A DNA stretch of 64,000 bases from Bdellovibrio sp. (GTDB taxonomy: Bacteria; Bdellovibrionota; Bdellovibrionia; Bdellovibrionales; Bdellovibrionaceae). Numbering within the stretch: position 1 is the first letter of the stretch; every line of letters starts with the position of its first letter. Under the pieces are notes generated by a model. It was not told the DNA's origin, did not search any database, and saw only the letters and a program-made list of their open reading frames with translations. The stretch is from positions 2,112,001 through 2,176,000 of the forward strand of contig JAKFCY010000002.1 of assembly GCA_036676395.1 (NCBI GenBank). Direction: 5' to 3'. Below are positions 1 through 64,000 of this stretch, piece by piece. Both the position numbers and the translations under genes were made by a program.

Positions 1-1149
1 ACAGCGAACGATTTTTTTGTGCAAGCAAAAAAAATGGCTCCGGCTGTAGATCTTTGGTTATTTAAATCTGTATCAGGCGCAAACGATGCTGAAACACAGC
101 TAATGAAAGAACTTAAAACCAATATTCAACGTGTTGGCGCCAAAGCTCCCATTCAACTGGGCTTAGACACATCATTAGCACAAGTGGCGCTATCATTAAA
201 TCATAGAAATCAAGATGCCTACGCAACACCTTCTAATTGGAATGAGTTATTTCCGCGCGCGGATGCGATCTTAGATCATAACCCTGCCGATTCAAAACCG
301 ATGGTATGGTGGAATCTTAAATACAAAAATCGTTGGTTATCTGATGGCAGCATTTTAAGTGGTAACCCGATTTACACAAATATCATCTGGAATGAAATTG
401 GCCGCGGGGTTGATTTAAAAATTTTAGAACAATGGCTTAAAGACAATCAAAAAGTTATCGATGAATTAACAACGGCTGTTTTTTCTTCTGAGGCTCCAAG
501 ATTTACTGATTTTTACCCTGCAGAATTAATTAATATTGATACGGCCAAACAAGGCGAAAAGATTTTTAACCAAACGTGTTCTAAATGCCATGGTAATTAT
601 GAAAAAGCCTGGAACTTGCCAAACGCTGACCAACTTACACATCTTGAAAAATTAGCAACGACAGTCGTGATTCCAAAAGCAAAAACACCGGTGATTGATG
701 TGGGAACAGATCCATACCGCCGACAAGGTATGAAATCTTTAGAACAGTTAAATAATTTATCAATTTCTAAAGCGAACAAAATCGTCATCAAAGAACAAAA
801 AGGTTATGTGCCGCCACCTCTGGTGGGCATTTGGGCGCGCTGGCCTTATTTTCATAATAACTCGGTACCATCGCTATGTGCAGTACTAACACCATCTGAA
901 TTACGCCCGAAAACTTATTACGCAGGTGATGCCATTAACACAGCCACTGATTTTGACCCCGACTGCAACGGCTATCCTACGGCAGAACACACGCCAGCCA
1001 GTTGGAAACAAGAGCTTTTCTTTTATGATACAACTCGCAAAGGCATGAGTAACAGCGGTCATGACGTGGATATTTTTATAAAAGATGGTCAAGAGATCCT
1101 GACCTCAGCTGATAAAAAAGCTTTAATTAAATTTCTACAAACATTGTAA
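1..1149 (+). CDS. RoxA/RoxB-like (MauG/CcP superfamily) c-type cytochrome, 5'-truncated by the window
   Basis: Frame is open from base 1. Heme motif CSKCH, YVPPPLVGIWARWPYFHNNSVP resembling the RoxA/MauG PYxHNGSVP motif, and C-terminal SNSGH...LIKFLQTL. Confidence 0.7.
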   Translation, partial: TANDFFVQAKKMAPAVDLWLFKSVSGANDAETQLMKELKTNIQRVGAKAPIQLGLDTSLAQVALSLNHRNQDAYATPSNWNELFPRADAILDHNPADSKPMVWWNLKYKNRWLSDGSILSGNPIYTNIIWNEIGRGVDLKILEQWLKDNQKVIDELTTAVFSSEAPRFTDFYPAELINIDTAKQGEKIFNQTCSKCHGNYEKAWNLPNADQLTHLEKLATTVVIPKAKTPVIDVGTDPYRRQGMKSLEQLNNLSISKANKIVIKEQKGYVPPPLVGIWARWPYFHNNSVPSLCAVLTPSELRPKTYYAGDAINTATDFDPDCNGYPTAEHTPASWKQELFFYDTTRKGMSNSGHDVDIFIKDGQEILTSADKKALIKFLQTL

Positions 1150-1175
1150 TTATTTAAAATGACGCTCTAAATTCA

Positions 1176-1214
1176 CTCTTGATTTCGGTTTACACTGTAA
1201 ACCGAAATCAAGAG
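1176..1214. repeat. Perfect 19-bp inverted repeat (REP-like palindrome) between convergent genes
   Basis: ctcttgatttcggtttaca-c-tgtaaaccgaaatcaagag; a related copy lies at 50156-50210. Confidence 0.85.
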
Positions 1215-1251
1215 CGCCGAAAAGTAAGCACATTTAAAAAACTTCAGTTAG

Positions 1252-4200
1252 CTAGTAATAATCGATGTTACCCGTTGGCAGTGGGCCAAAGATGTCATCA
1301 AAATTGATCTCGCCGTTAATATAAATACTTTCGTGCGTGATCGAATGTTTATTTAAAAACTTTCTTAATGGCGGTATTTTATAACTTCCCCAGCTTTTTG
1401 CTGCGAATCTGCGACCCGCGTACTGCTCGTCGGTTTGTAAGCTTGAATAACTTGGGTGCACGCCGTAAATTTCGCCCATCACAAACATCTCATCATCATT
1501 TAAAATGTAATTTACTAAATCAATACCGTTTTCGCGAATGCGGATTGAATCTAACACTTTATAGTACTGTTTAAGAAATTTCCGGTCTTTCACAGTGTAT
1601 TTTTTCATATCTTTAACCGCATCTAAGAAGCGATTTAAGTCATATTCGTACGGGCAGTTATTACTGTTTTTTGCAGAACTATAGGCGCAAGATGTATCAC
1701 CTTTATAAGTGTTAGCAAATAAGCCTTCTAGCTGTTTCGGTGTGTATGATTTTAAAGTCCTTAACAAGGCATCACCGTAGACATAAATTCGCGTGTGGCC
1801 GTAAATCTTGCGGTACTTGTCGACTTGTTCTTTCGGTGGTAAGAAATAATCCGAATAAAACGGAGTATTCTTATCTTTTGAATAGAATTTATTTAAATCA
1901 GAGATGTATTCAACTAAGTTTTTACGGTTTAATTTTCTTTCATAATTCCACACTTCAAGATAAGCCACCATTTTATCTGGCTCAGCTTCATCAAGTTCAA
2001 TTGAAATCTTTGTCGTGTCTTTATAAACCACGGTCGCCATCTTATCGATCACTAAAATACTTTTATCAGCACCAAACAAACTGGTTTGTTCGCTGCTGTA
2101 GCGCTGAAAGTTTCTGACTTCTTTACCCGAAGTTTTAACTGTGGCTTTTGAGTAACCGGTCGCTTTTTCTTTTTTAAATAAGAATAAGAAACTGAGTGCT
2201 GATTTTTTTGTTTGGCCTTTAGCTTTGATATCCAAATCTTTTTTAGCCAAAACTAACGGATCACTATCGCCTGATTCTAAATAACGGCTTAGTAATTCTT
2301 GTTCTTCTTTAGCGCGCATCTGTTCTAACACATTAAAGTTTTCAACTGATTTTGGCGCCGAAAAGCGGTATAAAGCACTTTTGTGATCATAGAAATAACT
2401 TGTTTTGCTAAATTCTAAGAATGGCAGGTTAAATAAGATTAAATCTAAACCAGCATCAACACCCACTGATTGTGAATAACCAAACATTGAATTTTCGGCT
2501 TCATAAATCACTAATTGGTTAAACTGATCACGCGAAAAATATGTTGGCTTAGAATTTTGCCAAAATACACTCGCGCCTAAAGTGAGTGGCACACCGGCCA
2601 CAGCACCTACGGGCACTTTTGCGCCAACTGAAACACCGTAGCTATCAGAGATTTTTAAAACTTCGCTGCGATCAAGGCATTCAACGATGCAGTTTTTCCA
2701 GTGCGGGATAAAGTTAAATAATTTAACTTTGCTGGTGTAGCCCTCTTTCCAGGTATTGGCAAAATGGATGAATTCAAATTCACGACGCCACACTTTGATG
2801 TTGCCGCTAACAGATAATTTATCCGGAAACAACCCTTTTAAAGTTGAAAATAACGAAGAACCGACATTGATTTCTACGGCTAAACGATCGCGAATCACAA
2901 AGGCTTGCGACTGATCACCACGCATCACGTATTGGCTGTTGCTATCTACACTGCGAGTGAGCTCTAAACCGATACCACCTGCGATATCTTTAACATTTAA
3001 AACTTTTCCAAGATCTTGCGTCGCTGACAATGAAATCTCGTTAGACACTTTTGCTTGTAATTGATTATTTAAAGCATTCAATTTTGCAAAAGACGCAGCA
3101 CCTTGAAGAAGCAACGGCAGCAGTGTACTGCGCGGAAGTTCATAACTTACATAACCCTCATAATGGCTTACGACCACATCACCGTTTTTTACATTCTTAT
3201 TAGGGCTATAGGTTTTAAAATCGACAACTGGATAAATCGAAAATTCGCTTGTTAAACCAAATGCGCGCACGATTTCGTTACGGCGATTTGAAATTTTATG
3301 AATATATAAATCTTCGATATCTGCCGGAAACTCTGCACTTTTTACGGCATGCTTAATATCATCATGGCTAAGTTTAGCAATTTGGCGGGCCATCCATTTT
3401 AAATCAGAAAAAGTTGTTGTCTCATAGCGGTTACGAGTAAAGAAAATATCAGCCCAGTGAATTTTAACCCCGTCATTATCCCAGCTTAAAAACGTGTGAT
3501 CGTATGTGTTCACGCCCCAAGATAGGGCTGATTTTAACATTTGAAATGGGCGAAATGGATTAATTTGAAATTGCAACGAATAACCCACATCTTGCATAGA
3601 CATACGTGGCACTAAGCCTTTGTCGGTTTTTTCAAACATTAACATATGATTACCTGTTTTAGAGTCGATCATATTTACTAAACCGAACCATAAAACCTGT
3701 GCGCGATGTTCACGGCGATTTTGTAAATCCCAGCCTGCCGGGTCATAACCAGCGATTCTTAAAAACTTAGGGTCATTAATAGATAATTGCACATCTTGCA
3801 AAGTCACATATTTTCCAAAGCTGTCTTCACCGTGATTTAAAAGAAATGACGATAGCTCTTTATTAAGACCCGTGTATTTGCGCTTCCATTGAGCTTTGAA
3901 AGCCTCATAATCCATATCACCTTTAAAATACACGCGTAATGTTTTACGCATCACCGATGTATCTTGGTACATACCGATCATTTTACCTAATAATGAGGTC
4001 GTGATTTCAACGTGTGTTTCATGGCCCATTTTGATTTTTACTTCAACATCTTCGCCGTCGCGCTCGAATTCGCCTTCCATTTTAGGTGAGCCTGCAGACG
4101 AAAACTTTACTTTTTTGAAATAAATGATTTCGTTATCACGAGGAAACCAGTCTTGATGAAGATTTTGCGCTTCAGCATAAGATTCACGCGTGTGTTTTCT

Positions 4201-4920
4201 CCAAAGTGTTGCCTCGGCCGGGTTGTAAATCGAAATATCTACGCCGCAGGCTTTTAACTTTTGAATTTGAGACTGTTCTAAAATATCGCCGGCTTTAATT
4301 TCTGGAACACAGGTCTTGGTGCGCGCTAAATTTTCTGACTCTACTAATAAGTTAACGGCTTCAACCTTTTGTTCGTTTTTCTTATATTTAAAACCTAAAA
4401 AACTTTTACCGATAAATAAAACATCTAAGTCTTGGTGAAGAATATTACGTGGAGCTTCTGGAAGATAAAATCCAGTATATCCGGTGATAAAATCATCCAT
4501 AAGGCCTTCGCAGCTAAATTGCGGACGCGCCAGGACTACGCACTCTTTGAGTTGCTGCATTTTGGGAATTAAATATTGATCGTAAGCCAGAATGTATTTT
4601 GACTTATTTGCATCTAATTCTTTTTTAGCAGATTTAATCGCATCTTTGTGTGATTCGATTTCTAATTCAAGTTTTTCAATGATTTTAGTTTCATACATAT
4701 CACTGGCTAAAGATTTTTTCTCGACAGCTAAACGCTCTAAAAACTGATTGATTTTAGTTAAATCAAAAGCTCCGTTGGTTTTCAAATTTTGAGCGGTAAA
4801 GCGTTCTGCAGCGTGGTTATGCTCAGGCGCTAGCTTTGAGTGGTTCTGAGCCCATAAAGACCCAGAGAATACTGTTAAAGCAATTAAAAGACCGATCGAA
4901 TCTTGAATTGATTTTTTCAT
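1252..4920 (-). CDS. Large secreted protein (~1222 aa) with a probable atypical kinase-like domain
   Basis: Long ORF; AAGGA precedes ATG at 4920; signal peptide ending SLWA. Kinase-like motifs KIK..E, DSKTGN and DVG. Confidence 0.6.
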   Translation of the reverse strand: MKKSIQDSIGLLIALTVFSGSLWAQNHSKLAPEHNHAAERFTAQNLKTNGAFDLTKINQFLERLAVEKKSLASDMYETKIIEKLELEIESHKDAIKSAKKELDANKSKYILAYDQYLIPKMQQLKECVVLARPQFSCEGLMDDFITGYTGFYLPEAPRNILHQDLDVLFIGKSFLGFKYKKNEQKVEAVNLLVESENLARTKTCVPEIKAGDILEQSQIQKLKACGVDISIYNPAEATLWRKHTRESYAEAQNLHQDWFPRDNEIIYFKKVKFSSAGSPKMEGEFERDGEDVEVKIKMGHETHVEITTSLLGKMIGMYQDTSVMRKTLRVYFKGDMDYEAFKAQWKRKYTGLNKELSSFLLNHGEDSFGKYVTLQDVQLSINDPKFLRIAGYDPAGWDLQNRREHRAQVLWFGLVNMIDSKTGNHMLMFEKTDKGLVPRMSMQDVGYSLQFQINPFRPFQMLKSALSWGVNTYDHTFLSWDNDGVKIHWADIFFTRNRYETTTFSDLKWMARQIAKLSHDDIKHAVKSAEFPADIEDLYIHKISNRRNEIVRAFGLTSEFSIYPVVDFKTYSPNKNVKNGDVVVSHYEGYVSYELPRSTLLPLLLQGAASFAKLNALNNQLQAKVSNEISLSATQDLGKVLNVKDIAGGIGLELTRSVDSNSQYVMRGDQSQAFVIRDRLAVEINVGSSLFSTLKGLFPDKLSVSGNIKVWRREFEFIHFANTWKEGYTSKVKLFNFIPHWKNCIVECLDRSEVLKISDSYGVSVGAKVPVGAVAGVPLTLGASVFWQNSKPTYFSRDQFNQLVIYEAENSMFGYSQSVGVDAGLDLILFNLPFLEFSKTSYFYDHKSALYRFSAPKSVENFNVLEQMRAKEEQELLSRYLESGDSDPLVLAKKDLDIKAKGQTKKSALSFLFLFKKEKATGYSKATVKTSGKEVRNFQRYSSEQTSLFGADKSILVIDKMATVVYKDTTKISIELDEAEPDKMVAYLEVWNYERKLNRKNLVEYISDLNKFYSKDKNTPFYSDYFLPPKEQVDKYRKIYGHTRIYVYGDALLRTLKSYTPKQLEGLFANTYKGDTSCAYSSAKNSNNCPYEYDLNRFLDAVKDMKKYTVKDRKFLKQYYKVLDSIRIRENGIDLVNYILNDDEMFVMGEIYGVHPSYSSLQTDEQYAGRRFAAKSWGSYKIPPLRKFLNKHSITHESIYINGEINFDDIFGPLPTGNIDYY

Positions 4921-5082
4921 ATCCTTTAACAGATACGAAATAAGTGCCAAAACCAGTTTGAGACGATCTCAAAACGAGACGCCGTAATCGACTGTAATTC
5001 GTTTTGGTTAAACAAAGTTCTCTTTGTTTTTAATGGTTTTTTAATAGCGACAACTTTTGTAGACAGTGACCAGAGCGTAACT

Positions 5083-5388
5083 CTAAAACGAAACGCTCGG
5101 GCACATCCCACCCGCACCATGCGACGGACGCTCGATGCGGTGATTGAAATCATTTTTGATTTTATCTAAAACTTCAAAAAAGCTAACCGCCTTTTCATCT
5201 ATGATCGCTTCAAACTGCAACCCGCGAATAAAGGTTACGGCAGTGAATTCGCCCAGATGCTTTTCGATAGAAAGACTTACTTTACATTCAGGAGTTGTAT
5301 GTTGTTTGATATAATGAACTAGTCGCTGAGCGGATTCGTCCATTTCCATACTTACTGAAAATTTACTATAAGCAATATCTTCGAACAT
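5083..5388 (-). CDS. Small protein, possibly HPF/RaiA-like fold
   Basis: 101 aa with RBS GGGAG. The apparent beta-alpha-beta-beta-beta-alpha pattern is like ribosome hibernation factors; the family call is an inference. Confidence 0.45.
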   Translation of the reverse strand: MFEDIAYSKFSVSMEMDESAQRLVHYIKQHTTPECKVSLSIEKHLGEFTAVTFIRGLQFEAIIDEKAVSFFEVLDKIKNDFNHRIERPSHGAGGMCPSVSF

Positions 5389-5426
5389 ATTAACTCCCTT
5401 TAGAACGTGAAACTCATTTCATGTCG

Positions 5427-5954
5427 CTAGTGTGATTTATAGATTAGAAACTTTTTGAATGAAAGCATGGCTTTAATAGTTTCAACAGCCACAGCTTTTT
5501 TAATTGGTTTTTTCATAAAAAACGGAACATAGTCGTTTTCATATTTTTTAATAACAGTGGCGAATTCTTTAATGCCCATTGAGCTGGTAAATAAAAATAA
5601 GGAATCGCTAAAACGGTATTTCTCCCATAAATCAATACCGGTTTTAAAGCCTGATAAATAAATATCAGCGATCACTAAATCAAAATCTTGATCTTGGGTG
5701 ATCTTTTGATTCATCAAAATCTCAGCCCCTTCTTCTGATTTTGACCACTTGATCGAAACGTTTGGAGAAACATCACGCAAGATGCTTTCCCAGATTGGTT
5801 GCATCGCGAAATCATCCTCAACGATTAACACGCTGAGTTTTTGTTTATGAGGTGATACGCTCATAAAGTTTTCATCGACCTTTTTGTTAAATGGCGCACC
5901 CGCCTCTAATAACGACTCATTCTCAATATAGTGAAGATAATCCAGTTCACCCAT
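5427..5954 (-). CDS. Single-domain response regulator (receiver domain)
   Basis: VLIVEDD, DLVIADIYL (phosphoacceptor Asp), FTS and FFMKKP motifs; AAGGAGG precedes ATG at 5954. Confidence 0.85.
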   Translation of the reverse strand: MGELDYLHYIENESLLEAGAPFNKKVDENFMSVSPHKQKLSVLIVEDDFAMQPIWESILRDVSPNVSIKWSKSEEGAEILMNQKITQDQDFDLVIADIYLSGFKTGIDLWEKYRFSDSLFLFTSSMGIKEFATVIKKYENDYVPFFMKKPIKKAVAVETIKAMLSFKKFLIYKSH

Positions 5955-6211
5955 ACAGCCCTCCTTGTATTTCTGAAACTTTCTTAAATAGATGAAAATT
6001 ATTAGGCCATACGATTTTTGTAATGATTGGGAATTGGTTTCAAGAAATCCCAACATGTCATTTTTTTTCATTTTGATAAAATTTTGATGATCAAATCTAA
6101 AGCACATGTAAGATTCTGCACTAGGTTTTCGCTATTTAAGGTCTAGTTTTAACTATAATTTGTTGAACAGATTATTTGCATGCGTGCTCTAGCGTTTGCT
6201 GATAAACTTTT

Positions 6212-8062
6212 TTGATTGTGGCAACATTAATATCAGCATTCCAATTATCAAAATCTTTCGCTTCTAAAGAACTCTTCAAATCAATTTCTTTCGCAATTGA
6301 TACCGAACAAAAAATCGGATTAGTAGGACCAAACGGCGCAGGTAAATCAACACTCTTAAAAATTCTCAGTGGAGCAATGAAGCCAGACTCTGGCCAGTTA
6401 TCGACGTCGAATAGTTTACGCTTAGGTTACTTAGAGCAAAAACCAGCATTAGAAGCTGGCAAATCAATTTATGAAACTTTAGTTGAAGTGACTGATGATC
6501 CTTATGATGGAATCAATATCAGTTTAGCTTTTGAACTAATTAAACGTCTTTCATTAGATGAAACTGCTGAAGCTGAAAATACAGATGTAGGTAAATTATC
6601 TGGTGGCTGGCAAAAGCGCGTGGCTTTAGCCCGCGAGTTAATGAAACAACCTACTCTTTTACTTTTAGATGAGCCGACGAATCACTTGGATATTCAAAGT
6701 ATTTTATGGCTTGAAGATTTTATTGCGACACAAAATCAAATCTCATTTTTTATCGTAACCCATGACCGTGCGTTTTTACAAAACACGTGTACAGCGATTT
6801 ACGATTTAGATCCGCGCAATCCAGATGGGCTTATTAAGTCTATCGGTGATTACGGCCAGTATCTAGAAACAAAACAAATGATCATGGATAGCCAACGCCG
6901 CTTAGAAGAAAAAACTCGTAATACGATGTTAATCGAAAAAGCCTGGTTAGCCCGTGGCCCCCAAGCGCGTTTGAAAAAGCAACAAGCTCGTCAAAATCGC
7001 GCGCATGAATTAATTGATTCAGTTGATAAGTTAGAAAATAAAAATACCTTACGTAAATCTGATTTCGATTTTTCTACAACCGGCAATTCACCTAAAAAAT
7101 TAGTTGAATTAACCAAGGCCAGCAAAAGTTTTGGTCCTAGAACTCTGTTCTCTGATTTATCAGGAATGGTTCGTCCGAAAGCGCGTATCGGTTTACTTGG
7201 AACCAACGGTTGCGGAAAATCTACCTTAATTAAAATGATGTTAGGTTTAGAACAACCCACAAGTGGCGAAGTTTTCGTAAATCCTGATATTCAAATTAAT
7301 TACTTCGAGCAAGGTAAAGAAACGCTTAATCAAAATGTTCCGGTTATTAAAATCGTAGCTCCTGAAGGGGATTATGTTCATCTTCAAGGAAACCCTGTGT
7401 ATGCGCGCAGTTACTTAAGCCGCTTTCATTTTAATAATTTTCAAATGGACATGCCGGTTTCTAAATTATCAGGCGGAGAACAAAGCCGTCTTTTATTAGC
7501 CAAGCTTATGTTAACTTCAGCTCATGTATTAATTCTGGATGAGCCTACGAATGACTTAGACGTTGAAACACTGGATACGCTTTCAGAATGTTTAAATGAC
7601 TTTCCGGGCGCTTTAATTCTGGTATCGCATGATCGCTTTTTCTTAGATCAAAATACAACTGAGCTTTGGGCCTTTACTGAAAATCCTAAAGGCGAAATTA
7701 TTAAATTTGCAGATTATTACCAGTGGGAATCTTGGTACCGTAATGAAGGTATCGAAGCCAAAAAAGCAGGTATCGCTGCTGCCGAAGCTGCCGCTAAGGC
7801 CGCTGCAAATGCTCCTGTTAAATCAGGCTCTTCGAATAAAAAGCTTTCAAATAAAGAAGCCACTGAATACGAAAATATCGAAAAAAACATCGCTGTAAAA
7901 GAAGCGGAATTAACAAAGGTGCAAGCTGATTTAGATAAGTCAGAAAACCAGGTTAATCACGTGAAGCTTCAAGAACTAAGTTCTATGTCAGCATCGCTAG
8001 AAGCAGAGATCGCTAAGATGTATTCACGTTGGCAAGAATTAGAAGCTAAAGTTAAAAGCTAG
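6212..8062 (+). CDS. uup: ABC-F family ATPase, Uup-like, with C-terminal coiled coil
   Basis: Two NBDs (GPNGAGKS/LSGGW/LDEPTNHLD and GTNGCGKS/LSGGE/LDEPTNDLD), no TM segments, C-terminal ...MYSRWQELE. Confidence 0.8.
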   Translation: MIVATLISAFQLSKSFASKELFKSISFAIDTEQKIGLVGPNGAGKSTLLKILSGAMKPDSGQLSTSNSLRLGYLEQKPALEAGKSIYETLVEVTDDPYDGINISLAFELIKRLSLDETAEAENTDVGKLSGGWQKRVALARELMKQPTLLLLDEPTNHLDIQSILWLEDFIATQNQISFFIVTHDRAFLQNTCTAIYDLDPRNPDGLIKSIGDYGQYLETKQMIMDSQRRLEEKTRNTMLIEKAWLARGPQARLKKQQARQNRAHELIDSVDKLENKNTLRKSDFDFSTTGNSPKKLVELTKASKSFGPRTLFSDLSGMVRPKARIGLLGTNGCGKSTLIKMMLGLEQPTSGEVFVNPDIQINYFEQGKETLNQNVPVIKIVAPEGDYVHLQGNPVYARSYLSRFHFNNFQMDMPVSKLSGGEQSRLLLAKLMLTSAHVLILDEPTNDLDVETLDTLSECLNDFPGALILVSHDRFFLDQNTTELWAFTENPKGEIIKFADYYQWESWYRNEGIEAKKAGIAAAEAAAKAAANAPVKSGSSNKKLSNKEATEYENIEKNIAVKEAELTKVQADLDKSENQVNHVKLQELSSMSASLEAEIAKMYSRWQELEAKVKS

Positions 8063-8226
8063 GCGACCCTTGGGAATTTCGATCTAATAGCTTATATAGA
8101 CGATTAACGCATATTGTGGTGTCAATATTCGTTACAGTTCAGAATGTTTTACCTGAGTGTGATTTTACCTCTGTAAGCCCCCCGAAAGTTTGTTATTTTA
8201 TGTCTTCATATGCGGGGGCATAATAT

Positions 8227-9126
8227 ATGTTTACACTAAAAAGAAGATCTAATTTAACAGTCGTTATATACCTTATGGTACATATTCTAGCGGCTACTTT
8301 AGTGTTCGGCTGTGAAAACCGTAAATCATTTTATGACAACAATAGAAGCGATATCAATTTAGTTCCGATTCAAATGGAGAATCCAGAAGATCCAATTCCT
8401 GATGAAGCGATTGATCAAGTTGATAATGATCAAATTATTGTTGATTTAGATAAACCAAAAACACCGCGCAGATCACGCGAAGGTGAAGAACCACCGCCAC
8501 CAATTGAACCTGAACTTGTTACACCAGCGCTGCCCGTGCCTGCGGCAGATGAACCAGTTGTTAATGACATTCCTGAAGTACCAGAACCGATCGTTGTGAA
8601 ACCAGCTCCGAAACCGACAACGCCGGCTAAACAAGATCCAAAATCGCCGGTCGCTCCCGGTGTTAACGAAGCTTCGCTTTTTATTAAAGCGGCTTTTTGG
8701 GTTGTGCAAAATGAAGCTCGTAAAATCGGAACTCCGTGCAACTTTTATGTTTCGCGTGTTTTAGTTTTAACTGGTTTTAGTAAAGATAGCTTTCGCGCGA
8801 ATGATTTTGATATTTATGCACGCAAAAATTTTTCAAGTTTCAAAAATGAAATTTTCAATACAAGCAATCTTGAATCTGAACGTGCTCGCTTAAAACGCCA
8901 TATTTGGTCTTATCCTCAGCGCACGCCGTTTATTATCCAATGGGAGCGCTCGGCGCCACAACCAGGCCATATCGCGATCGTAGAGCGAATTGGCGACCAA
9001 TTAGTTGTGTACCAAGCCAGCCTTAACCGTCATATCGCCCGTCGTGAACAGACAACGATAGACCGCCTGTTAAGCCACGCCCGCAAAGCGCGTATGACTG
9101 TGTACTCAGAATTCGTTGCAAGATAA
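8227..9126 (+). CDS. Lipoprotein with Pro-rich linker and papain-like (NlpC/P60/CHAP-like) Cys-His domain
   Basis: Lipobox LVFGC; Pro-rich middle; PCNFYVSRVL and PGHIAIV. Confidence 0.55.
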   Translation: MFTLKRRSNLTVVIYLMVHILAATLVFGCENRKSFYDNNRSDINLVPIQMENPEDPIPDEAIDQVDNDQIIVDLDKPKTPRRSREGEEPPPPIEPELVTPALPVPAADEPVVNDIPEVPEPIVVKPAPKPTTPAKQDPKSPVAPGVNEASLFIKAAFWVVQNEARKIGTPCNFYVSRVLVLTGFSKDSFRANDFDIYARKNFSSFKNEIFNTSNLESERARLKRHIWSYPQRTPFIIQWERSAPQPGHIAIVERIGDQLVVYQASLNRHIARREQTTIDRLLSHARKARMTVYSEFVAR

Positions 9127-9263
9127 TTTTAGATAATTAAAATTACGTTCCAAATTTGCCTCGCACAGTGAGTGTTTCGCTGTGCAAGATCACGCAATCA
9201 CTTGACCAACCTCTTGGTATTAGCTGCAATAAGCATGTGCTAAACAAACCAAGAAAGGTTTTT

Positions 9264-10796
9264 ATGAAACACGGCTTATTTGTTACTGTTTTGCTTTCTA
9301 CTCTTGTTGCATTTTCTTTTATCGGTTGTGCTGATAACCAAGATAATTCACAGGCACTTTATAGTGCTGCAGATTTTAAAATTTCACGTAGGTTTAATTT
9401 AGTAACGCCGGCATCAACGCCGACCATTCAAGTTTTTAATCAAGCCAATCAGCCGGTAGCTAACGCGCAAGTGTTAATCGGTAAGGCCGTTGGCAACCCT
9501 TTTAAAGATAACTTAAAAATCACTGACAAAAATGGTTTTGTTTCTTTAGCTGACTGGGCTGAAACCACTCATGTTACTGTGAATGCGCAAGGTTACATTC
9601 GCCAAACTTTATTGAATCAAAAACCAGGTGTTTTTCAAATTAAGCTAAATCCAGCTTACCTGACCACCCGCCCGGTGATTAAAGGCCAAGTCACTGGTTT
9701 GCCCGTTAAAGACGGCGATAAAATGATAGATTTTTCTTTGGTGATTCCGACCATCACTAAAGGTGATCTGATGAGTTTTGATTTAGATTCAATCGTAAGC
9801 CCGTTTGACGATGAAATCGATATCATCTTTGGTAAAAAAGCTCAGTTACCAAGTAATGTTTCGCTACCGACACAAAAAGAAAAATATAATTTCTTAATTT
9901 CTTTAACATTATCTAAACCTGAACACCGTGTGTATGCGAACAACTACGGGCAAAAAACTTTCTATGCTTTTTCAGGAAAATTTCCGTTTAAAGAAGTCAT
10001 GGAACAGTTAAATGCAGATAAACAATTTTACGAAGTCTTGAACTCGTTCCAGTTCACGAATGGCAGTATTCGCGAAGTGACTGTGGCCGGGCCATCAACC
10101 GCCTTAAGTATTCCGAGCGGAGAAATTAAGTTCGACGGCGCACAAGCTAATGTTAAGAGTGCCTCAATTCTTCCTGACGAAGTCGTGATGTTACTATCAT
10201 TAAACGATTTAGCTGGCGGAAGATTTGTTCCCTCTGACGTAAAACGTTTAGAAGCAAATCAAGCGGCAAGTCTAAAAACGATCGCCGGCAAGCCGACTTA
10301 TATCGTGAGTTTATTAAAAAAAGCGACTGACTTTGATTCTGCAACTCAGGATGCAGCAAACCGTTCAAGCGCTTCGATGGTGGCTTACAAAGCCGGAATG
10401 CAATCAAGCTTACTTCCACTATTACCTGCAGGGCCGATAGTCACTGATGTCGGTGGCGCTTACAAAATCACGATTCCGCAAGCTTCAAATAAAACTTTAG
10501 ATGCCCAGGCTGTTAACGAATTAGCGGTATCTGTTGCAATTTCAAATATGAATGTGGTTCAGGACGGACAACTGCAAGTTGAAATTCTTGACCGTAAATG
10601 GGAAGTGATCGGCACAGGCTGGCCAGACGAAATCAATTTACCGATTTGGCCTTTAGAAGACCCTGAAGACACTGCCGCCGTGAAACGTAAGTTTGAAGTA
10701 AATTTAATTGGCAGCCAGACTTTAAAACAAACAGACTTAGGTGATGATTTAGTCAAAGCCGCTACGCATGTCACTAAAGGTGCTGCCGATTTGTAA
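9264..10796 (+). CDS. Hypothetical beta-rich lipoprotein
   Basis: AAAGG RBS before ATG at 9264; lipobox FIGC; N-terminal segment resembles a carboxypeptidase-regulatory-like Ig fold. Confidence 0.6.
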   Translation: MKHGLFVTVLLSTLVAFSFIGCADNQDNSQALYSAADFKISRRFNLVTPASTPTIQVFNQANQPVANAQVLIGKAVGNPFKDNLKITDKNGFVSLADWAETTHVTVNAQGYIRQTLLNQKPGVFQIKLNPAYLTTRPVIKGQVTGLPVKDGDKMIDFSLVIPTITKGDLMSFDLDSIVSPFDDEIDIIFGKKAQLPSNVSLPTQKEKYNFLISLTLSKPEHRVYANNYGQKTFYAFSGKFPFKEVMEQLNADKQFYEVLNSFQFTNGSIREVTVAGPSTALSIPSGEIKFDGAQANVKSASILPDEVVMLLSLNDLAGGRFVPSDVKRLEANQAASLKTIAGKPTYIVSLLKKATDFDSATQDAANRSSASMVAYKAGMQSSLLPLLPAGPIVTDVGGAYKITIPQASNKTLDAQAVNELAVSVAISNMNVVQDGQLQVEILDRKWEVIGTGWPDEINLPIWPLEDPEDTAAVKRKFEVNLIGSQTLKQTDLGDDLVKAATHVTKGAADL

Positions 10797-10812
10797 TGTT
10801 TAGTTTATACTT

Positions 10813-11328
10813 ATGGGTATGAAGTTTTTAAGTTTTATAGTTATCGGATTATTACTTACAGGCCTATTTTCGGGTTGTGGATCACAAGTTCTGCAGCCTG
10901 AAACTACAGATGCGATCATCGAACGCTCTTCTCAACAAAAAATCTATTTTGCTCCTTACGACGAAGTCTGGAAAGCCGCACACTCTGTTCTTAAATACAC
11001 GATTGCTGCTGAAAACCAGGATTTCGGAGTCATTGAAACAGACTACATCAAAGCTGTTGATGGCTGGCTTCCGCCGTTTCGCACAAGACCGCAGTTTCCA
11101 AGTTCACGTTATAAATTAGTTTTAAGTTTTGCCCGCGGCAAAAAAGGTGAAGCCCAAGAAACCGTGCGCCTGACGATTGAAAAGAAAATTGAAGTTTTTA
11201 AAGACTTTATCTCAGAAGTAAAAACTGTTCCAAGTGATGGTTTTGAAGAGAAAACTATTTTTTACCGCATCGAACGCGAATTGATTATCGCTAAAGCTTT
11301 AAGAAAAGCCTCTGAGAATCCTAACTAA
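10813..11328 (+). CDS. Outer-membrane lipoprotein, BamC/NlpB-like helix-grip fold possible
   Basis: Lipobox FSGC; YDEVWKAA...GVIETDY pattern. Confidence 0.5.
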   Translation: MGMKFLSFIVIGLLLTGLFSGCGSQVLQPETTDAIIERSSQQKIYFAPYDEVWKAAHSVLKYTIAAENQDFGVIETDYIKAVDGWLPPFRTRPQFPSSRYKLVLSFARGKKGEAQETVRLTIEKKIEVFKDFISEVKTVPSDGFEEKTIFYRIERELIIAKALRKASENPN

Positions 11329-11367
11329 GAACTTTTTTTTGCTCTGTAGTTTAGCTAACAATGTTAG

Positions 11368-11997
11368 CTAAAACCACTTTTGATCTTTGACGAATTTCTT
11401 CCATGAACCCAGGGCATTTTCACCGTCGAAGTGCACTTGTGAGATTTTTTCTAAGGCTTGCATGCTCATTAAAGAAATTTCAGGATCATTATCAAATAAT
11501 AATTTTGAAAAGTATTCTCTTTCAGATTGATAAGGCTTTTTGACCAGATTTTTCATGATCTGAGCACGAATCCATAAACTTTTTTTGCCAACAAAGTTGT
11601 AATTGCGATTTAATTCTTTAGCTAAAAGATCACGAACTTCCTGGCTTTCTAAGCGGGTTAAAATATCAACCGCTGCCGAACGCACAACTAAGGCCTTGTC
11701 TGACACTAAGGCTTTCGCTTTATCGTAAACTAAATCAGTTCCCATTTTATCTAAGGCGACTAATAAAGCGTTACGCATGTACCAATCTTTGCTTTTAGAA
11801 AATGCAAGAACTTGCTGGATTTGTTTGCCATCTGCGGCTTCTGCCGATTTGATCAGGGCGTCCCAACGTTGAGCCATAGGTAATGCTTGATTTTTTGCGC
11901 GGGCAATCTGAGTTGAGAAATTTTGTTCGTTTTCGTTTTGCACATAAGACCAAACATTCACAGAAAAAAGAAACACTAAAATACTTAATGCTTTCAT
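11368..11997 (-). CDS. Exported HEAT-repeat protein
   Basis: Signal peptide; repeats DWYMRNALLVAL, ALVVRSAAVDIL and LWIRAQIMKNL. Confidence 0.7.
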   Translation of the reverse strand: MKALSILVFLFSVNVWSYVQNENEQNFSTQIARAKNQALPMAQRWDALIKSAEAADGKQIQQVLAFSKSKDWYMRNALLVALDKMGTDLVYDKAKALVSDKALVVRSAAVDILTRLESQEVRDLLAKELNRNYNFVGKKSLWIRAQIMKNLVKKPYQSEREYFSKLLFDNDPEISLMSMQALEKISQVHFDGENALGSWKKFVKDQKWF

Positions 11998-11998
11998 G

Positions 11999-13072
11999 CT
12001 AATCATCATCCTTTGCGAAATGTTTTTCAAATTCGTCTAATAAAATCTTTTCTTCTTTTTTTACATCTTTAGAAACTTCACGGGCCTCGTCGTTATCAAG
12101 ATCCCCTGTTGCGGTTGCTTCTGGCATTAATTCATCTTCTACGACTGAATCCGGAACACTTTCATTCATCATTTCATTTGCCGCAGCAAAGATATCATTT
12201 GGAACATGTGGCTCTTCAGCTGGAGCTGCCGCAACGGCTTCTTCTTCTTCTTCTGCTGCTGCTGCTGCTGCTTCTTCTACAGGTTGTTCTGCTACCGGTT
12301 CTTCAGGCATTTCAGCAGGTGCTGCCGCTACTTCCTCTGTTGTTTCAGGTAACAAATCATCTACATCAGATTTTTTTTCTTCGACCACTTCATCGACTGT
12401 AACTGGTGCAGTTTGCGTAGATTGTTTTGCTAATTGATTTTTAAGATCAATATTTTCTTTTTTGTACTGTTGAAGATCAGCAATGTCTTCAGCGATAATT
12501 TCATAATCAGACAGGCGGTTTTTAAGAGCGTCGATTTCAGTTTCGTAATCAGTAATTTTACTACTTAGATCATTAAGTTTAGCGTCTTGTTGAGCTGTAT
12601 TAACACTTTTTTGCGCTTGGTCTTTAGCATCGATGATTTCATTTTCTTTGCGCTTTAAAGAGTCTTTTAAAGTTGAAATTTCAGCGCGCAAACGACTTAA
12701 CTCAGCCGCTTGTTCAGCACTTACTCCGCCAGCAGGCGCCGCTGTGGCGCCGTCTGTCGCAGCAGCCGCGGCCGTTGCCGGATCACCGGAAAGTGCCGCC
12801 AGGGCCTCGTCGCCTAAGACTTCTCCCATACCTGCGCCATCAGTGGCGGCATTAATAGAAACCTTCATTTGCGATTGCTGTTCTAAAAGTTTATTTAATT
12901 TTTCTTCTAATTGAGCATAGGTCACGTTTTTAGCGCTAACGCCATCAGCCGCAGCTTCTGCAGCGAATAACAGACGAAAAATAAGAAATACGATCAGCAG
13001 CGCAACAACAGCAGCGAGTGACTGAATTACCAGTGTATTATGCGATGCAAACCAGTCTAAGAAAATGGCCAT
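11999..13072 (-). CDS. Single-pass membrane protein with coiled coil and acidic Ala/Glu-rich tail
   Basis: N-terminal TM helix, heptad-rich centre, low-complexity acidic C-terminus. Confidence 0.7.
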   Translation of the reverse strand: MAIFLDWFASHNTLVIQSLAAVVALLIVFLIFRLLFAAEAAADGVSAKNVTYAQLEEKLNKLLEQQSQMKVSINAATDGAGMGEVLGDEALAALSGDPATAAAAATDGATAAPAGGVSAEQAAELSRLRAEISTLKDSLKRKENEIIDAKDQAQKSVNTAQQDAKLNDLSSKITDYETEIDALKNRLSDYEIIAEDIADLQQYKKENIDLKNQLAKQSTQTAPVTVDEVVEEKKSDVDDLLPETTEEVAAAPAEMPEEPVAEQPVEEAAAAAAEEEEEAVAAAPAEEPHVPNDIFAAANEMMNESVPDSVVEDELMPEATATGDLDNDEAREVSKDVKKEEKILLDEFEKHFAKDDD

Positions 13073-13186
13073 ATTTATATCATCAAGTAAGGCGAATCTG
13101 ATTGCAATGAAGCCCATCATCACTTGATTGAAATATGACTCTGGTCTAGCTAGACCCACAGCCAGGGTTAGTGCTATAACCATTTA

Positions 13187-14524
13187 ATGACGTACGATCT
13201 TATTATTAAAAATGCAGAAATTGTGACTTTTTCAGAAACACAAAACCAAATGATTCAAGAGCGTACCGACATCGCTGTAACCAACGGAAAGATCACTTAC
13301 TTAGGAACATTAACAAATCAGCTGGCTAAAAAAACAATTGATGCCACTCATCTTACGGTATTACCAGGAGTCATCGATTCACAGGTGCATTTTCGCGAAC
13401 CGGGCTTAACACATAAAGAAGATATCGAGTCTGGCTCACGCGCCGCTATTTTAGGTGGAGTCACAACTTACTTTGAAATGCCGAATACAAACCCTCCGAC
13501 AACAACTAAAGAATTGTTTGAGAATAAACTAAAAATCGCTGCAGAAAAATCTTCAGCCAATTACGCTTTTTTTATCGGCGGCAGTTCTGAAAATGTTGAT
13601 CAGTTGCCAATGCTTGAAAATCTTCCGCACTGTTCAGGCATTAAAATATTCTTAGGCAGCTCTTTCGGAAATCTTTTAATTGATCAAGACGAATTGTTCG
13701 AAAAAATTATTAAGAACGGAAAACGCCGTTTAGTGATTCACGCCGAAGATGAAGCGCGCTTAAAAGAACGCAAACAAATTGCCATTGATGCAGCCAATGC
13801 AAATGTGCACCACATCTGGCGCGATGAAGAAAGTGCACTGATCGCCACTAAAAAATCTGTACACTTTGCTGAAAAACATAATCGCTTAATTCATATCTTG
13901 CATATTTCATCTAGCGAAGAGATGGCTTTTTTACGCGAGCACAAACGCTGTGCTACGGTAGAAATATTACCCCAGTATTTAACCTTATCTGCTCCTGAAT
14001 GTTACGAACGTTTAGGATCATTATGGCAGCAAAATCCGCCAATTCGCGATAAACGTCATATGGAATTTTTATGGAAAGCTTTATTAGATGGAACCGTTGA
14101 TGTGATCGGCTCAGATCATGCGCCGCACACATTAGAAGAAAAAGCTAAGCCCTACCCGAGTTCTCCATCGGGTGTTCCGGGGGTGCAAACATTAGTGCCG
14201 CTGATGTTAGATCAGGTTCACCAGAAAAAACTTCCGCTAAAAAAGTTTGTTGAATTAGTCACAGAAAATCCGCGCAAAGTTTTTAATCTAAAAGACAAGG
14301 GTCGTATACAAGTTGGTTATGATGCTGATTTTACAATTGTTGATTTAAAAAGAACTCAAGTTGTAGAAAAAAAATGGCTCGCCTCAAAAACCGGTTGGTC
14401 GCCGTTTGAAGGAATGTCTTTTACAGGTTGGCCTATAATGACATTGTTAAATGGTGAAGTTGTTGTTGAAGAACAAACTTTACTAAAACCACGCCAAGGT
14501 AAAGCTTGTGACTTCAACGTCTAA
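13187..14524 (+). CDS. pyrC: Dihydroorotase (amidohydrolase superfamily)
   Basis: PGVIDSQVHFREPG, EMPNTNP, HAED, NPPIR, SDHAPH and GYDADF motifs. Confidence 0.85.
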   Translation: MTYDLIIKNAEIVTFSETQNQMIQERTDIAVTNGKITYLGTLTNQLAKKTIDATHLTVLPGVIDSQVHFREPGLTHKEDIESGSRAAILGGVTTYFEMPNTNPPTTTKELFENKLKIAAEKSSANYAFFIGGSSENVDQLPMLENLPHCSGIKIFLGSSFGNLLIDQDELFEKIIKNGKRRLVIHAEDEARLKERKQIAIDAANANVHHIWRDEESALIATKKSVHFAEKHNRLIHILHISSSEEMAFLREHKRCATVEILPQYLTLSAPECYERLGSLWQQNPPIRDKRHMEFLWKALLDGTVDVIGSDHAPHTLEEKAKPYPSSPSGVPGVQTLVPLMLDQVHQKKLPLKKFVELVTENPRKVFNLKDKGRIQVGYDADFTIVDLKRTQVVEKKWLASKTGWSPFEGMSFTGWPIMTLLNGEVVVEEQTLLKPRQGKACDFNV

Positions 14525-15101
14525 GCAAACGCCCAAGGCGCAAGCTCTTTCATTATTACTTGGTGGTTTACTTCCGGTCATTGCCTATACCGTGATCGAA
14601 GAAAAGTACGGGCCAAAATATGGCCTTATCGCCGGCCTTATTTTAGGTGGTGGCGAAATAATCTATGAACTTGTGCGCTATAAAAAAGTAAGCACAACCA
14701 CCTGGATCGGAAACGGTTTACTTTTAGGATTAGGTTCAATTTCACTATTTTTTAACGATGGTATCTGGTTCAAACTGCAACCAGCTATGATAGAATTTGG
14801 AATGTTTGGTTTCTTATTGGGGTCATGGGCTTTAAAAAAACCGTTCTTACAAATTATGGCCGAAAAACAAAATCCTCATATGCCACCGCTGTTAAAAAAC
14901 AACCTGAGTGGTATTACGTTACGTTTATCGTTTTTCTTTTTAGCGCATGCGATGATCGCAACATATGCGGCCTTTTATTGGTCGACCGAAGCTTGGGCTT
15001 ACTTAAAAGGCCTTGGTCTTTTTGTTTCGATGATTGTTTATATGGCGTTCGAAATGTTTTTTATCCGTTACAAAATAAAAAAAGGCCAGTCCGAAGACTG
15101 A
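14508..15101 (+). CDS. ispZ: Intracellular septation protein IspZ/YciB family
   Basis: Multi-TM protein; LFFNDGIWFKLQP and STEAWAYLK motifs. Confidence 0.75.
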   Translation: MTSTSKQTPKAQALSLLLGGLLPVIAYTVIEEKYGPKYGLIAGLILGGGEIIYELVRYKKVSTTTWIGNGLLLGLGSISLFFNDGIWFKLQPAMIEFGMFGFLLGSWALKKPFLQIMAEKQNPHMPPLLKNNLSGITLRLSFFFLAHAMIATYAAFYWSTEAWAYLKGLGLFVSMIVYMAFEMFFIRYKIKKGQSED

Positions 15102-15108
15102 CCTTTTT
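15077..15108. terminator. Bidirectional intrinsic terminator overlapping the ispZ stop codon
   Basis: A7-ggccagtc-cgaa-gactgacc-T5 between convergent genes. Confidence 0.75.
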
Positions 15109-15145
15109 CATTATGAAGTTTTAACTTCTATCTGCCAGAGGCAAA

Positions 15146-15751
15146 TTAGTTACAACGACGTAATTGGAAGTGGTATAACATACCAGCGCTGATGTCGATA
15201 GAATCAACGATCATCATTGTTTGTTCCATTCTTGAATTTGACATAGATGTCGCAGAAGCATTGATCGAGAAGATCACTTCTTTAGAACATGCAGACCAAA
15301 TTAAGTTAGTTGCGATAAGTTTGTTAGTGATTTGGAAAGAGTCAGCTTGTGGACCTTTAAAACGTTTGTTGAAAACAGGACCACGTGAACCAGCGTAGAA
15401 GTATTCAGCGCGGAAATCATTGTATGCGCCAGCACCTGGAATCGCATTGAAACCACGGTAATCAACACCAATTAAAGCTACAGAGTAACCGTTTGGAACA
15501 CGTACTGGAACGCGTAAGTTACAAGATTTGCGGTCTACGCGGCGACCTGTAGTGTTACCCGCTTCAGCTGCGAAACTGTCGAATAATACTGACATAGTTT
15601 GACCATCACCAGTTACAGTGATTGAAGCAGATCCAGCTGGACAACCGTTACCGCCGTAAGCTGGTTCGCCAAGGCTGATTCTAGAAGCCTCTGCAGATGC
15701 AGTAGCCATAAGGATTGCTGATAATACTAGCAATGATTTGAATGCGTTCAT
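15146..15751 (-). CDS. DUF4360-family secreted protein
   Basis: Signal peptide; YGGNGCPAGS, RKSCNL and VDYRGF motifs; AAGGGG RBS before ATG at 15751. Confidence 0.8.
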   Translation of the reverse strand: MNAFKSLLVLSAILMATASAEASRISLGEPAYGGNGCPAGSASITVTGDGQTMSVLFDSFAAEAGNTTGRRVDRKSCNLRVPVRVPNGYSVALIGVDYRGFNAIPGAGAYNDFRAEYFYAGSRGPVFNKRFKGPQADSFQITNKLIATNLIWSACSKEVIFSINASATSMSNSRMEQTMMIVDSIDISAGMLYHFQLRRCN

Positions 15752-15828
15752 GTAATTCCCCTTTTGAAATCGCGCTTTGCGATTGTTAGTGTTTTTGGAC
15801 GACAAATGTCATCGACGAAGAACACTAA

Positions 15829-15845
15829 AGCAAAGGGTCTGCCAA
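15829..15845 (-). promoter_or_regulatory. Sigma54 (-24/-12) promoter for the DUF4360 gene
   Basis: Minus strand TTGGCAGACCCTTTGCT with exact GG-N10-GC spacing. Confidence 0.7.
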
Positions 15846-15969
15846 ACTTAATGAGGTCAAAAAGACACTGAATTATTTATATGAAGAAACCGCAACTATT
15901 ATGTTACGGCATTTGTAAGACATTTTCATTTATGAAAAAGTGAAATTATTTTTTCAGATTTTATTTCAA

Positions 15970-18900
15970 TTAGGGAATTTCTCTAAACTCTACAACTGAA
16001 CCTGCATAGATAGTTAAACTTCCTCCACTACTTTGCGCCAGCGCTAATTGAACAGTTCCAGCAGCGCTGGCTACAATGATACCTTCTGCTTGGGCATAGT
16101 TGATACCTGAAGGTGTACTTGTTGCCGCAGTAAATGTATCTGCCGAAGTATCAACTGTTCCAGCAGCGATGAAACCAGTACCTGCTGCTGTGGTCGCTGG
16201 CACACTATACAGTACCGAATATACCGTAGCACCGGGATGACTTATTCGCGCGCGCAAACCACGAGATGTAGCGCTTGTCGCATAGAGAATATTAAATTTG
16301 AATTTATAAGTTTTTCCACTCTCAACTGGAAAGCTCATTGAATTTGTATAAGTAGTGCCGTTAATTGATTGGTCAGCTGTAAGTTTTAACGATCTCGGGA
16401 ATCCTGTCGTCGCCACCCAATCTGTACCATTGTAAACTAAGGCTTGTCCAGATACTGGAGCAGTTGCATCTACATTCACGCCTCTGATTTTTTCAACAGA
16501 TAATGAACTACTTCCTGCTGTTGAAGACACATCACCTGTAAACGCTGGTAAACGTGCTGTTGCTAAAGTACCCGTTGCACTCGCTGATCCTAAATCAAGA
16601 GAACTTACAATTGCAAATCCACCTAATCCTAAATTTGCACGCGCAGATACTACGTCTAATAAATCAGATAAGTTATTTGATCTTACTACCGTCGTTGCAC
16701 TATTTGCCGGAGCAAAACCTAGCACTTGTTCAACTGATGCTACAGACGAAGTAATTTTATTATTAAAAGTTGCCCAATCTGTTCCAGATAAATAACCGCT
16801 TACTGAACCTGTTGCTTGGGGGATTGATAATATTGGAGCACTGCCACCTGTCGTTTGCATCGGCGCAGTTACAGCTACACTTGATACGATTCCTGTCGAA
16901 CCGCTATCAGTCGCACATGACCAAACTGTACCGTTAAATGTTAAATACTGAGTTGCGGTACATGTTGGAACTGCACGATTGATAATGTTTGCGCCGTTGT
17001 ATTGCAAAATATGATTACTGGCGATTGCTGAAAAGCTTGTGCCTACGCCTTGAATTTTTGTCACAGTAACACTTGAAGCAATTCCAGAAATATCACCAGA
17101 TACCGCAATGCTTTGACAGGCAAATAATGAGCTTACGCTATTCCAGTACATTGATTGACCTGCGGCACAACTTGCACCAGCCACATAAGTATTAAAACTT
17201 GTTTCTGATAATGAGTCTGCATCATTAGCCGGCGTATAACCTAACGCTGCAACCACTGCAGCACTTGTTGCAGAAACTTTATTATTAAATGTTGTCCAAT
17301 CAGCACTTGCTAAATAACCGTTAGTTGAAGCGTCAGCCTGCATGATGGATATAGTTGGCGTTGAACCACCCGTTGAAGAAATTGGTGCAGTTACTGAAAT
17401 ACTAGTAATGGCTCCACCGCCACCGGCATCAGCCGCACATGACCAAGCTGTTCCATTAAAAGTTAAATATTCACCAACGCCGCAAGTTGGAATCGCGCGG
17501 TTCACAAAATTTGAACCGTTGTATTGCATAATCTGATTATTTGCTAAAGCCGCAAAGCTTACGCCCACACCTTGTACTTTTGTGACTGTAGCGTTTGAAA
17601 CGATTCCAGAAATATCGCCTGAAACTAAAATGTTTTGGCAGGTAAATTCACTGCTTACACTGTTCCAGTACATTGTTTGGCCCGCGGTACAGCTTGCTGG
17701 TGCAACGTAGGCATTAAAAGCACTTTGTTGTAAAGCTCCGGCTATACGGGCATCATCACCGGCAGCTAAAGTCCCTGCGGTTGTTCCGATACTCATTGTT
17801 GCTGCTTCGGTTAATCCTAAATTGGTACGTGCCACAGTGGCAGAAACTAAATCGCCTAAATTATTACTTTTCGTAAGTACGACAGCAGCGTCAGCGGGCG
17901 CGTAACCTAAAGCCGCAATAATTGATGCACTCGTTGCACTACTGGCTCCAGGAATCCAAGATAAATTACCGTTACCATCTGTTTGCAAAACTTCACCAAC
18001 ACTACCATCTGAAGTTGGTAACACTAACATATAATCTGCAAATGTATTTGGAGCTTTAAGACGAACACTATTCGTGTTTGATCCTTCGAATAAATAAATA
18101 TTTTGCGTTGAGTTGTTTGTCGCTAATAAATTAACTGCAATTAAGCTTCCGCTGGCGTCACGTCTTGCGATTGTGCTTACTGTTGGCATTGCAGTAGATG
18201 AAGTTATATCTGTTACGGCTGTTGCTACTGCTGCTGCGGATTTTCCGCCAACTGAAGATACAACTGTTGCTGAAACATTACCTGTGACATCACCTAATAA
18301 CGACGTTGCACTTGTTACTGCTCCAATAGTCGCCGCATTTAAAACGACCGCGCCTGTCTGGCCATTCACACTGCTAACTGGTGCGCTTGCTGAAAAAGTC
18401 ATCGGCACATATTGCGAACCATCATAAGCTAACACCTGGCCAGAGGCTGGAGCCGTTGCAGCAACGACAACTCCGCGAATTGAGCTCACAACTGTTGCTG
18501 ACATTGTACCATTCACATCCCCGGTCAAATTTCCGGTAAAGTTGGTGGCATTCATTGCGGTAGTTGCTGTTACAGCATTGTCTGCGCTACCATTATCAGC
18601 GATATTTTTTAATTTATTAAATTTTGTCGGGTTTGCAAAGATGTCTTCTAAATTAGATTGGCTTAAAGACGTTGAACTATTTTGTACTAGGATATCAGCG
18701 GCGGCTTTACCACCTACTGACTCGGCGTGAATTGCATAAGGTGTCGCACGTTGAATAAAATCAACAATAATCGGAGTGCCAAGATCTGTAGTGCTTATGC
18801 GAATAACACGCGTGTCTGTTGCAGCCGGAATATAAGTTTGGTTTAACAGCCCTGGGTTGTTATCTAGATCCACACAGTCTAAACCACTTTTATTAGTTGA

Positions 18901-19191
18901 GTTATCATACACTTGGGTAAGCGTAAGATTTGGGTCATCACCGCCGCGTAAACCAGTTCCTAACGCTAACGAAACCGAACCACTAACTACTGTTTGATTT
19001 GAAAAAGCCTCTTCACGTAAAACACAGCCATCATTTGGAGTTAAAATTCGAACCGTAAGAGTAACACCGGTCGCATCAGGATAAACACCAGCTGGATTTT
19101 TTAATTTTAACTGAATTGGCACACCCATCTCAACAGCATGCGAAAAAGTAGCAAACAATATTATAAAAATAATATTTAAGAATTTATTCAT
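15970..19191 (-). CDS. Trimeric fibre adhesin (Bdellovibrio MAT-like), no S74 domain
   Basis: Signal peptide; N-terminal domain ending TPYAIHA shared with the neighbouring fibre; GDVxG and ALGYxPA repeats; beta-rich C-terminal head. Confidence 0.75.
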   Translation of the reverse strand: MNKFLNIIFIILFATFSHAVEMGVPIQLKLKNPAGVYPDATGVTLTVRILTPNDGCVLREEAFSNQTVVSGSVSLALGTGLRGGDDPNLTLTQVYDNSTNKSGLDCVDLDNNPGLLNQTYIPAATDTRVIRISTTDLGTPIIVDFIQRATPYAIHAESVGGKAAADILVQNSSTSLSQSNLEDIFANPTKFNKLKNIADNGSADNAVTATTAMNATNFTGNLTGDVNGTMSATVVSSIRGVVVAATAPASGQVLAYDGSQYVPMTFSASAPVSSVNGQTGAVVLNAATIGAVTSATSLLGDVTGNVSATVVSSVGGKSAAAVATAVTDITSSTAMPTVSTIARRDASGSLIAVNLLATNNSTQNIYLFEGSNTNSVRLKAPNTFADYMLVLPTSDGSVGEVLQTDGNGNLSWIPGASSATSASIIAALGYAPADAAVVLTKSNNLGDLVSATVARTNLGLTEAATMSIGTTAGTLAAGDDARIAGALQQSAFNAYVAPASCTAGQTMYWNSVSSEFTCQNILVSGDISGIVSNATVTKVQGVGVSFAALANNQIMQYNGSNFVNRAIPTCGVGEYLTFNGTAWSCAADAGGGGAITSISVTAPISSTGGSTPTISIMQADASTNGYLASADWTTFNNKVSATSAAVVAALGYTPANDADSLSETSFNTYVAGASCAAGQSMYWNSVSSLFACQSIAVSGDISGIASSVTVTKIQGVGTSFSAIASNHILQYNGANIINRAVPTCTATQYLTFNGTVWSCATDSGSTGIVSSVAVTAPMQTTGGSAPILSIPQATGSVSGYLSGTDWATFNNKITSSVASVEQVLGFAPANSATTVVRSNNLSDLLDVVSARANLGLGGFAIVSSLDLGSASATGTLATARLPAFTGDVSSTAGSSSLSVEKIRGVNVDATAPVSGQALVYNGTDWVATTGFPRSLKLTADQSINGTTYTNSMSFPVESGKTYKFKFNILYATSATSRGLRARISHPGATVYSVLYSVPATTAAGTGFIAAGTVDTSADTFTAATSTPSGINYAQAEGIIVASAAGTVQLALAQSSGGSLTIYAGSVVEFREIP

Positions 19192-19438
19192 ATTTTACTT
19201 CTACAGTCCAACCATTAGATAAGGTCTTTTGTTCTACCGGATCGGTGTTATCATGCGAAATTTGCCAATTATTGGAAGTTATTATCATTTCTCCATACCT
19301 CACACTGTCTTGTGCAGTTGTGGTCGGCGTTGCAGACACAGGTGCAACAACAGCCCCCGGAGCAAACCCAGAGGCTGCACCCGGGCCGGTACAAGCAACT
19401 AAAAGTAGAATTGGAAATAATATTAAAACAATCTTCAT
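19184..19438 (-). CDS. Small lipoprotein whose stop overlaps the fibre gene start
   Basis: Lipobox LVAC; 84 aa; 8-nt overlap with the start of the 1073-aa gene. Confidence 0.7.
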   Translation of the reverse strand: MKIVLILFPILLLVACTGPGAASGFAPGAVVAPVSATPTTTAQDSVRYGEMIITSNNWQISHDNTDPVEQKTLSNGWTVEVKYE

Positions 19439-19742
19439 CAGCTAACGTCCTAAATATAAAGCCTAACTAATTTGTTTAAATATTTAAAGCTTTTTAACTG
19501 ACATCAATTAACATCTCGTACCATAGTCATGGAATTTACTCTGAGACACACGACTAGAGTAGCGTCTAGGCAGGTTTTTGCATCTTTCAATTGCCGTCTT
19601 ATTGTGTGATTTAAATTAATTCATATGATTGAATGAGCAAGTTCTTAACCGTTGTATTTTTAACTGTCCCCAGACGTTAGCTGAGTAGATATTAAGAAGC
19701 TCTTCATAATGTGTTTGAGATTTAAAATGCACTCACAGAGTG

Positions 19743-22700
19743 CTATTTTGAATTTAATGATTTTTCAATACGTTCTAAGCGTAGCTTGAGCTCAGCATTT
19801 TCTTTTTCTGATTTTTCTATGCGTGCTTTTAATTCGGCGTTTTCTTCTTTAACCGAAGCAATTTCACGCGCATTTTTTTCTGTGCGGTCAAACAACTGTG
19901 CGATGCGCTTATTAAAAACTTTTAACGCTTCGATGATTGGGGCTACTAATTTACCATACGAAACTGTTTTAAACCCTGAGTCTTTATCTGTATGTACTAC
20001 TTCAGGATAAACTTTTTCTAAATCTTGGGCAATTAAACCGATTTCGTGTTGCGCGCCGAATTTGGCTTTGTCTTTCCAGTCGTATTGAACTGCATTTAAC
20101 GACAATAATTTTTGTAAAGAAAAATCTAAAGGCTGAATATTTTCTTTTAAACGTTTATCAGAAGACGATGTACAACCTGCGCTCGTACAAACTACAGTTG
20201 CATCGAAACGTAAATTTGCCCCCGCCGCAATACTGACATCGCCGCCCACCGCTAGTGGATACAGTGGATTTGAATTTTGGATACCAACCCGACCTGACAC
20301 ATTTCTAATTGTTAATGCTTGCACATATGAACCTGCATTATTCGCATAAAAGTTAACAACGTCTCCACCTGTTGTAGACGGATGAACTGTGAAACCACGC
20401 TTTGTTGAGCCCGCTGCCTGCTGAATATCGTATTCAGAATCAGAACGCTCTGACCAAAAATTCGATCCATTGGCAGATAGTACGCGCATACCACCAGACA
20501 CATCCAACTTATATGCAGGATCTGTCGTTCCAATACCTACATAACCGGTCACTTTTTCCATAACCATTGCGGTCACGCTTGAGTTCACATCTTCAAAAGC
20601 TAACGCATCAGAATAGCCGGCTTTAGTATTAATTTTCCAAGTTCTTGCATCGTTTTGTAAAATTAAGCCTGCATCCGAATCGCCCGCATCAGTTTTCATT
20701 CGAATGTTTGCATCCCCTGTCGTTTTAACTACATCAAACACTTGTGCTGGTGTCGCCGTACCGATACCGACATTACCATCGCCTTTAACAATGAATCGAT
20801 CTGTGCCTGAAGTCGTAATAGCAACTGAGCCATCGTAAGAAGTCGTGCCACGATAAAATTTCAACAGTGCCGTATCTATGCCTGATGTTGCATATCGCAT
20901 ACCCAGCTTACCGATAAGGTCTCCGTTAACATTCGTCGCTACACCAGTTACGGCCTCCATACGAAAATTCGGGTCAGCTGCACGCGCAAATACAGCTGTG
21001 GTTGTATTTGCTGAAGCCGTTCCTAAATCAAATCTCACTACTGGAGACGATGTACCGATTCCGATATTACCTGCAAAAGTAACATTACTAGAATTATATC
21101 TATACTTGAAAACTTCGTGATCAACTCCCGCATCACGACGAAAGAAAACGACATCGTCAGTTGTGCCTAACTGATCAGGAGCATCGTCACCGTTGTATAA
21201 CATGCCGGCTCCAAAAGTAGGTGATTGCCCGACAAAAATCACACCCGATCCCTGCGCAGAACCAGTCACTGCAAGCTCGGAAATATCATTGTCAGGTGCA
21301 AAAACATGTAAATTCGCCGCTGGGCTTCCGGTACCGACACCGACATTACCAGAAGCTGTTATCGTCATTCGTGTTGCGCCATTCGCTCTAAAAACCATAG
21401 CATCCAATAAATGACTGTAAGCAACTCCGCCGGGATCACGGCTTTCTGGATCCGAGAAATAGATCGCACCCGATTGGCTATTTGGTGTGGTTACCTGAAT
21501 AACCGCATTACCTGTACTGATCACAGCTAATTTATCAGTACCTGTCGCATAAGGTGATGAAACTGTTCCATCCGAATCATCAACAGTTAACATAACCTGT
21601 GGCGAAGCTGTTCCCAAACCGACATTACCTGCGCCGGTCATAAGTAAAATATTATCTGTTGTAAGTGATCTAAAACCAAATCGATCTGAATTTGTTGATG
21701 CTTCCAGATCTGTTTCAATATAAAAACGGTCTGAATTATCAGAAGCTGAAAAAGCTAACCGTTTTTCATCAGCCGCTTCACCGCCACTAATCTCTAAATT
21801 TGCCGACGGGCTAGTGGTGCGAATACCGACATTACCACCACCGCTGGCTAATAGCACACTGCCTTTTGAAGCGTGAGTTGTTGACTCTAATCGCAATGAA
21901 CCACCCGATACTATTGATCCGTACACATACGGCGTAATCATACCGGTAGTTGCGGTGATCGATGCTCCTTGAATATTTGACGAAGTCATAATTGTGCCCG
22001 ATGAATAAATATTTCCGGCAACACCTAGGCCGCCTTTAACAATCAAGGCACCCGTTTGTGAATTTGTTGAAGCTGTTGTTGCAGAAACAGTTACGCTATT
22101 ACCTGCTGCAGGCCATAAAGCGATTCCGCCTGTCGAAGATACAACTGAAATGTTATCTAGTGTTCCCGCAGTTGTTGCTGTTGCGATCGTTCTTCGGATG
22201 CTGTTTCCGTCTGTGATATAGAAATCAAAACCGTCATACTCCATTGCACCGGCTTGGGCTGATGACATTAAAGTGCCCGATGTAAATTTAAGTGGCGCCG
22301 TATTGGCCGTTGCTGTTCCAGAAGCTAAATGCAATTTTGCTGATGCGTTACTTATACCAATACCGACATTACCGCTTGTTGCGATCGATAATCTCGCCGT
22401 ATTTGAAGTTGCTAAAAACAGTGGTGAAGCTACTGAATTCATAACTAAAGAATTAGTCGCAACATCATTAACAGTTAAATTAAACGCTTCATTGGTATTG
22501 CCTGAAAACCCCAGATAACCATGAATAAGATTTCCATCTTGTTTGAAATGGATAAATGGATTGTCGCCTTCATTATTATCATCAGTATCTGCCTCAATTA
22601 ACAATTCAGCATCACCGCTGATCGAAGAACTCATAGCCAATAAAGCTGAAGGTGTATTTGTACCGATACCGACATTACCACCTTCGGGATTTAAACTTAG

Positions 22701-25700
22701 ATTATAATAATTTGCCGAAGAAGCGTGGCGCGATTGAATCCATGAATAAAAAGTTCCTGGGTTAGCCACACCCATATTTAGAACTCCATTCGTAGACGCA
22801 GCACCAAGAACAAAAGATCCTTTAGTCGCCGTGCCCGAAGCTGACTCTGCTACGCCAACAACGTCTAATTTTTGTCGTGGTGCTGTTGTACCAATACCCA
22901 AACTTCCTGAAGCAGTTAATGCCATTGCTTGGGTGTCTTGAACAGTCGCTTGGCTTGTTCTAAACATAATACCACCGCCAATACCTTTTTGGTCGATGTA
23001 ACTATACGTACCCGATGCAGCGGTGCGCTCAAATGATAAAGAGTTTGAACCTAAGTTTGTAGAATATCCAGATTGCATTCCAACTTGAATTGCACCAATA
23101 ACATTTAATGTGGATTCTGGTGTCGTTGTGCCGATACCGACGCTACCGTTCGATCTAATTACCATGCGCGGCACATCAGCGTAACCACCATTTAAAGCCG
23201 AGAAGCGAGCAATTTCTGTTTCCTGTATATCGGTATCCCAACCAGCTTGAACATACAAGCCATGCTGGGTTCCATTTCCAAGCGAAGATCTGTTTCCGTA
23301 GGTTTGTAAATTCGCCACGTAGTCATTCATCGCTACAAATGAGCCGCCTTGCTGGGCTCGAAATAATGACTGTGTATATAATGAAGAATTCACATATGGA
23401 TTTAATAATGCTGTAGGTGTTGTTGTACCGATACCAACATTACCACCCAGAGCATTAATTATCGTATTTCCTTTATTTGCATGTGTTGTTGATTCAAGTC
23501 TTAATGAACCACCTGAAACAATTGATCCATATATGTAAGGAGTGATCATTGCATTTGTGGCCGTGATTGAAGCCCCTTGAATATTTGACGAAGTCATAAT
23601 TGTGCCTGATGAATAAATATTTCCGGCCACACCCAAGCCACCTTTTACAATCAAAGCACCCGTTTGCGAATTTGTTGAAGCCGTTGTGCTAGATACCACT
23701 ACTGATCCAACCGGAGTCATCGTGATATTGCCTGAAGCATTAATAAAACTAGCATCATCAATCGTGCTTGGAGTAGAACCCGTCGCTAATGCACGACGAA
23801 CTCCAGCACCATCAGTAAAGTATAAATCAAAACCATTGTACTCAATCGCACCAGCTTGTGCGGCTGTTAATAAAGAACCAGAAGTTAATTTAAACGGAGC
23901 CATTGATGTCGTACCCGCAGCTAAATTTAATTTCGCTGTTGGCGCTGTTGTACCTATACCCACGTTACCTGACGACGCTTGGATCGTCATCCAAGTCGAC
24001 GCGCCCATCATATTCGTGAATCGGATATCAGCCGTAGAACCAGCACCAAAGCTTACGCCCGACTGAAAGTAAGTCATCCCATTTTGACTTAACAAACGAA
24101 GCGCAGAAGATACTGCATTGGTATTTTCAAGTCGAATATCTGCAGCCGTATTATCTGCGACATGTAGCGCACCACCAGGAGCTATAGTACCAATACCAAC
24201 GTTACCACTTTCTTTGATTATCAGTGCAGAGCTTACGGTCGCGGTTCCTAACTCAAGATCTGCCCCACCCGTAGTATACAGTGTTTTTAAAGAAATTTTA
24301 TTTGGAGATCCCTGCAATTGTAATCTTGGATTTGTAGATCCATCATTATAGTAAAACTCAGAAATAATATTGTTTGGATCAGAAGAATATCTCATTATTT
24401 TTAACGCACCATTTGCCGATACCGCGCTACTCCCTACAACCATATCACCCACGACTTGTAGTTTTGCGGCTGGAGCCGTAGTTCCTATACCCACATTACC
24501 ATCGCCGCGCACAACCATGACGTTACTGACAGTTCCAGTTCCTGTTTTTGAACGTAAAAATAATGAATAATCAGTTGTTGCGGTGCCTGGCGCATCGAAT
24601 GTCGCTGTTGCACTTGCAATACCAAAGACAGTTGAATCATGTGTTACAACAAATTTACCAGATGGAGTCCTCGTACCAATACCAACATTTCCACCCAGTG
24701 TATTTAAAGTAATATTACCTTTATTAGCGTGCGTTGTAGATTCAAGACCTAATGAACCACCAGATACTGTTGATCCATAAATATATGGCGTGATCATTCC
24801 GCTGGTCGCTGTAAACGAAGCCCCTTGAATATTTGAAGAGGTAATAATAGTGCCTGATGAATAAATATTTCCGGCAACACCTAAGCCGCCTTTAACAATC
24901 AATGCACCAGTTTGTGAATTTGTTGAAGCTAGAGTGCTAGATACAATGACTGATCCCACTGGAACTAAATTCATATTTCCAGTCGAATTAATAATTGAAG
25001 CATTATCTAACGATCCAGAACTTGAACCTGTCGCAATCATACGGCGAGTTCCAGCCCCATCAGTTAAATAAAATCCACCACCGTCGTACTCCATCGTACC
25101 TGATTGTGCAGCGGTTGTTAAATTACCCGCTGTAAATTTTAATGGAGCTGTTGACGAAGTACCTGCACCTAAATGCAATCTTGCTGATGGAGTGGTTGTT
25201 CCAATACCGACGTTACCGCCATCAAGAAGTGTCATAGCAACTAGATTGTTCGGTTGTAATCGAATACCTGTAGCAGTACCCGAAGAATTCATATAGGTAT
25301 TTCCACTAGCACCCATAACTAATAATTGGCGACCACCATTAGTGAGCACAGCATTATTTGCGATATTTAAAGAGCCATTCACATCTAATGTGTATGCGGG
25401 ACTATTCGTTCCAATACCGACGCTACCATCATTTTTAATAACTACTCTCTGAGTATCGCTCGTTCCGATAATTAAATCGGTATTTTCGCGGTTAAAAATT
25501 ACACCCTGACCAACAGAGTTTACTCCAAAATCAACACCAGGAATATTTGCTGAATTTGTAAATCTCGCATAAGTTGATGTCGCACCGATTTCATTTACAT
25601 GAATGCGTTGTGCCGGAGCACTCGTACCAAAACCGACGTTGCCCGAATCTTGAATTACGAGATCATCATTATTAGATCCACCAACTGCACCATTCACATG

Positions 25701-27800
25701 AAATTTTAATGAATGTCTTGGGCCGCCAGTTACATCACGATTTAAAACAATGCGCGAACCGACGTAAGAACCATCTGCTGAAAAATCGATGCCGATGCCG
25801 GTATCAACATTGTTGCTTTGATTTCTAAGTAATAGTCCAGTTGTATAACTGGCAGGATTAGCCACGTTCACATGCAACATGGCCTCGGGGCTTGAAACAC
25901 CAATACCTACGCGCCCAGTATTATAATATATAGATGTAGCGCTCGTAACCCATTGCGAACTCGTAAAAGATCCACTCGCAGCTGCGGTATAACCTAAAGC
26001 TGCATTCACATCACCTGCAGAAAGTTGAGACCCACTCACCACACGGCCTTTGCTATCTACAGTGACTTTTGTATATTGCGCCCCTGATGTTACACCAGAT
26101 CCCACGTCTGCAAGTTTTGCTGCTGGTAAAGTTCCTGAAGCTGCAACTGAACTTAAATCAATTGAATTAGCAGCGCTTAAAGAACCAAGAGTGGCACTAT
26201 TTGCCGGCGTATAACCTAATGCCGAAATCACCGCAGCACTGGTCGCATTTACTTTATTTGAAAAAATTAAATAATCTGCATTTGAAATCACACCCGCTGT
26301 GGTTGTACCAACAGATGCGAACGGAAAATTAAAAGTATGAACTGAACCAACAGATGAAACATTTGGCGAATTGCCTGTGGCACCAAATGCAAAAGTTTGC
26401 GAACCCGAAACTAAACCATTGATTGCAAGAATTCCTGCACCAGATATACCGAATGCAGCCCAAGAAGTTCCGTCACAATACTCAACAACTCCTGCGTTAT
26501 AGCGTAAGGTACCAGCTAAAGCCGGAGCACAAGTTGCCGCTTCTGAACCGATACGAATACCACCGGCCACATCTAATTTTGTGACTGGCGTTGTTGATCC
26601 GATACCGACATAACCAGATCCTGCAATTGTCATTAAATCAACTAACGTTGAACTGCCTGATGCCGCTCTTTGAAAAGCAAAGCGGTCAGTTGTGCCATTC
26701 ATTTCAAAATTAAATGAAGGTTTTGTTACATCCATTTGTGCAGCGCCTGAAGTGGTTAACATTCTGTTCCACTGCATAAAGCCGCCGTTCACATTAGCGC
26801 TTAAGCGCGTGCGCGGTACACTTACACCTGAATTACCAACATAAATATTTCCGGAAAAATTTGAATTAGTTCCAGATAAATTTACAGGTGCTTCTGGCCA
26901 ACCGCCAACATCAAATGTGGCAGATGGTGCTGATGTGCCCACACCGACGCGACCTGAAGCATAAAAAATATCTGAAACATTAGATATCCATTGCGATGAA
27001 GTGATCGCAGCCATTGAAGCTGAAAGACCAGACACAGTTGAAGAAACAGAAAAAACGGTCGACGACACCGCCAACACGTCAGAGTTTGTCGAACTTAACG
27101 ACGAAGTAAGAGTTGTCACACTCGCGCCGTCTGCCGGAGTATACCCGAGGGCTGTAATCACTGAACCCGATGTCACGGCTGTTGCACTATCACCGACCGC
27201 GATACAAGAAAATGCTGCGCCGTTAAAACGTAAAGCTTCACTCACTCCGCAGGTCATTGGCAGTGTTGATACTTGCACAAAGTCAGCGTCAGTTTTGCCA
27301 TTTAATTTTTCAGCATCATTGGCATACAGCGCGTAGGGTACGGCGTTGATGCTCATCGCCGGTAATGTTTGCCAGCCGTTACCATCGTGAAACTGCATCA
27401 CTAATTTACGAATATCACTTGCTGCCGGTGAATAACTTGGCGGCCCACCAGCATCACATGTTAAATTTGGCGTGATGTTAGAAAAAACATTTTCAAAAGT
27501 TGTGGCCGACACCGGATAAACTTTTACGCCCGAACCCAGTGAAAAAGAAATTAATCCACCCGTGTTAGTCATGTTCACTGACGAATAAGTTTCAGAATAT
27601 AAAATACAAGCCCCTGCTGGATCCAGTACGGTAAATTTAAAATTTACACTGACTGATTCAAGAGGATAACCATCAGGTTTAATAATTTTTGCTTGATAGG
27701 TGGTGCGACTTGGTCCTGCAATAGCAACTAGCGCGTTTAAAAAAATAAACGCAAAAATGAAAAACAAATTTTCAGTTTTCAACCAACGTGAGTATTTCAC
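19743..27800 (-). CDS. Giant tail-fibre-like adhesin (MAT-like) with C-terminal S74 intramolecular chaperone
   Basis: 2685 aa; signal peptide; many GNVGIGTxxP repeats; SSDKRLKENI...GLIAQDLEKVYPEVV...YGKLVAPIIEA followed by a coiled coil. Confidence 0.9.
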   Translation of the reverse strand: MKYSRWLKTENLFFIFAFIFLNALVAIAGPSRTTYQAKIIKPDGYPLESVSVNFKFTVLDPAGACILYSETYSSVNMTNTGGLISFSLGSGVKVYPVSATTFENVFSNITPNLTCDAGGPPSYSPAASDIRKLVMQFHDGNGWQTLPAMSINAVPYALYANDAEKLNGKTDADFVQVSTLPMTCGVSEALRFNGAAFSCIAVGDSATAVTSGSVITALGYTPADGASVTTLTSSLSSTNSDVLAVSSTVFSVSSTVSGLSASMAAITSSQWISNVSDIFYASGRVGVGTSAPSATFDVGGWPEAPVNLSGTNSNFSGNIYVGNSGVSVPRTRLSANVNGGFMQWNRMLTTSGAAQMDVTKPSFNFEMNGTTDRFAFQRAASGSSTLVDLMTIAGSGYVGIGSTTPVTKLDVAGGIRIGSEAATCAPALAGTLRYNAGVVEYCDGTSWAAFGISGAGILAINGLVSGSQTFAFGATGNSPNVSSVGSVHTFNFPFASVGTTTAGVISNADYLIFSNKVNATSAAVISALGYTPANSATLGSLSAANSIDLSSVAASGTLPAAKLADVGSGVTSGAQYTKVTVDSKGRVVSGSQLSAGDVNAALGYTAAASGSFTSSQWVTSATSIYYNTGRVGIGVSSPEAMLHVNVANPASYTTGLLLRNQSNNVDTGIGIDFSADGSYVGSRIVLNRDVTGGPRHSLKFHVNGAVGGSNNDDLVIQDSGNVGFGTSAPAQRIHVNEIGATSTYARFTNSANIPGVDFGVNSVGQGVIFNRENTDLIIGTSDTQRVVIKNDGSVGIGTNSPAYTLDVNGSLNIANNAVLTNGGRQLLVMGASGNTYMNSSGTATGIRLQPNNLVAMTLLDGGNVGIGTTTPSARLHLGAGTSSTAPLKFTAGNLTTAAQSGTMEYDGGGFYLTDGAGTRRMIATGSSSGSLDNASIINSTGNMNLVPVGSVIVSSTLASTNSQTGALIVKGGLGVAGNIYSSGTIITSSNIQGASFTATSGMITPYIYGSTVSGGSLGLESTTHANKGNITLNTLGGNVGIGTRTPSGKFVVTHDSTVFGIASATATFDAPGTATTDYSLFLRSKTGTGTVSNVMVVRGDGNVGIGTTAPAAKLQVVGDMVVGSSAVSANGALKIMRYSSDPNNIISEFYYNDGSTNPRLQLQGSPNKISLKTLYTTGGADLELGTATVSSALIIKESGNVGIGTIAPGGALHVADNTAADIRLENTNAVSSALRLLSQNGMTYFQSGVSFGAGSTADIRFTNMMGASTWMTIQASSGNVGIGTTAPTAKLNLAAGTTSMAPFKLTSGSLLTAAQAGAIEYNGFDLYFTDGAGVRRALATGSTPSTIDDASFINASGNITMTPVGSVVVSSTTASTNSQTGALIVKGGLGVAGNIYSSGTIMTSSNIQGASITATNAMITPYIYGSIVSGGSLRLESTTHANKGNTIINALGGNVGIGTTTPTALLNPYVNSSLYTQSLFRAQQGGSFVAMNDYVANLQTYGNRSSLGNGTQHGLYVQAGWDTDIQETEIARFSALNGGYADVPRMVIRSNGSVGIGTTTPESTLNVIGAIQVGMQSGYSTNLGSNSLSFERTAASGTYSYIDQKGIGGGIMFRTSQATVQDTQAMALTASGSLGIGTTAPRQKLDVVGVAESASGTATKGSFVLGAASTNGVLNMGVANPGTFYSWIQSRHASSANYYNLSLNPEGGNVGIGTNTPSALLAMSSSISGDAELLIEADTDDNNEGDNPFIHFKQDGNLIHGYLGFSGNTNEAFNLTVNDVATNSLVMNSVASPLFLATSNTARLSIATSGNVGIGISNASAKLHLASGTATANTAPLKFTSGTLMSSAQAGAMEYDGFDFYITDGNSIRRTIATATTAGTLDNISVVSSTGGIALWPAAGNSVTVSATTASTNSQTGALIVKGGLGVAGNIYSSGTIMTSSNIQGASITATTGMITPYVYGSIVSGGSLRLESTTHASKGSVLLASGGGNVGIRTTSPSANLEISGGEAADEKRLAFSASDNSDRFYIETDLEASTNSDRFGFRSLTTDNILLMTGAGNVGLGTASPQVMLTVDDSDGTVSSPYATGTDKLAVISTGNAVIQVTTPNSQSGAIYFSDPESRDPGGVAYSHLLDAMVFRANGATRMTITASGNVGVGTGSPAANLHVFAPDNDISELAVTGSAQGSGVIFVGQSPTFGAGMLYNGDDAPDQLGTTDDVVFFRRDAGVDHEVFKYRYNSSNVTFAGNIGIGTSSPVVRFDLGTASANTTTAVFARAADPNFRMEAVTGVATNVNGDLIGKLGMRYATSGIDTALLKFYRGTTSYDGSVAITTSGTDRFIVKGDGNVGIGTATPAQVFDVVKTTGDANIRMKTDAGDSDAGLILQNDARTWKINTKAGYSDALAFEDVNSSVTAMVMEKVTGYVGIGTTDPAYKLDVSGGMRVLSANGSNFWSERSDSEYDIQQAAGSTKRGFTVHPSTTGGDVVNFYANNAGSYVQALTIRNVSGRVGIQNSNPLYPLAVGGDVSIAAGANLRFDATVVCTSAGCTSSSDKRLKENIQPLDFSLQKLLSLNAVQYDWKDKAKFGAQHEIGLIAQDLEKVYPEVVHTDKDSGFKTVSYGKLVAPIIEALKVFNKRIAQLFDRTEKNAREIASVKEENAELKARIEKSEKENAELKLRLERIEKSLNSK

Positions 27801-27807
27801 GTCATCT

Positions 27808-27834
27808 TTATCGGCGTAAATTACCGATTTCTAA
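27808..27834 (-). promoter_or_regulatory. Sigma28 (FliA)-type promoter of the giant fibre gene
   Basis: Minus strand TTAG-N15-GCCGATAA (perfect -10 box), 7 nt before the GTG start. Confidence 0.65.
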
Positions 27835-27903
27835 AGGTTTTCAGAGGAGAAATCTCAGAATAAGACATCAATCGCAACTCCTGCTTTAATCGTCATTAGA
27901 ACC

Positions 27904-27934
27904 AAAAAAAGCCAGTCGTCTGACTGGCTTTTTT
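27904..27934 (-). terminator. Intrinsic terminator after the SGNH gene
   Basis: A7-gccagtc-gtct-gactggc-T6. Confidence 0.85.
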
Positions 27935-27958
27935 GTTTTATTTTGGTAATTTATTTTT

Positions 27959-28999
27959 TTATTTTGACGAAGCTAGACGGTCTTGTTCAAGCACATGCGA
28001 CAAAAGGTTGTCATAAGTATGGCGCATAACTTTTCTATACATTCTTGTGTTTAGATGAAATGCATCCCGAACTAAAAATAACCAGTTGATCATACTTTTA
28101 TTACTGCTTGGCAGATTTATGTTTCCGCCCATCGCCCCGGGGTTTTGCCACGTTGAAATTTGATTTGGCGACAAGGTGGTTTCTTCGTCTAGGCCATGTT
28201 CTTTAACACCATCGTAATACTGGGCAACGCCCATATGCTGAATGTAAAAAATATTTCTTCCGTCAGCCAGTTTCATCATTGATCGCGCTAATCCTGCTAA
28301 CACCGGATTTAATCTTGCCGGAGTTGGGCTGCGCATTCTTTCAAAAATTTTTCGATACAGCGGAAATTTATGATTCGGTTTAAAATTTGGATAATCATAA
28401 CCCGTTAAAATAATTTTTAGATCAGGGCGCACCGTCAAGTAGCGATCCATGATCTTTTGCACAGTGATATTAATTTCTTGGTAAACTGCAGTTTCTTGTT
28501 CTGTCGTAAAATCTTTATTCCACACAGCCATCAGGTCATTGCCGCCCATTGAAAGATAAAGATATTTCAACCGCGGTGTCGTTTTTAAAAATTCGATCAC
28601 TTTTAAATCCTGCTTAGAACCAATCCATTCAAAACCCGCAACGCCAAGTTTTGTCGTGCGCAAACAGCGATTGTCTTCAATGATATCGGCATCCACATCA
28701 CGAATCATTTTACCCATTGAATTATACACACACGGAAACGAAGCCCAACTGTCGCCGACGATAAGAATTTTATCTTTCTTACTCATGATTTCAACGTGGT
28801 CTTCGATATCCATTGAAGGATCATCCGAGTTTTGGGCCTTTTCGATTTGGTCCATGGCGATATAATTTTCATCAACCAAGTCTGTTAAATCAGTGTAACT
28901 ATGGATTTCATTAGATTTTTTTTCGTCAGAATCTTTCGAACAGCCCATTTGAAAAACGGCTGAAATAAGAAGAGCGGCTATGACGATGTGACTTTTCAT
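27959..28999 (-). CDS. SGNH/GDSL hydrolase lipoprotein
   Basis: Lipobox-like QMGC; GDSW, GGND and DAFH catalytic blocks. Confidence 0.8.
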   Translation of the reverse strand: MKSHIVIAALLISAVFQMGCSKDSDEKKSNEIHSYTDLTDLVDENYIAMDQIEKAQNSDDPSMDIEDHVEIMSKKDKILIVGDSWASFPCVYNSMGKMIRDVDADIIEDNRCLRTTKLGVAGFEWIGSKQDLKVIEFLKTTPRLKYLYLSMGGNDLMAVWNKDFTTEQETAVYQEINITVQKIMDRYLTVRPDLKIILTGYDYPNFKPNHKFPLYRKIFERMRSPTPARLNPVLAGLARSMMKLADGRNIFYIQHMGVAQYYDGVKEHGLDEETTLSPNQISTWQNPGAMGGNINLPSSNKSMINWLFLVRDAFHLNTRMYRKVMRHTYDNLLSHVLEQDRLASSK

Positions 29000-29127
29000 C
29001 TTTATCCCCTGTTGGTGTTTATTTACGTAAACACACACCTGTCGGATCAGAATATTAAGAATTAGAGCAATAGTCCTAAATTTTGTTTGTTGGTCCAGTC
29101 CAGTTAAAGAAGAATCTGTTCCAAAAC

Positions 29128-29155
29128 AAAAAAGCCAGTCTTGCGACTGGCTTTT
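29128..29155 (-). terminator. Intrinsic terminator after the subtilase gene
   Basis: A6-gccagtc-ttgc-gactggc-T4. Confidence 0.85.
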
Positions 29156-29188
29156 ATTTTTAACTTTGTTAGTTAAGTAATTTTACAA

Positions 29189-30715
29189 TTACTTAGCACA
29201 CCATGGAAGTTCAGGCATGATACCGCACATGATTTGGCAAAGCATTGGATCACCAAGTGGACATTCGCCTTCGCCAGGAGTACCTGGATTAGAAGATTCA
29301 GTTTTTCCAACATTGATATCTAATGAAGAAACTGATCTGCCAGAAGCATCAGTAGCTTTAATAGTTACTGTACCTTGAACTTTACCAGTTAATAAACCTT
29401 CTTCAGTGATCGTTGCAATGTTTGCATCAGAAGATTCAAACTTAACTGCACCAGAAGAATTTTTCATTGCGAATTGTTGAGTTGCATCTACTGCTACAGT
29501 AGCCGCAGCCGGAACGATCCAAGATTGTTTGTCTAATAATGTAGTTACAGAAGCTAAAGCATCGATACGGCAGTTACATGCAGTTTCGATTTGTACTTTC
29601 GCGCCAGTAGATTGCATTAATGAACGAATCTCTGCACCAGTTAAAGTAGGGTCTTGTGCTTTTAAGAAAGCTACTAAACCAGCTACTAACGGTGTCGCCA
29701 TAGATGTACCAGATAAGTTTCCGTATTTGTTCGAAGGCAAAGTCGACATAATCGCATCACCCGGAGCCGCAATAGAAACCATCGCTTTACCGTAATTTGA
29801 CCAAGATGGTTTTGCATCAGAAGAATTTGATGCAGCAACCGCGATCATATTAGGCGTGTTAGCGTTTGTTGGGTACATTGCAGTGTTATCGTTATTTTTA
29901 CCATCATTCGCAGCAGCAGCTACGAAGATAATTCCTGCAGCGTCAGCACGTTTAACAGCTTCGATTAATGGTTGAGCCTGAGCAGTCGGAACTGCAGCTC
30001 CCCAAGAAGCAGAAATAACTTGAACGCCTTTTTCAATCGCGTAATCGATAGATTTAATACCGTTATCTAAATCGCCAGAACCATCTGCGCCTAAGAAACG
30101 GATTGGCATCATTTGTACTTCAGGAGAAATACCTTGAATACCGCCATCAACTAAACCAGTTGCACCAATGATACCAGCACAGTGAGTACCGTGACCTGGA
30201 TTTTGTGCGCCAGTTAAATCCATTGGATCATTATCGTTATCACGGTAATCGATACCGCTAACCATGTTTGGTGCTAAAGCACTGTGGTTGTAATCAATAC
30301 CAGTATCGATAACTGCAACAGTTACAGTTTTCTTACCTTTGTTACCAGCTTTTGCCCAAGCTTGTGGAGCATTCACTTTTGCTAAAGCATATTGCTCTTT
30401 AAGGCCCATGAAATCTACAGGAGTAGAGAAAGCTTTGATTTTGAAGTTAGGTACAACGTACTCAACGTTTGAATCTCTTAAGATTTCAGCTAACACGCGA
30501 ACTTTTTGAAATTCGTTGATGCTTACTTTTAAAAGTCTGCCCGGTTTGTGCATTGATCTTACTTGAAGACCATTTGATTCGTTTTGCATGAACACGATAT
30601 TGTTCACTGCTTTTTCGTTTTTGTACTTAACTAGAAATTCGCCAGCGTTAGCTGATAACGAAAGTCCTAATGAAGCAGCTAACAACAATACTTTTGTAGC
30701 TAGTTTAGATGTCAT
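29189..30715 (-). CDS. Secreted S8 subtilisin-like serine protease with Ig-like (Big_2) domain
   Basis: VAVIDTG, HGTHCAG and SGTSMATP triad motifs; FESSDANIATI Big_2-like segment; Cys-rich tail; AAGGAG upstream of ATG at 30715. Confidence 0.93.
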   Translation of the reverse strand: MTSKLATKVLLLAASLGLSLSANAGEFLVKYKNEKAVNNIVFMQNESNGLQVRSMHKPGRLLKVSINEFQKVRVLAEILRDSNVEYVVPNFKIKAFSTPVDFMGLKEQYALAKVNAPQAWAKAGNKGKKTVTVAVIDTGIDYNHSALAPNMVSGIDYRDNDNDPMDLTGAQNPGHGTHCAGIIGATGLVDGGIQGISPEVQMMPIRFLGADGSGDLDNGIKSIDYAIEKGVQVISASWGAAVPTAQAQPLIEAVKRADAAGIIFVAAAANDGKNNDNTAMYPTNANTPNMIAVAASNSSDAKPSWSNYGKAMVSIAAPGDAIMSTLPSNKYGNLSGTSMATPLVAGLVAFLKAQDPTLTGAEIRSLMQSTGAKVQIETACNCRIDALASVTTLLDKQSWIVPAAATVAVDATQQFAMKNSSGAVKFESSDANIATITEEGLLTGKVQGTVTIKATDASGRSVSSLDINVGKTESSNPGTPGEGECPLGDPMLCQIMCGIMPELPWCAK

Positions 30716-30898
30716 TTCCCTCTCCTTGGTGAAACATTTTTTTAGCAAATTTGCTTAGGTTCCAACTTGGAACCATTTTTTCTTTCAAGAATCGTATCCC
30801 GATGGACCCCTAAAACAAGAAAAAATTAAAAAAATAATAAACTAACGCAGCTGGACTTTGGTTGAGGTCGCACGATCAGCACGAAACACTCTATATAT

Positions 30899-31657
30899 AT
30901 GTCTTATCTACACGTCGTCATACTAGCCCTCGTTGAAGGCCTAACAGAATTTTTACCAGTGAGTTCTACAGGTCACCTTATTTTAACATCGCACTTCTTA
31001 GGATTAACATCTGACGCGTTTCTTAAAGCGTTCCAAATTATTATCCAATTTGGAGCTATCATGGCTGTTGTCGTGATGTACTTTCCGCGTTTTATTAAAA
31101 TAGATATTAATTTTTATAAAAAAATTGCGTTCGGTTCATTGCCGGTTCTTATCGCCGGATTTTTATTAAAAGATGTGATCGATCAATGGCTTGATAGCAC
31201 AGTGATTGTTGCCTGGTCGCTGGTGATCGGCGGAATCATTTTTGTGATCGCTGATTTGTATATCAAACCTATCGATGGCAAAGGCAATATTAGCATTCCT
31301 GATTCAATTAAAATCGGGCTTATTCAATGCATAGCTTTAATTCCGGGAATCTCAAGATCAGGAGCTACAATTTTAGGGGCGCAAGTCTTACGTTACGAAA
31401 AATCAGAGGCTGCCGAATTTTCATTTTTCTTGGCCGTACCCACCTTAACTGCGGCGACATTATATAAAGCCTGGAAAATTCGTCACATTGTCGATGCCAG
31501 TAACGCACCTCATTTAGTTGTGGGAATCATTTTATCTTTTATTTTTGCCTGGCTTGCGATCAAAGGTTTTATCGCTTTTGTTTCGCAGCATGGGTTTAAG
31601 TGGTTTGGTTTTTATCGTATAGTGCTTGGAATTATGGTGCTTATTTATGGAAAATAA
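30899..31657 (+). CDS. uppP: Undecaprenyl-diphosphatase
   Basis: EGLTEFLPVSSTGH, PGISRSGAT and AAEFSFFLAVP motifs. Confidence 0.96.
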   Translation: MSYLHVVILALVEGLTEFLPVSSTGHLILTSHFLGLTSDAFLKAFQIIIQFGAIMAVVVMYFPRFIKIDINFYKKIAFGSLPVLIAGFLLKDVIDQWLDSTVIVAWSLVIGGIIFVIADLYIKPIDGKGNISIPDSIKIGLIQCIALIPGISRSGATILGAQVLRYEKSEAAEFSFFLAVPTLTAATLYKAWKIRHIVDASNAPHLVVGIILSFIFAWLAIKGFIAFVSQHGFKWFGFYRIVLGIMVLIYGK

Positions 31658-32792
31658 TATTTTTCAAACTTCTGCAAATTTTATCTCTTTAGAAATGCAG
31701 GAGCTTTTAGACAGTCAAATCGTCGTCATGGCGAATTGGAAATGGCTGGCGCTGGCCGCATCTGTCTTGCTGGTTTTAATTATCAATAAACTTGTGCGAA
31801 TTCTTTTACACAAGGCAAAAAAAAGAATTCATCTTTCAGAAGAACGCACATTTTTTTCTTATTTCATTCAACAAAATATTGAGCGCGGCTTAAGTTGGAT
31901 TTTAGCAGCCCTTATCGGGATGGCACTGGTTGAAAATTTAGCCTTACCGGCAAACTTTGAAAAGTATTTGTTACTGCTTTTAAAAGTGACCCTGGGTCTT
32001 CATGTTCTGCGCTTAGCTTATTTTGCCGCCGACGCATCAGGATTACTAATCGATCATTTAGCCCACAAGCAACAATCGCAAATGGGTGATCAACTGGCTC
32101 CATTAGCAACCAAATCTTTAAAAGGCCTTGTGATCATTATCGGAACCCTGGTGATCTTGCAAAATTTCGGCGTCAACGTGACAGCTATCTTAGCCGGTCT
32201 TGGTTTAGGTGGCGTGGCCTTAGCGTTCGCAGCTCAAGACACCGTCGCGAATTTCTTTGGCACGATCACAATTTTATTAGATTCACCATTTCGTGTGGGC
32301 GACCACATTAAAATTATTGATGTCGAAGGCACCATTGAAGAAGTGGGTTTTAGATCTACCCGCATTCGTTCATTAACTAATTCAGTGATCACTTTACCAA
32401 ATTCTGTGGTGGCTAAAGAAAAAATCGATAACATCACTGAACGCCGGGGCATCTGCAGGTTTCGTCATATAGTGGGCTTCACCTATGCAGCTACACCAGA
32501 ACAAATCGAGCATTTCGTCGAACAACTTCGCTATTACTTAAAACAAGATCCCCGCGTGAACCAAGAACGCATAGTAATTCAATTTCATGAATTGGCCGAA
32601 AGCTCGCAAAATATTTTAATTCAGTTTCACTTCTTAGTGCAACCGCATGAAGCCGAGTCACAAATTCTACAGAAGTATTTATTAGATATCGTAAAACTAT
32701 CTCAAGCTTCAAAACTTGATTTCGCCTTCCCGACCAGAACTTTAATAATGGAATCTACGAGCGTAAAACTAAACAGCGCGCAAACTATCTAA
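31647..32792 (+). CDS. mscS: Small-conductance mechanosensitive channel
   Basis: GLGLGGVALAFAAQDTVANFF, PFRVGD and GFRSTRIR motifs. Confidence 0.92.
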   Translation: MENNIFQTSANFISLEMQELLDSQIVVMANWKWLALAASVLLVLIINKLVRILLHKAKKRIHLSEERTFFSYFIQQNIERGLSWILAALIGMALVENLALPANFEKYLLLLLKVTLGLHVLRLAYFAADASGLLIDHLAHKQQSQMGDQLAPLATKSLKGLVIIIGTLVILQNFGVNVTAILAGLGLGGVALAFAAQDTVANFFGTITILLDSPFRVGDHIKIIDVEGTIEEVGFRSTRIRSLTNSVITLPNSVVAKEKIDNITERRGICRFRHIVGFTYAATPEQIEHFVEQLRYYLKQDPRVNQERIVIQFHELAESSQNILIQFHFLVQPHEAESQILQKYLLDIVKLSQASKLDFAFPTRTLIMESTSVKLNSAQTI

Positions 32793-33356
32793 CCAGTTTC
32801 TAAAGCGCATAAACTGCGGGTCTGACTCTTCTGACATGACCTGCACGCGCTTTTTCTCTTTTTGGTCTTCAACTAATGAACACATCACTGAATAAACGTT
32901 ACCATCGCTGGTGTCGGTGATGCGAACGATAAAATATCCAGAAACCCAGGCTGGAATCAGATCATTAAAATGAATGCCACCTTCAGATAAATCGATTGTG
33001 GTGGTGTTAAAATTTTGATTCTGACCCAGAACAGTGACATTAAATTCTTTTTCAATACGGTCATGCAAACGTGGGTGTAATACTTTTTTAGTTTTTACGA
33101 CGAAATAATCAGTATCTGTGCTTTCAATCGCGGCATCTGCATTTAGGGCCGGATAACCTTCTTCAAATTTTCCCACAGGGGCATACAGTTCAGGAAATTG
33201 TTCACGTGAAACTTTATGCCATTCTTTGTCGTGCTGTTTGCAGACTTTCACAAGCTTTATTTCGTTACTTGAGAGCGTGTTAATCAACAACTGAACTTCG
33301 CGCTCAGCCAGTGAATAAAGTGTCCACCCTTTTAAAGAATTATGTAAAGCCCACAT
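32769..33356 (-). CDS. PilZ-domain c-di-GMP receptor
   Basis: RLHDR (RxxxR) and DLSEGG (D/NxSxxG) motifs are intact; GGGAG RBS before ATG at 33356. Confidence 0.8.
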   Translation of the reverse strand: MWALHNSLKGWTLYSLAEREVQLLINTLSSNEIKLVKVCKQHDKEWHKVSREQFPELYAPVGKFEEGYPALNADAAIESTDTDYFVVKTKKVLHPRLHDRIEKEFNVTVLGQNQNFNTTTIDLSEGGIHFNDLIPAWVSGYFIVRITDTSDGNVYSVMCSLVEDQKEKKRVQVMSEESDPQFMRFRNWLDSLRAV

Positions 33357-33378
33357 AGGTTGCTCCCTGTGAAAAGTA

Positions 33379-34614
33379 TTATTTTTTCTTTTTCTTAGCT
33401 GGTGCTGTCGGAAGCTTTGAAGCATCATAACCGACAGTTTCAGCTTTGATCTTTTCAGCTTCTAATTTCATTTTTTCAGCTTCAGCATTAGCTCTTTCGG
33501 TTTCAGATTTAACTTTGCTTTCTTCGGCCTGAGCTTTGAACTTTTCAACTGCCGCAGCTAAAGCTTCACGCTCTTGCTTGTTTTTCTCTGTGTCTTTTTT
33601 CATTTGTTCGATCTCAGCCTGGTTCTTTTTGATCTCAGCTTCTAACGAAGCTTGCGACTTTTTCAGCTGGTTCGACTCGGTGTTAAATTGTGCGCTTTCT
33701 TTTAGAAAAGTTGATTTAGTTTTTTCTAATTCAGCACGAGACTTTAAGTTTTGCTCTTTTAATTTATCTTCTTCTTTACGAACGCTTAAGAATTTTTCTT
33801 TTTCTTCGTTTAACTTCAATTGCGATTCTTTTTGTTCTGTTTCTATTTTTTTCACTTCTTCTTTTAAACGATCAACATTTGCCTGGGCCGTATCAATTAA
33901 CGATTTGTGTTTTGCTGCTTCAGCTTCGTTTTTCTTTTTTTCAGCTTCTGCACGTGCTTTTTCCTGAGTAAGCTTTGCTTCGTTCATTTTTAATTCAGCT
34001 TGCGCTTTTTGTGACTGCGCCTGGGCTTTAACTAAATTTTGCTGTAACGTTCTTTGTTCGTTCTGCTGTTCAGCCGTTTCTTTAATGGCTTTCGCTAATT
34101 CATCTTGTGATTTAGAGGTTTCTTTTTCAGTGTCTTTCCAGTTTTTTTCAGCATCACGGGCCGCTGTTTGGGCTGCTTTTGTTTTTTCTTTTGATTCAGC
34201 CGTTTGCTTTTTCAAAGCTTCAATTTTTTCATTAAACGATTTAGTCTTAGCTTCGAATTCAACTTTTTGTTTTTCGCTTTGCGCTTGCTGCTTTTCAGCC
34301 TCAGACATTTCAAGACGCATTTGCGCTAGTTCTTTTTCATATTGCGCTGTCATTTTTTTAGATTCAGCTTCGGCACCACGAGCTTTGTCTAAAGCTTTTT
34401 TTGCCTCATTTAAAACCTGATCATGCTTTTTCTTTTCTTCTTCTAAGCGCTTTTTAGCATCAGCTGCATTTATTTTTGCTTCAGCGGCATCACCGATCGC
34501 TTCTTCAGCCTGAATTTGCGTGTCAGTGGCATCTGCTGCTTGTACACTTTGGCTAACACCCTGAAATAAAAAAACAATTGAAACTAACAGAACAATTTTT
34601 TGCATCGAGAACAT
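33379..34614 (-). CDS. Exported long coiled-coil protein
   Basis: Signal peptide followed by ~350 aa of K/E/A/Q heptads; poly-Lys C-terminus. Confidence 0.75.
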   Translation of the reverse strand: MFSMQKIVLLVSIVFLFQGVSQSVQAADATDTQIQAEEAIGDAAEAKINAADAKKRLEEEKKKHDQVLNEAKKALDKARGAEAESKKMTAQYEKELAQMRLEMSEAEKQQAQSEKQKVEFEAKTKSFNEKIEALKKQTAESKEKTKAAQTAARDAEKNWKDTEKETSKSQDELAKAIKETAEQQNEQRTLQQNLVKAQAQSQKAQAELKMNEAKLTQEKARAEAEKKKNEAEAAKHKSLIDTAQANVDRLKEEVKKIETEQKESQLKLNEEKEKFLSVRKEEDKLKEQNLKSRAELEKTKSTFLKESAQFNTESNQLKKSQASLEAEIKKNQAEIEQMKKDTEKNKQEREALAAAVEKFKAQAEESKVKSETERANAEAEKMKLEAEKIKAETVGYDASKLPTAPAKKKKK

Positions 34615-34728
34615 ATAATAACCCCTTAAAACTCTATGAATTTATCTATTCATAGTAGCTCTGCTTCTTGAAATTGAATACTTCTTGCTTGTAATTAAAC
34701 ACTTAAGTCCAGATGAGCTTTCAAAACA

Positions 34729-35592
34729 TTATGTTTCTATCTGCGAATTGTTTGTTAAATCTTTTTTAAGAATGACGTCACGAGTGAATTCGTAACTGAA
34801 AAGTAAAGTTAAAGCGGTGTAATAAACCCAAACCAGTAATACAATTAATGACCCTGCGGCCCCGTATGAGGACTCAAGTCCTGCATTTCCCAAATACAAG
34901 CCAATAACCCGTTTACCGATTAAATAGAAAATCGTACTGATCACGCCTGAAATGATACAACTTTTATAAGTCGCCTTATCAGTGGGAACAAACCGGTAAA
35001 TGGCACTAAACACCAAGGCAAATAAACTAAAATTAACGGCAAACGAGACTAAGCCCCAAAAAAAACCCATACCTTCAGGATAAATAATCGCAATCACCAT
35101 AGTAAAAACTAAAGAGGCCACAGATAAAAAGGCAAAACCAAAAACTAAGCCCATCGAAAACAATTTACCCTTAACAAAAATCCAGAAACCACTGGGGTCT
35201 TTTGCAAAAGCGTGTTCATTAATTTTATCCAAAGCGATTTTTAGATTCGAAAAAATAGCTGAAGCTGAAATGGCTAAAACAATAACCCCAATGACTCCGG
35301 ATATTCCTGAAAGTTTTGGATTGCTGTCTGCACTTTCAATCATCGCCAATATGGTTCCCGCAATTTTTTCACCGACGGCTGTCGTTAAGCCTTCGTAAAT
35401 ATTTTGCTGCAAGTCTGGAGACAGTAATGATGCAAACGATAAAGTAATTAACAAAAACGGGGCAAGCGCCAGTGCCGTTGTGTAGGCCAAAGAACTGGCC
35501 ATAACAAAAATATCATGCTTACTTGCATTAGAAACCGCATTCGATAAGCGGGTTTTGAATTCAGAAAAGGGCATTTTTTGAATCAACTGCAT
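34729..35592 (-). CDS. YihY/BrkB family membrane protein
   Basis: ASSLAYTTALALAP and YGAAGSLIVLLVWVYY motifs. Confidence 0.9.
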   Translation of the reverse strand: MQLIQKMPFSEFKTRLSNAVSNASKHDIFVMASSLAYTTALALAPFLLITLSFASLLSPDLQQNIYEGLTTAVGEKIAGTILAMIESADSNPKLSGISGVIGVIVLAISASAIFSNLKIALDKINEHAFAKDPSGFWIFVKGKLFSMGLVFGFAFLSVASLVFTMVIAIIYPEGMGFFWGLVSFAVNFSLFALVFSAIYRFVPTDKATYKSCIISGVISTIFYLIGKRVIGLYLGNAGLESSYGAAGSLIVLLVWVYYTALTLLFSYEFTRDVILKKDLTNNSQIET

Positions 35593-35733
35593 ATGTTAAA
35601 TTTAAAAAGCAAACTTAGAACCAGCTTTTTTCGACCTATTCCGCCACAAACTCGAAACAGCTATCCAGTGACGCGCGTTTCGCGTCACTGTCCAGTGGAT
35701 ATACAGCTCAAATCGCATAAATTGCTTTAAAAC

Positions 35734-35750
35734 TTGGTCACACTATTGCT
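35734..35750 (+). promoter_or_regulatory. Sigma54 (-24/-12) promoter
   Basis: TTGGTCACACTATTGCT with GG-N10-GC spacing; predicted +1 at G35761. Confidence 0.65.
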
Positions 35751-35760
35751 CTATATAAAA

Positions 35761-35812
35761 GCACCCCCCATGGCGGCTAGGCATCCCCCCCTTACCTGGC
35801 CGTCTTTTTTTT
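35761..35812 (+). ncRNA. Candidate ~52-nt C-rich small RNA
   Basis: GCACCCCCCAU, then a 10-bp stem GGCGGCUAGG/CCUGGCCGUC with loop CAUCCCCCCCUUA and a U8 tail, directly after the sigma54 motif. Confidence 0.6.
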
Positions 35813-35852
35813 CTCTTTTCTATAAAGCCCAAAAAAATGCTTAAATTAAGAA

Positions 35853-36557
35853 ATGCGATACGCATTACTTATCCCCATTTTACTATTAACTCTGATGGCA
35901 CAGGCCAATTTCGCTCAACCTGTCGCAAAACCCTTTGTGTTGGTGATTGATCCGGGACACGGTGGCGTCGATGTTGGGGCTGTGCGCGGAATTTTCAAAG
36001 AATCTGACATTACGCTTAAAGTAGCGCAAAAAATCCAGAGCCTGATTCAAAGCCAGTTCTCACAGAATATCGAAGTGATTCTCACTCGTGAAACAAACAA
36101 AAGTTTATCCTTAGAAAATCGCGTAAAAGTGGCCGAAAGACAAAACGCTGATCTTTTCATTAGCCTTCACGCCAACTCTTCACAGGCAAGTTATGTGAGC
36201 GGCATGGAGTTCTATTTTAGAAAAGGTGACAACAAAGTAAAAATGCCTGCGATTGAAGCCTCTATAGGAGTTAAAAAAATTATTGGCGATCTGACCAGCT
36301 TTGGTCAAACCAGACAGAGTCTTAAGTTTAATCAAATTTTGCAAAACCAAGTTAAGGCCTTAGGCAAAGACTCTAAAACCGTTATTAAACGCGCACCATT
36401 TTTTGTGATCGAAAAAACCACGATGCCTTCTGCGCTGATTGAAATTGGCTACATTTCCAATTTAAGCGAAGCGAAACTGCTTCTCACCGAAGAGCGTCAA
36501 CAAGAGATTGCTGAAACGATTGTCAAAAGCATTTACGGCTATAAAAATTCACTCTAG
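35853..36557 (+). CDS. N-acetylmuramoyl-L-alanine amidase (Amidase_3)
   Basis: IDPGHGG, SLHAN and ALIEIGYISN motifs; signal peptide. Confidence 0.92.
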   Translation: MRYALLIPILLLTLMAQANFAQPVAKPFVLVIDPGHGGVDVGAVRGIFKESDITLKVAQKIQSLIQSQFSQNIEVILTRETNKSLSLENRVKVAERQNADLFISLHANSSQASYVSGMEFYFRKGDNKVKMPAIEASIGVKKIIGDLTSFGQTRQSLKFNQILQNQVKALGKDSKTVIKRAPFFVIEKTTMPSALIEIGYISNLSEAKLLLTEERQQEIAETIVKSIYGYKNSL

Positions 36558-36598
36558 ATTCCCTTTACTTTCACTCGAGGATTTAGTGTTATATCCAG

Positions 36599-37369
36599 AT
36601 GACAAATCCATCTCAACACTTCGTTCGCGCCGACAAACGTCTTCACAATCAACTTCGCCAAATTAAAATTACCGCGAATGTTTCAGACTACGCTGAAGGC
36701 TCTGCTTTAGTTGAATTCGGAAACACCCGCGTACTTTGCACAGCGACTTACGAATCGAAAGCCCCGCAATGGCTTGCTGGTTCTGGTGCTGGTTGGGTCA
36801 CTGCTGAATATGGCATGTTACCGCGCTCGACTCACACACGCATGAAACGCGAAAAAACGGCAAGTGGTGGTCGCACCCAAGAAATTTCAAGATTAGTTGG
36901 GCGCAGTCTTCGTTCATGTGTTGAATTAAAAAACCTAGGTGAAAAACAAATCATCATCGATTGCGATGTGATCAACGCCGATGGTGGAACTCGCACCGCT
37001 GCAGTTACAGGTGGATTTGTAGCGTTAGCTTTAGCTTGCAAAAAATTACAAGCCCTTGGTGAAATTAAAACTAATCCTATCAAACATTATGTCGCGGCAA
37101 TTTCTGTTGGTCTTTTTGAAGATGATAAAAATAATTTAATTCCAATCTTAGATTTAAATTACGACGAAGATTCTGATATCGGCACAGATATGAATTTCGT
37201 AATGACAAATAAAAATGAATTCATCGAAGTGCAAGGTACGGCTGAAGAAGGCACGTTCTCGCGTCAGCAATTGTTTGACATGATGACGATCGCTGAACAC
37301 GGCTGCAAAGAATTATTTGAATACCAACAAAAAATCATCGGCGAGTATTATCCGCTGGTTAAGGCTTAA
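36599..37369 (+). CDS. rph: Ribonuclease PH
   Basis: GWVTAEYGMLPRSTHTR, GRTQEISRLVGRSLR and ADGGTRTA motifs. Confidence 0.97.
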   Translation: MTNPSQHFVRADKRLHNQLRQIKITANVSDYAEGSALVEFGNTRVLCTATYESKAPQWLAGSGAGWVTAEYGMLPRSTHTRMKREKTASGGRTQEISRLVGRSLRSCVELKNLGEKQIIIDCDVINADGGTRTAAVTGGFVALALACKKLQALGEIKTNPIKHYVAAISVGLFEDDKNNLIPILDLNYDEDSDIGTDMNFVMTNKNEFIEVQGTAEEGTFSRQQLFDMMTIAEHGCKELFEYQQKIIGEYYPLVKA

Positions 37370-37371
37370 CG

Positions 37372-37968
37372 ATGGAACTTTGGATCGCCACTGGCAATAA
37401 AGGTAAACTTGAAGAATACAAAATGGCATTGCGTGCATTGCCAGAGATTCAACTTTTTCATCAAGGCGAAATCAAAGGCTTCACTGCCCGTCCAGAAGAC
37501 GGCGCAACTTTTTTAGATAATGCGCGCATTAAAGCAAAAACTTTAAAAGCGATTAAACCTGACGCTTTTGTTTTAGGTGAAGACGCAGGCCTTGAAGTGA
37601 CTGGTTTAAATAATTTACCCGGCGTTCACTCAGCACGTTACGCAGGTGCCAACGCAGCTGATAGCGAAAACGTCGCAAAACTTTTAAAGATGATGCAAAT
37701 CAGAAATATTTCTCCGCGCACGGCCCAATTTAAATGTGTGACGGTTGTATTAACTCCCGATAATCAAGAATGGATTTTCGAAGGCGTTATGAAAGGCGTG
37801 ATCAGCTCAAAGGCCACAGGGCAAATGGGCTTTGGTTACGACCCGGTATTTATTCCTGAAAATGAAACTAAAACTCTGGCAGAACTTGGTCCCGGTTATA
37901 AGATCCAGCACTCGCACAGAGCTCAAGCGTTGAATCAGTTTATTTCGAAATTGAATTCGACAAAGTAA
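37372..37968 (+). CDS. rdgB: dITP/XTP pyrophosphatase (Ham1 family)
   Basis: ATGNKGK, PGVHSARYAG, GFGYDPVF and SHR motifs. Confidence 0.95.
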   Translation: MELWIATGNKGKLEEYKMALRALPEIQLFHQGEIKGFTARPEDGATFLDNARIKAKTLKAIKPDAFVLGEDAGLEVTGLNNLPGVHSARYAGANAADSENVAKLLKMMQIRNISPRTAQFKCVTVVLTPDNQEWIFEGVMKGVISSKATGQMGFGYDPVFIPENETKTLAELGPGYKIQHSHRAQALNQFISKLNSTK

Positions 37969-37994
37969 CTGCACCACAGTCATAGGGGGATGAA

Positions 37995-38954
37995 ATGACA
38001 GATGCAAAAAACAGAAACTTTAAGGTGTTCGCAGGTAATACAAACCTCGAACTTTCAAAACAAGTCTGCAATATTTTAGGAATTCCGTTAGGTGAAAGCA
38101 AAGTCACAAGCTTTTCTGACGGCGAAATCCAAGTCGAGATTCACGAATCAGTGCGCGGCAAAGATATCTTTGTTATTCAAAGCACTTGTCCTCCAGTGAA
38201 CCAAAGTTACATGGAATTATTTATTATTCTTGATGCCCTTAAAAGAGCCTCGGCGGCTTCAATCACGGCCGTGATTCCGTATTACGGTTATGCCCGCCAA
38301 GATCGCAAAGTCGCCCCACGCGCACCGATCACCGCAAAATGTATGGCCGATTTAATCACTACAGCGGGAGCTGATCGCGTAGTATCCGTTGATCTTCATG
38401 CTGCCCAAATTCAAGGCTTTTTCAACTGCCCGTTTGATCACTTATTCGGAGTTCCGACTTTAGCCCGCGCCTGGAAAGACGCTTACGGCGAAGGCGAAGC
38501 TTATGTGACAGTAAGCCCTGATGCTGGCGGCGTTGAACGCGCCCGCGCCTTCTCTAAACGCATTGGTTCGACTTTGGCCATTATCGACAAGCGCAGAACG
38601 GCTCCGAATGAGGCTAAAGCGATGCATTTAATCGGTGATGTTCAGGGTAAAATTGCTGTGATCGTGGATGACATGATCGATACGGCTGGAACGTTAACAC
38701 AAGCTGTTGACAGCCTCCTTAAAAATGGTGCAAAACAAGTGTTCGCCGTTGCTACGCACCCGGTATTTTCTGGTCCGGCTATTAGCCGTTTACAAGAAAG
38801 TGCCATTGAAAAAGTATTTGTGACTGACACAATTCCTTTATCTGAGCAGGCAAAAAAATGCAGCAAAATCCAAGTCATTTCGGTGGCCGGGGTTTTAGCT
38901 GAAGCGATCAGAAGAATTCACGACCACGATTCAGTGAGTTCACTTTTCGACTAA
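37995..38954 (+). CDS. prs: Ribose-phosphate pyrophosphokinase
   Basis: PYYGYARQDRK, DLHAAQIQGFF and VDDMIDTAGT motifs. Confidence 0.97.
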   Translation: MTDAKNRNFKVFAGNTNLELSKQVCNILGIPLGESKVTSFSDGEIQVEIHESVRGKDIFVIQSTCPPVNQSYMELFIILDALKRASAASITAVIPYYGYARQDRKVAPRAPITAKCMADLITTAGADRVVSVDLHAAQIQGFFNCPFDHLFGVPTLARAWKDAYGEGEAYVTVSPDAGGVERARAFSKRIGSTLAIIDKRRTAPNEAKAMHLIGDVQGKIAVIVDDMIDTAGTLTQAVDSLLKNGAKQVFAVATHPVFSGPAISRLQESAIEKVFVTDTIPLSEQAKKCSKIQVISVAGVLAEAIRRIHDHDSVSSLFD

Positions 38955-38973
38955 ATATTTTAACAAACAAACT

Positions 38974-39013
38974 CCACCGATGAGTAAGGCAATTAAGCCT
39001 GATGAGTAAGTGG
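38974..39013 (+). promoter_or_regulatory. Structured rplY leader (candidate bL25 autoregulatory element)
   Basis: CCAC/GUGG and AGGC/GCCU stems flank a 9x9 internal loop carrying GAUGAGUA on both strands. Confidence 0.5.
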
Positions 39014-39030
39014 TACAAAGAGAGAAAAAA

Positions 39031-39714
39031 ATGTCAAAACAAAGAATTGAATTAACAGTTACAGCTCGCGAAATCGGCCGTGCTAACTCACGCGAATTAC
39101 GCGTTAACAAAATGGTTCCAGCCGTAATCTACGGAGCTATGGAAAACCAAAACGTATCTGTACACGTAAATGATATCTTAAAATACAACACTCGTGCTTA
39201 CGAGAATGCTTTATTAACTTTAAAATCAACTGATTCTAAATTAAACGGCAAAGTAGCTTTAATTAAATCCGTACAAGTTAACCCATTATCTCGTCGTCCA
39301 GAACACGTTGATTTTTTCGCATTAGACATGAACAAAGCGGTTCGCGTATCTGTAGAGATCAAAATCGAAGGTAAAGCGATCGGTCTTGCTGAAGGCGGAT
39401 TATTAAATATCGTTATGCGTTCAGTTGAGATTGAGTGTTTACCAACAGCAATCCCTGATTTCTTAACTTTAGACGTATCTAACTTAGGCGTAGGCGATTC
39501 ATTACATGCTTCTGAATTAACAATGCCAGCGGGAGTTAAACTTATCTCTCGTCCAGAAGTTACTCTTGCAGCAGTTGTTGAACAAGAAGAAGAAGTTGTT
39601 GCAGCTCCAGTTGCAGCAGCAGCTACTCCAGCAGCAGCAGCGGGTGCAAAAGCTCCGGCAGCAGCAGCAGGCGCGAAAGCTCCAGCAGCAGCTAAACCAG
39701 CAGCAAAAAAATAA
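39031..39714 (+). CDS. rplY: 50S ribosomal protein bL25/Ctc
   Basis: VPAVIYG, HVDF and IPDFLTLDVSNL motifs; prs-rplY-pth-ychF synteny. Confidence 0.96.
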   Translation: MSKQRIELTVTAREIGRANSRELRVNKMVPAVIYGAMENQNVSVHVNDILKYNTRAYENALLTLKSTDSKLNGKVALIKSVQVNPLSRRPEHVDFFALDMNKAVRVSVEIKIEGKAIGLAEGGLLNIVMRSVEIECLPTAIPDFLTLDVSNLGVGDSLHASELTMPAGVKLISRPEVTLAAVVEQEEEVVAAPVAAAATPAAAAGAKAPAAAAGAKAPAAAKPAAKK

Positions 39715-39720
39715 TTTAGT

Positions 39721-39766
39721 TTATTCCTGCAAAGCAGGATGAATTATTCCTGCAAAGCAGGATGAA
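39721..39766. repeat. Tandem 2 x 23-bp repeat, each unit a small hairpin
   Basis: ttattcctgcaaagcaggatgaa occurs twice; internal tcctgc-aaa-gcagga. Confidence 0.9.
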
Positions 39767-39783
39767 CTTATTAATGACAAAAT

Positions 39784-39818
39784 AAAAAAAAGGCGACTTC
39801 ACAGTCGTCTTTTTTTTT
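39784..39818 (+). terminator. Intrinsic terminator after rplY
   Basis: aggcgact-tcac-agtcgtct followed by a T run. Confidence 0.85.
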
Positions 39819-39832
39819 GCTTTAATACGCTT

Positions 39833-40414
39833 ATGTACTTAATCGCAGGCTTAGGAAATCCAGGTTCTAAATACGCAATGACCCGCCATAATATCGGGTT
39901 CATGGCCGCTGACTACTGGTTAAAATCTTTAGGTGGCGCTGACTGGCGCGACGAGCACAAAGCGATGACCAAAAAATTCAAAATCGAAGGTAAAGAAGTT
40001 CTCTTAGCCAAACCGCAAACCTTTATGAATTTATCTGGCGAATCTATCGTGGCGTTAATGAATTTCTATAAAATCGATCGTGCAAACCTTTTAGTTCTGC
40101 ATGATGAAGTCGATTTTCCATTTGGTACAATCAAAATGCAATTTAACCGCAGCGCTGGCGGTCAGAATGGCGTAAAAAGCATTACCCAATTATTAGGTAC
40201 ACAAGAATACGCTCGTCTTCGTTTAGGCGTGGGGCGCCCATCTCATCCTGATTTCGCGCTAGCTGACTACGTCTTAGGAAACTTCTCAAAAGAAGAGCAA
40301 ACAAACCTGGATAAGGTTTTAGATACTGCATCAGATGCCATCGAATGTTTTATATTAGAGGGCATAAATAAAGCCTCAACAAAGTTCAACGGACCTGTTA
40401 AGTTAGACCCTTAG
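39833..40414 (+). CDS. pth: Peptidyl-tRNA hydrolase
   Basis: GLGNPG, TRHNIGF, KPQTFMNLSG and RLRLGVGRP motifs. Confidence 0.97.
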   Translation: MYLIAGLGNPGSKYAMTRHNIGFMAADYWLKSLGGADWRDEHKAMTKKFKIEGKEVLLAKPQTFMNLSGESIVALMNFYKIDRANLLVLHDEVDFPFGTIKMQFNRSAGGQNGVKSITQLLGTQEYARLRLGVGRPSHPDFALADYVLGNFSKEEQTNLDKVLDTASDAIECFILEGINKASTKFNGPVKLDP

Positions 40415-40435
40415 TAATTTTGCTAGGAGTATGTC

Positions 40436-41536
40436 ATGGCTTTACAAGTTGGTATCGTAGGTCTTCCAAACGTAGGTAAATCTACATTATTTAATGCTTT
40501 AACTTCTGCAAAAGCAGAGGCTGCGAACTACCCGTTTTGCACAATCGATCCAAATGTGGGTATCGTGATCGTTCCAGATTCTCGTCTTGATCAAATTACC
40601 GCTTTCGTAAAACCACAAAGCATAATTCCAACAACAATGGAATTCGTTGATATCGCCGGTATCGTTAAAGGCGCTTCTCAAGGTGAAGGTTTAGGAAATC
40701 AATTCTTAGGTCACATCAAACAAACTGATGCAATCGTTCACGTGGTTCGTTGTTTTGATGATCCAAATGTTATTCACGTATCTGGTTCAGTAGACCCACT
40801 TCGTGATGTTGATGTGATCAACACTGAATTAATGTTAGCTGACTTTGATAACGCTGATAAAAAATTAAAAAAAGTTGAAAAGATGGCAAAAACATCTTCA
40901 GATCCAAAAGTAAAAATGGATCTTGATGTAACACAACGTCTTCACGCAGCTTTAGCACAAGGAAAACCGGCTCGTTCAGTTGTGTTGAACGACCTTGAAG
41001 CACCTTACGCGCGCGAGATGCACTTATTAACTTCTAAACCGGTTCTTTATGCTTGTAACGTATCTGATACAGATTTCGCTGCCGGTGGTAATGACTGGGT
41101 ACGTGCCGTTGAAAAACGTGCGGCCGAAGAAAATAATAAAACAATTATGATCTGTTCTGCGATGGAAGCTGAAATTTCTCAGTTACCACCAGAAGAGCGC
41201 AAAGATTTCTTAGATTCATTAGGCGCTACAGAGCCAGGCTTAAACCGCCTAATCCGCGAAGCTTATGCTTTATTAGGATTAGCGACATACTTTACAGCTG
41301 GCGAAAAAGAAGTGCGTGCTTGGACAATTAAAACTGGCTTCAAAGCCCCGCAAGCAGCCGGTGTAATTCACACTGATTTCGAAAAAGGTTTTATCCGCGC
41401 TGAAGCTTACCACTGCGAAGATTTATTCAATTTAAAATCTGAAGCGGCAGTAAAAGAAGCCGGTAAATACCGCTCTGAAGGCAAAGAATACATCGTCAAA
41501 GACGGCGACATCTTATTCTTCAAATTTAACGTTTAA
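40436..41536 (+). CDS. ychF: Ribosome-binding ATPase YchF
   Basis: GIVGLPNVGKSTLFNALT, NYPFCTIDPN and IHTDFEKGFIRAE motifs. Confidence 0.98.
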   Translation: MALQVGIVGLPNVGKSTLFNALTSAKAEAANYPFCTIDPNVGIVIVPDSRLDQITAFVKPQSIIPTTMEFVDIAGIVKGASQGEGLGNQFLGHIKQTDAIVHVVRCFDDPNVIHVSGSVDPLRDVDVINTELMLADFDNADKKLKKVEKMAKTSSDPKVKMDLDVTQRLHAALAQGKPARSVVLNDLEAPYAREMHLLTSKPVLYACNVSDTDFAAGGNDWVRAVEKRAAEENNKTIMICSAMEAEISQLPPEERKDFLDSLGATEPGLNRLIREAYALLGLATYFTAGEKEVRAWTIKTGFKAPQAAGVIHTDFEKGFIRAEAYHCEDLFNLKSEAAVKEAGKYRSEGKEYIVKDGDILFFKFNV

Positions 41537-41578
41537 TTCGGTGGTGCCAGGCCCTGTTTCTGGTAACGGCGCATTATG

Positions 41579-41603
41579 AAGGATCCGAAAGGATCCTTTT
41601 TTT
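41579..41603 (+). terminator. Intrinsic terminator after ychF
   Basis: aaggatcc-gaaa-ggatcctt followed by a T run. Confidence 0.85.
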
Positions 41604-42318
41604 AATAGGGCCAAACAAACGGCTTCATCTCATCAATGTAAATTTCTTCTAATTCAAAATAATTACTGATGCCTTTGCAACCTGTCATGGTTGAAGCCTT
41701 AAAGCCCGATACCGCGACTTTTACTTTAAAGCGTGCATTCATGCGAAATAGAACTTCAGCTTCTTGATCGTGCTTAGATTGATTTTCAACAACGCGCCCT
41801 GATTTCGAAATAATTTTAAATAAGGTATTTCCTTTTTTTGCAAATTCACACCCCACATTAAAAGCCATCGACGTGCTCGAAAAAGCCGGAAAACTAATTT
41901 CTTCTGAAGCCTGATATTTCTCGGCAATTTGTTCAGGCAAATTGGCTCCGCGAAAAACTTCTTTTTCACTGATTGGGTAATCACAAAGAACCGCATCTAG
42001 CTGCTGAGCTAATTGCAAAATATCGAGATTTTGCTCTTCAGTTTTTTTAAATAATTCGCGATTAATTTTCTCAAAGCACTTGTCGGTGTATTGATAAACC
42101 AGAAATTCGCTGGCGGTCGATGATTCATAGGCTCTGTCGTATTCCATATAGACGTCAGGATCAGAAGTGTTTTCAGGTGGGCACACTTTAACCGTGAGCT
42201 TTTTTAATAGATCATCAGCAAGAAGGGTCTTCTTGCTGGCTTCGCATGAGGTTTGATCAGCCAAGGCTGGCAGCGAATGCAAGAATACAAATAGAGCTAA
42301 AACCGCGAAGCTTTTCAT
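41602..42318 (-). CDS. Secreted mono-ADP-ribosyltransferase (R-S-E / ARTC class)
   Basis: Signal peptide ending ALA; VFRG, FSSTS and EAEVLF motifs. Confidence 0.8.
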   Translation of the reverse strand: MKSFAVLALFVFLHSLPALADQTSCEASKKTLLADDLLKKLTVKVCPPENTSDPDVYMEYDRAYESSTASEFLVYQYTDKCFEKINRELFKKTEEQNLDILQLAQQLDAVLCDYPISEKEVFRGANLPEQIAEKYQASEEISFPAFSSTSMAFNVGCEFAKKGNTLFKIISKSGRVVENQSKHDQEAEVLFRMNARFKVKVAVSGFKASTMTGCKGISNYFELEEIYIDEMKPFVWPY

Positions 42319-42425
42319 ACGCAGGGATTATGCAACTTCATGCCAAGTTAAAAACGACTACAAAGCATCAACTTGTCGACTTTTTTGACAAAGTGACTGC
42401 AAAAGAATGCCTGCAGCACGAATAT

Positions 42426-43031
42426 CTAAAACGTCATCCCCAAATTGAAATCCAGAAGCATTCCAGGGTCTAATTGGGTTTCGACCTGTTGAATAAGAGC
42501 TTGTTCATTGGCCCACTGGCCTTCGCCTGCTGCCCCGTAACCGAAACCAAATTGAAAAAGTGAAGTGTGATTCTTATTTAGCTCTCCGGTAAACTGATAG
42601 CCCACTTTAAATTGTACGCCAGTATCCGAATCTTCATCTGAAGAAACACCGTAGACTGGATCATTGTAGGTAATATTATTTACACCTGCTGCATACCCGA
42701 AAGACGTGTAAAGACCGCTGGTAAAAACCGAAGTGAAATAATAAGTGATCGACATTCCGACCTCGGCAAATTCATATTTATTCGGATCTTTGCTGCGAAT
42801 AATAAATCCCTCAGAATCGGATTTATACTGCTTTCCGAATATTCCCGTCATGATGTTATCAGTAAAAGCATAATCAACCTTTAAACCAATTCCCTGCTGC
42901 GCTAACGCAGCCCCATCGACAGTTAGTGAGTATTTATTTTTGTTTTGCTGAGCTAACGTTAATGAAGAACTAACTAATACCGCTGTAAATAACAAGGCCT
43001 TAAAAAGAAGTCGTTTAAAACTTAAACTCAT
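42426..43031 (-). CDS. Small outer-membrane beta-barrel protein
   Basis: Signal peptide, alternating aromatic strands and C-terminal FNLGMTF. Confidence 0.75.
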   Translation of the reverse strand: MSLSFKRLLFKALLFTAVLVSSSLTLAQQNKNKYSLTVDGAALAQQGIGLKVDYAFTDNIMTGIFGKQYKSDSEGFIIRSKDPNKYEFAEVGMSITYYFTSVFTSGLYTSFGYAAGVNNITYNDPVYGVSSDEDSDTGVQFKVGYQFTGELNKNHTSLFQFGFGYGAAGEGQWANEQALIQQVETQLDPGMLLDFNLGMTF

Positions 43032-43159
43032 TAGGCTTTAGGTTACAACGCGTTCTTCGATCATGAGAAGCAAAAAGTTAAAATTATGCTTATTTTCCGG
43101 CGCTCTGTACTTCAGTCAACAATGTTAACTAAAACCCTGAGCGCAAAAAAAGCAGCCCC

Positions 43160-45616
43160 CTAGTTTTGCATTTGGCGAAATTCAGAGCGGAATGGCTCCC
43201 ATTCTTCTTTTAGCGAAATCGGCTCTTTTAATTTCATCGGGATGGGATTTAATAAATACGTGTATTTATCCAGCTCGATCGATTTGTTATACAGTTTATC
43301 GTAAGTCGCGCGGTAAGTAAGAACCCGCTTAACGTAAGTTCTGGTTTCGACAAAAGGAATATGTTCGATGAATTTATCAAATTCTAACTGCCCCAAGTTT
43401 CGCATCCACGCTTTTACTCTGTGCGGGCCGCCGTTGTAAGCTGCTGCGACCAGCGGTTTCTGGTTATCAAGTTCTAATGATAATTTTTTTAAATAAGCCG
43501 CACCAAACTCGATTGATTTTTCAGGAGAAAACAATTGTTCGGTTTGAATTTTTTGATCGGTGATATCAGCTACTTTTTGTGCCGAATACGGCATAAACTG
43601 CATTAATCCTACAGCACCCACTGGTGAAATTGCGTCAGATTTGTAGCGTGTTTCGGCTCGCATAATCGATAAAATTAAATACGGGTCGATTTTTCTTTTT
43701 TCGGCGTACTGAAATACTTTTGTTTTGTAGGCCTCTGGATAAAGCGAACCCCACATCACCGGATCTGCCTTAATTTGTAATGAGGTTTTATCAGATTGTG
43801 AAAAACGATCCATTAACGATAGCGCCCGGTAATAAAATTCTTGCGACAAATAAAATTGCGCCAAGACTTCGGCCTTTTTACGGGTATTGATCTTTTTTTC
43901 GATTTCGTATAAATGCCAGCGGGCTAAATCTGGTTCATTTTGCAGAATTAAAAATTTTGACCAGTTAATTTGCGCTGTTAAATCTTTTTCAGAAGATACT
44001 TCAATACCCGCTGTATCTGTGTTTTGAATGACTTCGTTTTCAGAATTGGCTAATTGAACTTCGCCTTCATCAGTTTCATAAGATGTTTGGTCAAAAAAGC
44101 TGTACGATTCCATAATTTGCGAATAACTTTGTGTTTCAGAAGCTACCGGAAACGGGCCTTTATTCATTTTTGCAACAAGCGCGATGCTTTTTAAAACACC
44201 GTTATCTTGAAATTCTTTTTTCATATTTTCGTAACGAAGCCAGGCTAATAAATTATAATAAGAAAACGATTTCTGTGCCAACACTGGCGCTGACAAAGTT
44301 CTAAAGCCTGCGATCGCTGAACTTTCGCTGCCTAGTTTAAGTCTTGTATCAGCCACCCAATAGGCTAATCGGGCTTCATCAATAGCAAAAGGCACAGTGT
44401 CTTCAAACGCACCTAAAGCTTTTTTGTATTGGCCATCAAGATATAAAGTCCATCCCCGTAACCAGGCAATTTGATCAAAATCACGCGAAGGACGCCCGCG
44501 TCTTTTCTTTTTCTTATATGGATGAGCTTTGTATAATTCATCAAAGATCGTATGGGCTTGGGTGTATTTTTTTATTTGGTACAATAAAAAGCCCTGCTGA
44601 AATTTCATTTCTTCAAATTCTTTACGACTTTTTGTTTTTGTTAAAATTTTAGCGATGATTTGTTCAGCTTTTTCTAATTCGCCGGCACGCTGGGCAATAA
44701 AGAAATAATTATCTTTATAATCAGTCTCCATCAGCTCTTTTTCATATTTCGCTAAATTTTTAAAAGCAGTGACCGGATCACCCTGATTTGAATCATAAAC
44801 TGCGCGAACATAAGTGCGCTCCCAGTTTTGCAACTTGGCATAAACTGAAAACAATTCAATTTCACGCAAGGCCTGAAATTCTTTCGCGGCAAAAAGAAGT
44901 CTGCGCATGCGAGTTAAAAAATCATCTAAAGCTACAGGGCATTTTTCTGTCGCCGTAGTTAATTCGACGAAATCGATTCCGGGTTCTGCGATCCAACGAT
45001 CGCGTTCGGTGTAGCAGATTTCATCAAAGTATTTATTTCTTTGCAGCCATTTTAAATACTCTTCTTCAAAAACTTCACCCTCAGACGAACCGCGCAGTTG
45101 GCGCAAGATCGCACGTGATTCAGTTTTAATAAACGCTACGGCATTGGCAAATTTTAATTGCTCGACCGGAGAATTAATTAAGAACACAATCAATTCTAAG
45201 CGAATGCGAATAAATTTTTTCTCTTTTTTCAGCGCCAGATAATGTTTATACACATCATCATAATTTCCTGACCATGTAGATAAAAAATAATCTTTATAAT
45301 TATTTAAGATGGCCTGAGGCGGATTCCATTTTTTGATTTTTTCAATAGCGTTATTCACGTTCTGACTTTTTTTCGTGAATTCAGAAAATGCATCAACTAG
45401 CGGCTGATTTTCTTTCAAAAACTCTTGATAAGATTTATCACCCTTCAAAGAACTAATTTGTTCTCTGTTCAAGTGGGCTGCTGAGATATCAGTTTTAATT
45501 GTAGAAATTGTTTTTGGCGTGTCAGTACTTTTGCCCTCAAGAAAATGCGAATTTGGCTTACTAGAAAATGCAAAAGCGAACGAAAATAAAAACTTGAACA
45601 AGCTGAATAACACCAT
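43160..45616 (-). CDS. Slt-type soluble lytic transglycosylase with TPR-like N-terminal region
   Basis: IMRAET, GAVGLMQFMP, AAYNGGP and ETRTYVKRV motifs. Confidence 0.9.
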   Translation of the reverse strand: MVLFSLFKFLFSFAFAFSSKPNSHFLEGKSTDTPKTISTIKTDISAAHLNREQISSLKGDKSYQEFLKENQPLVDAFSEFTKKSQNVNNAIEKIKKWNPPQAILNNYKDYFLSTWSGNYDDVYKHYLALKKEKKFIRIRLELIVFLINSPVEQLKFANAVAFIKTESRAILRQLRGSSEGEVFEEEYLKWLQRNKYFDEICYTERDRWIAEPGIDFVELTTATEKCPVALDDFLTRMRRLLFAAKEFQALREIELFSVYAKLQNWERTYVRAVYDSNQGDPVTAFKNLAKYEKELMETDYKDNYFFIAQRAGELEKAEQIIAKILTKTKSRKEFEEMKFQQGFLLYQIKKYTQAHTIFDELYKAHPYKKKKRRGRPSRDFDQIAWLRGWTLYLDGQYKKALGAFEDTVPFAIDEARLAYWVADTRLKLGSESSAIAGFRTLSAPVLAQKSFSYYNLLAWLRYENMKKEFQDNGVLKSIALVAKMNKGPFPVASETQSYSQIMESYSFFDQTSYETDEGEVQLANSENEVIQNTDTAGIEVSSEKDLTAQINWSKFLILQNEPDLARWHLYEIEKKINTRKKAEVLAQFYLSQEFYYRALSLMDRFSQSDKTSLQIKADPVMWGSLYPEAYKTKVFQYAEKRKIDPYLILSIMRAETRYKSDAISPVGAVGLMQFMPYSAQKVADITDQKIQTEQLFSPEKSIEFGAAYLKKLSLELDNQKPLVAAAYNGGPHRVKAWMRNLGQLEFDKFIEHIPFVETRTYVKRVLTYRATYDKLYNKSIELDKYTYLLNPIPMKLKEPISLKEEWEPFRSEFRQMQN

Positions 45617-45790
45617 AGGTAATATGCTACCCTTTTTACAGAGGTAAACGAAGGATAAAACAGTCGCAAGTCTGCTAGCTCGCAATGCATTGATTGAGTC
45701 CCCCTTGACCAAAGGCTGGCTGACAATATGATTTACCAAAATCAAGTTTAGTTATATTATAAAAGCCATCAACATCTGAAGAGGTCTATC

Positions 45791-46165
45791 ATGAGTTCAA
45801 TTACTAAAGAATCTTTTAAAGCCGGCGATTTTATTTTTTTTGAAGGCGATATTGAAGCTCACTTCTATATTATTGAATCAGGCACCGTAAAAATTTTTTC
45901 GAAAAATAAAACTGGGCAAAAAGTTGAACTTGCAACCCTGAATCCGGGTGAAACATTCGGAGAATTTGCATTGATTGATAAAGGGGCGCGTACAGCCAGC
46001 GCACAAGCAGCTACAGACTGTAAATTAATGAAAATTTCTGAAGAAGGTTACAACATCATGTTAAACGATCTTCCGCTATGGGCTTCGTCAATGCTTGAAT
46101 CTTTTTCTTCAAGATTAAAAACGATGAACACTCAGCTCAAAGATTTCAAAGCTTCGCCAAAGTAA
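45791..46165 (+). CDS. Stand-alone cyclic-nucleotide-binding domain protein
   Basis: FYIIESGTV and GETFGEFALID...RTASA motifs; no HTH domain. Confidence 0.88.
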   Translation: MSSITKESFKAGDFIFFEGDIEAHFYIIESGTVKIFSKNKTGQKVELATLNPGETFGEFALIDKGARTASAQAATDCKLMKISEEGYNIMLNDLPLWASSMLESFSSRLKTMNTQLKDFKASPK

Positions 46166-46235
46166 ATTGTCACTTCGTCTACTTTACACACACTGGTTTT
46201 GCCTTTAAGTAATTTAACCAGCTTTTAACCATGGT

Positions 46236-47249
46236 TTGAAAATAGCACCAAGTTTATCCGTGAAGTACGTTCTAGCAACTTTTATTATCGTCTGCATGGC
46301 CTCTGCGGCCTTTGCCAATCCAGAAATTAGCCTTGCTGAAGCCACGGCTATTGAACAAATTGATCAGCTTCATGATTCTGATGACTCTGCCTTAGATGTC
46401 GAAAACAAAAGTGAAATAGATTCGCAAAAAAGTAAAATTTTAATTGCCGGCGATAGCTGGGCCTTTTTTACCTGCATTTACAACAGCATGGGTAAAATGA
46501 TCCGCGATAAAAAAGCTCCATTGGTCGAAGATAATCGCTGCTGGAGAACTTCAAGAACTGGCTTAACCGCTGCCGAATGGTCGGCTTCTAAATCTCATAA
46601 ACGAACTCTTAAATTCATAAAAAATACCCCGCGCATTAAATATTTATATTTATCACTTGGCGGAAACGATTTGATGCGCAGTTGGAACCAGGATTTTACA
46701 CCTGCACAAGAGCTGCAACTGTTTGAAGCCACAACTAAGACACTGAAAAATATTATGGATAGCTATCTGGCAGTTCGCCCTGATCTAACAATTATTCTAG
46801 CGGGCTATGATTTTCCAAATTTTACGATCAAGTTTACACTTCCACTCTATCGAAAAATACATAAACGCATGCATGAGCCTGCACCAGAACGCATGAATAA
46901 TCTTTTAGTTCAATTTACTGAACACGCGGCTAAACTTGTTAACGGAAAAAATATTTTCTTCATTCATAGCATTGGTCTTTCGCAGTATTATCACGGTGTA
47001 CCTGAAAAAGGCTTTGCCGCAAAACTGACGGCAAGTCCCGCAGAAATTTCACCGATGAATGATCCAGGTTGTGCCGGTGGTAATGTCTGCATTCAAACCA
47101 GCAAAAAAAGCATGGTTAACTGGTTATTTATTCTGCGCGATGCTTTTCATTTGAATACCAGAATGTACAGAAAAGTTATGCATCATGCTTATGACAACTT
47201 GATAGTTCACCTGCTGCGCCGTGAAGAAATCCTGCAAATGACTCATTAA
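46236..47249 (+). CDS. Secreted SGNH/GDSL hydrolase, paralogue of 27959-28999
   Basis: GDSW, GGND and DAFH blocks; long stretches shared with the other copy. Confidence 0.8.
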   Translation: MKIAPSLSVKYVLATFIIVCMASAAFANPEISLAEATAIEQIDQLHDSDDSALDVENKSEIDSQKSKILIAGDSWAFFTCIYNSMGKMIRDKKAPLVEDNRCWRTSRTGLTAAEWSASKSHKRTLKFIKNTPRIKYLYLSLGGNDLMRSWNQDFTPAQELQLFEATTKTLKNIMDSYLAVRPDLTIILAGYDFPNFTIKFTLPLYRKIHKRMHEPAPERMNNLLVQFTEHAAKLVNGKNIFFIHSIGLSQYYHGVPEKGFAAKLTASPAEISPMNDPGCAGGNVCIQTSKKSMVNWLFILRDAFHLNTRMYRKVMHHAYDNLIVHLLRREEILQMTH

Positions 47250-47366
47250 GCCCTAATTCGGAAGCTGTAAAAAAGTTTGACGCTATCACTGTGTCAAATG
47301 TCGTTAAATAGCCATAACCCGGTCTTAAATTTGTAATTAGATTCAAGCATAAAGGAGCCACACCCC

Positions 47367-48245
47367 ATGAAGCGGAATTTGATTTTATCTCTAGTTGCAA
47401 TTTTGGGTGTTATTTTTGTCGCGCAAGCCAGTTTTGCGCGCACGGCGACGACAGGTAAAAAACAAATAGCCGCACCGAAATCATACCCCGATGTTGATGA
47501 TCCTGCGGTGGTAAAATCTCCGTTTAAATTTTCAACCGCTATAAGTTTAGCTTACGAACAAAGTGCCGAAGAAAAATCGAACGGTGTTAGATCGCGCGGT
47601 CTTGGTTTAGCCGTGGTTCCTAAATTTATTTTTTGGGATTTTTCAATTCGTGCAGATTTATTTTATGGTTATGATTTAAACGCTCCAAGCACAGGTTCGG
47701 GTATTGCCGATGGCGTATTTTCACTTTTATACGACGGCTGGAAATTTTCGGCGTTAAAATTTTCGCCCTACACATCAGTTGAGCTTCCGTTATCAAAAGA
47801 ATCTCGCGAAAATCGTGAAATCGAATTAGTAAATAACGTGGGTGTATTAATCAGCCTTGATACCAAAGCTTTAGATATTTCAAAATTAAGCATGTCTTAC
47901 TCGGTCGCTTACGGTTACTACACAAACAAATATACAACGCGCGTAAATGGTGAACCGGCTACTGAATACAAAATCGTGCAAACCTTTAAAGCTGGTTACA
48001 ATTTTGATCCGATTTCGATCGCCACAAAATTTCAGTTCACAAGTGCTTATTCTTACGAAGATGTGGTGCGTTCTGGCTTCTTATTAGTAGAAAGTATTTC
48101 TTATGAAGTAAACGACACTGTTGGATTTTCACTTTACCACTACAACCGCGCAGCCCTTTTAAAAGATACGACTTACGAAAACAACTTAAAAGCTTTCGAT
48201 AAAGAGACTTCGACAATTGGTCTTGGAATAGATTTATCGCTTTAA
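47367..48245 (+). CDS. Probable outer-membrane beta-barrel protein
   Basis: AAGGAG RBS, signal peptide, amphipathic beta-strands and terminal IGLGIDLSL. Confidence 0.65.
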   Translation: MKRNLILSLVAILGVIFVAQASFARTATTGKKQIAAPKSYPDVDDPAVVKSPFKFSTAISLAYEQSAEEKSNGVRSRGLGLAVVPKFIFWDFSIRADLFYGYDLNAPSTGSGIADGVFSLLYDGWKFSALKFSPYTSVELPLSKESRENREIELVNNVGVLISLDTKALDISKLSMSYSVAYGYYTNKYTTRVNGEPATEYKIVQTFKAGYNFDPISIATKFQFTSAYSYEDVVRSGFLLVESISYEVNDTVGFSLYHYNRAALLKDTTYENNLKAFDKETSTIGLGIDLSL

Positions 48246-48261
48246 TTAAAGAAGGTGTAAC

Positions 48262-48930
48262 ATGAAAAATCTAATTATCTTTTCAACTCTGGTCGTCATG
48301 GCCGTGATCAATTTCACGGGTTGTGGCAAAGCCCAAGAGCGCCCGGCAAAGCCAAATAAAAAAATCGCAAGCCAGGTTGTGGCGATCGATGGCTTAATTG
48401 ACATCACAAAAACAGAACAGCAAAATTCACCAGAAAATATTTCTTTTAAAAAAAGGCTCATCGCAAAATTAGAAACTGCAGAAAAACGCGAACAGGCCGA
48501 AAACTTATTAGCACAGAACAAACTGGTCTATATGTTAATGGAAGGTAAAGTAATTTTACTTGAATACATGCCGGCGACAACTAATAAGCACGCCAGCGCT
48601 TCAGTTTCAGCGACCATTGAAATCGCCGCAGACGAAGCTACCGCCGCGGTTAAGCTTTATACATACGAATCACTTATGGCTTTAAAAGCAGGTCGCACTG
48701 AAGAAGCTGTTTGGTCAAAAGTAAGCTTACCTTCACAAAATCATTTTATGATCTTAGCTGAAATCGGCATGCAAACCGGGGTTTTAGAAAACGAAACTAC
48801 TGATTACGACGAGAAAAAAAGTACGCTAAAATTAACTGAAACTTCGCTTGAACAAGCGCAGGTTTTACTTTTACAAGCTGAACTTAAAACAGCAGCTACA
48901 GGCGATGTTTCCGGTGACGAATCGAAATAG
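48262..48930 (+). CDS. Hypothetical lipoprotein
   Basis: Lipobox FTGC; GAAGG RBS. Confidence 0.65.
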   Translation: MKNLIIFSTLVVMAVINFTGCGKAQERPAKPNKKIASQVVAIDGLIDITKTEQQNSPENISFKKRLIAKLETAEKREQAENLLAQNKLVYMLMEGKVILLEYMPATTNKHASASVSATIEIAADEATAAVKLYTYESLMALKAGRTEEAVWSKVSLPSQNHFMILAEIGMQTGVLENETTDYDEKKSTLKLTETSLEQAQVLLLQAELKTAATGDVSGDESK

Positions 48931-49306
48931 CATTGTACGCTTGTTCGTAAAATTGCAACGAACGGGCGTCAGTTTTTTTCACTAATTCTTGGTAAACTTT
49001 TGTAATCTCATGCATCGATGCCCCTTGCGGCACACCCAACACATCATGGGCTTCCCAATCATGTCCGTTGTACATAAAAATCACCGAAAGCGATCTGCTG
49101 CTTACCTCGCGCGGTTCTGCTTGCTGAACTGCCAAAGTCTTTGGGCTTTCGGGCTCTAAAACTTGCGTTTTTTTATCGCCAGAATCTTTGGCGCGCATGT
49201 TCAACTTTGTCGGCTGTTTAGGCTTAGGACGCCCTAAAACAAAATACAGCACTAAAAGTACGCCGAATACTAAGTTTAAGAATAAAAGCAGTTGGCTATT
49301 GATCAC
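48896..49306 (-). CDS. Membrane-anchored J-like domain protein lacking HPD
   Basis: N-terminal TM; AHDVLGVPQGASMHEITKVYQELV...EQAYNAI resembles DnaJ helices. Confidence 0.6.
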   Translation of the reverse strand: MINSQLLLFLNLVFGVLLVLYFVLGRPKPKQPTKLNMRAKDSGDKKTQVLEPESPKTLAVQQAEPREVSSRSLSVIFMYNGHDWEAHDVLGVPQGASMHEITKVYQELVKKTDARSLQFYEQAYNAISIRHRKHRL

Positions 49307-49375
49307 TTTGTTATTATTAATTTACTTCTATTAGTTGTAAACGAGAATTCGGCAATGCCCGATACAAGGACTGTC

Positions 49376-50155
49376 ATGAACCCATTCGACCGCCAAGCTG
49401 CTATCCCCGGAGTTAAAAAAATCATCGTCGTTGCCTCAGGAAAAGGCGGCGTTGGTAAAAGCACCGTTTCAACAAACCTTGCCTTAGCTTTACGTAAATA
49501 CGGTTCTGTTGGTTTATTAGACGCCGACATCTACGGCCCATCGATCCCGCGCATGATGGGAGCCATCAACCAAAAACCCACAGTTTCTAACGGCACCGAA
49601 ATCAACCCGATCGAACGTTACGGCATTAAACTAATGAGCATTGGCTTCTTAGCAGAAGAAGGTGCAGCGATCGTTTGGCGTGGTCCGATGTTATTCAAAG
49701 CCATGGATCAATTCTTTCGCGATGTAAAATGGGGCGAGCTTGATTTCTTAGTGATCGATCTTCCACCTGGCACTGGTGATGTGCAGTTATCAGTGGTTCA
49801 AAAAATCCCGGTATCAGCGGCAGTGATCGTATCAACACCACAAAACGTGGCCTTAATCGACGCTAAAAAAGCGATCGACATGTTCGAACGCACTCAAGTT
49901 AAAATTTTAGGAATGGTTGAAAACATGTCTTACATGTTAAATCCAGTAAACGGCGAAAAAATGCAGCTATTTCCAAAAGGCGAAATGGATTCTTTCTTAG
50001 CAGCGAAAAAAATTCCAAAGCTTGTTGAAATGCCGTTTAACCCAAGCATTTCTTTAGGCTCAGAAGCCGGCATCCCGTTAATGGAAAGCTACTCAGATTC
50101 TTTAGAAGCAAAAACTTTTGCAGAACTTGCCGCTAAAGTTGTAGAGAGTATTTAA
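49376..50155 (+). CDS. mrp: Mrp/NBP35 Fe-S cluster carrier ATPase
   Basis: SGKGGVGKST, DADIYGPS, WRGPM, DLPPGTGD and ENMS motifs; AAGGA RBS before ATG at 49376. Confidence 0.93.
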   Translation: MNPFDRQAAIPGVKKIIVVASGKGGVGKSTVSTNLALALRKYGSVGLLDADIYGPSIPRMMGAINQKPTVSNGTEINPIERYGIKLMSIGFLAEEGAAIVWRGPMLFKAMDQFFRDVKWGELDFLVIDLPPGTGDVQLSVVQKIPVSAAVIVSTPQNVALIDAKKAIDMFERTQVKILGMVENMSYMLNPVNGEKMQLFPKGEMDSFLAAKKIPKLVEMPFNPSISLGSEAGIPLMESYSDSLEAKTFAELAAKVVESI

Positions 50156-50210
50156 TCACTCTGGTTTTGGGTTTACACTTTTAGAGAAGTTGTAAACCGA
50201 AAACATGAGC
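50156..50210. repeat. Second copy of the REP-like palindrome seen at 1176-1214
   Basis: tcactctggttttgggtttacac-N12-tgtaaaccgaaaacatgagc; arms match the first copy at 20/23 and 18/20. Confidence 0.75.
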
Positions 50211-50310
50211 AATAAAAAAGCGCTGACAACCATCAAGCCTAAAAGGCTACCGCACCTATCCGTTCGTTAATTCTTTTTAATCGTACGCAATGGCGATCTA
50301 AAAAGCTCAA

Positions 50311-50442
50311 CTAGTAAGGAAACTGCTTAAATAAGTTTAAGATCTTTTCTAAAATCACTAGGACTTTAAAGACTAGACCTAAAACCCGTTTAAGTTTCTC
50401 TCGTTTGTGTCGATATTTCATTATCACTTTGAAATACGGCAT
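50311..50442 (-). CDS. 43-aa cationic amphipathic peptide (type I toxin-like), not in the ORF track
   Basis: MPYFKVIMKYRHKREKLKRVLGLVFKVLVILEKILNLFKQFPY*; AAGGAG 6 nt before ATG. Confidence 0.6.
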   Translation of the reverse strand: MPYFKVIMKYRHKREKLKRVLGLVFKVLVILEKILNLFKQFPY

Positions 50443-50483
50443 TCGGATCTCCTTCCTCGGAAAGGGTGTCACGAAAGCCTCTT

Positions 50484-50515
50484 AAAGCGAGATGGCGTAA
50501 GCAATCTCGCTTTTT
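50484..50515. terminator. Hairpin terminator, with the stronger U tract on the + strand
   Basis: aaagcgagat-ggcgtaagca-atctcgcttt-tt; GUAA (GNRA) loop when read on the + strand. Confidence 0.7.
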
Positions 50516-50532
50516 GCATTTAAAGAGCCAAA

Positions 50533-52152
50533 TTAGTTGTGGTGAACGCGTTCTACGTACTCTGGGTAAGTCATATCGTAAGTCGTTAAATGATTCTTAT
50601 CGATTTCAAATACGCGCGTTGTGATTTCACGCAAGAAGAAACGATCATGCGATACCATCATCACTGTGCCCGGAAATTCTTTAATCGCCTTTAATAGCAC
50701 TTCACGAGATTTAATATCTAAGTGATTCGTTGGCTCATCCAGCACTAAGAAATTCACCGGCTCTGATAAAATACACGCTAAAATTACGCGAGACTTCTCA
50801 CCACCCGATAAAATCGAAATCTTTTTTTCTGCTTCTTCACCAGAAAACAAGAATGCTCCTAATAAACTCTTAATAGAACCAATCGTTGCATTCGGAACAC
50901 GAGATTCCATCTCTTGCATGATAGTGTTGTTCGGATTTAATAAATCTAAAGAGTTCTGCGAAAAATAGCCTACAGAAATAGAAGGCCCGACTGTGCATGT
51001 TCCTGCTGAAGCTTCAGTTTGCTTAGTGATGATTTTAAGTAAAGTCGATTTACCCGCACCATTCACACCGACTACGGCTACGCGGTCCATACGTTTAACT
51101 AACGCTGTCGCGTTGTTAAATACGTTTCTGTCACGGCCATCTTTTAAGTGATAAGTTTTGCCAAGTTTTTCAAACTTCACAACTTCATCACCTCCGCGTG
51201 GTGGCTCTGGCCAAACGAAATCCATCGCACGATCTTCTGGTGGAATTTCAATGCGATCAATCTTTTCTAATTTTTTAACACGGGATTGCACTTGCGCTGC
51301 ATGCGATGCACGCGCCGCAAAGCGCGCGATAAATTCTTCTTCTTTAGCTAACATATCGTCTTGGCGACGAGCTTGCGCGATTAATTGCTCTTTACGAATT
51401 TGACGTTCTTTATCATAGAAATCGTAATTACCACCGTACACAGTGATCGCTTTATTGGCGATTTCGATAGTTTTCGTCACAAGTCGATTCATAAAATCAC
51501 GATCATGCGAAGTCATTAAGACAGAGCCTTTAAAATCTTTAAGCCAAGCTTCAAGCCACACGATCGATTCAACATCTAAGTGATTCGTCGGCTCATCCAT
51601 TAATAAAACATCAGGCATTAATAATAAGATCTTAGCTAAGCTTGCACGCATTTTCCAACCGCCCGAGAACTGGCCGATATCCATTTGCATATCTTCTTTA
51701 GAAAAACCAAGACCACCTAAGATTGCAGAAGCACGCGGTTCTACATCGTAGCCACCCACAGCTTCAAACTGCTCTTGCAACACGCCGTATTTTTCAACGA
51801 CATCCATCATCTCATCTTCACCAAGATTTGGATCTTGTAAGCGCTCTTCGTAGTGCTTAATCATATCGACTACTTTATCTAAGCCTCCACTGGCTAACAC
51901 TTCAGCCAATACAGAACGGCCTTTCATGTTTTCGATACTTTGCGAGAAATAACCAATGCGAATTCTTTCAGGTTTAGAAATAGTGCCTTGATCAGGAGAC
52001 TCTTCGCCCATGATTAAACGAAAGATTGTCGTTTTACCCGCGCCATTAGAGCCGACCAGGCCGATTTTATCGCCAGGATTAATTTGAAATGACCCATTTG
52101 CGTATAAAATTTTAGTACCAACTTGTTTTGTAACGGCGTTAAAAGCGACCAT
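50533..52152 (-). CDS. ABC-F family ATPase (YheS/YdiF-like)
   Basis: GSNGAGKT/FSGGW/DEPTNHLD and GVNGAGKS/LSGGE/DEPTNHLD; AQVQSRVKKLEK linker. Confidence 0.92.
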   Translation of the reverse strand: MVAFNAVTKQVGTKILYANGSFQINPGDKIGLVGSNGAGKTTIFRLIMGEESPDQGTISKPERIRIGYFSQSIENMKGRSVLAEVLASGGLDKVVDMIKHYEERLQDPNLGEDEMMDVVEKYGVLQEQFEAVGGYDVEPRASAILGGLGFSKEDMQMDIGQFSGGWKMRASLAKILLLMPDVLLMDEPTNHLDVESIVWLEAWLKDFKGSVLMTSHDRDFMNRLVTKTIEIANKAITVYGGNYDFYDKERQIRKEQLIAQARRQDDMLAKEEEFIARFAARASHAAQVQSRVKKLEKIDRIEIPPEDRAMDFVWPEPPRGGDEVVKFEKLGKTYHLKDGRDRNVFNNATALVKRMDRVAVVGVNGAGKSTLLKIITKQTEASAGTCTVGPSISVGYFSQNSLDLLNPNNTIMQEMESRVPNATIGSIKSLLGAFLFSGEEAEKKISILSGGEKSRVILACILSEPVNFLVLDEPTNHLDIKSREVLLKAIKEFPGTVMMVSHDRFFLREITTRVFEIDKNHLTTYDMTYPEYVERVHHN

Positions 52153-52332
52153 ATTTATTCCTAGGATTTCAATTAATTAATTTGAGACGTTTTATATTCT
52201 TTTTTGAGAATAATCAAAAAAAATTGGAAATACAATTCGCACCCAGGCTATTCTTAATTCATACAAGATCAATTAATCTGAGTGGAGCACTCTAAGGAGA
52301 CGTTATATGCGCCGAATTCACGACCATAACGA

Positions 52333-52359
52333 TAAAGCACCAAAGTGACGTTGCGATAA
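52333..52359 (+). promoter_or_regulatory. Sigma28 (FliA)-type promoter
   Basis: TAAA-N15-TGCGATAA versus the consensus TAAA-N15-GCCGATAA. Confidence 0.6.
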
Positions 52360-52494
52360 ATAAAATATCTTACCGTTTTTTTATGACGGAAACCGGTTTA
52401 CATGGTGTAGGCAATGGTTTCGAGTTGATTTCTTTACTAACGTAATAGGAGGTCACTAGCGGTTTGAAAAGAATACGGGTAATTCCGTATCCTT

Positions 52495-52586
52495 CTTTTG
52501 CCTCAAGGCAAACCAGAGGGAACTCTGGGACGCAAAGCTATAGGGGCTCGCTGTTTATTCAGCAAAAGCCAGCCAGCTACCAAAGG
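52495..52586 (+). promoter_or_regulatory. c-di-GMP-I (GEMM) riboswitch aptamer
   Basis: GGCAAACC-AGAG-GGAA-CUCU-GG-GACGCAAAGC...GCCAGCCAGCUACC; GNRA-capped P2; P1 CUUUUG/CAAAGG. Confidence 0.9.
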
Positions 52587-52665
52587 ATATAAGAACCTGC
52601 GGTGAAAACTGCAATGGAAGGAAAAACAAATACATATTATTTCATGGATTGGTTTCATTCCCCTT

Positions 52666-52710
52666 AACTCTAAACTTATCAGTGGATGACAAAGTTTAGA
52701 GTTTTTTTTT
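52666..52710 (+). terminator. Intrinsic terminator closing the riboswitch RNA
   Basis: aactctaaactt...aagtttagagtt 12-bp stem ending in a T9 run. Confidence 0.88.
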
Positions 52711-52726
52711 GCTTAAAATAAACAAA

Positions 52727-54100
52727 TTAAATTCTAGGAATGCTTAATCTTACGCCAGCGCGTAGTTTCGACTTACGCTTAATATTGTTGGCTTTGCTCA
52801 ATTCAATAACAGATAGATTATATCTGTCTGCAATCGAGGCCAATGAATCGCCTCTTTTAACCACATAAAATTTGCTCGATGTGACGCTTTTTGAAGACGT
52901 TTTTTTCTTTTCTTTTGTCGATTTTCTTTCGATCAATGGCGTGCGGTCCGGAACGATTATTTTTTGCCCGACACGGATAGTTTTCTTACGCGAAAAATCA
53001 TTTAATTCGCGTAAGTACGCCACTGTTGTTCTGTACTTACGGGCAATCGCTCCTAAGTTGTCACCACGGCGAACTTTGTAGTGCTGAGTTTCAACCTGGT
53101 CAGGCACGAAATCTACAAGGCTTGCGACCGAGTTTTGCGCCGCTAAGGTAGCTACTTCCATTGTGCCTGCAGGAATACGTAAACTTAAAGTGTTGTCAGC
53201 TAAATCAAGAGGCGCTATTTCGCCTTTGAATTTTGGATTTAAATCTTTAAAGTCTTCGTAATTGAAATTCATTTTTTCGGCCATGATACGAAGATTGACT
53301 GGCTCTTTTAATGTAACGTGATCAAATTCAATAGGTGTCATGTAATCGATGCCTTCAAATCCGTATTTATCCGGATTTTTTGCAATCAATTTTGCCGCGA
53401 TATATTTTGGAACGTAATTATCAGTCTCTGCAGGCAAGGCTTTACGGTTTTTTGAAAGCTCCCAAAAATCTTTTGTTTTGTATTTTCTAACGGCTTTGAT
53501 CACACGGCCTTCACCCACATTGTAGGCCGCCATTGATAAATACCAAGAATTAAAAATGCCGTATAAGTCTCTGAAATACTCGGCGGCCGCTTGGGTGGCT
53601 AAAACTGGATCGCGACGCTCATCAACCATTTTATTAATATCTAATTTATAACGTTTTCCTGTACCGCGAATAAATTGCCAGTAACCCACAGCCGATGCAT
53701 GTGATCTTGCTGAAGAGCTAAAACCTGATTCGATTAAAGCGATGTAGAATAAATCTTCTGGTAATTTATTATCGCGTAAAACTTTTTTCATTAACGCTTC
53801 ATAACGCGTAGAACGGGCTAAATAACGCTCCATGTGCGGACGACCGCGGCCTTGAAAGTATTTGATCCACATTTCAACTTTTTCATTAATTTCTGTGGGG
53901 ATGGTCTCAAGCTCTTGGTTTTCAGAAATTTTGGAGTTAGTCGCTTTCGCGCTTTCTTTTTCGCTTTCAGAGACGCGAAATTTTTCTAGGTCGCCTTCTT
54001 TATTATACTCAGTTGTCGGTCCTGTAGATTTAGAATTCGTTACACAACCAAATGAAACACATAATAAAGACATCAATAATAACCTAGATGTTAGTCGCAC
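52727..54100 (-). CDS. mltD: MltD-type lytic transglycosylase lipoprotein with two LysM domains
   Basis: Lipobox SFGC; LIESGF, AVGYWQF, AAYNVGEG and ETDNYVPK motifs; YKVRRGDNL and YVVKRGDSL LysM repeats. Confidence 0.9.
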   Translation of the reverse strand: MRLTSRLLLMSLLCVSFGCVTNSKSTGPTTEYNKEGDLEKFRVSESEKESAKATNSKISENQELETIPTEINEKVEMWIKYFQGRGRPHMERYLARSTRYEALMKKVLRDNKLPEDLFYIALIESGFSSSARSHASAVGYWQFIRGTGKRYKLDINKMVDERRDPVLATQAAAEYFRDLYGIFNSWYLSMAAYNVGEGRVIKAVRKYKTKDFWELSKNRKALPAETDNYVPKYIAAKLIAKNPDKYGFEGIDYMTPIEFDHVTLKEPVNLRIMAEKMNFNYEDFKDLNPKFKGEIAPLDLADNTLSLRIPAGTMEVATLAAQNSVASLVDFVPDQVETQHYKVRRGDNLGAIARKYRTTVAYLRELNDFSRKKTIRVGQKIIVPDRTPLIERKSTKEKKKTSSKSVTSSKFYVVKRGDSLASIADRYNLSVIELSKANNIKRKSKLRAGVRLSIPRI

Positions 54101-54174
54101 GCGATGCTCCCCCCAAAATTTAAGGCTACAAGTGAAGAGCAGCGTTTACAAGACTATATTTTACCTGTGGCGAT

Positions 54175-56148
54175 TTACGGCAATTCAGACACAATTTTTA
54201 GTGTAGTGGCTTTGATTTCTTTTAACATTTCTTCAGGCGTATTACGACTAAGGGCCTGCTCGCGCAATGATTCTGGCGCAAATCCCACCATCTGAAAATA
54301 ATCAAAAAGTTCATTCAATTTTTTCTCGTAACTTTGGCGGTAGTTTTCGGGCATTTTATAAAACAAAGCCGCCCAGTCTTGCGTAGCACTCTGTTCTTGT
54401 GCCAAGTGGGCCGTTACTAAATAAAGTAAATTAATCGATTCGGCACCAAACAAACGGTAATCTTTATTTTTAACAGCACCTTCTAAAACTTTTAATTTTG
54501 TTTCTACTTTAAAAGATAACTGCGGCGCCATTCGCAAATTTTTAAGAGCTAATAAAAACTGCGCAATGACAGCAATAACCGCAATCATTGAAAGGCTGAC
54601 CAAGATCGGAAGCTTCGCATCAGCTGTCGGCAACCATGAAGAACTTAGCTCGGTCACCGGTAAAAATACTTTTTCGGCTTCAGCTTTTTGCGCCTCAATG
54701 GTATCACTGGCTTTAAGCGGCGCAAGGCTAGAGCCCTTCACCGCTTCAGTGATATTGATACTGAATTCTTCAGTTGATTTTGTGATGTACTGTTTTAACG
54801 TCGGGTCAAAATACGAAAAATTAATCTGCGGAATTTTAACTTCACCAGGTGTTTTCGCGATCACTAAAATTTCAAATTCTTTAAAACTTAATCCATCTTT
54901 AAAAAATTTAGATTCACTTTTTGTATCATAAACTTCTAAATTCTCGGGCCATTTGATTTCAGGCAATTCGATCACCTTGGCATTACCCTGCCCTTCTAAA
55001 CGCACCCGTAATGAAATCGGCTGCCCTGCCGGAAACTGCGTGCCATCAACTTGGGTTTGAATTTGAAACTGCCCCACGGCTCCAGAAAACGATAAAGGTT
55101 TTCCTTCTGTTGGCAGTGGCAGCACCGTGATTTCTGCGCGCTTTGAGGCCTTGGTGTATTCTTGCTGTGAACCCCAGCCAAACTGGGTCGGTAGACGAAC
55201 TTTGGCTTTAATTTTAAATTCATCGATCGTGGTTTTTCCGGGCTTAATCGGAAACAGCGCATGCGCTGCCAACAAGGCTTTTTTATACATTAGGCCATTC
55301 ACCATCTCTTCAGTGAATTGCAGCGACGGCACTTCTTCGATGATTTCTTTCCAGAAACCTTTTAAATCCGGAAATTTGGCGCGATCTAAAGAATCTAAAT
55401 TACCGCGCGTATAAATATGCCAAGTAGCGGTGATTTGTTCACCTTCATAAGCTGTTTTTTTATCGGCTTCTAATAAAAGAAAAAAAGCTTCGTTGGTGTT
55501 TAAATTTTCAATCGTGCGTGAAGGAATTTGATTATTTGGCACCTGGTTAAAATTTGGCGCGCCTCTTCCGCCGCCCAGGCCTTGCCCCATTTGCTTTTGC
55601 ACTTCTTCTAACATTTTCTGCCGCTGCTTCATCAGCTGTGCAAACATATCTTCGTCAGCTTGAAATGGGTCATCTTCATCGTCTTTAAATTGCGGGCGCC
55701 CGGCAATGTTTGGGCGCTGCTGTCTTTGGGCTTGGCTATTTTGTGAAACAGAAATTTTTTGCGGCGCCGATCTGATTTGTTTGCCGTTCACTTCAACCGT
55801 AATGGCCGGAATCGTTACAATCCCCGCCTTAATAGCTTCGAACTGAAAAATATATTGCTGCGATACTGTTTTTGAAAAATCGGTTTTACCATTTACAAAA
55901 TTCATGCGCGTTGACGAAGACTGTCCGGCATTTTGCCCTTGTAAAAACTTTAACCCCGCAATATCTGAAATCTGCGGGTCATTCATTTGAAAATCATCAG
56001 ATGACTGCACCGTTAAACTAATTTGAACCGTATCACCAAGCCCTACTGATTCAGGCTGAATTTCAACTTTTAAGGTCTCTGCGGCAAAGGCCATCACCGC
56101 GCAGACTTGAATAAATAAAATAAATAATGCTTTACCAATCTTTTGCAT
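54175..56148 (-). CDS. batD: BatD-family protein
   Basis: AYEGEQI, FSGAVGQF and LEGQGN Ig-like repeats; C-terminal TM; position in the bat operon. Confidence 0.85.
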   Translation of the reverse strand: MQKIGKALFILFIQVCAVMAFAAETLKVEIQPESVGLGDTVQISLTVQSSDDFQMNDPQISDIAGLKFLQGQNAGQSSSTRMNFVNGKTDFSKTVSQQYIFQFEAIKAGIVTIPAITVEVNGKQIRSAPQKISVSQNSQAQRQQRPNIAGRPQFKDDEDDPFQADEDMFAQLMKQRQKMLEEVQKQMGQGLGGGRGAPNFNQVPNNQIPSRTIENLNTNEAFFLLLEADKKTAYEGEQITATWHIYTRGNLDSLDRAKFPDLKGFWKEIIEEVPSLQFTEEMVNGLMYKKALLAAHALFPIKPGKTTIDEFKIKAKVRLPTQFGWGSQQEYTKASKRAEITVLPLPTEGKPLSFSGAVGQFQIQTQVDGTQFPAGQPISLRVRLEGQGNAKVIELPEIKWPENLEVYDTKSESKFFKDGLSFKEFEILVIAKTPGEVKIPQINFSYFDPTLKQYITKSTEEFSINITEAVKGSSLAPLKASDTIEAQKAEAEKVFLPVTELSSSWLPTADAKLPILVSLSMIAVIAVIAQFLLALKNLRMAPQLSFKVETKLKVLEGAVKNKDYRLFGAESINLLYLVTAHLAQEQSATQDWAALFYKMPENYRQSYEKKLNELFDYFQMVGFAPESLREQALSRNTPEEMLKEIKATTLKIVSELP

Positions 56149-56899
56149 TTTTATCCTCTTTGCGATCTTTTTTATTATAATTAGCGCGAATTTTTTTATC
56201 TTGCTGTGATAATTCACCTAAGATTTTTTTAACATCAGCTTCGCTTAACTGCTCGCCTTTAAATGGGCGAGGTTTATATTTAGAGGTCTGCTGGCGGTCT
56301 TTTTCTTGTTCTTTGTCTTTGTTTTTTTCTTTATCTTCGCCATCATTGGGGTCTTTATTTTCGCCCTTACCGTCTTGGTCTTTTTTATCAGACTTACCGT
56401 CGCCGCCGCCACCTTGCTGCTGCTGAATCAGTAATTCGATATTGTGCTTAGTTTCAAGCGAGGCCGGGTTAACATCTAAAGCTTTCTGGTAAAATTCTAA
56501 AGCTTTTTCAGTTTCTTTAGCGTGGTGATAACGTAAACCTAAATTATAATAAATTTGAAATATATCACCCGGGTATAATTGCTCTTTGTAACGCTCTAAT
56601 AAATTTAAGGCTAAATCAAAAGACTGTCCTGATTCATCTTTTTTCTGTAAAGCATCAAAGATAATTCCTAGGTTAGAATGGGTTTGAATCGAAAGTGGGT
56701 CATTTTCTAAAATTTTTAATTCGTAGTCTAAGGCTATTTCTGGATTTTTATCTTTAAGAGCGCTACGGGCTTTATAGTCATAATAAAGCGAACCTAAACT
56801 TGGCCATGGTAATTTATCGTTAGCTGCGACTGGCGCAGAAACTTGCGCCAAAGCGGTCGCAGAAACAAGCAAACTTAAAAGAAAAGACTTAAAATTCAT
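56132..56899 (-). CDS. batC: BatC-like TPR protein
   Basis: YYNLG...YQKAL...KHNIELL followed by a charged low-complexity tail ending KDW. Confidence 0.8.
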   Translation of the reverse strand: MNFKSFLLSLLVSATALAQVSAPVAANDKLPWPSLGSLYYDYKARSALKDKNPEIALDYELKILENDPLSIQTHSNLGIIFDALQKKDESGQSFDLALNLLERYKEQLYPGDIFQIYYNLGLRYHHAKETEKALEFYQKALDVNPASLETKHNIELLIQQQQGGGGDGKSDKKDQDGKGENKDPNDGEDKEKNKDKEQEKDRQQTSKYKPRPFKGEQLSEADVKKILGELSQQDKKIRANYNKKDRKEDKNAKDW

Positions 56900-57950
56900 A
56901 ACGTCCTTTCCACATGATTGGTTCTTTTTTGCGATCACTGATTAATAAACTTAATAATAAAATCACTAAACCTAAAGCTAACGGATAACTAAATTTTTCG
57001 TCGTATTGCACAACCATCGACGAATCAAAAAGCGCTTTTTCATAAAGATTAATATCCTGCGCGATTTGTTTTAAATGGCTACCCTCTGCCGACGCGAAAT
57101 AAAAACTGCCTTCACCGGCTTGCGCTAAAGATTTTAAAAATTCACCTTTAACCTGAGTGATAATAACTTCGCCCTGTTTATTTTTTTTCGACCCCGTTAA
57201 ATTACCAAAGGGATCACGCGTCGGAATACTTCCGCCTTTTTCAGTGCCGTAGGCGATAGAAATAATTTTAACGCCGTCTTTAGCCAATTGTTTTGCGGCT
57301 TCAAGAGCACCTTCTTCTTGGTCTTCACCATCTGAAGCTACAATAATTACGCGCGTTGTTTTTAAATCATTTGATTGTGTTACGCCGCCTTTTTCAAAAG
57401 CCTCTTTAGCAAATGATAACGCAGGTTCAAAAGCTGTTCCTTGCGTCGATACGGCGTACGTATCTAACGACGAGATATATAATTTAAGCGCACCGGGATC
57501 AGAAGTTAACGGCGACATTAGCGCGGCACTTCCCGCAAAAGCGATTAAGCCTGTTTTATTACCCGGCATTAAATCCATCAATTTAGCTAATTCGATTTTC
57601 ATTTGTTCTAAACGCGACGGGCGCACATCTTCGGCTAACATCGAATCTGAAACATCAGCCACGATCATAAGCTCGACACCTTCAGATTTTACTTCTTGTT
57701 CTGATTGGCCCATTTGCGGGCGCGCTAACGCTGTGATCAGAAAAAATCCGGCTAAGGCTTGTAAAAATAATTGTAAGCGGCGTTTCGGTAACGAAACACT
57801 GGCGCGAAGCCACGGCACAACTTTTTTACCGAAAGCTTGGTTTAATTTTTTTTCTGAGTTTTTCTCGAAATAAAAATATAATAAAACCCAAATACCCAGC
57901 AATATTAAAAAACTAAAGGCCGATGCATTACCCCAGCGTAAGACTGACAT
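56889..57950 (-). CDS. batB: BatB-like vWA membrane protein
   Basis: ALARPQ, DVSDSM (MIDAS), PSRL and SDGED motifs. Confidence 0.85.
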   Translation of the reverse strand: MSVLRWGNASAFSFLILLGIWVLLYFYFEKNSEKKLNQAFGKKVVPWLRASVSLPKRRLQLFLQALAGFFLITALARPQMGQSEQEVKSEGVELMIVADVSDSMLAEDVRPSRLEQMKIELAKLMDLMPGNKTGLIAFAGSAALMSPLTSDPGALKLYISSLDTYAVSTQGTAFEPALSFAKEAFEKGGVTQSNDLKTTRVIIVASDGEDQEEGALEAAKQLAKDGVKIISIAYGTEKGGSIPTRDPFGNLTGSKKNKQGEVIITQVKGEFLKSLAQAGEGSFYFASAEGSHLKQIAQDINLYEKALFDSSMVVQYDEKFSYPLALGLVILLLSLLISDRKKEPIMWKGRYEF

Positions 57951-58972
57951 TAGGGCCCCCGTCTTAAAAATGAGTAATTTAAAATGCGGTTAATTAAAAA
58001 CAAGATGATTCCCCAAATTAAGAACTGATAGAAAAATTCGTTATATCTGACAAACTTTTGATCTTCGATTTTAGTTGTCTCTAAGCTATTGATCTCGTTA
58101 AATACGCCGGCTAATGAATCTTCACGCGTGGCTCTGAAATATTTTCCGCCCGTGCTTGAGGCCATTAAACCTAACAGCTCATCATTTACGGTGCTTTCAA
58201 AAGGTTGGTAACGTTTTACTTTATTACCGAACATATCTGTTGAATAGATGGGTAATTTTGTCGGGCCCGATTTACCAATACCGATCGAATAAATTTTAAT
58301 CCCGTAACCTTTAGCGATCTCTAACCCAGTTTCAGGATCAATCATGCCCGAGTTATTTTCACCATCAGTTAAAAAAATCATGACCCGCTCTTTGGCCTGT
58401 GAATCTTTTAATCTGGCAGCACCGGCTGCTGTCGCCACACCGATCGCCGTGCCATCTTTAATACGGGCTGCCTGCGCAGTTTTAATTTGGGCGATACGCT
58501 GTTCGATCAGCTGGTAATCTAAAGTTGGCGGCACCAGCGTAAACGCTTCGCCAGCAAAGATCACAATACCAATACGGTCAGAAGTTCTTTGTTTAATAAA
58601 ATTAGCGATGGTTTCTTTGGCTGATTCTAGACGATTTGTCGGCTTCATGTCTTCGATTAACATCGAATCTGAAATATCTAAGACGATCACGATATCTAAA
58701 CCATCCAATGTGCGTTTAACTCTTTCATCACGCGTTTGTGGGCGCGCTAAGGCCACGATCATAAATGCTAAACTGATAAATAATAACAGCGTATTAAAAC
58801 GCACCAGCTGCACTTTACCCCGGCCGGCCCAAGGTTTAAATAATTGCACGGTGCTAATTTGAAACGTGGCTTTATTTTTTTGCGAACGTGCATATAACCA
58901 GTAAATGACCGGTAACAATAACAGCAGTAAAAAAGCCCAGGGCTGCGCCCAGATAAACCCAAAGATCGTCAT
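57950..58972 (-). CDS. batA: BatA-like vWA membrane protein
   Basis: ALARPQ, DISDSM, GTAIG, LTDGENN and TGGKYFRA motifs. Confidence 0.88.
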   Translation of the reverse strand: MTIFGFIWAQPWAFLLLLLLPVIYWLYARSQKNKATFQISTVQLFKPWAGRGKVQLVRFNTLLLFISLAFMIVALARPQTRDERVKRTLDGLDIVIVLDISDSMLIEDMKPTNRLESAKETIANFIKQRTSDRIGIVIFAGEAFTLVPPTLDYQLIEQRIAQIKTAQAARIKDGTAIGVATAAGAARLKDSQAKERVMIFLTDGENNSGMIDPETGLEIAKGYGIKIYSIGIGKSGPTKLPIYSTDMFGNKVKRYQPFESTVNDELLGLMASSTGGKYFRATREDSLAGVFNEINSLETTKIEDQKFVRYNEFFYQFLIWGIILFLINRILNYSFLRRGP

Positions 58973-59826
58973 TTGCCGAAACCTCCGGTTTTTGCGGTAG
59001 TTTCACAACGATTAATAAATTCATAAAAACGTCTGATAAATTTAGTTTTTTGTTCAGTCGTTATGTTTGCATCTTTTGATAATAACTCGATGTCTTTAAC
59101 GATATTATAAACCTGACGACGCAGCTCTTTTAATTGCGGGTGACGCTTTTTAATAAAGCTGATGGTTTCTTTTAAATCTAAATTAAAAATCGGCACACCA
59201 AACCGGCGTAAGATATAAACTTTGGCCGCTTTTTCAATTTCAGCAATCGGATAATCTTTTTTCTCGATTTCACGAATGGTTTTATAAAACTGGTTATCTG
59301 CAGCCTGAACTGAATCGTATGCCAGCACCACTTCAGCTAAACGCTTCCAGCGCTGCGACCGGGCAGCCAGCATAATCGCCTGCACAATAACGGCTAAGAT
59401 TAATGCTGCAAAAATTAAAGTATAAGCCATCGGCCAATGCAGACTGCTGATCGCAAAACCAAACGGTTTAGGTGGCTCTTTTGCCTGCGGGTCAGGTTTT
59501 GGTAAAACTGAAACCACTTCAAAAGTTTGTTGCCCCATTGAAATCTGCAAGTTGCCATCCGAAATAATCATATTCGGAAACTGCACTTTACCTGCAGCAT
59601 ATAAAGTCATATCGACTTCAAAACTTTCGGTGCTTCGGGCTTCGGCTTTAAATAATTTAAAAACAAATTTAGTTTGTTCGTCTGTTAAAAACTGCGCTTT
59701 GGTAAAATCAAATGATTTATCCCAAGTGCCCTCACACGATAAGAAAAAATGACGACCCACAGTCAGCTCTTGTGACTTTAAATCCGAAACCTCAGGAATG
59801 TTGACTGTGCACTTCACCTCAGCCAT
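58969..59826 (-). CDS. Single-TM protein of the bat operon
   Basis: Lies between DUF58 and batA with overlapping stops and starts; one central TM helix. Confidence 0.7.
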   Translation of the reverse strand: MAEVKCTVNIPEVSDLKSQELTVGRHFFLSCEGTWDKSFDFTKAQFLTDEQTKFVFKLFKAEARSTESFEVDMTLYAAGKVQFPNMIISDGNLQISMGQQTFEVVSVLPKPDPQAKEPPKPFGFAISSLHWPMAYTLIFAALILAVIVQAIMLAARSQRWKRLAEVVLAYDSVQAADNQFYKTIREIEKKDYPIAEIEKAAKVYILRRFGVPIFNLDLKETISFIKKRHPQLKELRRQVYNIVKDIELLSKDANITTEQKTKFIRRFYEFINRCETTAKTGGFGK

Positions 59827-60713
59827 TACCGAGACTTCCTTCTTTTAAAAAAGGCTAATAATGATTTGTGAAAGTTTTCATCGGCTTCAAAAGTAAAACT
59901 ATCAATGCCCGAACGTTTTAGATTTTTTTGAAATTTTTCAAAGTCATTTTTAAATTTACTTTGCATCTCTTCACGAAACGCAGGGTTTGAGGTGTCGATT
60001 AAAATAGATTCACCAGATTCAGCATCATGTAGATCAATTAAGCCCACGTCCGGAAACATAAATTCTGCAGGATCAGTCACAAGCCCTGCGATGACTTCGT
60101 GCTTTTTTTCTAAGTAAGTTAATGAATTTTCATAACCCTGATCTTGAAAATCACTTAATACAAAAATCGTTGCACGTTTTTTTAAAACTCCGCGCAAGAA
60201 ATCTAAGGCCGAACTGATTTTAGTTTTAGTTGATTTGGGTTTAAAAAATAATATTTCACGTAAAATGCGGTAAACATGCTGTTTACCTTTTTTCGGCGGA
60301 ACGTAAAGTTCAACTTCATCCGAAAACAGGCATAAACCCACATGGTCATTATTGCGAATCGCCGAAAACGCTAACGTCGCAGCCACATAAGCCAGAGTTT
60401 CACCTTTGAAATTATCGCGCGAGCCGAAATCCTGAGAACCCGACACATCGACCACGATCATCATGGTTAATTCGCGCTCTTCTTCAAAAGTTTTGACGTA
60501 CGGTTTACCCGCACGGGCCATTAACGTCCACGAAATATTGCGCACGTCATCGCCGGCCACGTATTCGCGAAAATCCGAAAACGTCATGCCTTGGCCTTTG
60601 AATTTAGTGTGGTATTCGCCGGCAAAAATATTATTCACCATCTTGCGCGTATCAATTTCAATGCGCTTGATTTTTTTTAATATTTCTGCGGGCACCTGTT
60701 GCTGTTCAGCCAT
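59826..60713 (-). CDS. DUF58 family protein (MoxR-associated)
   Basis: GMTFSDFREYVAGDDVRNISW, VKTFEEERE, DVSGS and LSDF motifs. Confidence 0.93.
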   Translation of the reverse strand: MAEQQQVPAEILKKIKRIEIDTRKMVNNIFAGEYHTKFKGQGMTFSDFREYVAGDDVRNISWTLMARAGKPYVKTFEEERELTMMIVVDVSGSQDFGSRDNFKGETLAYVAATLAFSAIRNNDHVGLCLFSDEVELYVPPKKGKQHVYRILREILFFKPKSTKTKISSALDFLRGVLKKRATIFVLSDFQDQGYENSLTYLEKKHEVIAGLVTDPAEFMFPDVGLIDLHDAESGESILIDTSNPAFREEMQSKFKNDFEKFQKNLKRSGIDSFTFEADENFHKSLLAFFKRRKSR

Positions 60714-60724
60714 CAATTAACTCT

Positions 60725-61720
60725 TTAAGCTGAAACTTCGACAGCAGCTAAAACTTCTTTAATCACGTCGTCTTGTTTTAAATTTTCAGCTTCGGCTTCA
60801 TAAGTTAAAATTAAACGGTGACGTAAAACTTTATAAACAATTGATTTAATATCTTCGACCGTGACAAAACCACGCCCACGTAAAAACGCGTGCGCTTTGG
60901 CTGCGCGAATTAAACTTAAACTAGCACGCGGCGATCCACCGACGGCGATAATTTTCTCTAATCGGCCTAAACCGTAAAGTTTTGGTTCGCGGGTTGCCAT
61001 AATAATATCAACGATGTAATTACGCACTTTTTGATCCACGTAAATTTGATCTACTGTTTTAATTGTCGCGATTAACTGCTCTTTTGAAAGTACAGTTTGA
61101 ATCACCGGGCGATCATTGACTCCCATACGGTTTACGATTTCTAATTCTTCAGCTTTGGTTGGGTAGGTCACATTAATCTTAAACATGAAACGATCCATCT
61201 GCGCCTCTGGCAATGGATAGGTGCCTTCTTGCTCTAGTGGATTTTGTGTCGCCATAACTAAGAACGGCTGATCTAACTTGTATGACACATCACCAATGGT
61301 GACTTGTTTTTCAGCCATCGCTTCTAAAAGTGCAGATTGCACTTTCGCCGGCGCACGATTGATCTCGTCGGCTAAAACGATATTGGCGAAAATGGGCCCT
61401 TTTTTCGCGGTAAATTCACCTGATTTTGGATTAAACATCATGGTACCGATTAAATCTGTCGGTAAAAGATCGGGCGTAAATTGAATACGCTGAAAATGTA
61501 ATGAAATCGTTTGCGCAAGTGTTGAGATCGTTAAGGTTTTGGCTAACCCCGGCACACCTTCTAATAAAATATGACCGCCGGTTAATAAACCGATCACAAT
61601 GCCTTCGATCATATCACGTTGTCCGACGACAACTTTATTCATCTCGTTCATCATCTGCATAACGAACAAACTTTGTTCTTTAACGGCTTGATTCAGTGCT
61701 GCAACATCCATATTCGACAT
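60725..61720 (-). CDS. moxR: MoxR-family AAA+ ATPase
   Basis: LLEGVPGLAKT, RIQFTPDLLP, DEINRAPAKVQSALLEAM and TQNPLEQEGTYPLPEAQMDRF motifs. Confidence 0.96.
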   Translation of the reverse strand: MSNMDVAALNQAVKEQSLFVMQMMNEMNKVVVGQRDMIEGIVIGLLTGGHILLEGVPGLAKTLTISTLAQTISLHFQRIQFTPDLLPTDLIGTMMFNPKSGEFTAKKGPIFANIVLADEINRAPAKVQSALLEAMAEKQVTIGDVSYKLDQPFLVMATQNPLEQEGTYPLPEAQMDRFMFKINVTYPTKAEELEIVNRMGVNDRPVIQTVLSKEQLIATIKTVDQIYVDQKVRNYIVDIIMATREPKLYGLGRLEKIIAVGGSPRASLSLIRAAKAHAFLRGRGFVTVEDIKSIVYKVLRHRLILTYEAEAENLKQDDVIKEVLAAVEVSA

Positions 61721-61795
61721 ACTATCTCCAAGTTGAGCTTACATTTTGGCATAAATAGGCTTGATTTCAACCTCAACTCGCATAAAAATTATCGA

Positions 61796-62554
61796 ATGAA
61801 GACCCTGACTCAAGTCTGGCTTATCAGTGCGGCCAGTTGTTTTATTTTTTTAATCCTTGGATTTCAAGTTGGTGGCCGTCTCGGGTTGCTTGTCGCATTT
61901 TTATTATGTTTAGTTTTACTGTACCTAATCTTTCACAGAGGCCTACATATCTTTATTGATCGCACTCGCGCTAAAGAAGTCTTAGGTAACGATCCGCATA
62001 AACTAACTGGACTTTTTAAACAACACGCCCTGGCCTACGGTTTTCGCGAAGTTCGACTGTTTGTGACCGACCGGCCAACACCGCCCCTGGTCTGGCCCGA
62101 ATTTTCAAATCAATTAGTTGTTTTCTTAAACGCCCAAACTTTAGAACAACTTACGGCTAACGAGAAAAAAATATTCGTCCACTTATTATTAAGCCATGGT
62201 TTTCTGCATTCAAAATTAACCCGTAAAACTTTGGGGCTAATTTATATTTCGTTAGCACCGCTTGAAAAATTATCTGCGCCGTTATTTAATGCGCTAGCTT
62301 ATGCTTTTGGATTATCTAAAGAAATTTACAAAGCCGATCTCAAAGCTTTGTCAGTTTCACAAGCCAGCCATTTTGAATTCGGAATGCTTTTACACAAGCT
62401 GCACCACTTGCAATCGCACAACGATAAAATCTTTGAAGGCACCTATTTTTTCTCTATTTTATCAAAAATAAATCCTAAACTTTACAATTTAAAATTCCAC
62501 CCCAACATTACCAGTAGAGAAAAAAATCTCTTAGGTTACGCCGTAGGAATATAA
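61796..62554 (+). CDS. HtpX/M48-like membrane protein with degenerate zinc motif
   Basis: Two N-terminal TMs; LEQLTANE, EIYKAD and HPNITSR in HtpX order; VHLLLSH where HExxH is expected. Confidence 0.55.
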   Translation: MKTLTQVWLISAASCFIFLILGFQVGGRLGLLVAFLLCLVLLYLIFHRGLHIFIDRTRAKEVLGNDPHKLTGLFKQHALAYGFREVRLFVTDRPTPPLVWPEFSNQLVVFLNAQTLEQLTANEKKIFVHLLLSHGFLHSKLTRKTLGLIYISLAPLEKLSAPLFNALAYAFGLSKEIYKADLKALSVSQASHFEFGMLLHKLHHLQSHNDKIFEGTYFFSILSKINPKLYNLKFHPNITSREKNLLGYAVGI

Positions 62555-62563
62555 AAGGATCAT

Positions 62564-62812
62564 ATGGAAAACATGGAAGCGTCATTTAACGTATTAATTA
62601 TGTCAATCGGCTCGTCAGCAGCTATGGCCATGGGTTTGCAAGCAGATCCACAAACTGGCAAAACCGAAGTCGATAAACCTTTAGCCCGATTTAATATCGA
62701 TTTATTATCTTTATTAAAAGACAAAACAAAAAATAACTTAACTGCCGACGAAGCCAATTTCTTAGACGCAGTCATTACAGATTTGAAAAATAAATTCATC
62801 TCTGTAAAGTAG
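62564..62812 (+). CDS. DUF1844-family protein
   Basis: ARFNIDLLSLLKDKTKNNLTADE motif. Confidence 0.8.
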   Translation: MENMEASFNVLIMSIGSSAAMAMGLQADPQTGKTEVDKPLARFNIDLLSLLKDKTKNNLTADEANFLDAVITDLKNKFISVK

Positions 62813-62837
62813 GCCTAACAAAAAAGGACTCTCTATT

Positions 62838-64000
62838 ATGAAAAGATTAACTGTAGTTTTATTAGCCATAATAACAGCATTCATCGTATTTCAAGGTCAT
62901 AACGTCACGGCGCAGTCATTTCAAAAAACTCCACCCGCTTTAAAACTGGGTGAACCCCTGCCAGCAAATCTTTTTATTGAATTAGCAAAAGCGATCAACC
63001 CATCAGTGGTCAATATCTCAACCTCGGTCATTCCGCGCGGCCGTATGTACCGCGACCCGATGTTAGAAATGTTAGAACAATTCTACGGCGTACCGATGCA
63101 ACAGCAGCAACAGCCGGGTAAACCGCGCCGCATGGGCCTTGGAACAGGTTTCATCATTCGCGAAGATGGTTTAATCGTAACCAACAATCACGTGGTTGAA
63201 GGTGCTGATATCGTCGAAGTGCAATTAGCCGAAAACGATCAAAAAACTTATAAAGCCGAAGTGATCGGCCGCGATAATCGTTCAGATATCGCCCTTATTA
63301 AAATCAAAGCTGATGTGAAACTTACAGCGGTTGCGATGGGTTCATCAGAAGATGCGCAAGTCGGCGAATGGGTTGCAGCCTTCGGAAACCCTTACGGCCA
63401 CGGCCATTCAATGACTAAAGGTATTATCTCTTCAAAAGGCCGATCAATTAACGAGATCAATAAATTTCCGTTAATTCAAACTGATGCTTCAATTAATCCG
63501 GGTAATTCTGGCGGTCCGCTAGTGAATGCCAAAGGTTTTGTGATCGGGGTAAATTCAGCAATCGATGCACGCGCGCAAGGCATTGGTTTTGCGATTCCGA
63601 TTGATGAAGTTAAAAAAATTATTCCGGCTTTAGAAAAAGGCGAACAATTAGCTAAAGGCTATATCGGCATTCAGCCTGGGGATTTAGATTACCGTGCGGC
63701 CATAGCGATGGGTTTAGATGAATATCGTGGCGGCGCGATTTTGGGTTTAGGCAACGGCCCGGCTAAAAAAGCAGGAATGAAAGTTTATGATATCATTCAA
63801 GAAATTAACGGTAAAAAAATTCGCGACGCGCAAGATTTAATGAACACGATCGCAGATCTTGAACCGGGCAAAAAAGCTAAGTTTAAAGTTTTACGTAATG
63901 ATAAAAACTTGAATTTTGATGTGACAGTAGATGAGCGCCCGTCTGAGAAAAAACTATTAAGTCTTTTTCAAAAACAAGACAGCGAACTGCAAGATGCACC
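62838..64000 (+). CDS. degP: DegP/HtrA serine endoprotease, runs off the window end (absent from the ORF track)
   Basis: Manual translation from ATG 62838 gives GTGFII, TNNHVV, SDIALIK and QTDASINPGNSGGPL, followed by a PDZ-like region. Confidence 0.92.
   Translation, partial: MKRLTVVLLAIITAFIVFQGHNVTAQSFQKTPPALKLGEPLPANLFIELAKAINPSVVNISTSVIPRGRMYRDPMLEMLEQFYGVPMQQQQQPGKPRRMGLGTGFIIREDGLIVTNNHVVEGADIVEVQLAENDQKTYKAEVIGRDNRSDIALIKIKADVKLTAVAMGSSEDAQVGEWVAAFGNPYGHGHSMTKGIISSKGRSINEINKFPLIQTDASINPGNSGGPLVNAKGFVIGVNSAIDARAQGIGFAIPIDEVKKIIPALEKGEQLAKGYIGIQPGDLDYRAAIAMGLDEYRGGAILGLGNGPAKKAGMKVYDIIQEINGKKIRDAQDLMNTIADLEPGKKAKFKVLRNDKNLNFDVTVDERPSEKKLLSLFQKQDSELQDA

Follow-up and report, generated by a model that had tools for sequence, protein, structure and literature searches.

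Comparative sequence analysis indicates that an independent small RNA (sRNA) gene, preceded by a sigma-54-type promoter, very probably lies between a divergent pair of genes, one of the brkB family (34729-35592, minus strand) and one of the Amidase_3 family (Table 1), in a Bdellovibrio genome. Comparison of homologous loci defines the gene, the type of its promoter, its structure and its distribution, and shows it to be independent of the neighbouring genes. With moderate confidence, we further interpret the whole as a free-standing sRNA of ~52 nt, promoted by sigma-54, that acts in trans on G-rich ribosome sites. The window, by which we mean the whole 64,000-nt stretch analysed, corresponds to positions 2112001-2176000 of contig C2; the genome is 3.4 Mb in size, with ~39% G+C.

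The sRNA gene and its parts

A -24/-12 motif, TGGTCACACTATTGCT, places the predicted +1 on G35761, exactly where the initial annotation had put it, and GCACCCCCCAT, the 5' end of the predicted sRNA, begins ten bases past the motif. Behind the unpaired 5' end, the arms GGCGGCTAGG (35772-35781) and CCTGGCCGTC (35795-35804) pair to form a stem that encloses a loop of 13 nt, CATCCCCCCCTTA (35782-35794). Folding of the 52-nt stretch returned exactly this hairpin (-17.1 kcal/mol, z = -2.95; 1 of 200 shuffled sequences was as stable) and left both C tracts unpaired. The 10-bp stem contains 7 G-C pairs and is followed by U8, as in intrinsic terminators, so that sequence and fold agree on the stem, loop and U tail that had been described in front of the amidase gene. 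The loop is unusually large for a terminator, and a simple terminator scan did not list the hairpin because the scan limited loops to 8 nt. The U tail ends ~40 nt before the ATG of the amidase gene, downstream of which rph, a Ham1-family gene and then prs were recognized with Pfam.

Table 1. Coordinates of the predicted sRNA locus and of two candidate partner genes. Positions are those of the window unless a contig is named.
Feature	Position	Strand	Basis or remark
Sigma-54-type -24/-12 promoter, TGGTCACACTATTGCT	35735-35750	+	GG-N10-GC, with C35749 at -12
Predicted ~52-nt sRNA	35761-35812	+	Start predicted from promoter geometry, end predicted from terminator
5' single-stranded C6 tract, first seed candidate	35764-35769	+	Unpaired in predicted fold
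Terminator hairpin, 10-bp stem and 13-nt loop	35772-35804	+	Fold and order-wide alignment
Loop C7 tract, second seed candidate	35785-35791	+	Unpaired in predicted fold
U8 tail (T8) of intrinsic terminator	35805-35812	+	Sequence; T6-T9 among homologues
N-acetylmuramoyl-L-alanine amidase (Amidase_3), neighbour outside the RNA	35853-36557	+	Pfam
Candidate upstream activator site, GTCACTGTC then dyad TGTC-N9-TACA	35684-35708	+	Alignment of 42 distinct upstream regions
Perfect 10-bp palindrome, CAGTGACGCG-N5-CGCGTCACTG	35666-35690		Sequence; overlaps conserved GTCAC half-site
NtrC-family response regulator (receiver, sigma-54 ATPase and HTH_8)	C2:2617007; locus L066, 1066-2637	+	G5 ribosome site
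dnaA	C3:385257; locus L143	+	GTG start behind G6 run

The paired C tracts are rare in this genome. Two runs of C6 or longer at a distance of 5-30 nt are found at one place in the window, where 0.03 would be expected, and two runs of C5 or longer within 40 nt were found at only 6 places in the whole 3.4 Mb. The -24/-12 motif, in comparison, has 5 matches in the window, where 5.85 are expected; taken alone it is within chance in one window, and its weight therefore rests on conservation. A second -24/-12-like motif, TGGTTCTAAGTTTGCT (35608-35623, minus strand), lies 15 nt before the ATG of brkB and, given the same numbers (5 against 5.85 expected), is probably a chance match.

Two other features of the stretch were considered and discarded. 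A small open reading frame starting ATG GCG GCT AGG and running through the hairpin is broken by variation in C-tract length. The end of the loop, ...CCCUUA, resembles the 3' end of 16S rRNA; this likeness we attribute to chance, since the ending is restricted to this genome and close relatives and other species have ...CCAAUA or ...CCAUA.

Distribution and conservation in Bdellovibrionales

A DNA search matched the sRNA in 20 of the 24 further genomes of its genus and in 0 of 16 from outside, and the conserved core within the genus coincided exactly with promoter plus RNA. An exact degenerate pattern recovered 41 species-level genomes, 40 of them titled Pseudobdellovibrio, Bdellovibrio, Bdellovibrionales or similar and one just 'bacterium'. 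We then built a covariance model, R1, from 40 distinct sequences of the genus. It scored 71.9 bits at the locus in the window, which is the single copy in that genome; the second-best match (21 bits, E 0.44) is an ordinary terminator and not a paralogue. Among 151 Bdellovibrionales genomes, R1 detected the sRNA in 84, nearly always as a single copy. These included 30 of 31 genomes of the window's own family (16 of 17 in the sister genus, with complete genomes of 3-4.2 Mb) and 19/31, 15/30 and 8/26 genomes of three other families; in two families R1 found no sRNA (0/7 genomes in each). A second model, R2, built from the order-wide alignment, was applied to a phylum-wide sample. It detected the sRNA in 20 of 23 genomes of the order (21 of 24 with the window's own genome), one of which had been missed by R1, whereas 127 genomes from the phylum's other orders yielded one weak match (34 bits, E 6e-4). 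Judged by these model searches, the sRNA family is diagnostic of one order, Bdellovibrionales.

The RNA is much better conserved than its neighbour: in less closely related species of the genus it is ~90% identical where the adjacent amidase is only 38-51% identical. Both C tracts, unpaired in the predicted fold, are present in all of the 82 distinct homologues, the 5' tract with a length of 4-9 and the longest loop C run with a length of 4-11. The initial annotation had staked its reading on the conservation of these tracts, and in this respect it holds. The other loop residues and the lengths of the C tracts differ between lineages; the homologue of B. bacteriovorus reads CAACCCCCCATGGCGGCCAGG...

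In the order-wide alignment (A3; 39 sequences fitted to the model, 387 stem cells), 99.7% of the stem cells are paired. Compensatory changes affect 4 of the 10 stem pairs (26 cells), including an A-U to U-A exchange in 14 sequences, and none of 500 shuffles reached that level. When the stem positions were slid along the alignment as controls, pairing always dropped, to 17-55%, and RNAalifold produced the same helix unaided. Within the genus the stem is 99.3% paired and varies solely by G-U wobble steps, with no two-sided changes.

The promoter, its putative activator site and the sigma-54 machinery

A sigma-54-type promoter is retained at nearly fixed spacing in 82/82 distinct copies. In 77 of them it takes the form GG-N10-GC with TTGC 14-18 nt (mostly 14) before the C tract, and 22 of these 77 carry the full consensus TGGCAC-N5-TTGC; the remaining 5 read TGGCA-N6-TTGC, with the C tract 19-20 nt further on. 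Sequence in the spacer and after TTGCT varies freely, as expected of a promoter recognized by protein and not of an RNA sequence. The short, independent, sigma-54-promoted unit with two exposed C tracts that had been predicted from the window is thus supported by 82 distinct copies. The genome encodes one RpoN (Sigma54_DBD, 216 bits) and 12 strong Sigma54_activat proteins, the enhancer-binding ATPases.

Alignment of 42 distinct upstream regions revealed a further conserved block, whose dyad is located ~30 nt upstream of the -24 element and, in the genus alignment, at a fixed distance from the promoter. Its consensus is GtCaCTGTc.a.....T..ACA.ct (capitals, at least 90%). The second half of the dyad is TACA in this genome and GACA in most relatives, so that the genus form can be written GTCACTGTC-N9-(G/T)ACAGCT; at the same place, the sister genus has TGTC...TGTC-N9-GACA. 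We take this conserved dyad to be a putative activator site, to which a protein would bind. The perfect palindrome that overlaps it (Table 1) is found in this genome and its closest relative only and is therefore probably a lineage-specific extension of the activator site.

Scanning the genome for TGTC-N9-[GT]ACA together with a -24/-12 motif gave 3 further places. Of two that were translated, one encodes a lipoprotein-like protein rich in Cys and the other an acidic protein without a name, neither of which points to the activator of the sRNA. Two other sigma-54 consensus-like promoters, TGGCACTCGCCTTGCT (C2:384065, plus strand) and TGGCAAGCTCATTGCT (C2:892405, minus strand), are each followed by AAGTAC, spaced as in the sRNA.

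One NtrC-type protein of this genome (C2:2617007), whose gene has a G5 ribosome site, was compared across genomes with and without the RNA. Of 25 RNA-carrying genomes searched, 23 have a full-length orthologue, the exceptions being G029 and G032, and five genomes without the RNA gave only truncated matches (residues 1-398/412). NCBIfam assigned no named subfamily to the protein. On this sequence-based evidence, it is a possible cognate activator, a possible feedback target, or both, and we offer it as a lead only.

Orientation of the sRNA gene relative to the amidase gene

The amidase is the conserved neighbour of the sRNA in most lineages. Within the genus, amidase and rph follow downstream on the same strand at 17 of 20 loci, the other 3 being cut by contig ends, and in other families the amidase is downstream on the same strand at 15 of 22 loci. 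In the sister genus (loci L093-L111, compared with L001-L020), the sRNA gene is inverted between the same divergent flanking genes. There it points away from the amidase at 14 of 16 loci (the other 2 gave no hit) and faces the homologue of a 411-aa gene, and in several of these genomes an extra gene of ~1 kb separates sRNA and amidase. At two further loci, L105 and L127, the sRNA and the amidase run in divergent directions. Five loci lack an amidase within 1.5 kb; at three of them (L115, L124 and L126) the next gene is convergent, so that there is nothing downstream for the sRNA to lead into.

The unit thus has its own promoter and terminator, and its orientation flips between genera. The inversion, the convergent neighbours and the conservation of the RNA above that of the amidase together argue for a free-standing gene, not an obligatory amidase leader. 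Occasional read-through into the amidase gene, ~40 nt downstream in most lineages, may still take place.

The 411-aa protein (33379-34614, minus strand) belongs to no Pfam or NCBIfam family; its homologue, with 30-52% identity, is the conserved second neighbour across the family. In one soil metatranscriptome (5% of words), two contigs covered 35394-35569 (brkB) and 36614-36814 (rph) only, with the sRNA stretch outside both.

G-rich ribosome sites and candidate targets

Two complementarities within the window had led to the proposal that the sRNA silences mltD and prs, and both are present as described. A mltD-like gene carries TGGGGGGAGC at 54106-54115 (minus strand), 8 nt before its GTG, with 9 of 10 positions pairing with the 5' arm, and prs carries GGGGGATG at 37985-37992, 5 nt before its ATG, with 8 of 8 positions pairing with the loop. 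By duplex energy against 2743 start regions of the genome, mltD ranked 5th, dnaA about 9th and prs about 12th.

The genome contains a pool of G-rich ribosome sites as possible targets. In 74 of 699 cases, a run of G5 or longer precedes a plausible gene start by 2-12 nt, versus 10 of 699 for C5 or longer; for runs of six or more at the ribosome-site position, the corresponding counts are 15/99 for G and 0/99 for C. Altogether, 278 genes have G4 or longer and ~74 have G5 or longer at this position. Because ~74 genome-wide amounts to ~1.4 per 64 kb, the two G5+ ribosome-site runs in the window are unremarkable. Genes with sites of G6 or longer include those for fliW, smpB, dnaA, endonuclease I, an S41 peptidase, an FHA protein and the mltD-like transglycosylase.

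Conservation of the candidate targets was assessed in 30 chosen genomes, 25 with the RNA and 5 without, which are related, so that the counts are not independent; start codons of orthologues were placed by alignment offset. The G5+ tract of prs was found in 1 of 30 relatives and that of mltD in none of the 30: mltD has G4 in the closest relative, GGAGG in the sister genus and ordinary GGAG sites in the rest. In five diverse genomes each, fliW, smpB and the FHA gene had no G5+ run (0/5). Of the 7 genes with G5+ or G6+ sites that were tested, 5 (prs, mltD, fliW, smpB and the FHA gene) thus show no conservation of the run; for a gene with a G8 site, no homologue was found in five diverse genomes. 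The proposal that mltD and prs are targets is therefore favoured by their high rank in this genome and disfavoured by the lack of conservation of their G tracts. The more general idea of silencing in trans at G-rich ribosome sites remains the best explanation, at the moderate confidence given above, with those two named targets unsupported by conservation. The role in a life-cycle switch that the initial annotation had proposed is likewise unsupported.

Two genes showed better-conserved G-rich sites. At dnaA, the site GAGGGG(G..) contains G5 or longer in 9 of 18 and G4 or longer in 15 of 18 RNA carriers with upstream sequence, compared with G5 or longer in 1 of 5 genomes without the RNA. At the NtrC-type activator gene, 11 of 23 orthologues in carriers have a G5+ site, compared with 1 of 5 genomes without the RNA. 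Considered as possible targets on these alignments, dnaA and the activator gene are leads, not findings. The GAGGGG(G) ribosome site of dnaA is kept across most of the order. A G-rich site may also be a mere strong variant of the ribosome-binding site.

With respect to protein partners, Hfq (PF17209) was not found in the genome, which is 99.3% complete, by a search that detected it in control genomes; this fits pairing driven by G-C pairs. CsrA is present. The usual binding motif of CsrA is GGA in a loop, and no such GGA was seen in the sRNA.

At C2 ~896,960-897,015 (minus strand; locus L288, ~111-166), a hairpin of similar design is found at the 3' end of a lipoprotein gene, with C5 before the stem, C6 in the loop (TGTCCCCCCG) and the tail TTTTCCCCCTTTT. 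The lipoprotein gene itself has a predicted sigma-54 promoter and a G5 ribosome site and encodes 229 aa without a Pfam family. From its sequence, the hairpin may be another regulatory RNA rich in C, one that derives from a 3' UTR. A genome scan for more elements of this kind had been proposed along with the sRNA: R1 gave a single copy and paired C5+ runs gave the 6 places mentioned above, with the L288 hairpin alike in design.

Comparison with known small RNAs

With Rfam 15, no match at gathering level was obtained at the sRNA, the only such match in the window being a c-di-GMP-I riboswitch, and a permissive scan of 35500-35950 gave no match with E < 1. The only Rfam model that aligned to the sRNA at all was 6C RNA (RF01066), at 19.6 bits against a gathering threshold of 47 (E = 3) and with the first of the model's two hairpins deleted in the alignment; we rejected this assignment. 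A full-text search of the literature on Bdellovibrio small RNAs and sigma-54 turned up no description of the sRNA. Apparently, the initial annotation was right in not recognizing a described family.

Several known small RNAs share parts of its design. The Qrr RNAs of Vibrio are driven by sigma-54 and LuxO, are ~100 nt long with several hairpins, depend on Hfq and feed back on luxO. The present case would likewise join a small RNA gene with a sigma-54-type promoter to a putative NtrC-type activator, and the partly conserved G-rich site of the activator gene would allow a similar feedback loop. In contrast to Qrr, this RNA is ~52 nt long with one hairpin and no Rfam match, in a genome in which no Hfq was found. 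RepG of Helicobacter pylori, whose host has no Hfq, pairs through a C/U-rich terminator loop with a homopolymeric G repeat located in the leader of an mRNA. The two resemble each other in placing a C-rich pairing site in the terminator loop; RepG, however, is longer and, to our knowledge, neither has a second, 5' C tract nor depends on sigma-54.

In Xanthomonas, the abstract on sX13 describes unpaired C-rich motifs that repress mRNAs with G-rich motifs near translation starts, with Hfq dispensable (PMC3771888). C-rich unpaired motifs, G-rich ribosome sites and no need for Hfq are common to both systems as described there. In both, a minority of genes have G-rich ribosome sites, put at 5% in that organism; here, ~74 genes have G5+ and 278 have G4+ sites. 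The two RNAs differ in build, sX13 consisting of three stem-loops with C-rich loops and this RNA of a single hairpin and a 5' tail; they also belong to different phyla, and the abstract on sX13 is silent on a sigma-54 promoter (PMC3771888). No homology to sX13, in sequence or structure, was found in the Rfam scan, where 6C was the sole weak match. The 6C RNA of Actinobacteria is described, in the available text, as pairing with mRNAs through its C-rich loops by multiple G-C pairs without a chaperone, with targets including dnaB (PMC6486639). The C-rich loops are shared, and dnaB, a replication gene, parallels the dnaA lead here. In contrast, 6C has two hairpins and this RNA one, the lineages differ, and the same text reports no sigma-54 promoter for 6C.

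The one published survey of Bdellovibrio small RNAs that was found lists, in its available part, eight RNAs of the attack phase, of which three have FliA promoters and none is described as depending on sigma-54, as well as a massively expressed riboswitch RNA without a downstream ORF (PMC3627812). In a rough comparison with sister-genus genomes, which may or may not include the published strain, the available coordinates of the eight RNAs included none near the sRNA site (PMC3627812). The c-di-GMP-I riboswitch aptamer of the window is located at 52497-52584 (plus strand; 67.6 bits against a gathering threshold of 35) and adjoins the end of the mltD-like gene.

The sRNA would thus be of a known type, a chaperone-independent small RNA with a C-rich seed under sigma-54 control as in Qrr or GlmY; the family itself is new and unusually small.

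Discussion

Transcription of the sRNA, its dependence on sigma-54, its action in trans and its targets are what we infer from the comparative data. In the proposed mechanism, an enhancer-binding protein on the upstream dyad would activate sigma-54 RNA polymerase; transcription would start ~12 nt past the GC element and end at the hairpin and U8 of the terminator. The product would have an unpaired 5' end with a C tract and one hairpin that displays the second C tract in its large loop. Most likely it needs no Hfq for its action in trans: either C tract, or both together, would base-pair with G-rich segments of mRNAs that overlap or lie close to the ribosome-binding site and block the initiation of translation, as with other C-rich small RNAs.

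Explanations that assign the element to other functions, or to none, were weighed against this mechanism. If the sigma-54 promoter drove the amidase-rph operon and the hairpin were a regulated terminator, with a factor binding the C tracts to set read-through, the frequent same-strand arrangement (17/20 genus loci and 15/22 loci of other families) would be accounted for, as would the interval of ~40 nt from U tail to amidase ATG, in which no sigma-70-like promoter was called. The initial annotation had itself raised such attenuation as a rival case. We consider it unlikely, because the unit points away from the amidase at 14 of 16 sister-genus loci and at L105 and L127, and because five loci lack an amidase within 1.5 kb, three of them with a convergent next gene; moreover, a weak TAnnnT box, found repeatedly in the interval from U tail to amidase ATG, may be the amidase's own promoter, a candidate from sequence. 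It is very unlikely that the RNA start serves as a nucleotide sensor, with polymerase slipping on the C run at +4 to +9 and output tied to nucleotide pools. Such reiterative transcription is known from pyrimidine operons, the homopolymer does lie in the initially transcribed region, and RNase PH, the Ham1-family gene and PRPP synthetase are encoded in the downstream cluster; yet this would leave unexplained the equally conserved C tract of the loop and the loci without rph, Ham1-family and prs neighbours.

A decoy or protein-binding RNA, in which the C tracts titrate or guide a C-preferring protein, is rather unlikely to be the answer. Rho, KH-domain and cold-shock proteins prefer C-rich RNA, the conserved feature is a C run of variable length (4-9 and 4-11) and not a defined seed, and individual G-rich sites in mRNAs are mostly unconserved. 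Set against these points, CsrA is present but no GGA is seen in the sRNA loop, and the known small RNAs with C tracts act, in the accounts available, by base pairing (PMC3771888, PMC6486639). That there is no functional RNA, and that a chance promoter-like motif stands beside an ordinary terminator, we regard as extremely unlikely. The frequency of the -24/-12 pattern in the window (5 versus 5.85 expected) would agree with it; it is contradicted by the order-wide conservation, in which promoter, spacing, C tracts, hairpin and tail are kept in 82 distinct copies, and no upstream gene in the orientation of the sRNA is there for the hairpin to terminate.

Pairing in trans by a free-standing, sigma-54-promoted sRNA therefore remains our preferred reading. 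A bolder version of it, which we hold to be unlikely, is an order-specific master riboregulator: one signal received through sigma-54 and its activator would be passed on to dnaA translation and, in a Qrr/LuxO-like feedback, to the mRNA of an NtrC-type activator, with two homopolymeric C seeds as its only means and without a chaperone.

How Bdellovibrio and its relatives regulate their predatory life cycle is poorly understood. A short RNA that is single-copy, predicted to be under sigma-54 control and kept across the order offers a precise handle for experiments. Its design, a C-rich seed on a G-rich ribosome site without Hfq, would extend to another phylum a principle known elsewhere, in its smallest form so far, with one hairpin and ~52 nt. 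If the master-riboregulator reading were true, it would tie the sRNA to the initiation of replication, the event at the heart of the attack-to-growth switch.

Follow-up and report, generated by a model that had tools for sequence, protein, structure and literature searches.

A predicted merRNA ortholog of Bdellovibrio sp. with a c-di-GMP-I aptamer between two conserved short reading frames

By sequence comparison, an RNA locus in the window (the whole 64-kb stretch of Bdellovibrio DNA that was analysed) is an ortholog of merRNA, which across the Bdellovibrionales is single-copy in the genome and lies next to apbC and mltD. The comparison establishes this orthology together with two conserved short reading frames, sORF1 upstream and sORF2 downstream of a c-di-GMP-I aptamer, the helices that close the aptamer, and a terminator (Table 1). 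Because it has a conserved 13-codon gene and a second short frame, the RNA is likely to be translated, and would be a signal-gated mini-message and more than a sponge. The reading that we favor, and hold to be about evenly poised between right and wrong, is that of a likely translated, dual-function RNA of ~450 nt in which c-di-GMP would shut the second ribosome site, with buffering of c-di-GMP in parallel. Order-wide conservation, coding content and closing helices of merRNA are absent from the literature that was searched, in which this kind of RNA is already known; in the same literature, mainly papers readable without a subscription, we found no report of ORFs in merRNA or APsRNA5.

Table 1. 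Positions in the window of the RNA locus, its elements and its neighbours.
Feature	Position	Strand	Basis or remark
apbC/mrp-like gene	49292..50155	+	synteny marker upstream of RNA locus
ABC-F family gene	50533..52152	-	divergent neighbour, this genus alone
Promoter-like element TGGAAA-N18-TATTCT, sigma70-like -10	52225..52254	+	conserved in genus; predicted start near 52261
Predicted merRNA-type transcript, ~450 nt	52261..52710	+	5' end between 52261 and 52285
Shine-Dalgarno-like TAAGGAG of sORF1	52293..52299	+	7 nt before ATG
sORF1, 13 codons, MRRIHDHNDKAPK-stop	52307..52348	+	conserved frame and ribosome-binding site
Sigma28-like site of the earlier note, rejected	52333..52359	+	overlaps sORF1 codons
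AGGAGG, conserved, no consistent start codon	52447..52452	+	nearly invariant in alignment A1
Pyrimidine tract TCCTTCTTTTG	52490..52500	+	5' strand of helix P0 and of aptamer-closing extension
c-di-GMP-I (GEMM-I) aptamer, G at position 20	52497..52584	+	RF01051 match
Small hairpin with GGTG ribosome-site-like word of sORF2	52598..52613	+	folds; conserved in A1
sORF2, MEGKTNTYYFMDWFHSP-stop	52614..52667	+	codons 2-3 = 3' strand of P0
Intrinsic terminator	52666..52710	+	arms, T run, fold
mltD-like lytic transglycosylase gene	52727..54100	-	convergent neighbour

The published merRNA is 445 nt long, 5006-fold enriched in attack phase and expressed above tmRNA; in the portion of the paper available to us it is described as non-coding and as not conserved outside Bdellovibrio, its riboswitch is reported without a conserved ORF downstream, and its proposed role in c-di-GMP storage (a sponge) is called unvalidated by the authors themselves (PMC3627812). 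That the window locus is its counterpart, as the earlier note had supposed, is supported by synteny (apbC/mltD), single copy, length and identity. Locus L202, whose sequence looks like the merRNA text of the available part of Figure S1 of PMC3627812, was aligned with positions 52261–52710 of the window; 289 of 497 columns are identical (58%), and the score is 321 against a maximum of 175 among 50 shuffles. The aptamer is present in 46 of 61 relatives. At the level of the order 99 of 151 genomes carry it, 98 of them as a single copy, and in the family all 42 do; the comparative set used here holds 114 order-level aptamer loci.

Aptamer matches extend into the wider phylum, where 47 of 151 genomes have one, always single. 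Among 26 loci outside the order we found neither apbC nor mltD nearby and no DPPP-type ORF, and 18 of the 26 form a compact multi-helix RNA fold with the same closing extension. Compact ORF-less c-di-GMP-I RNAs whose outer helix is GAAGAGG/CCTCTTC and whose loops are C-rich are seen at L343–L356, L358, L362 and L413–L416. These outside-order RNAs may be ordinary leaders, because many of them precede a sense gene whose N-terminus we take to be that of QueE.

We compared the surroundings of the RNA in flanks of 1.5–2.5 kb. The apbC gene is upstream at 19 of 22 sister-genus loci, 11 of 13 in family f6 and 7 of 11 in f12, and mltD is downstream at 29 of 32 genus loci; in the sister genus mltD lies within the fetched flank at just 7 of 22 loci, and in f2 it is upstream at 7 of 18. 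By its named relatives, the MltD protein assigns the organism to the Pseudobdellovibrio/Bdellovibrio group. The ABC-F neighbour occurs at 22 of 32 genus loci and at none in other groups, and at these 22 loci the ABC-F gene and the RNA locus have a common divergent promoter region; the ABC-F family includes ribosome-stall rescue factors. Both flanking genes are on the minus strand, as the earlier note had said, and its statement that the RNA lacks a gene to control is true of long ORFs but fails for short ones, since the RNA contains two short conserved frames. No long sense gene follows the riboswitch in the window, and sORF2 is the candidate target; a sense ORF is present 3' of the aptamer unit at 32 of 114 loci, and these ORFs belong to mixed families and lie beyond the terminator. 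Elsewhere in the window are an ORF with ADP-ribosyltransferase Pfam matches PF03496 and PF01129 (41602–42318, minus strand) and a stand-alone protein with a cyclic-nucleotide-binding domain (PF00027; 45791–46165, plus strand).

The GEMM aptamer of the earlier note is borne out by a full-length RF01051 match (model positions 1–87; 67.6 bits, E 4.4e-11, with the gathering score at 35), which is the sole Rfam match within the window and the sole copy in the genome; a search for a second Rfam family gave none, even at a loose threshold. The base equivalent to G20, which had been read as G, is G at this locus and at all 114 order-level loci, with position 20 placed by the model alignment and by what we take to be the Vc2 numbering. 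The published work, as far as available, ties A at position 20 to cGAMP selectivity and reports that A20G turns a cGAMP aptamer into a c-di-GMP one (PMC6456294). A GEMM-Ib cGAMP riboswitch was ruled out, there being no A at position 20, and the G20 aptamer predicts c-di-GMP as the likely ligand, in agreement with the earlier note. A generic aptamer pattern scan gave mostly Bacillota matches and was left out of the analysis. At one locus (L246, genome G127) two aptamer units lie ~850 nt apart, each then followed by a ribosome site and MLNPKPNTRPIPP-stop. The note had also listed an intact PilZ receptor: the protein is present (32769–33428, minus strand), but at 20.2 bits it falls below the Pfam cut-off of 22.5. 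It has RxxxR and DxSxxG-like words, which we presume to be the consensus words of c-di-GMP-binding PilZ domains, it lies 19 kb from the RNA locus, and 12 stronger PilZ matches occur elsewhere in the genome.

The RNA had been assigned a sigma28 promoter, a start at 52366 and a length of 345 nt. The letters of the site, TAAA-N15-TGCGATAA, are present, but their occurrence here is no more than chance would give (654 such sites in the genome, 0.096 per kb of strand), and a sigma28 (FliA) promoter was rejected: counted as kept when TAAA and at least 6/8 in the second box are present, the site is kept at just 7 of 30 genus and 0 of 22 sister-genus loci, its TAAA is part of the Asp-Lys codons of sORF1, and RNA-library contigs extend upstream of it. 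In the available part of the table of PMC3627812, merRNA carries no FliA flag. A pattern with a sigma70-like -10, TGGAAA-N16-19-TA(T/A)TCT, lies upstream of the RNA at 31 of 32 genus loci, with TTGAAA-N18-TATCCT at the equivalent place in the sister genus, and we infer that the element at 52225–52254 acts as the promoter; the published merRNA 5' end is ~10 nt further downstream than its geometry predicts. Promoter-to-terminator length has a median of 440 nt at 30 genus loci and 450 nt at 20 sister-genus loci.

Contigs of RNA libraries, which cannot prove transcript ends or levels, came from seven soil studies, with 8 of the 13 available runs covered. They cover 52285–52684 and all lie within 52285–52710 save two low-depth pieces in flanking genes; the deep ones are almost wholly confined to the unit, with phase and level unreadable from them. 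In six runs they begin at 52285–52318: two studies have pieces that start at 52285, in one case with adapter attached, and two have pieces that start at 52299 and continue into a longer upstream form; the other starts are at 52313 and 52318. These starts are weak hints that disagree with a start at 52366, and with it with the 345-nt length. All six adapter loose ends point in the same direction, as would be expected of a plus-strand RNA provided that the libraries are stranded. In a run that carries a flag for probable DNA, a contig of a relative stops at 52710 and has no loose end. Contigs of two studies stop at 52585, the 3' edge of the aptamer, with adapter attached, which hints at a trimmed form, beyond proof by contigs. 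Thin cover behind 52585 in several runs, and the lack of cover over most flanking genes, were not counted as evidence. The strong terminator of the earlier note was found as described, with arms at 52666–52677 and 52692–52703 and nine T at 52702–52710, and the unit is self-contained, closed by this terminator; by a crude count at least 93 of the 114 loci have one.

Ahead of the aptamer, the TAAGGAG of sORF1 forms an anti-SD duplex of -9.0 kcal, and counterparts of sORF1 are present at 82 of 114 aptamer loci, by a motif set after inspection of the data. These comprise 30 of 32 genus, 22 of 22 sister-genus and 6 of 10 other f1 loci, together with f12 (11/11), f6 (10/13), f3 (2/2) and f4 (1/2); none was found in f2 (0/18), f5 (0/3) or f13 (0/1), and sORF1 is missing from 32 of the 114 overall. 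The peptide ends in D-x-x-P-K/E-stop in the family and in DPPP[K/E]-stop in distant families, and residues other than Pro are conserved too (an R/K-rich start, an invariant Asp, and W/R-x-L in distant families). Changes among the 26 distinct genus sequences are mostly silent (AGA/CGA, CAT/CAC, AAC/AAT, GAT/GAC and all four Pro codons). RNA-level constraint overlaps this frame, since G is almost always the third base of the last Lys/Glu codon. To avoid circularity, the frame test picked the best ribosome site and start codon regardless of frame: this pick is in frame at 52 of 52 family anchors, at 21 of 21 strong-site anchors of other families and at 5 of 5 aptamer-less loci, at distances of 12–33 nt; six further anchors have no strong site. 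The published merRNA text, in the part of PMC3627812 available, carries sORF1 as well, ending in DDELK-stop. The claim that the RNA is orphan and non-coding is thus not supported, given a conserved sORF1 upstream and a frame-conserved sORF2 downstream of the aptamer (the earlier note had named cis-encoded peptides beforehand as counting against its reading), and the non-coding class was rejected on the same conserved reading frames.

Some lineages carry the leader in other arrangements. Five genomes without an aptamer match retain the ribosome site and sORF1, four of them with a terminator-like end; aptamer-less loci with a ribosome site and a DPPP[K/E] ORF are L325, L328, L334, L389 and L318, mostly beside apbC. 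Among 48 aptamer-negative genomes, sORF1 was found within 1.5 kb of apbC in 1, and in 0 on the opposite strand; three earlier finds lie outside this set. A class-wide DPPP[K/E] pattern gave many chance matches, which were kept only if a ribosome site and start were present. In f3 (L337, L338) three tandem Pro-rich units (DPPPE-stop, DPPPE-stop and FPPPI-stop) lie upstream of the aptamer, the first without a clear start. DPPP[K/E] is the ending in f3, f6 and f12, and much of f1 has a single Pro or none. The genome encodes EF-P, and according to the part of PMC4176338 available, PPP after D ranks among the strong EF-P-dependent stalls of E. coli. Stalling is doubtful in the family of the window, because DKAPK, the window ending with its one Pro, and DDELK, the published ending with none, have no Pro-Pro.

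On the other side of the aptamer, the pyrimidine tract (52490–52500) can pair with 52581–52586 to form the closing extension (paired in 99.6% of cells) and with 52618–52622, codons 2–3 of sORF2, to form P0 (92.6% of cells). One P0 pair varies as C-G 26, A-U 8, U-G 2, U-A 1 and other 1 (n=38), and the compensatory changes of P0 rest on that one pair, among related sequences. When partners were swapped, own P0 partners beat swapped ones in the genus (0/2000) and were not clearly better in f2, f6 or the sister genus. The AGGAGG at 52447–52452 showed no partner-specific pairing in this test, and is a possible alternative partner of the tract. Folding programs produced neither P0 nor a two-state switch, and a constraint changed nothing in the window RNA. 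In most loci of f2, f4 and f5 the 3' strand of P0 is a ribosome site followed by ATG; f3, f6 and f12 keep P0, with the ATG behind it mostly absent. Between the sORF2 ATG and FHSP the family has 39 distinct segments, of which 35 (7 of 10 distinct lengths) preserve the frame and 4 are frameshifted; a control spacer preserves it in 17 of 56. There is no internal stop in these segments and the stop codon is TAA, TAG or TGA; some sister-genus copies have no stop, and the peptides are unlike one another between families. RNA-level constraint also acts on sORF2, since its last six codons hardly vary at silent sites.

In the mechanism that we propose, ribosomes would load on the conserved 13-codon leader, and c-di-GMP, predicted to bind the aptamer, would stabilise the closing helices; the locked helix would then hide the start or ribosome site of sORF2, such that the ligand-bound RNA has its second frame off. 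The leader, with a Pro-rich end in most families, may delay ribosomes, leaving the RNA loaded and stable. At an abundance like that of merRNA the same RNA could buffer c-di-GMP, and its turnover at prey entry would free the buffered ligand. The modules are separable and no single cis-switch fits all loci, because lineages keep the leader only, the aptamer and downstream frame only, or the leader and aptamer only; buffering is therefore retained as a parallel role. Protection against a 5' exonuclease is unsupported, because no RNase J was found (no TIGR00649 match in the 99% complete genome).

An alternative explanation is that a two-gene micro-mRNA is controlled in cis by an ordinary translational riboswitch, with the peptides as effectors and with buffering and stalling irrelevant. 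This would account for the frame conservation of both ORFs, for sORF1 residues conserved beyond Pro, for sORF1 in standalone and tandem units, and for a P0 that covers the sORF2 start or ribosome site. We nevertheless consider it unlikely, if still a serious contender: most f3, f6 and f12 loci have no downstream ATG despite P0, the sORF2 peptides differ between families, and expression above tmRNA (PMC3627812, in the part available) is odd for a peptide regulator. We regard as quite improbable a trans-acting sRNA or CsrA decoy, in which the 3' C-rich stretch (UUCAUUCCCCU) is a pairing seed or protein site gated by the aptamer. The invariance of TTTCATTCCCCT at silent sites and the C-rich loops that distant homologs have in their terminators and hairpins are in keeping with it, as are an ANGGA frequency ~1.8-fold over shuffles in the family and the presence of CsrA in 144 of 151 genomes; but GGA shows no enrichment (the window RNA has 7 where 6.0 are expected, and 1 of 31 genus loci reaches significance), and a seed leaves sORF1 unexplained. 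A Csr/Rsm decoy was itself rejected, GGA being near background and CsrA too widespread to correlate.

The earlier note's own reading, a purely non-coding, sigma28-driven c-di-GMP sponge of 345 nt, now appears very improbable, in view of the unconserved promoter, contigs that start at 52285–52318 in six runs, the conserved ORFs and the missing FliA flag of merRNA in the available part of PMC3627812. It does draw on a single-copy G20 aptamer with its own terminator and no long sense gene, on relatives in other classes of the phylum that are structured and have no ORF, on the presence of FliA in the genome and on the sponge proposed in that paper. Antisense control of mltD, the convergent neighbour at 29 of 32 genus loci, is extremely improbable, as the terminator stops short of the mltD stop codon by 16 nt; outside the genus, no more than 7 of 22 sister-genus loci have mltD in the fetched flank, and at 7 of 18 f2 loci it lies upstream.

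One other RNA of the attack phase offers a parallel. APsRNA5, second in abundance in the available table of PMC3627812, has a ribosome site and a 29-codon ORF ending in ETGPP-stop. APsRNA5-like patterns, which select for Pro-Pro by design, gave 54 loci in 81 family genomes, 22 of them with a ribosome site, a start and a Pro-type end. An APsRNA5-like unit, at G000:C3:591508-591579 (minus strand) in the genome of the window and at loci L435–L478, has a strong ribosome site, a ~23–30-codon ORF and a terminator-like hairpin. Such ORFs end in GTAPPQ-stop or ETGPP-stop. A frame-blind genome scan gave 54 intergenic strong-site short ORFs, 4 with Pro-type ends, sORF1 and a 23-codon GTAPPQ-stop ORF among them. 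A further short ORF, MVKQQDITKAEVSAP, has a very strong ribosome site (G000:C2:357921-357968, plus strand; L424) and resembles, by eye, a frame of APsRNA2 in the published text available. APsRNA1 (available part of Figure S1 of PMC3627812) has ATGGAAGG words and a 3' TCCCCTT in common with the 3' part of merRNA. A wider and improbable speculation is that hunting Bdellovibrio park ribosomes on a few super-abundant Pro-stall micro-mRNAs (the merRNA leader, APsRNA5), with merRNA joining the ribosome and c-di-GMP stores and its turnover at prey entry freeing both.

The role of merRNA is still a proposal in the literature searched, and the RNA is no minor one: in attack phase it draws about as many reads as all protein-coding genes, and the field uses its promoter as the standard strong one. 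If the RNA is translated, the reason for calling merRNA non-coding falls, and single-codon and single-pair mutants would separate the peptide, ribosome loading and ligand binding. The conserved Pro-Pro-ending ORF of APsRNA5 suggests an overlooked class of micro-mRNA in predatory bacteria.

The closest known system is merRNA of Bdellovibrio bacteriovorus (Karunker et al. 2013, PMC3627812), which, in the part of that paper available, shares with the window RNA a single c-di-GMP-I aptamer, apbC/mltD surroundings, a length of ~445–450 nt and the order of elements. The RNA described here differs from the published account in being order-wide and in having two conserved short frames, both also present in the published sequence, and in the genus of the window an ABC-F gene is inserted upstream. 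It resembles RF01051 riboswitches in its full-length match above the gathering score and in G20, but has no long downstream gene, and has two extra conserved closing helices and a short upstream ORF. EutX and Rli55, also standalone RNAs with a riboswitch, differ in that they reportedly act by a premature-termination switch and protein sequestration. Leader and arrest peptides (TnaC, PepNL and EF-P-dependent PPP stalls; PMC11890864 and PMC4176338, in the parts available) likewise have a strong ribosome site, 9–16 codons and a conserved C-terminal motif next to the stop, as in the DPPP of distant sORF1 families; in contrast, sORF1 has no regulated long gene behind it, the window peptide has no Pro-Pro, and stalling here is putative. 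The dual-function RNAs SR1 and SR7 of B. subtilis, as the accessible sources describe them, similarly unite a coding part and an RNA function in one short transcript, but their RNA function is base pairing, whereas here it would be that of a second-messenger aptamer.
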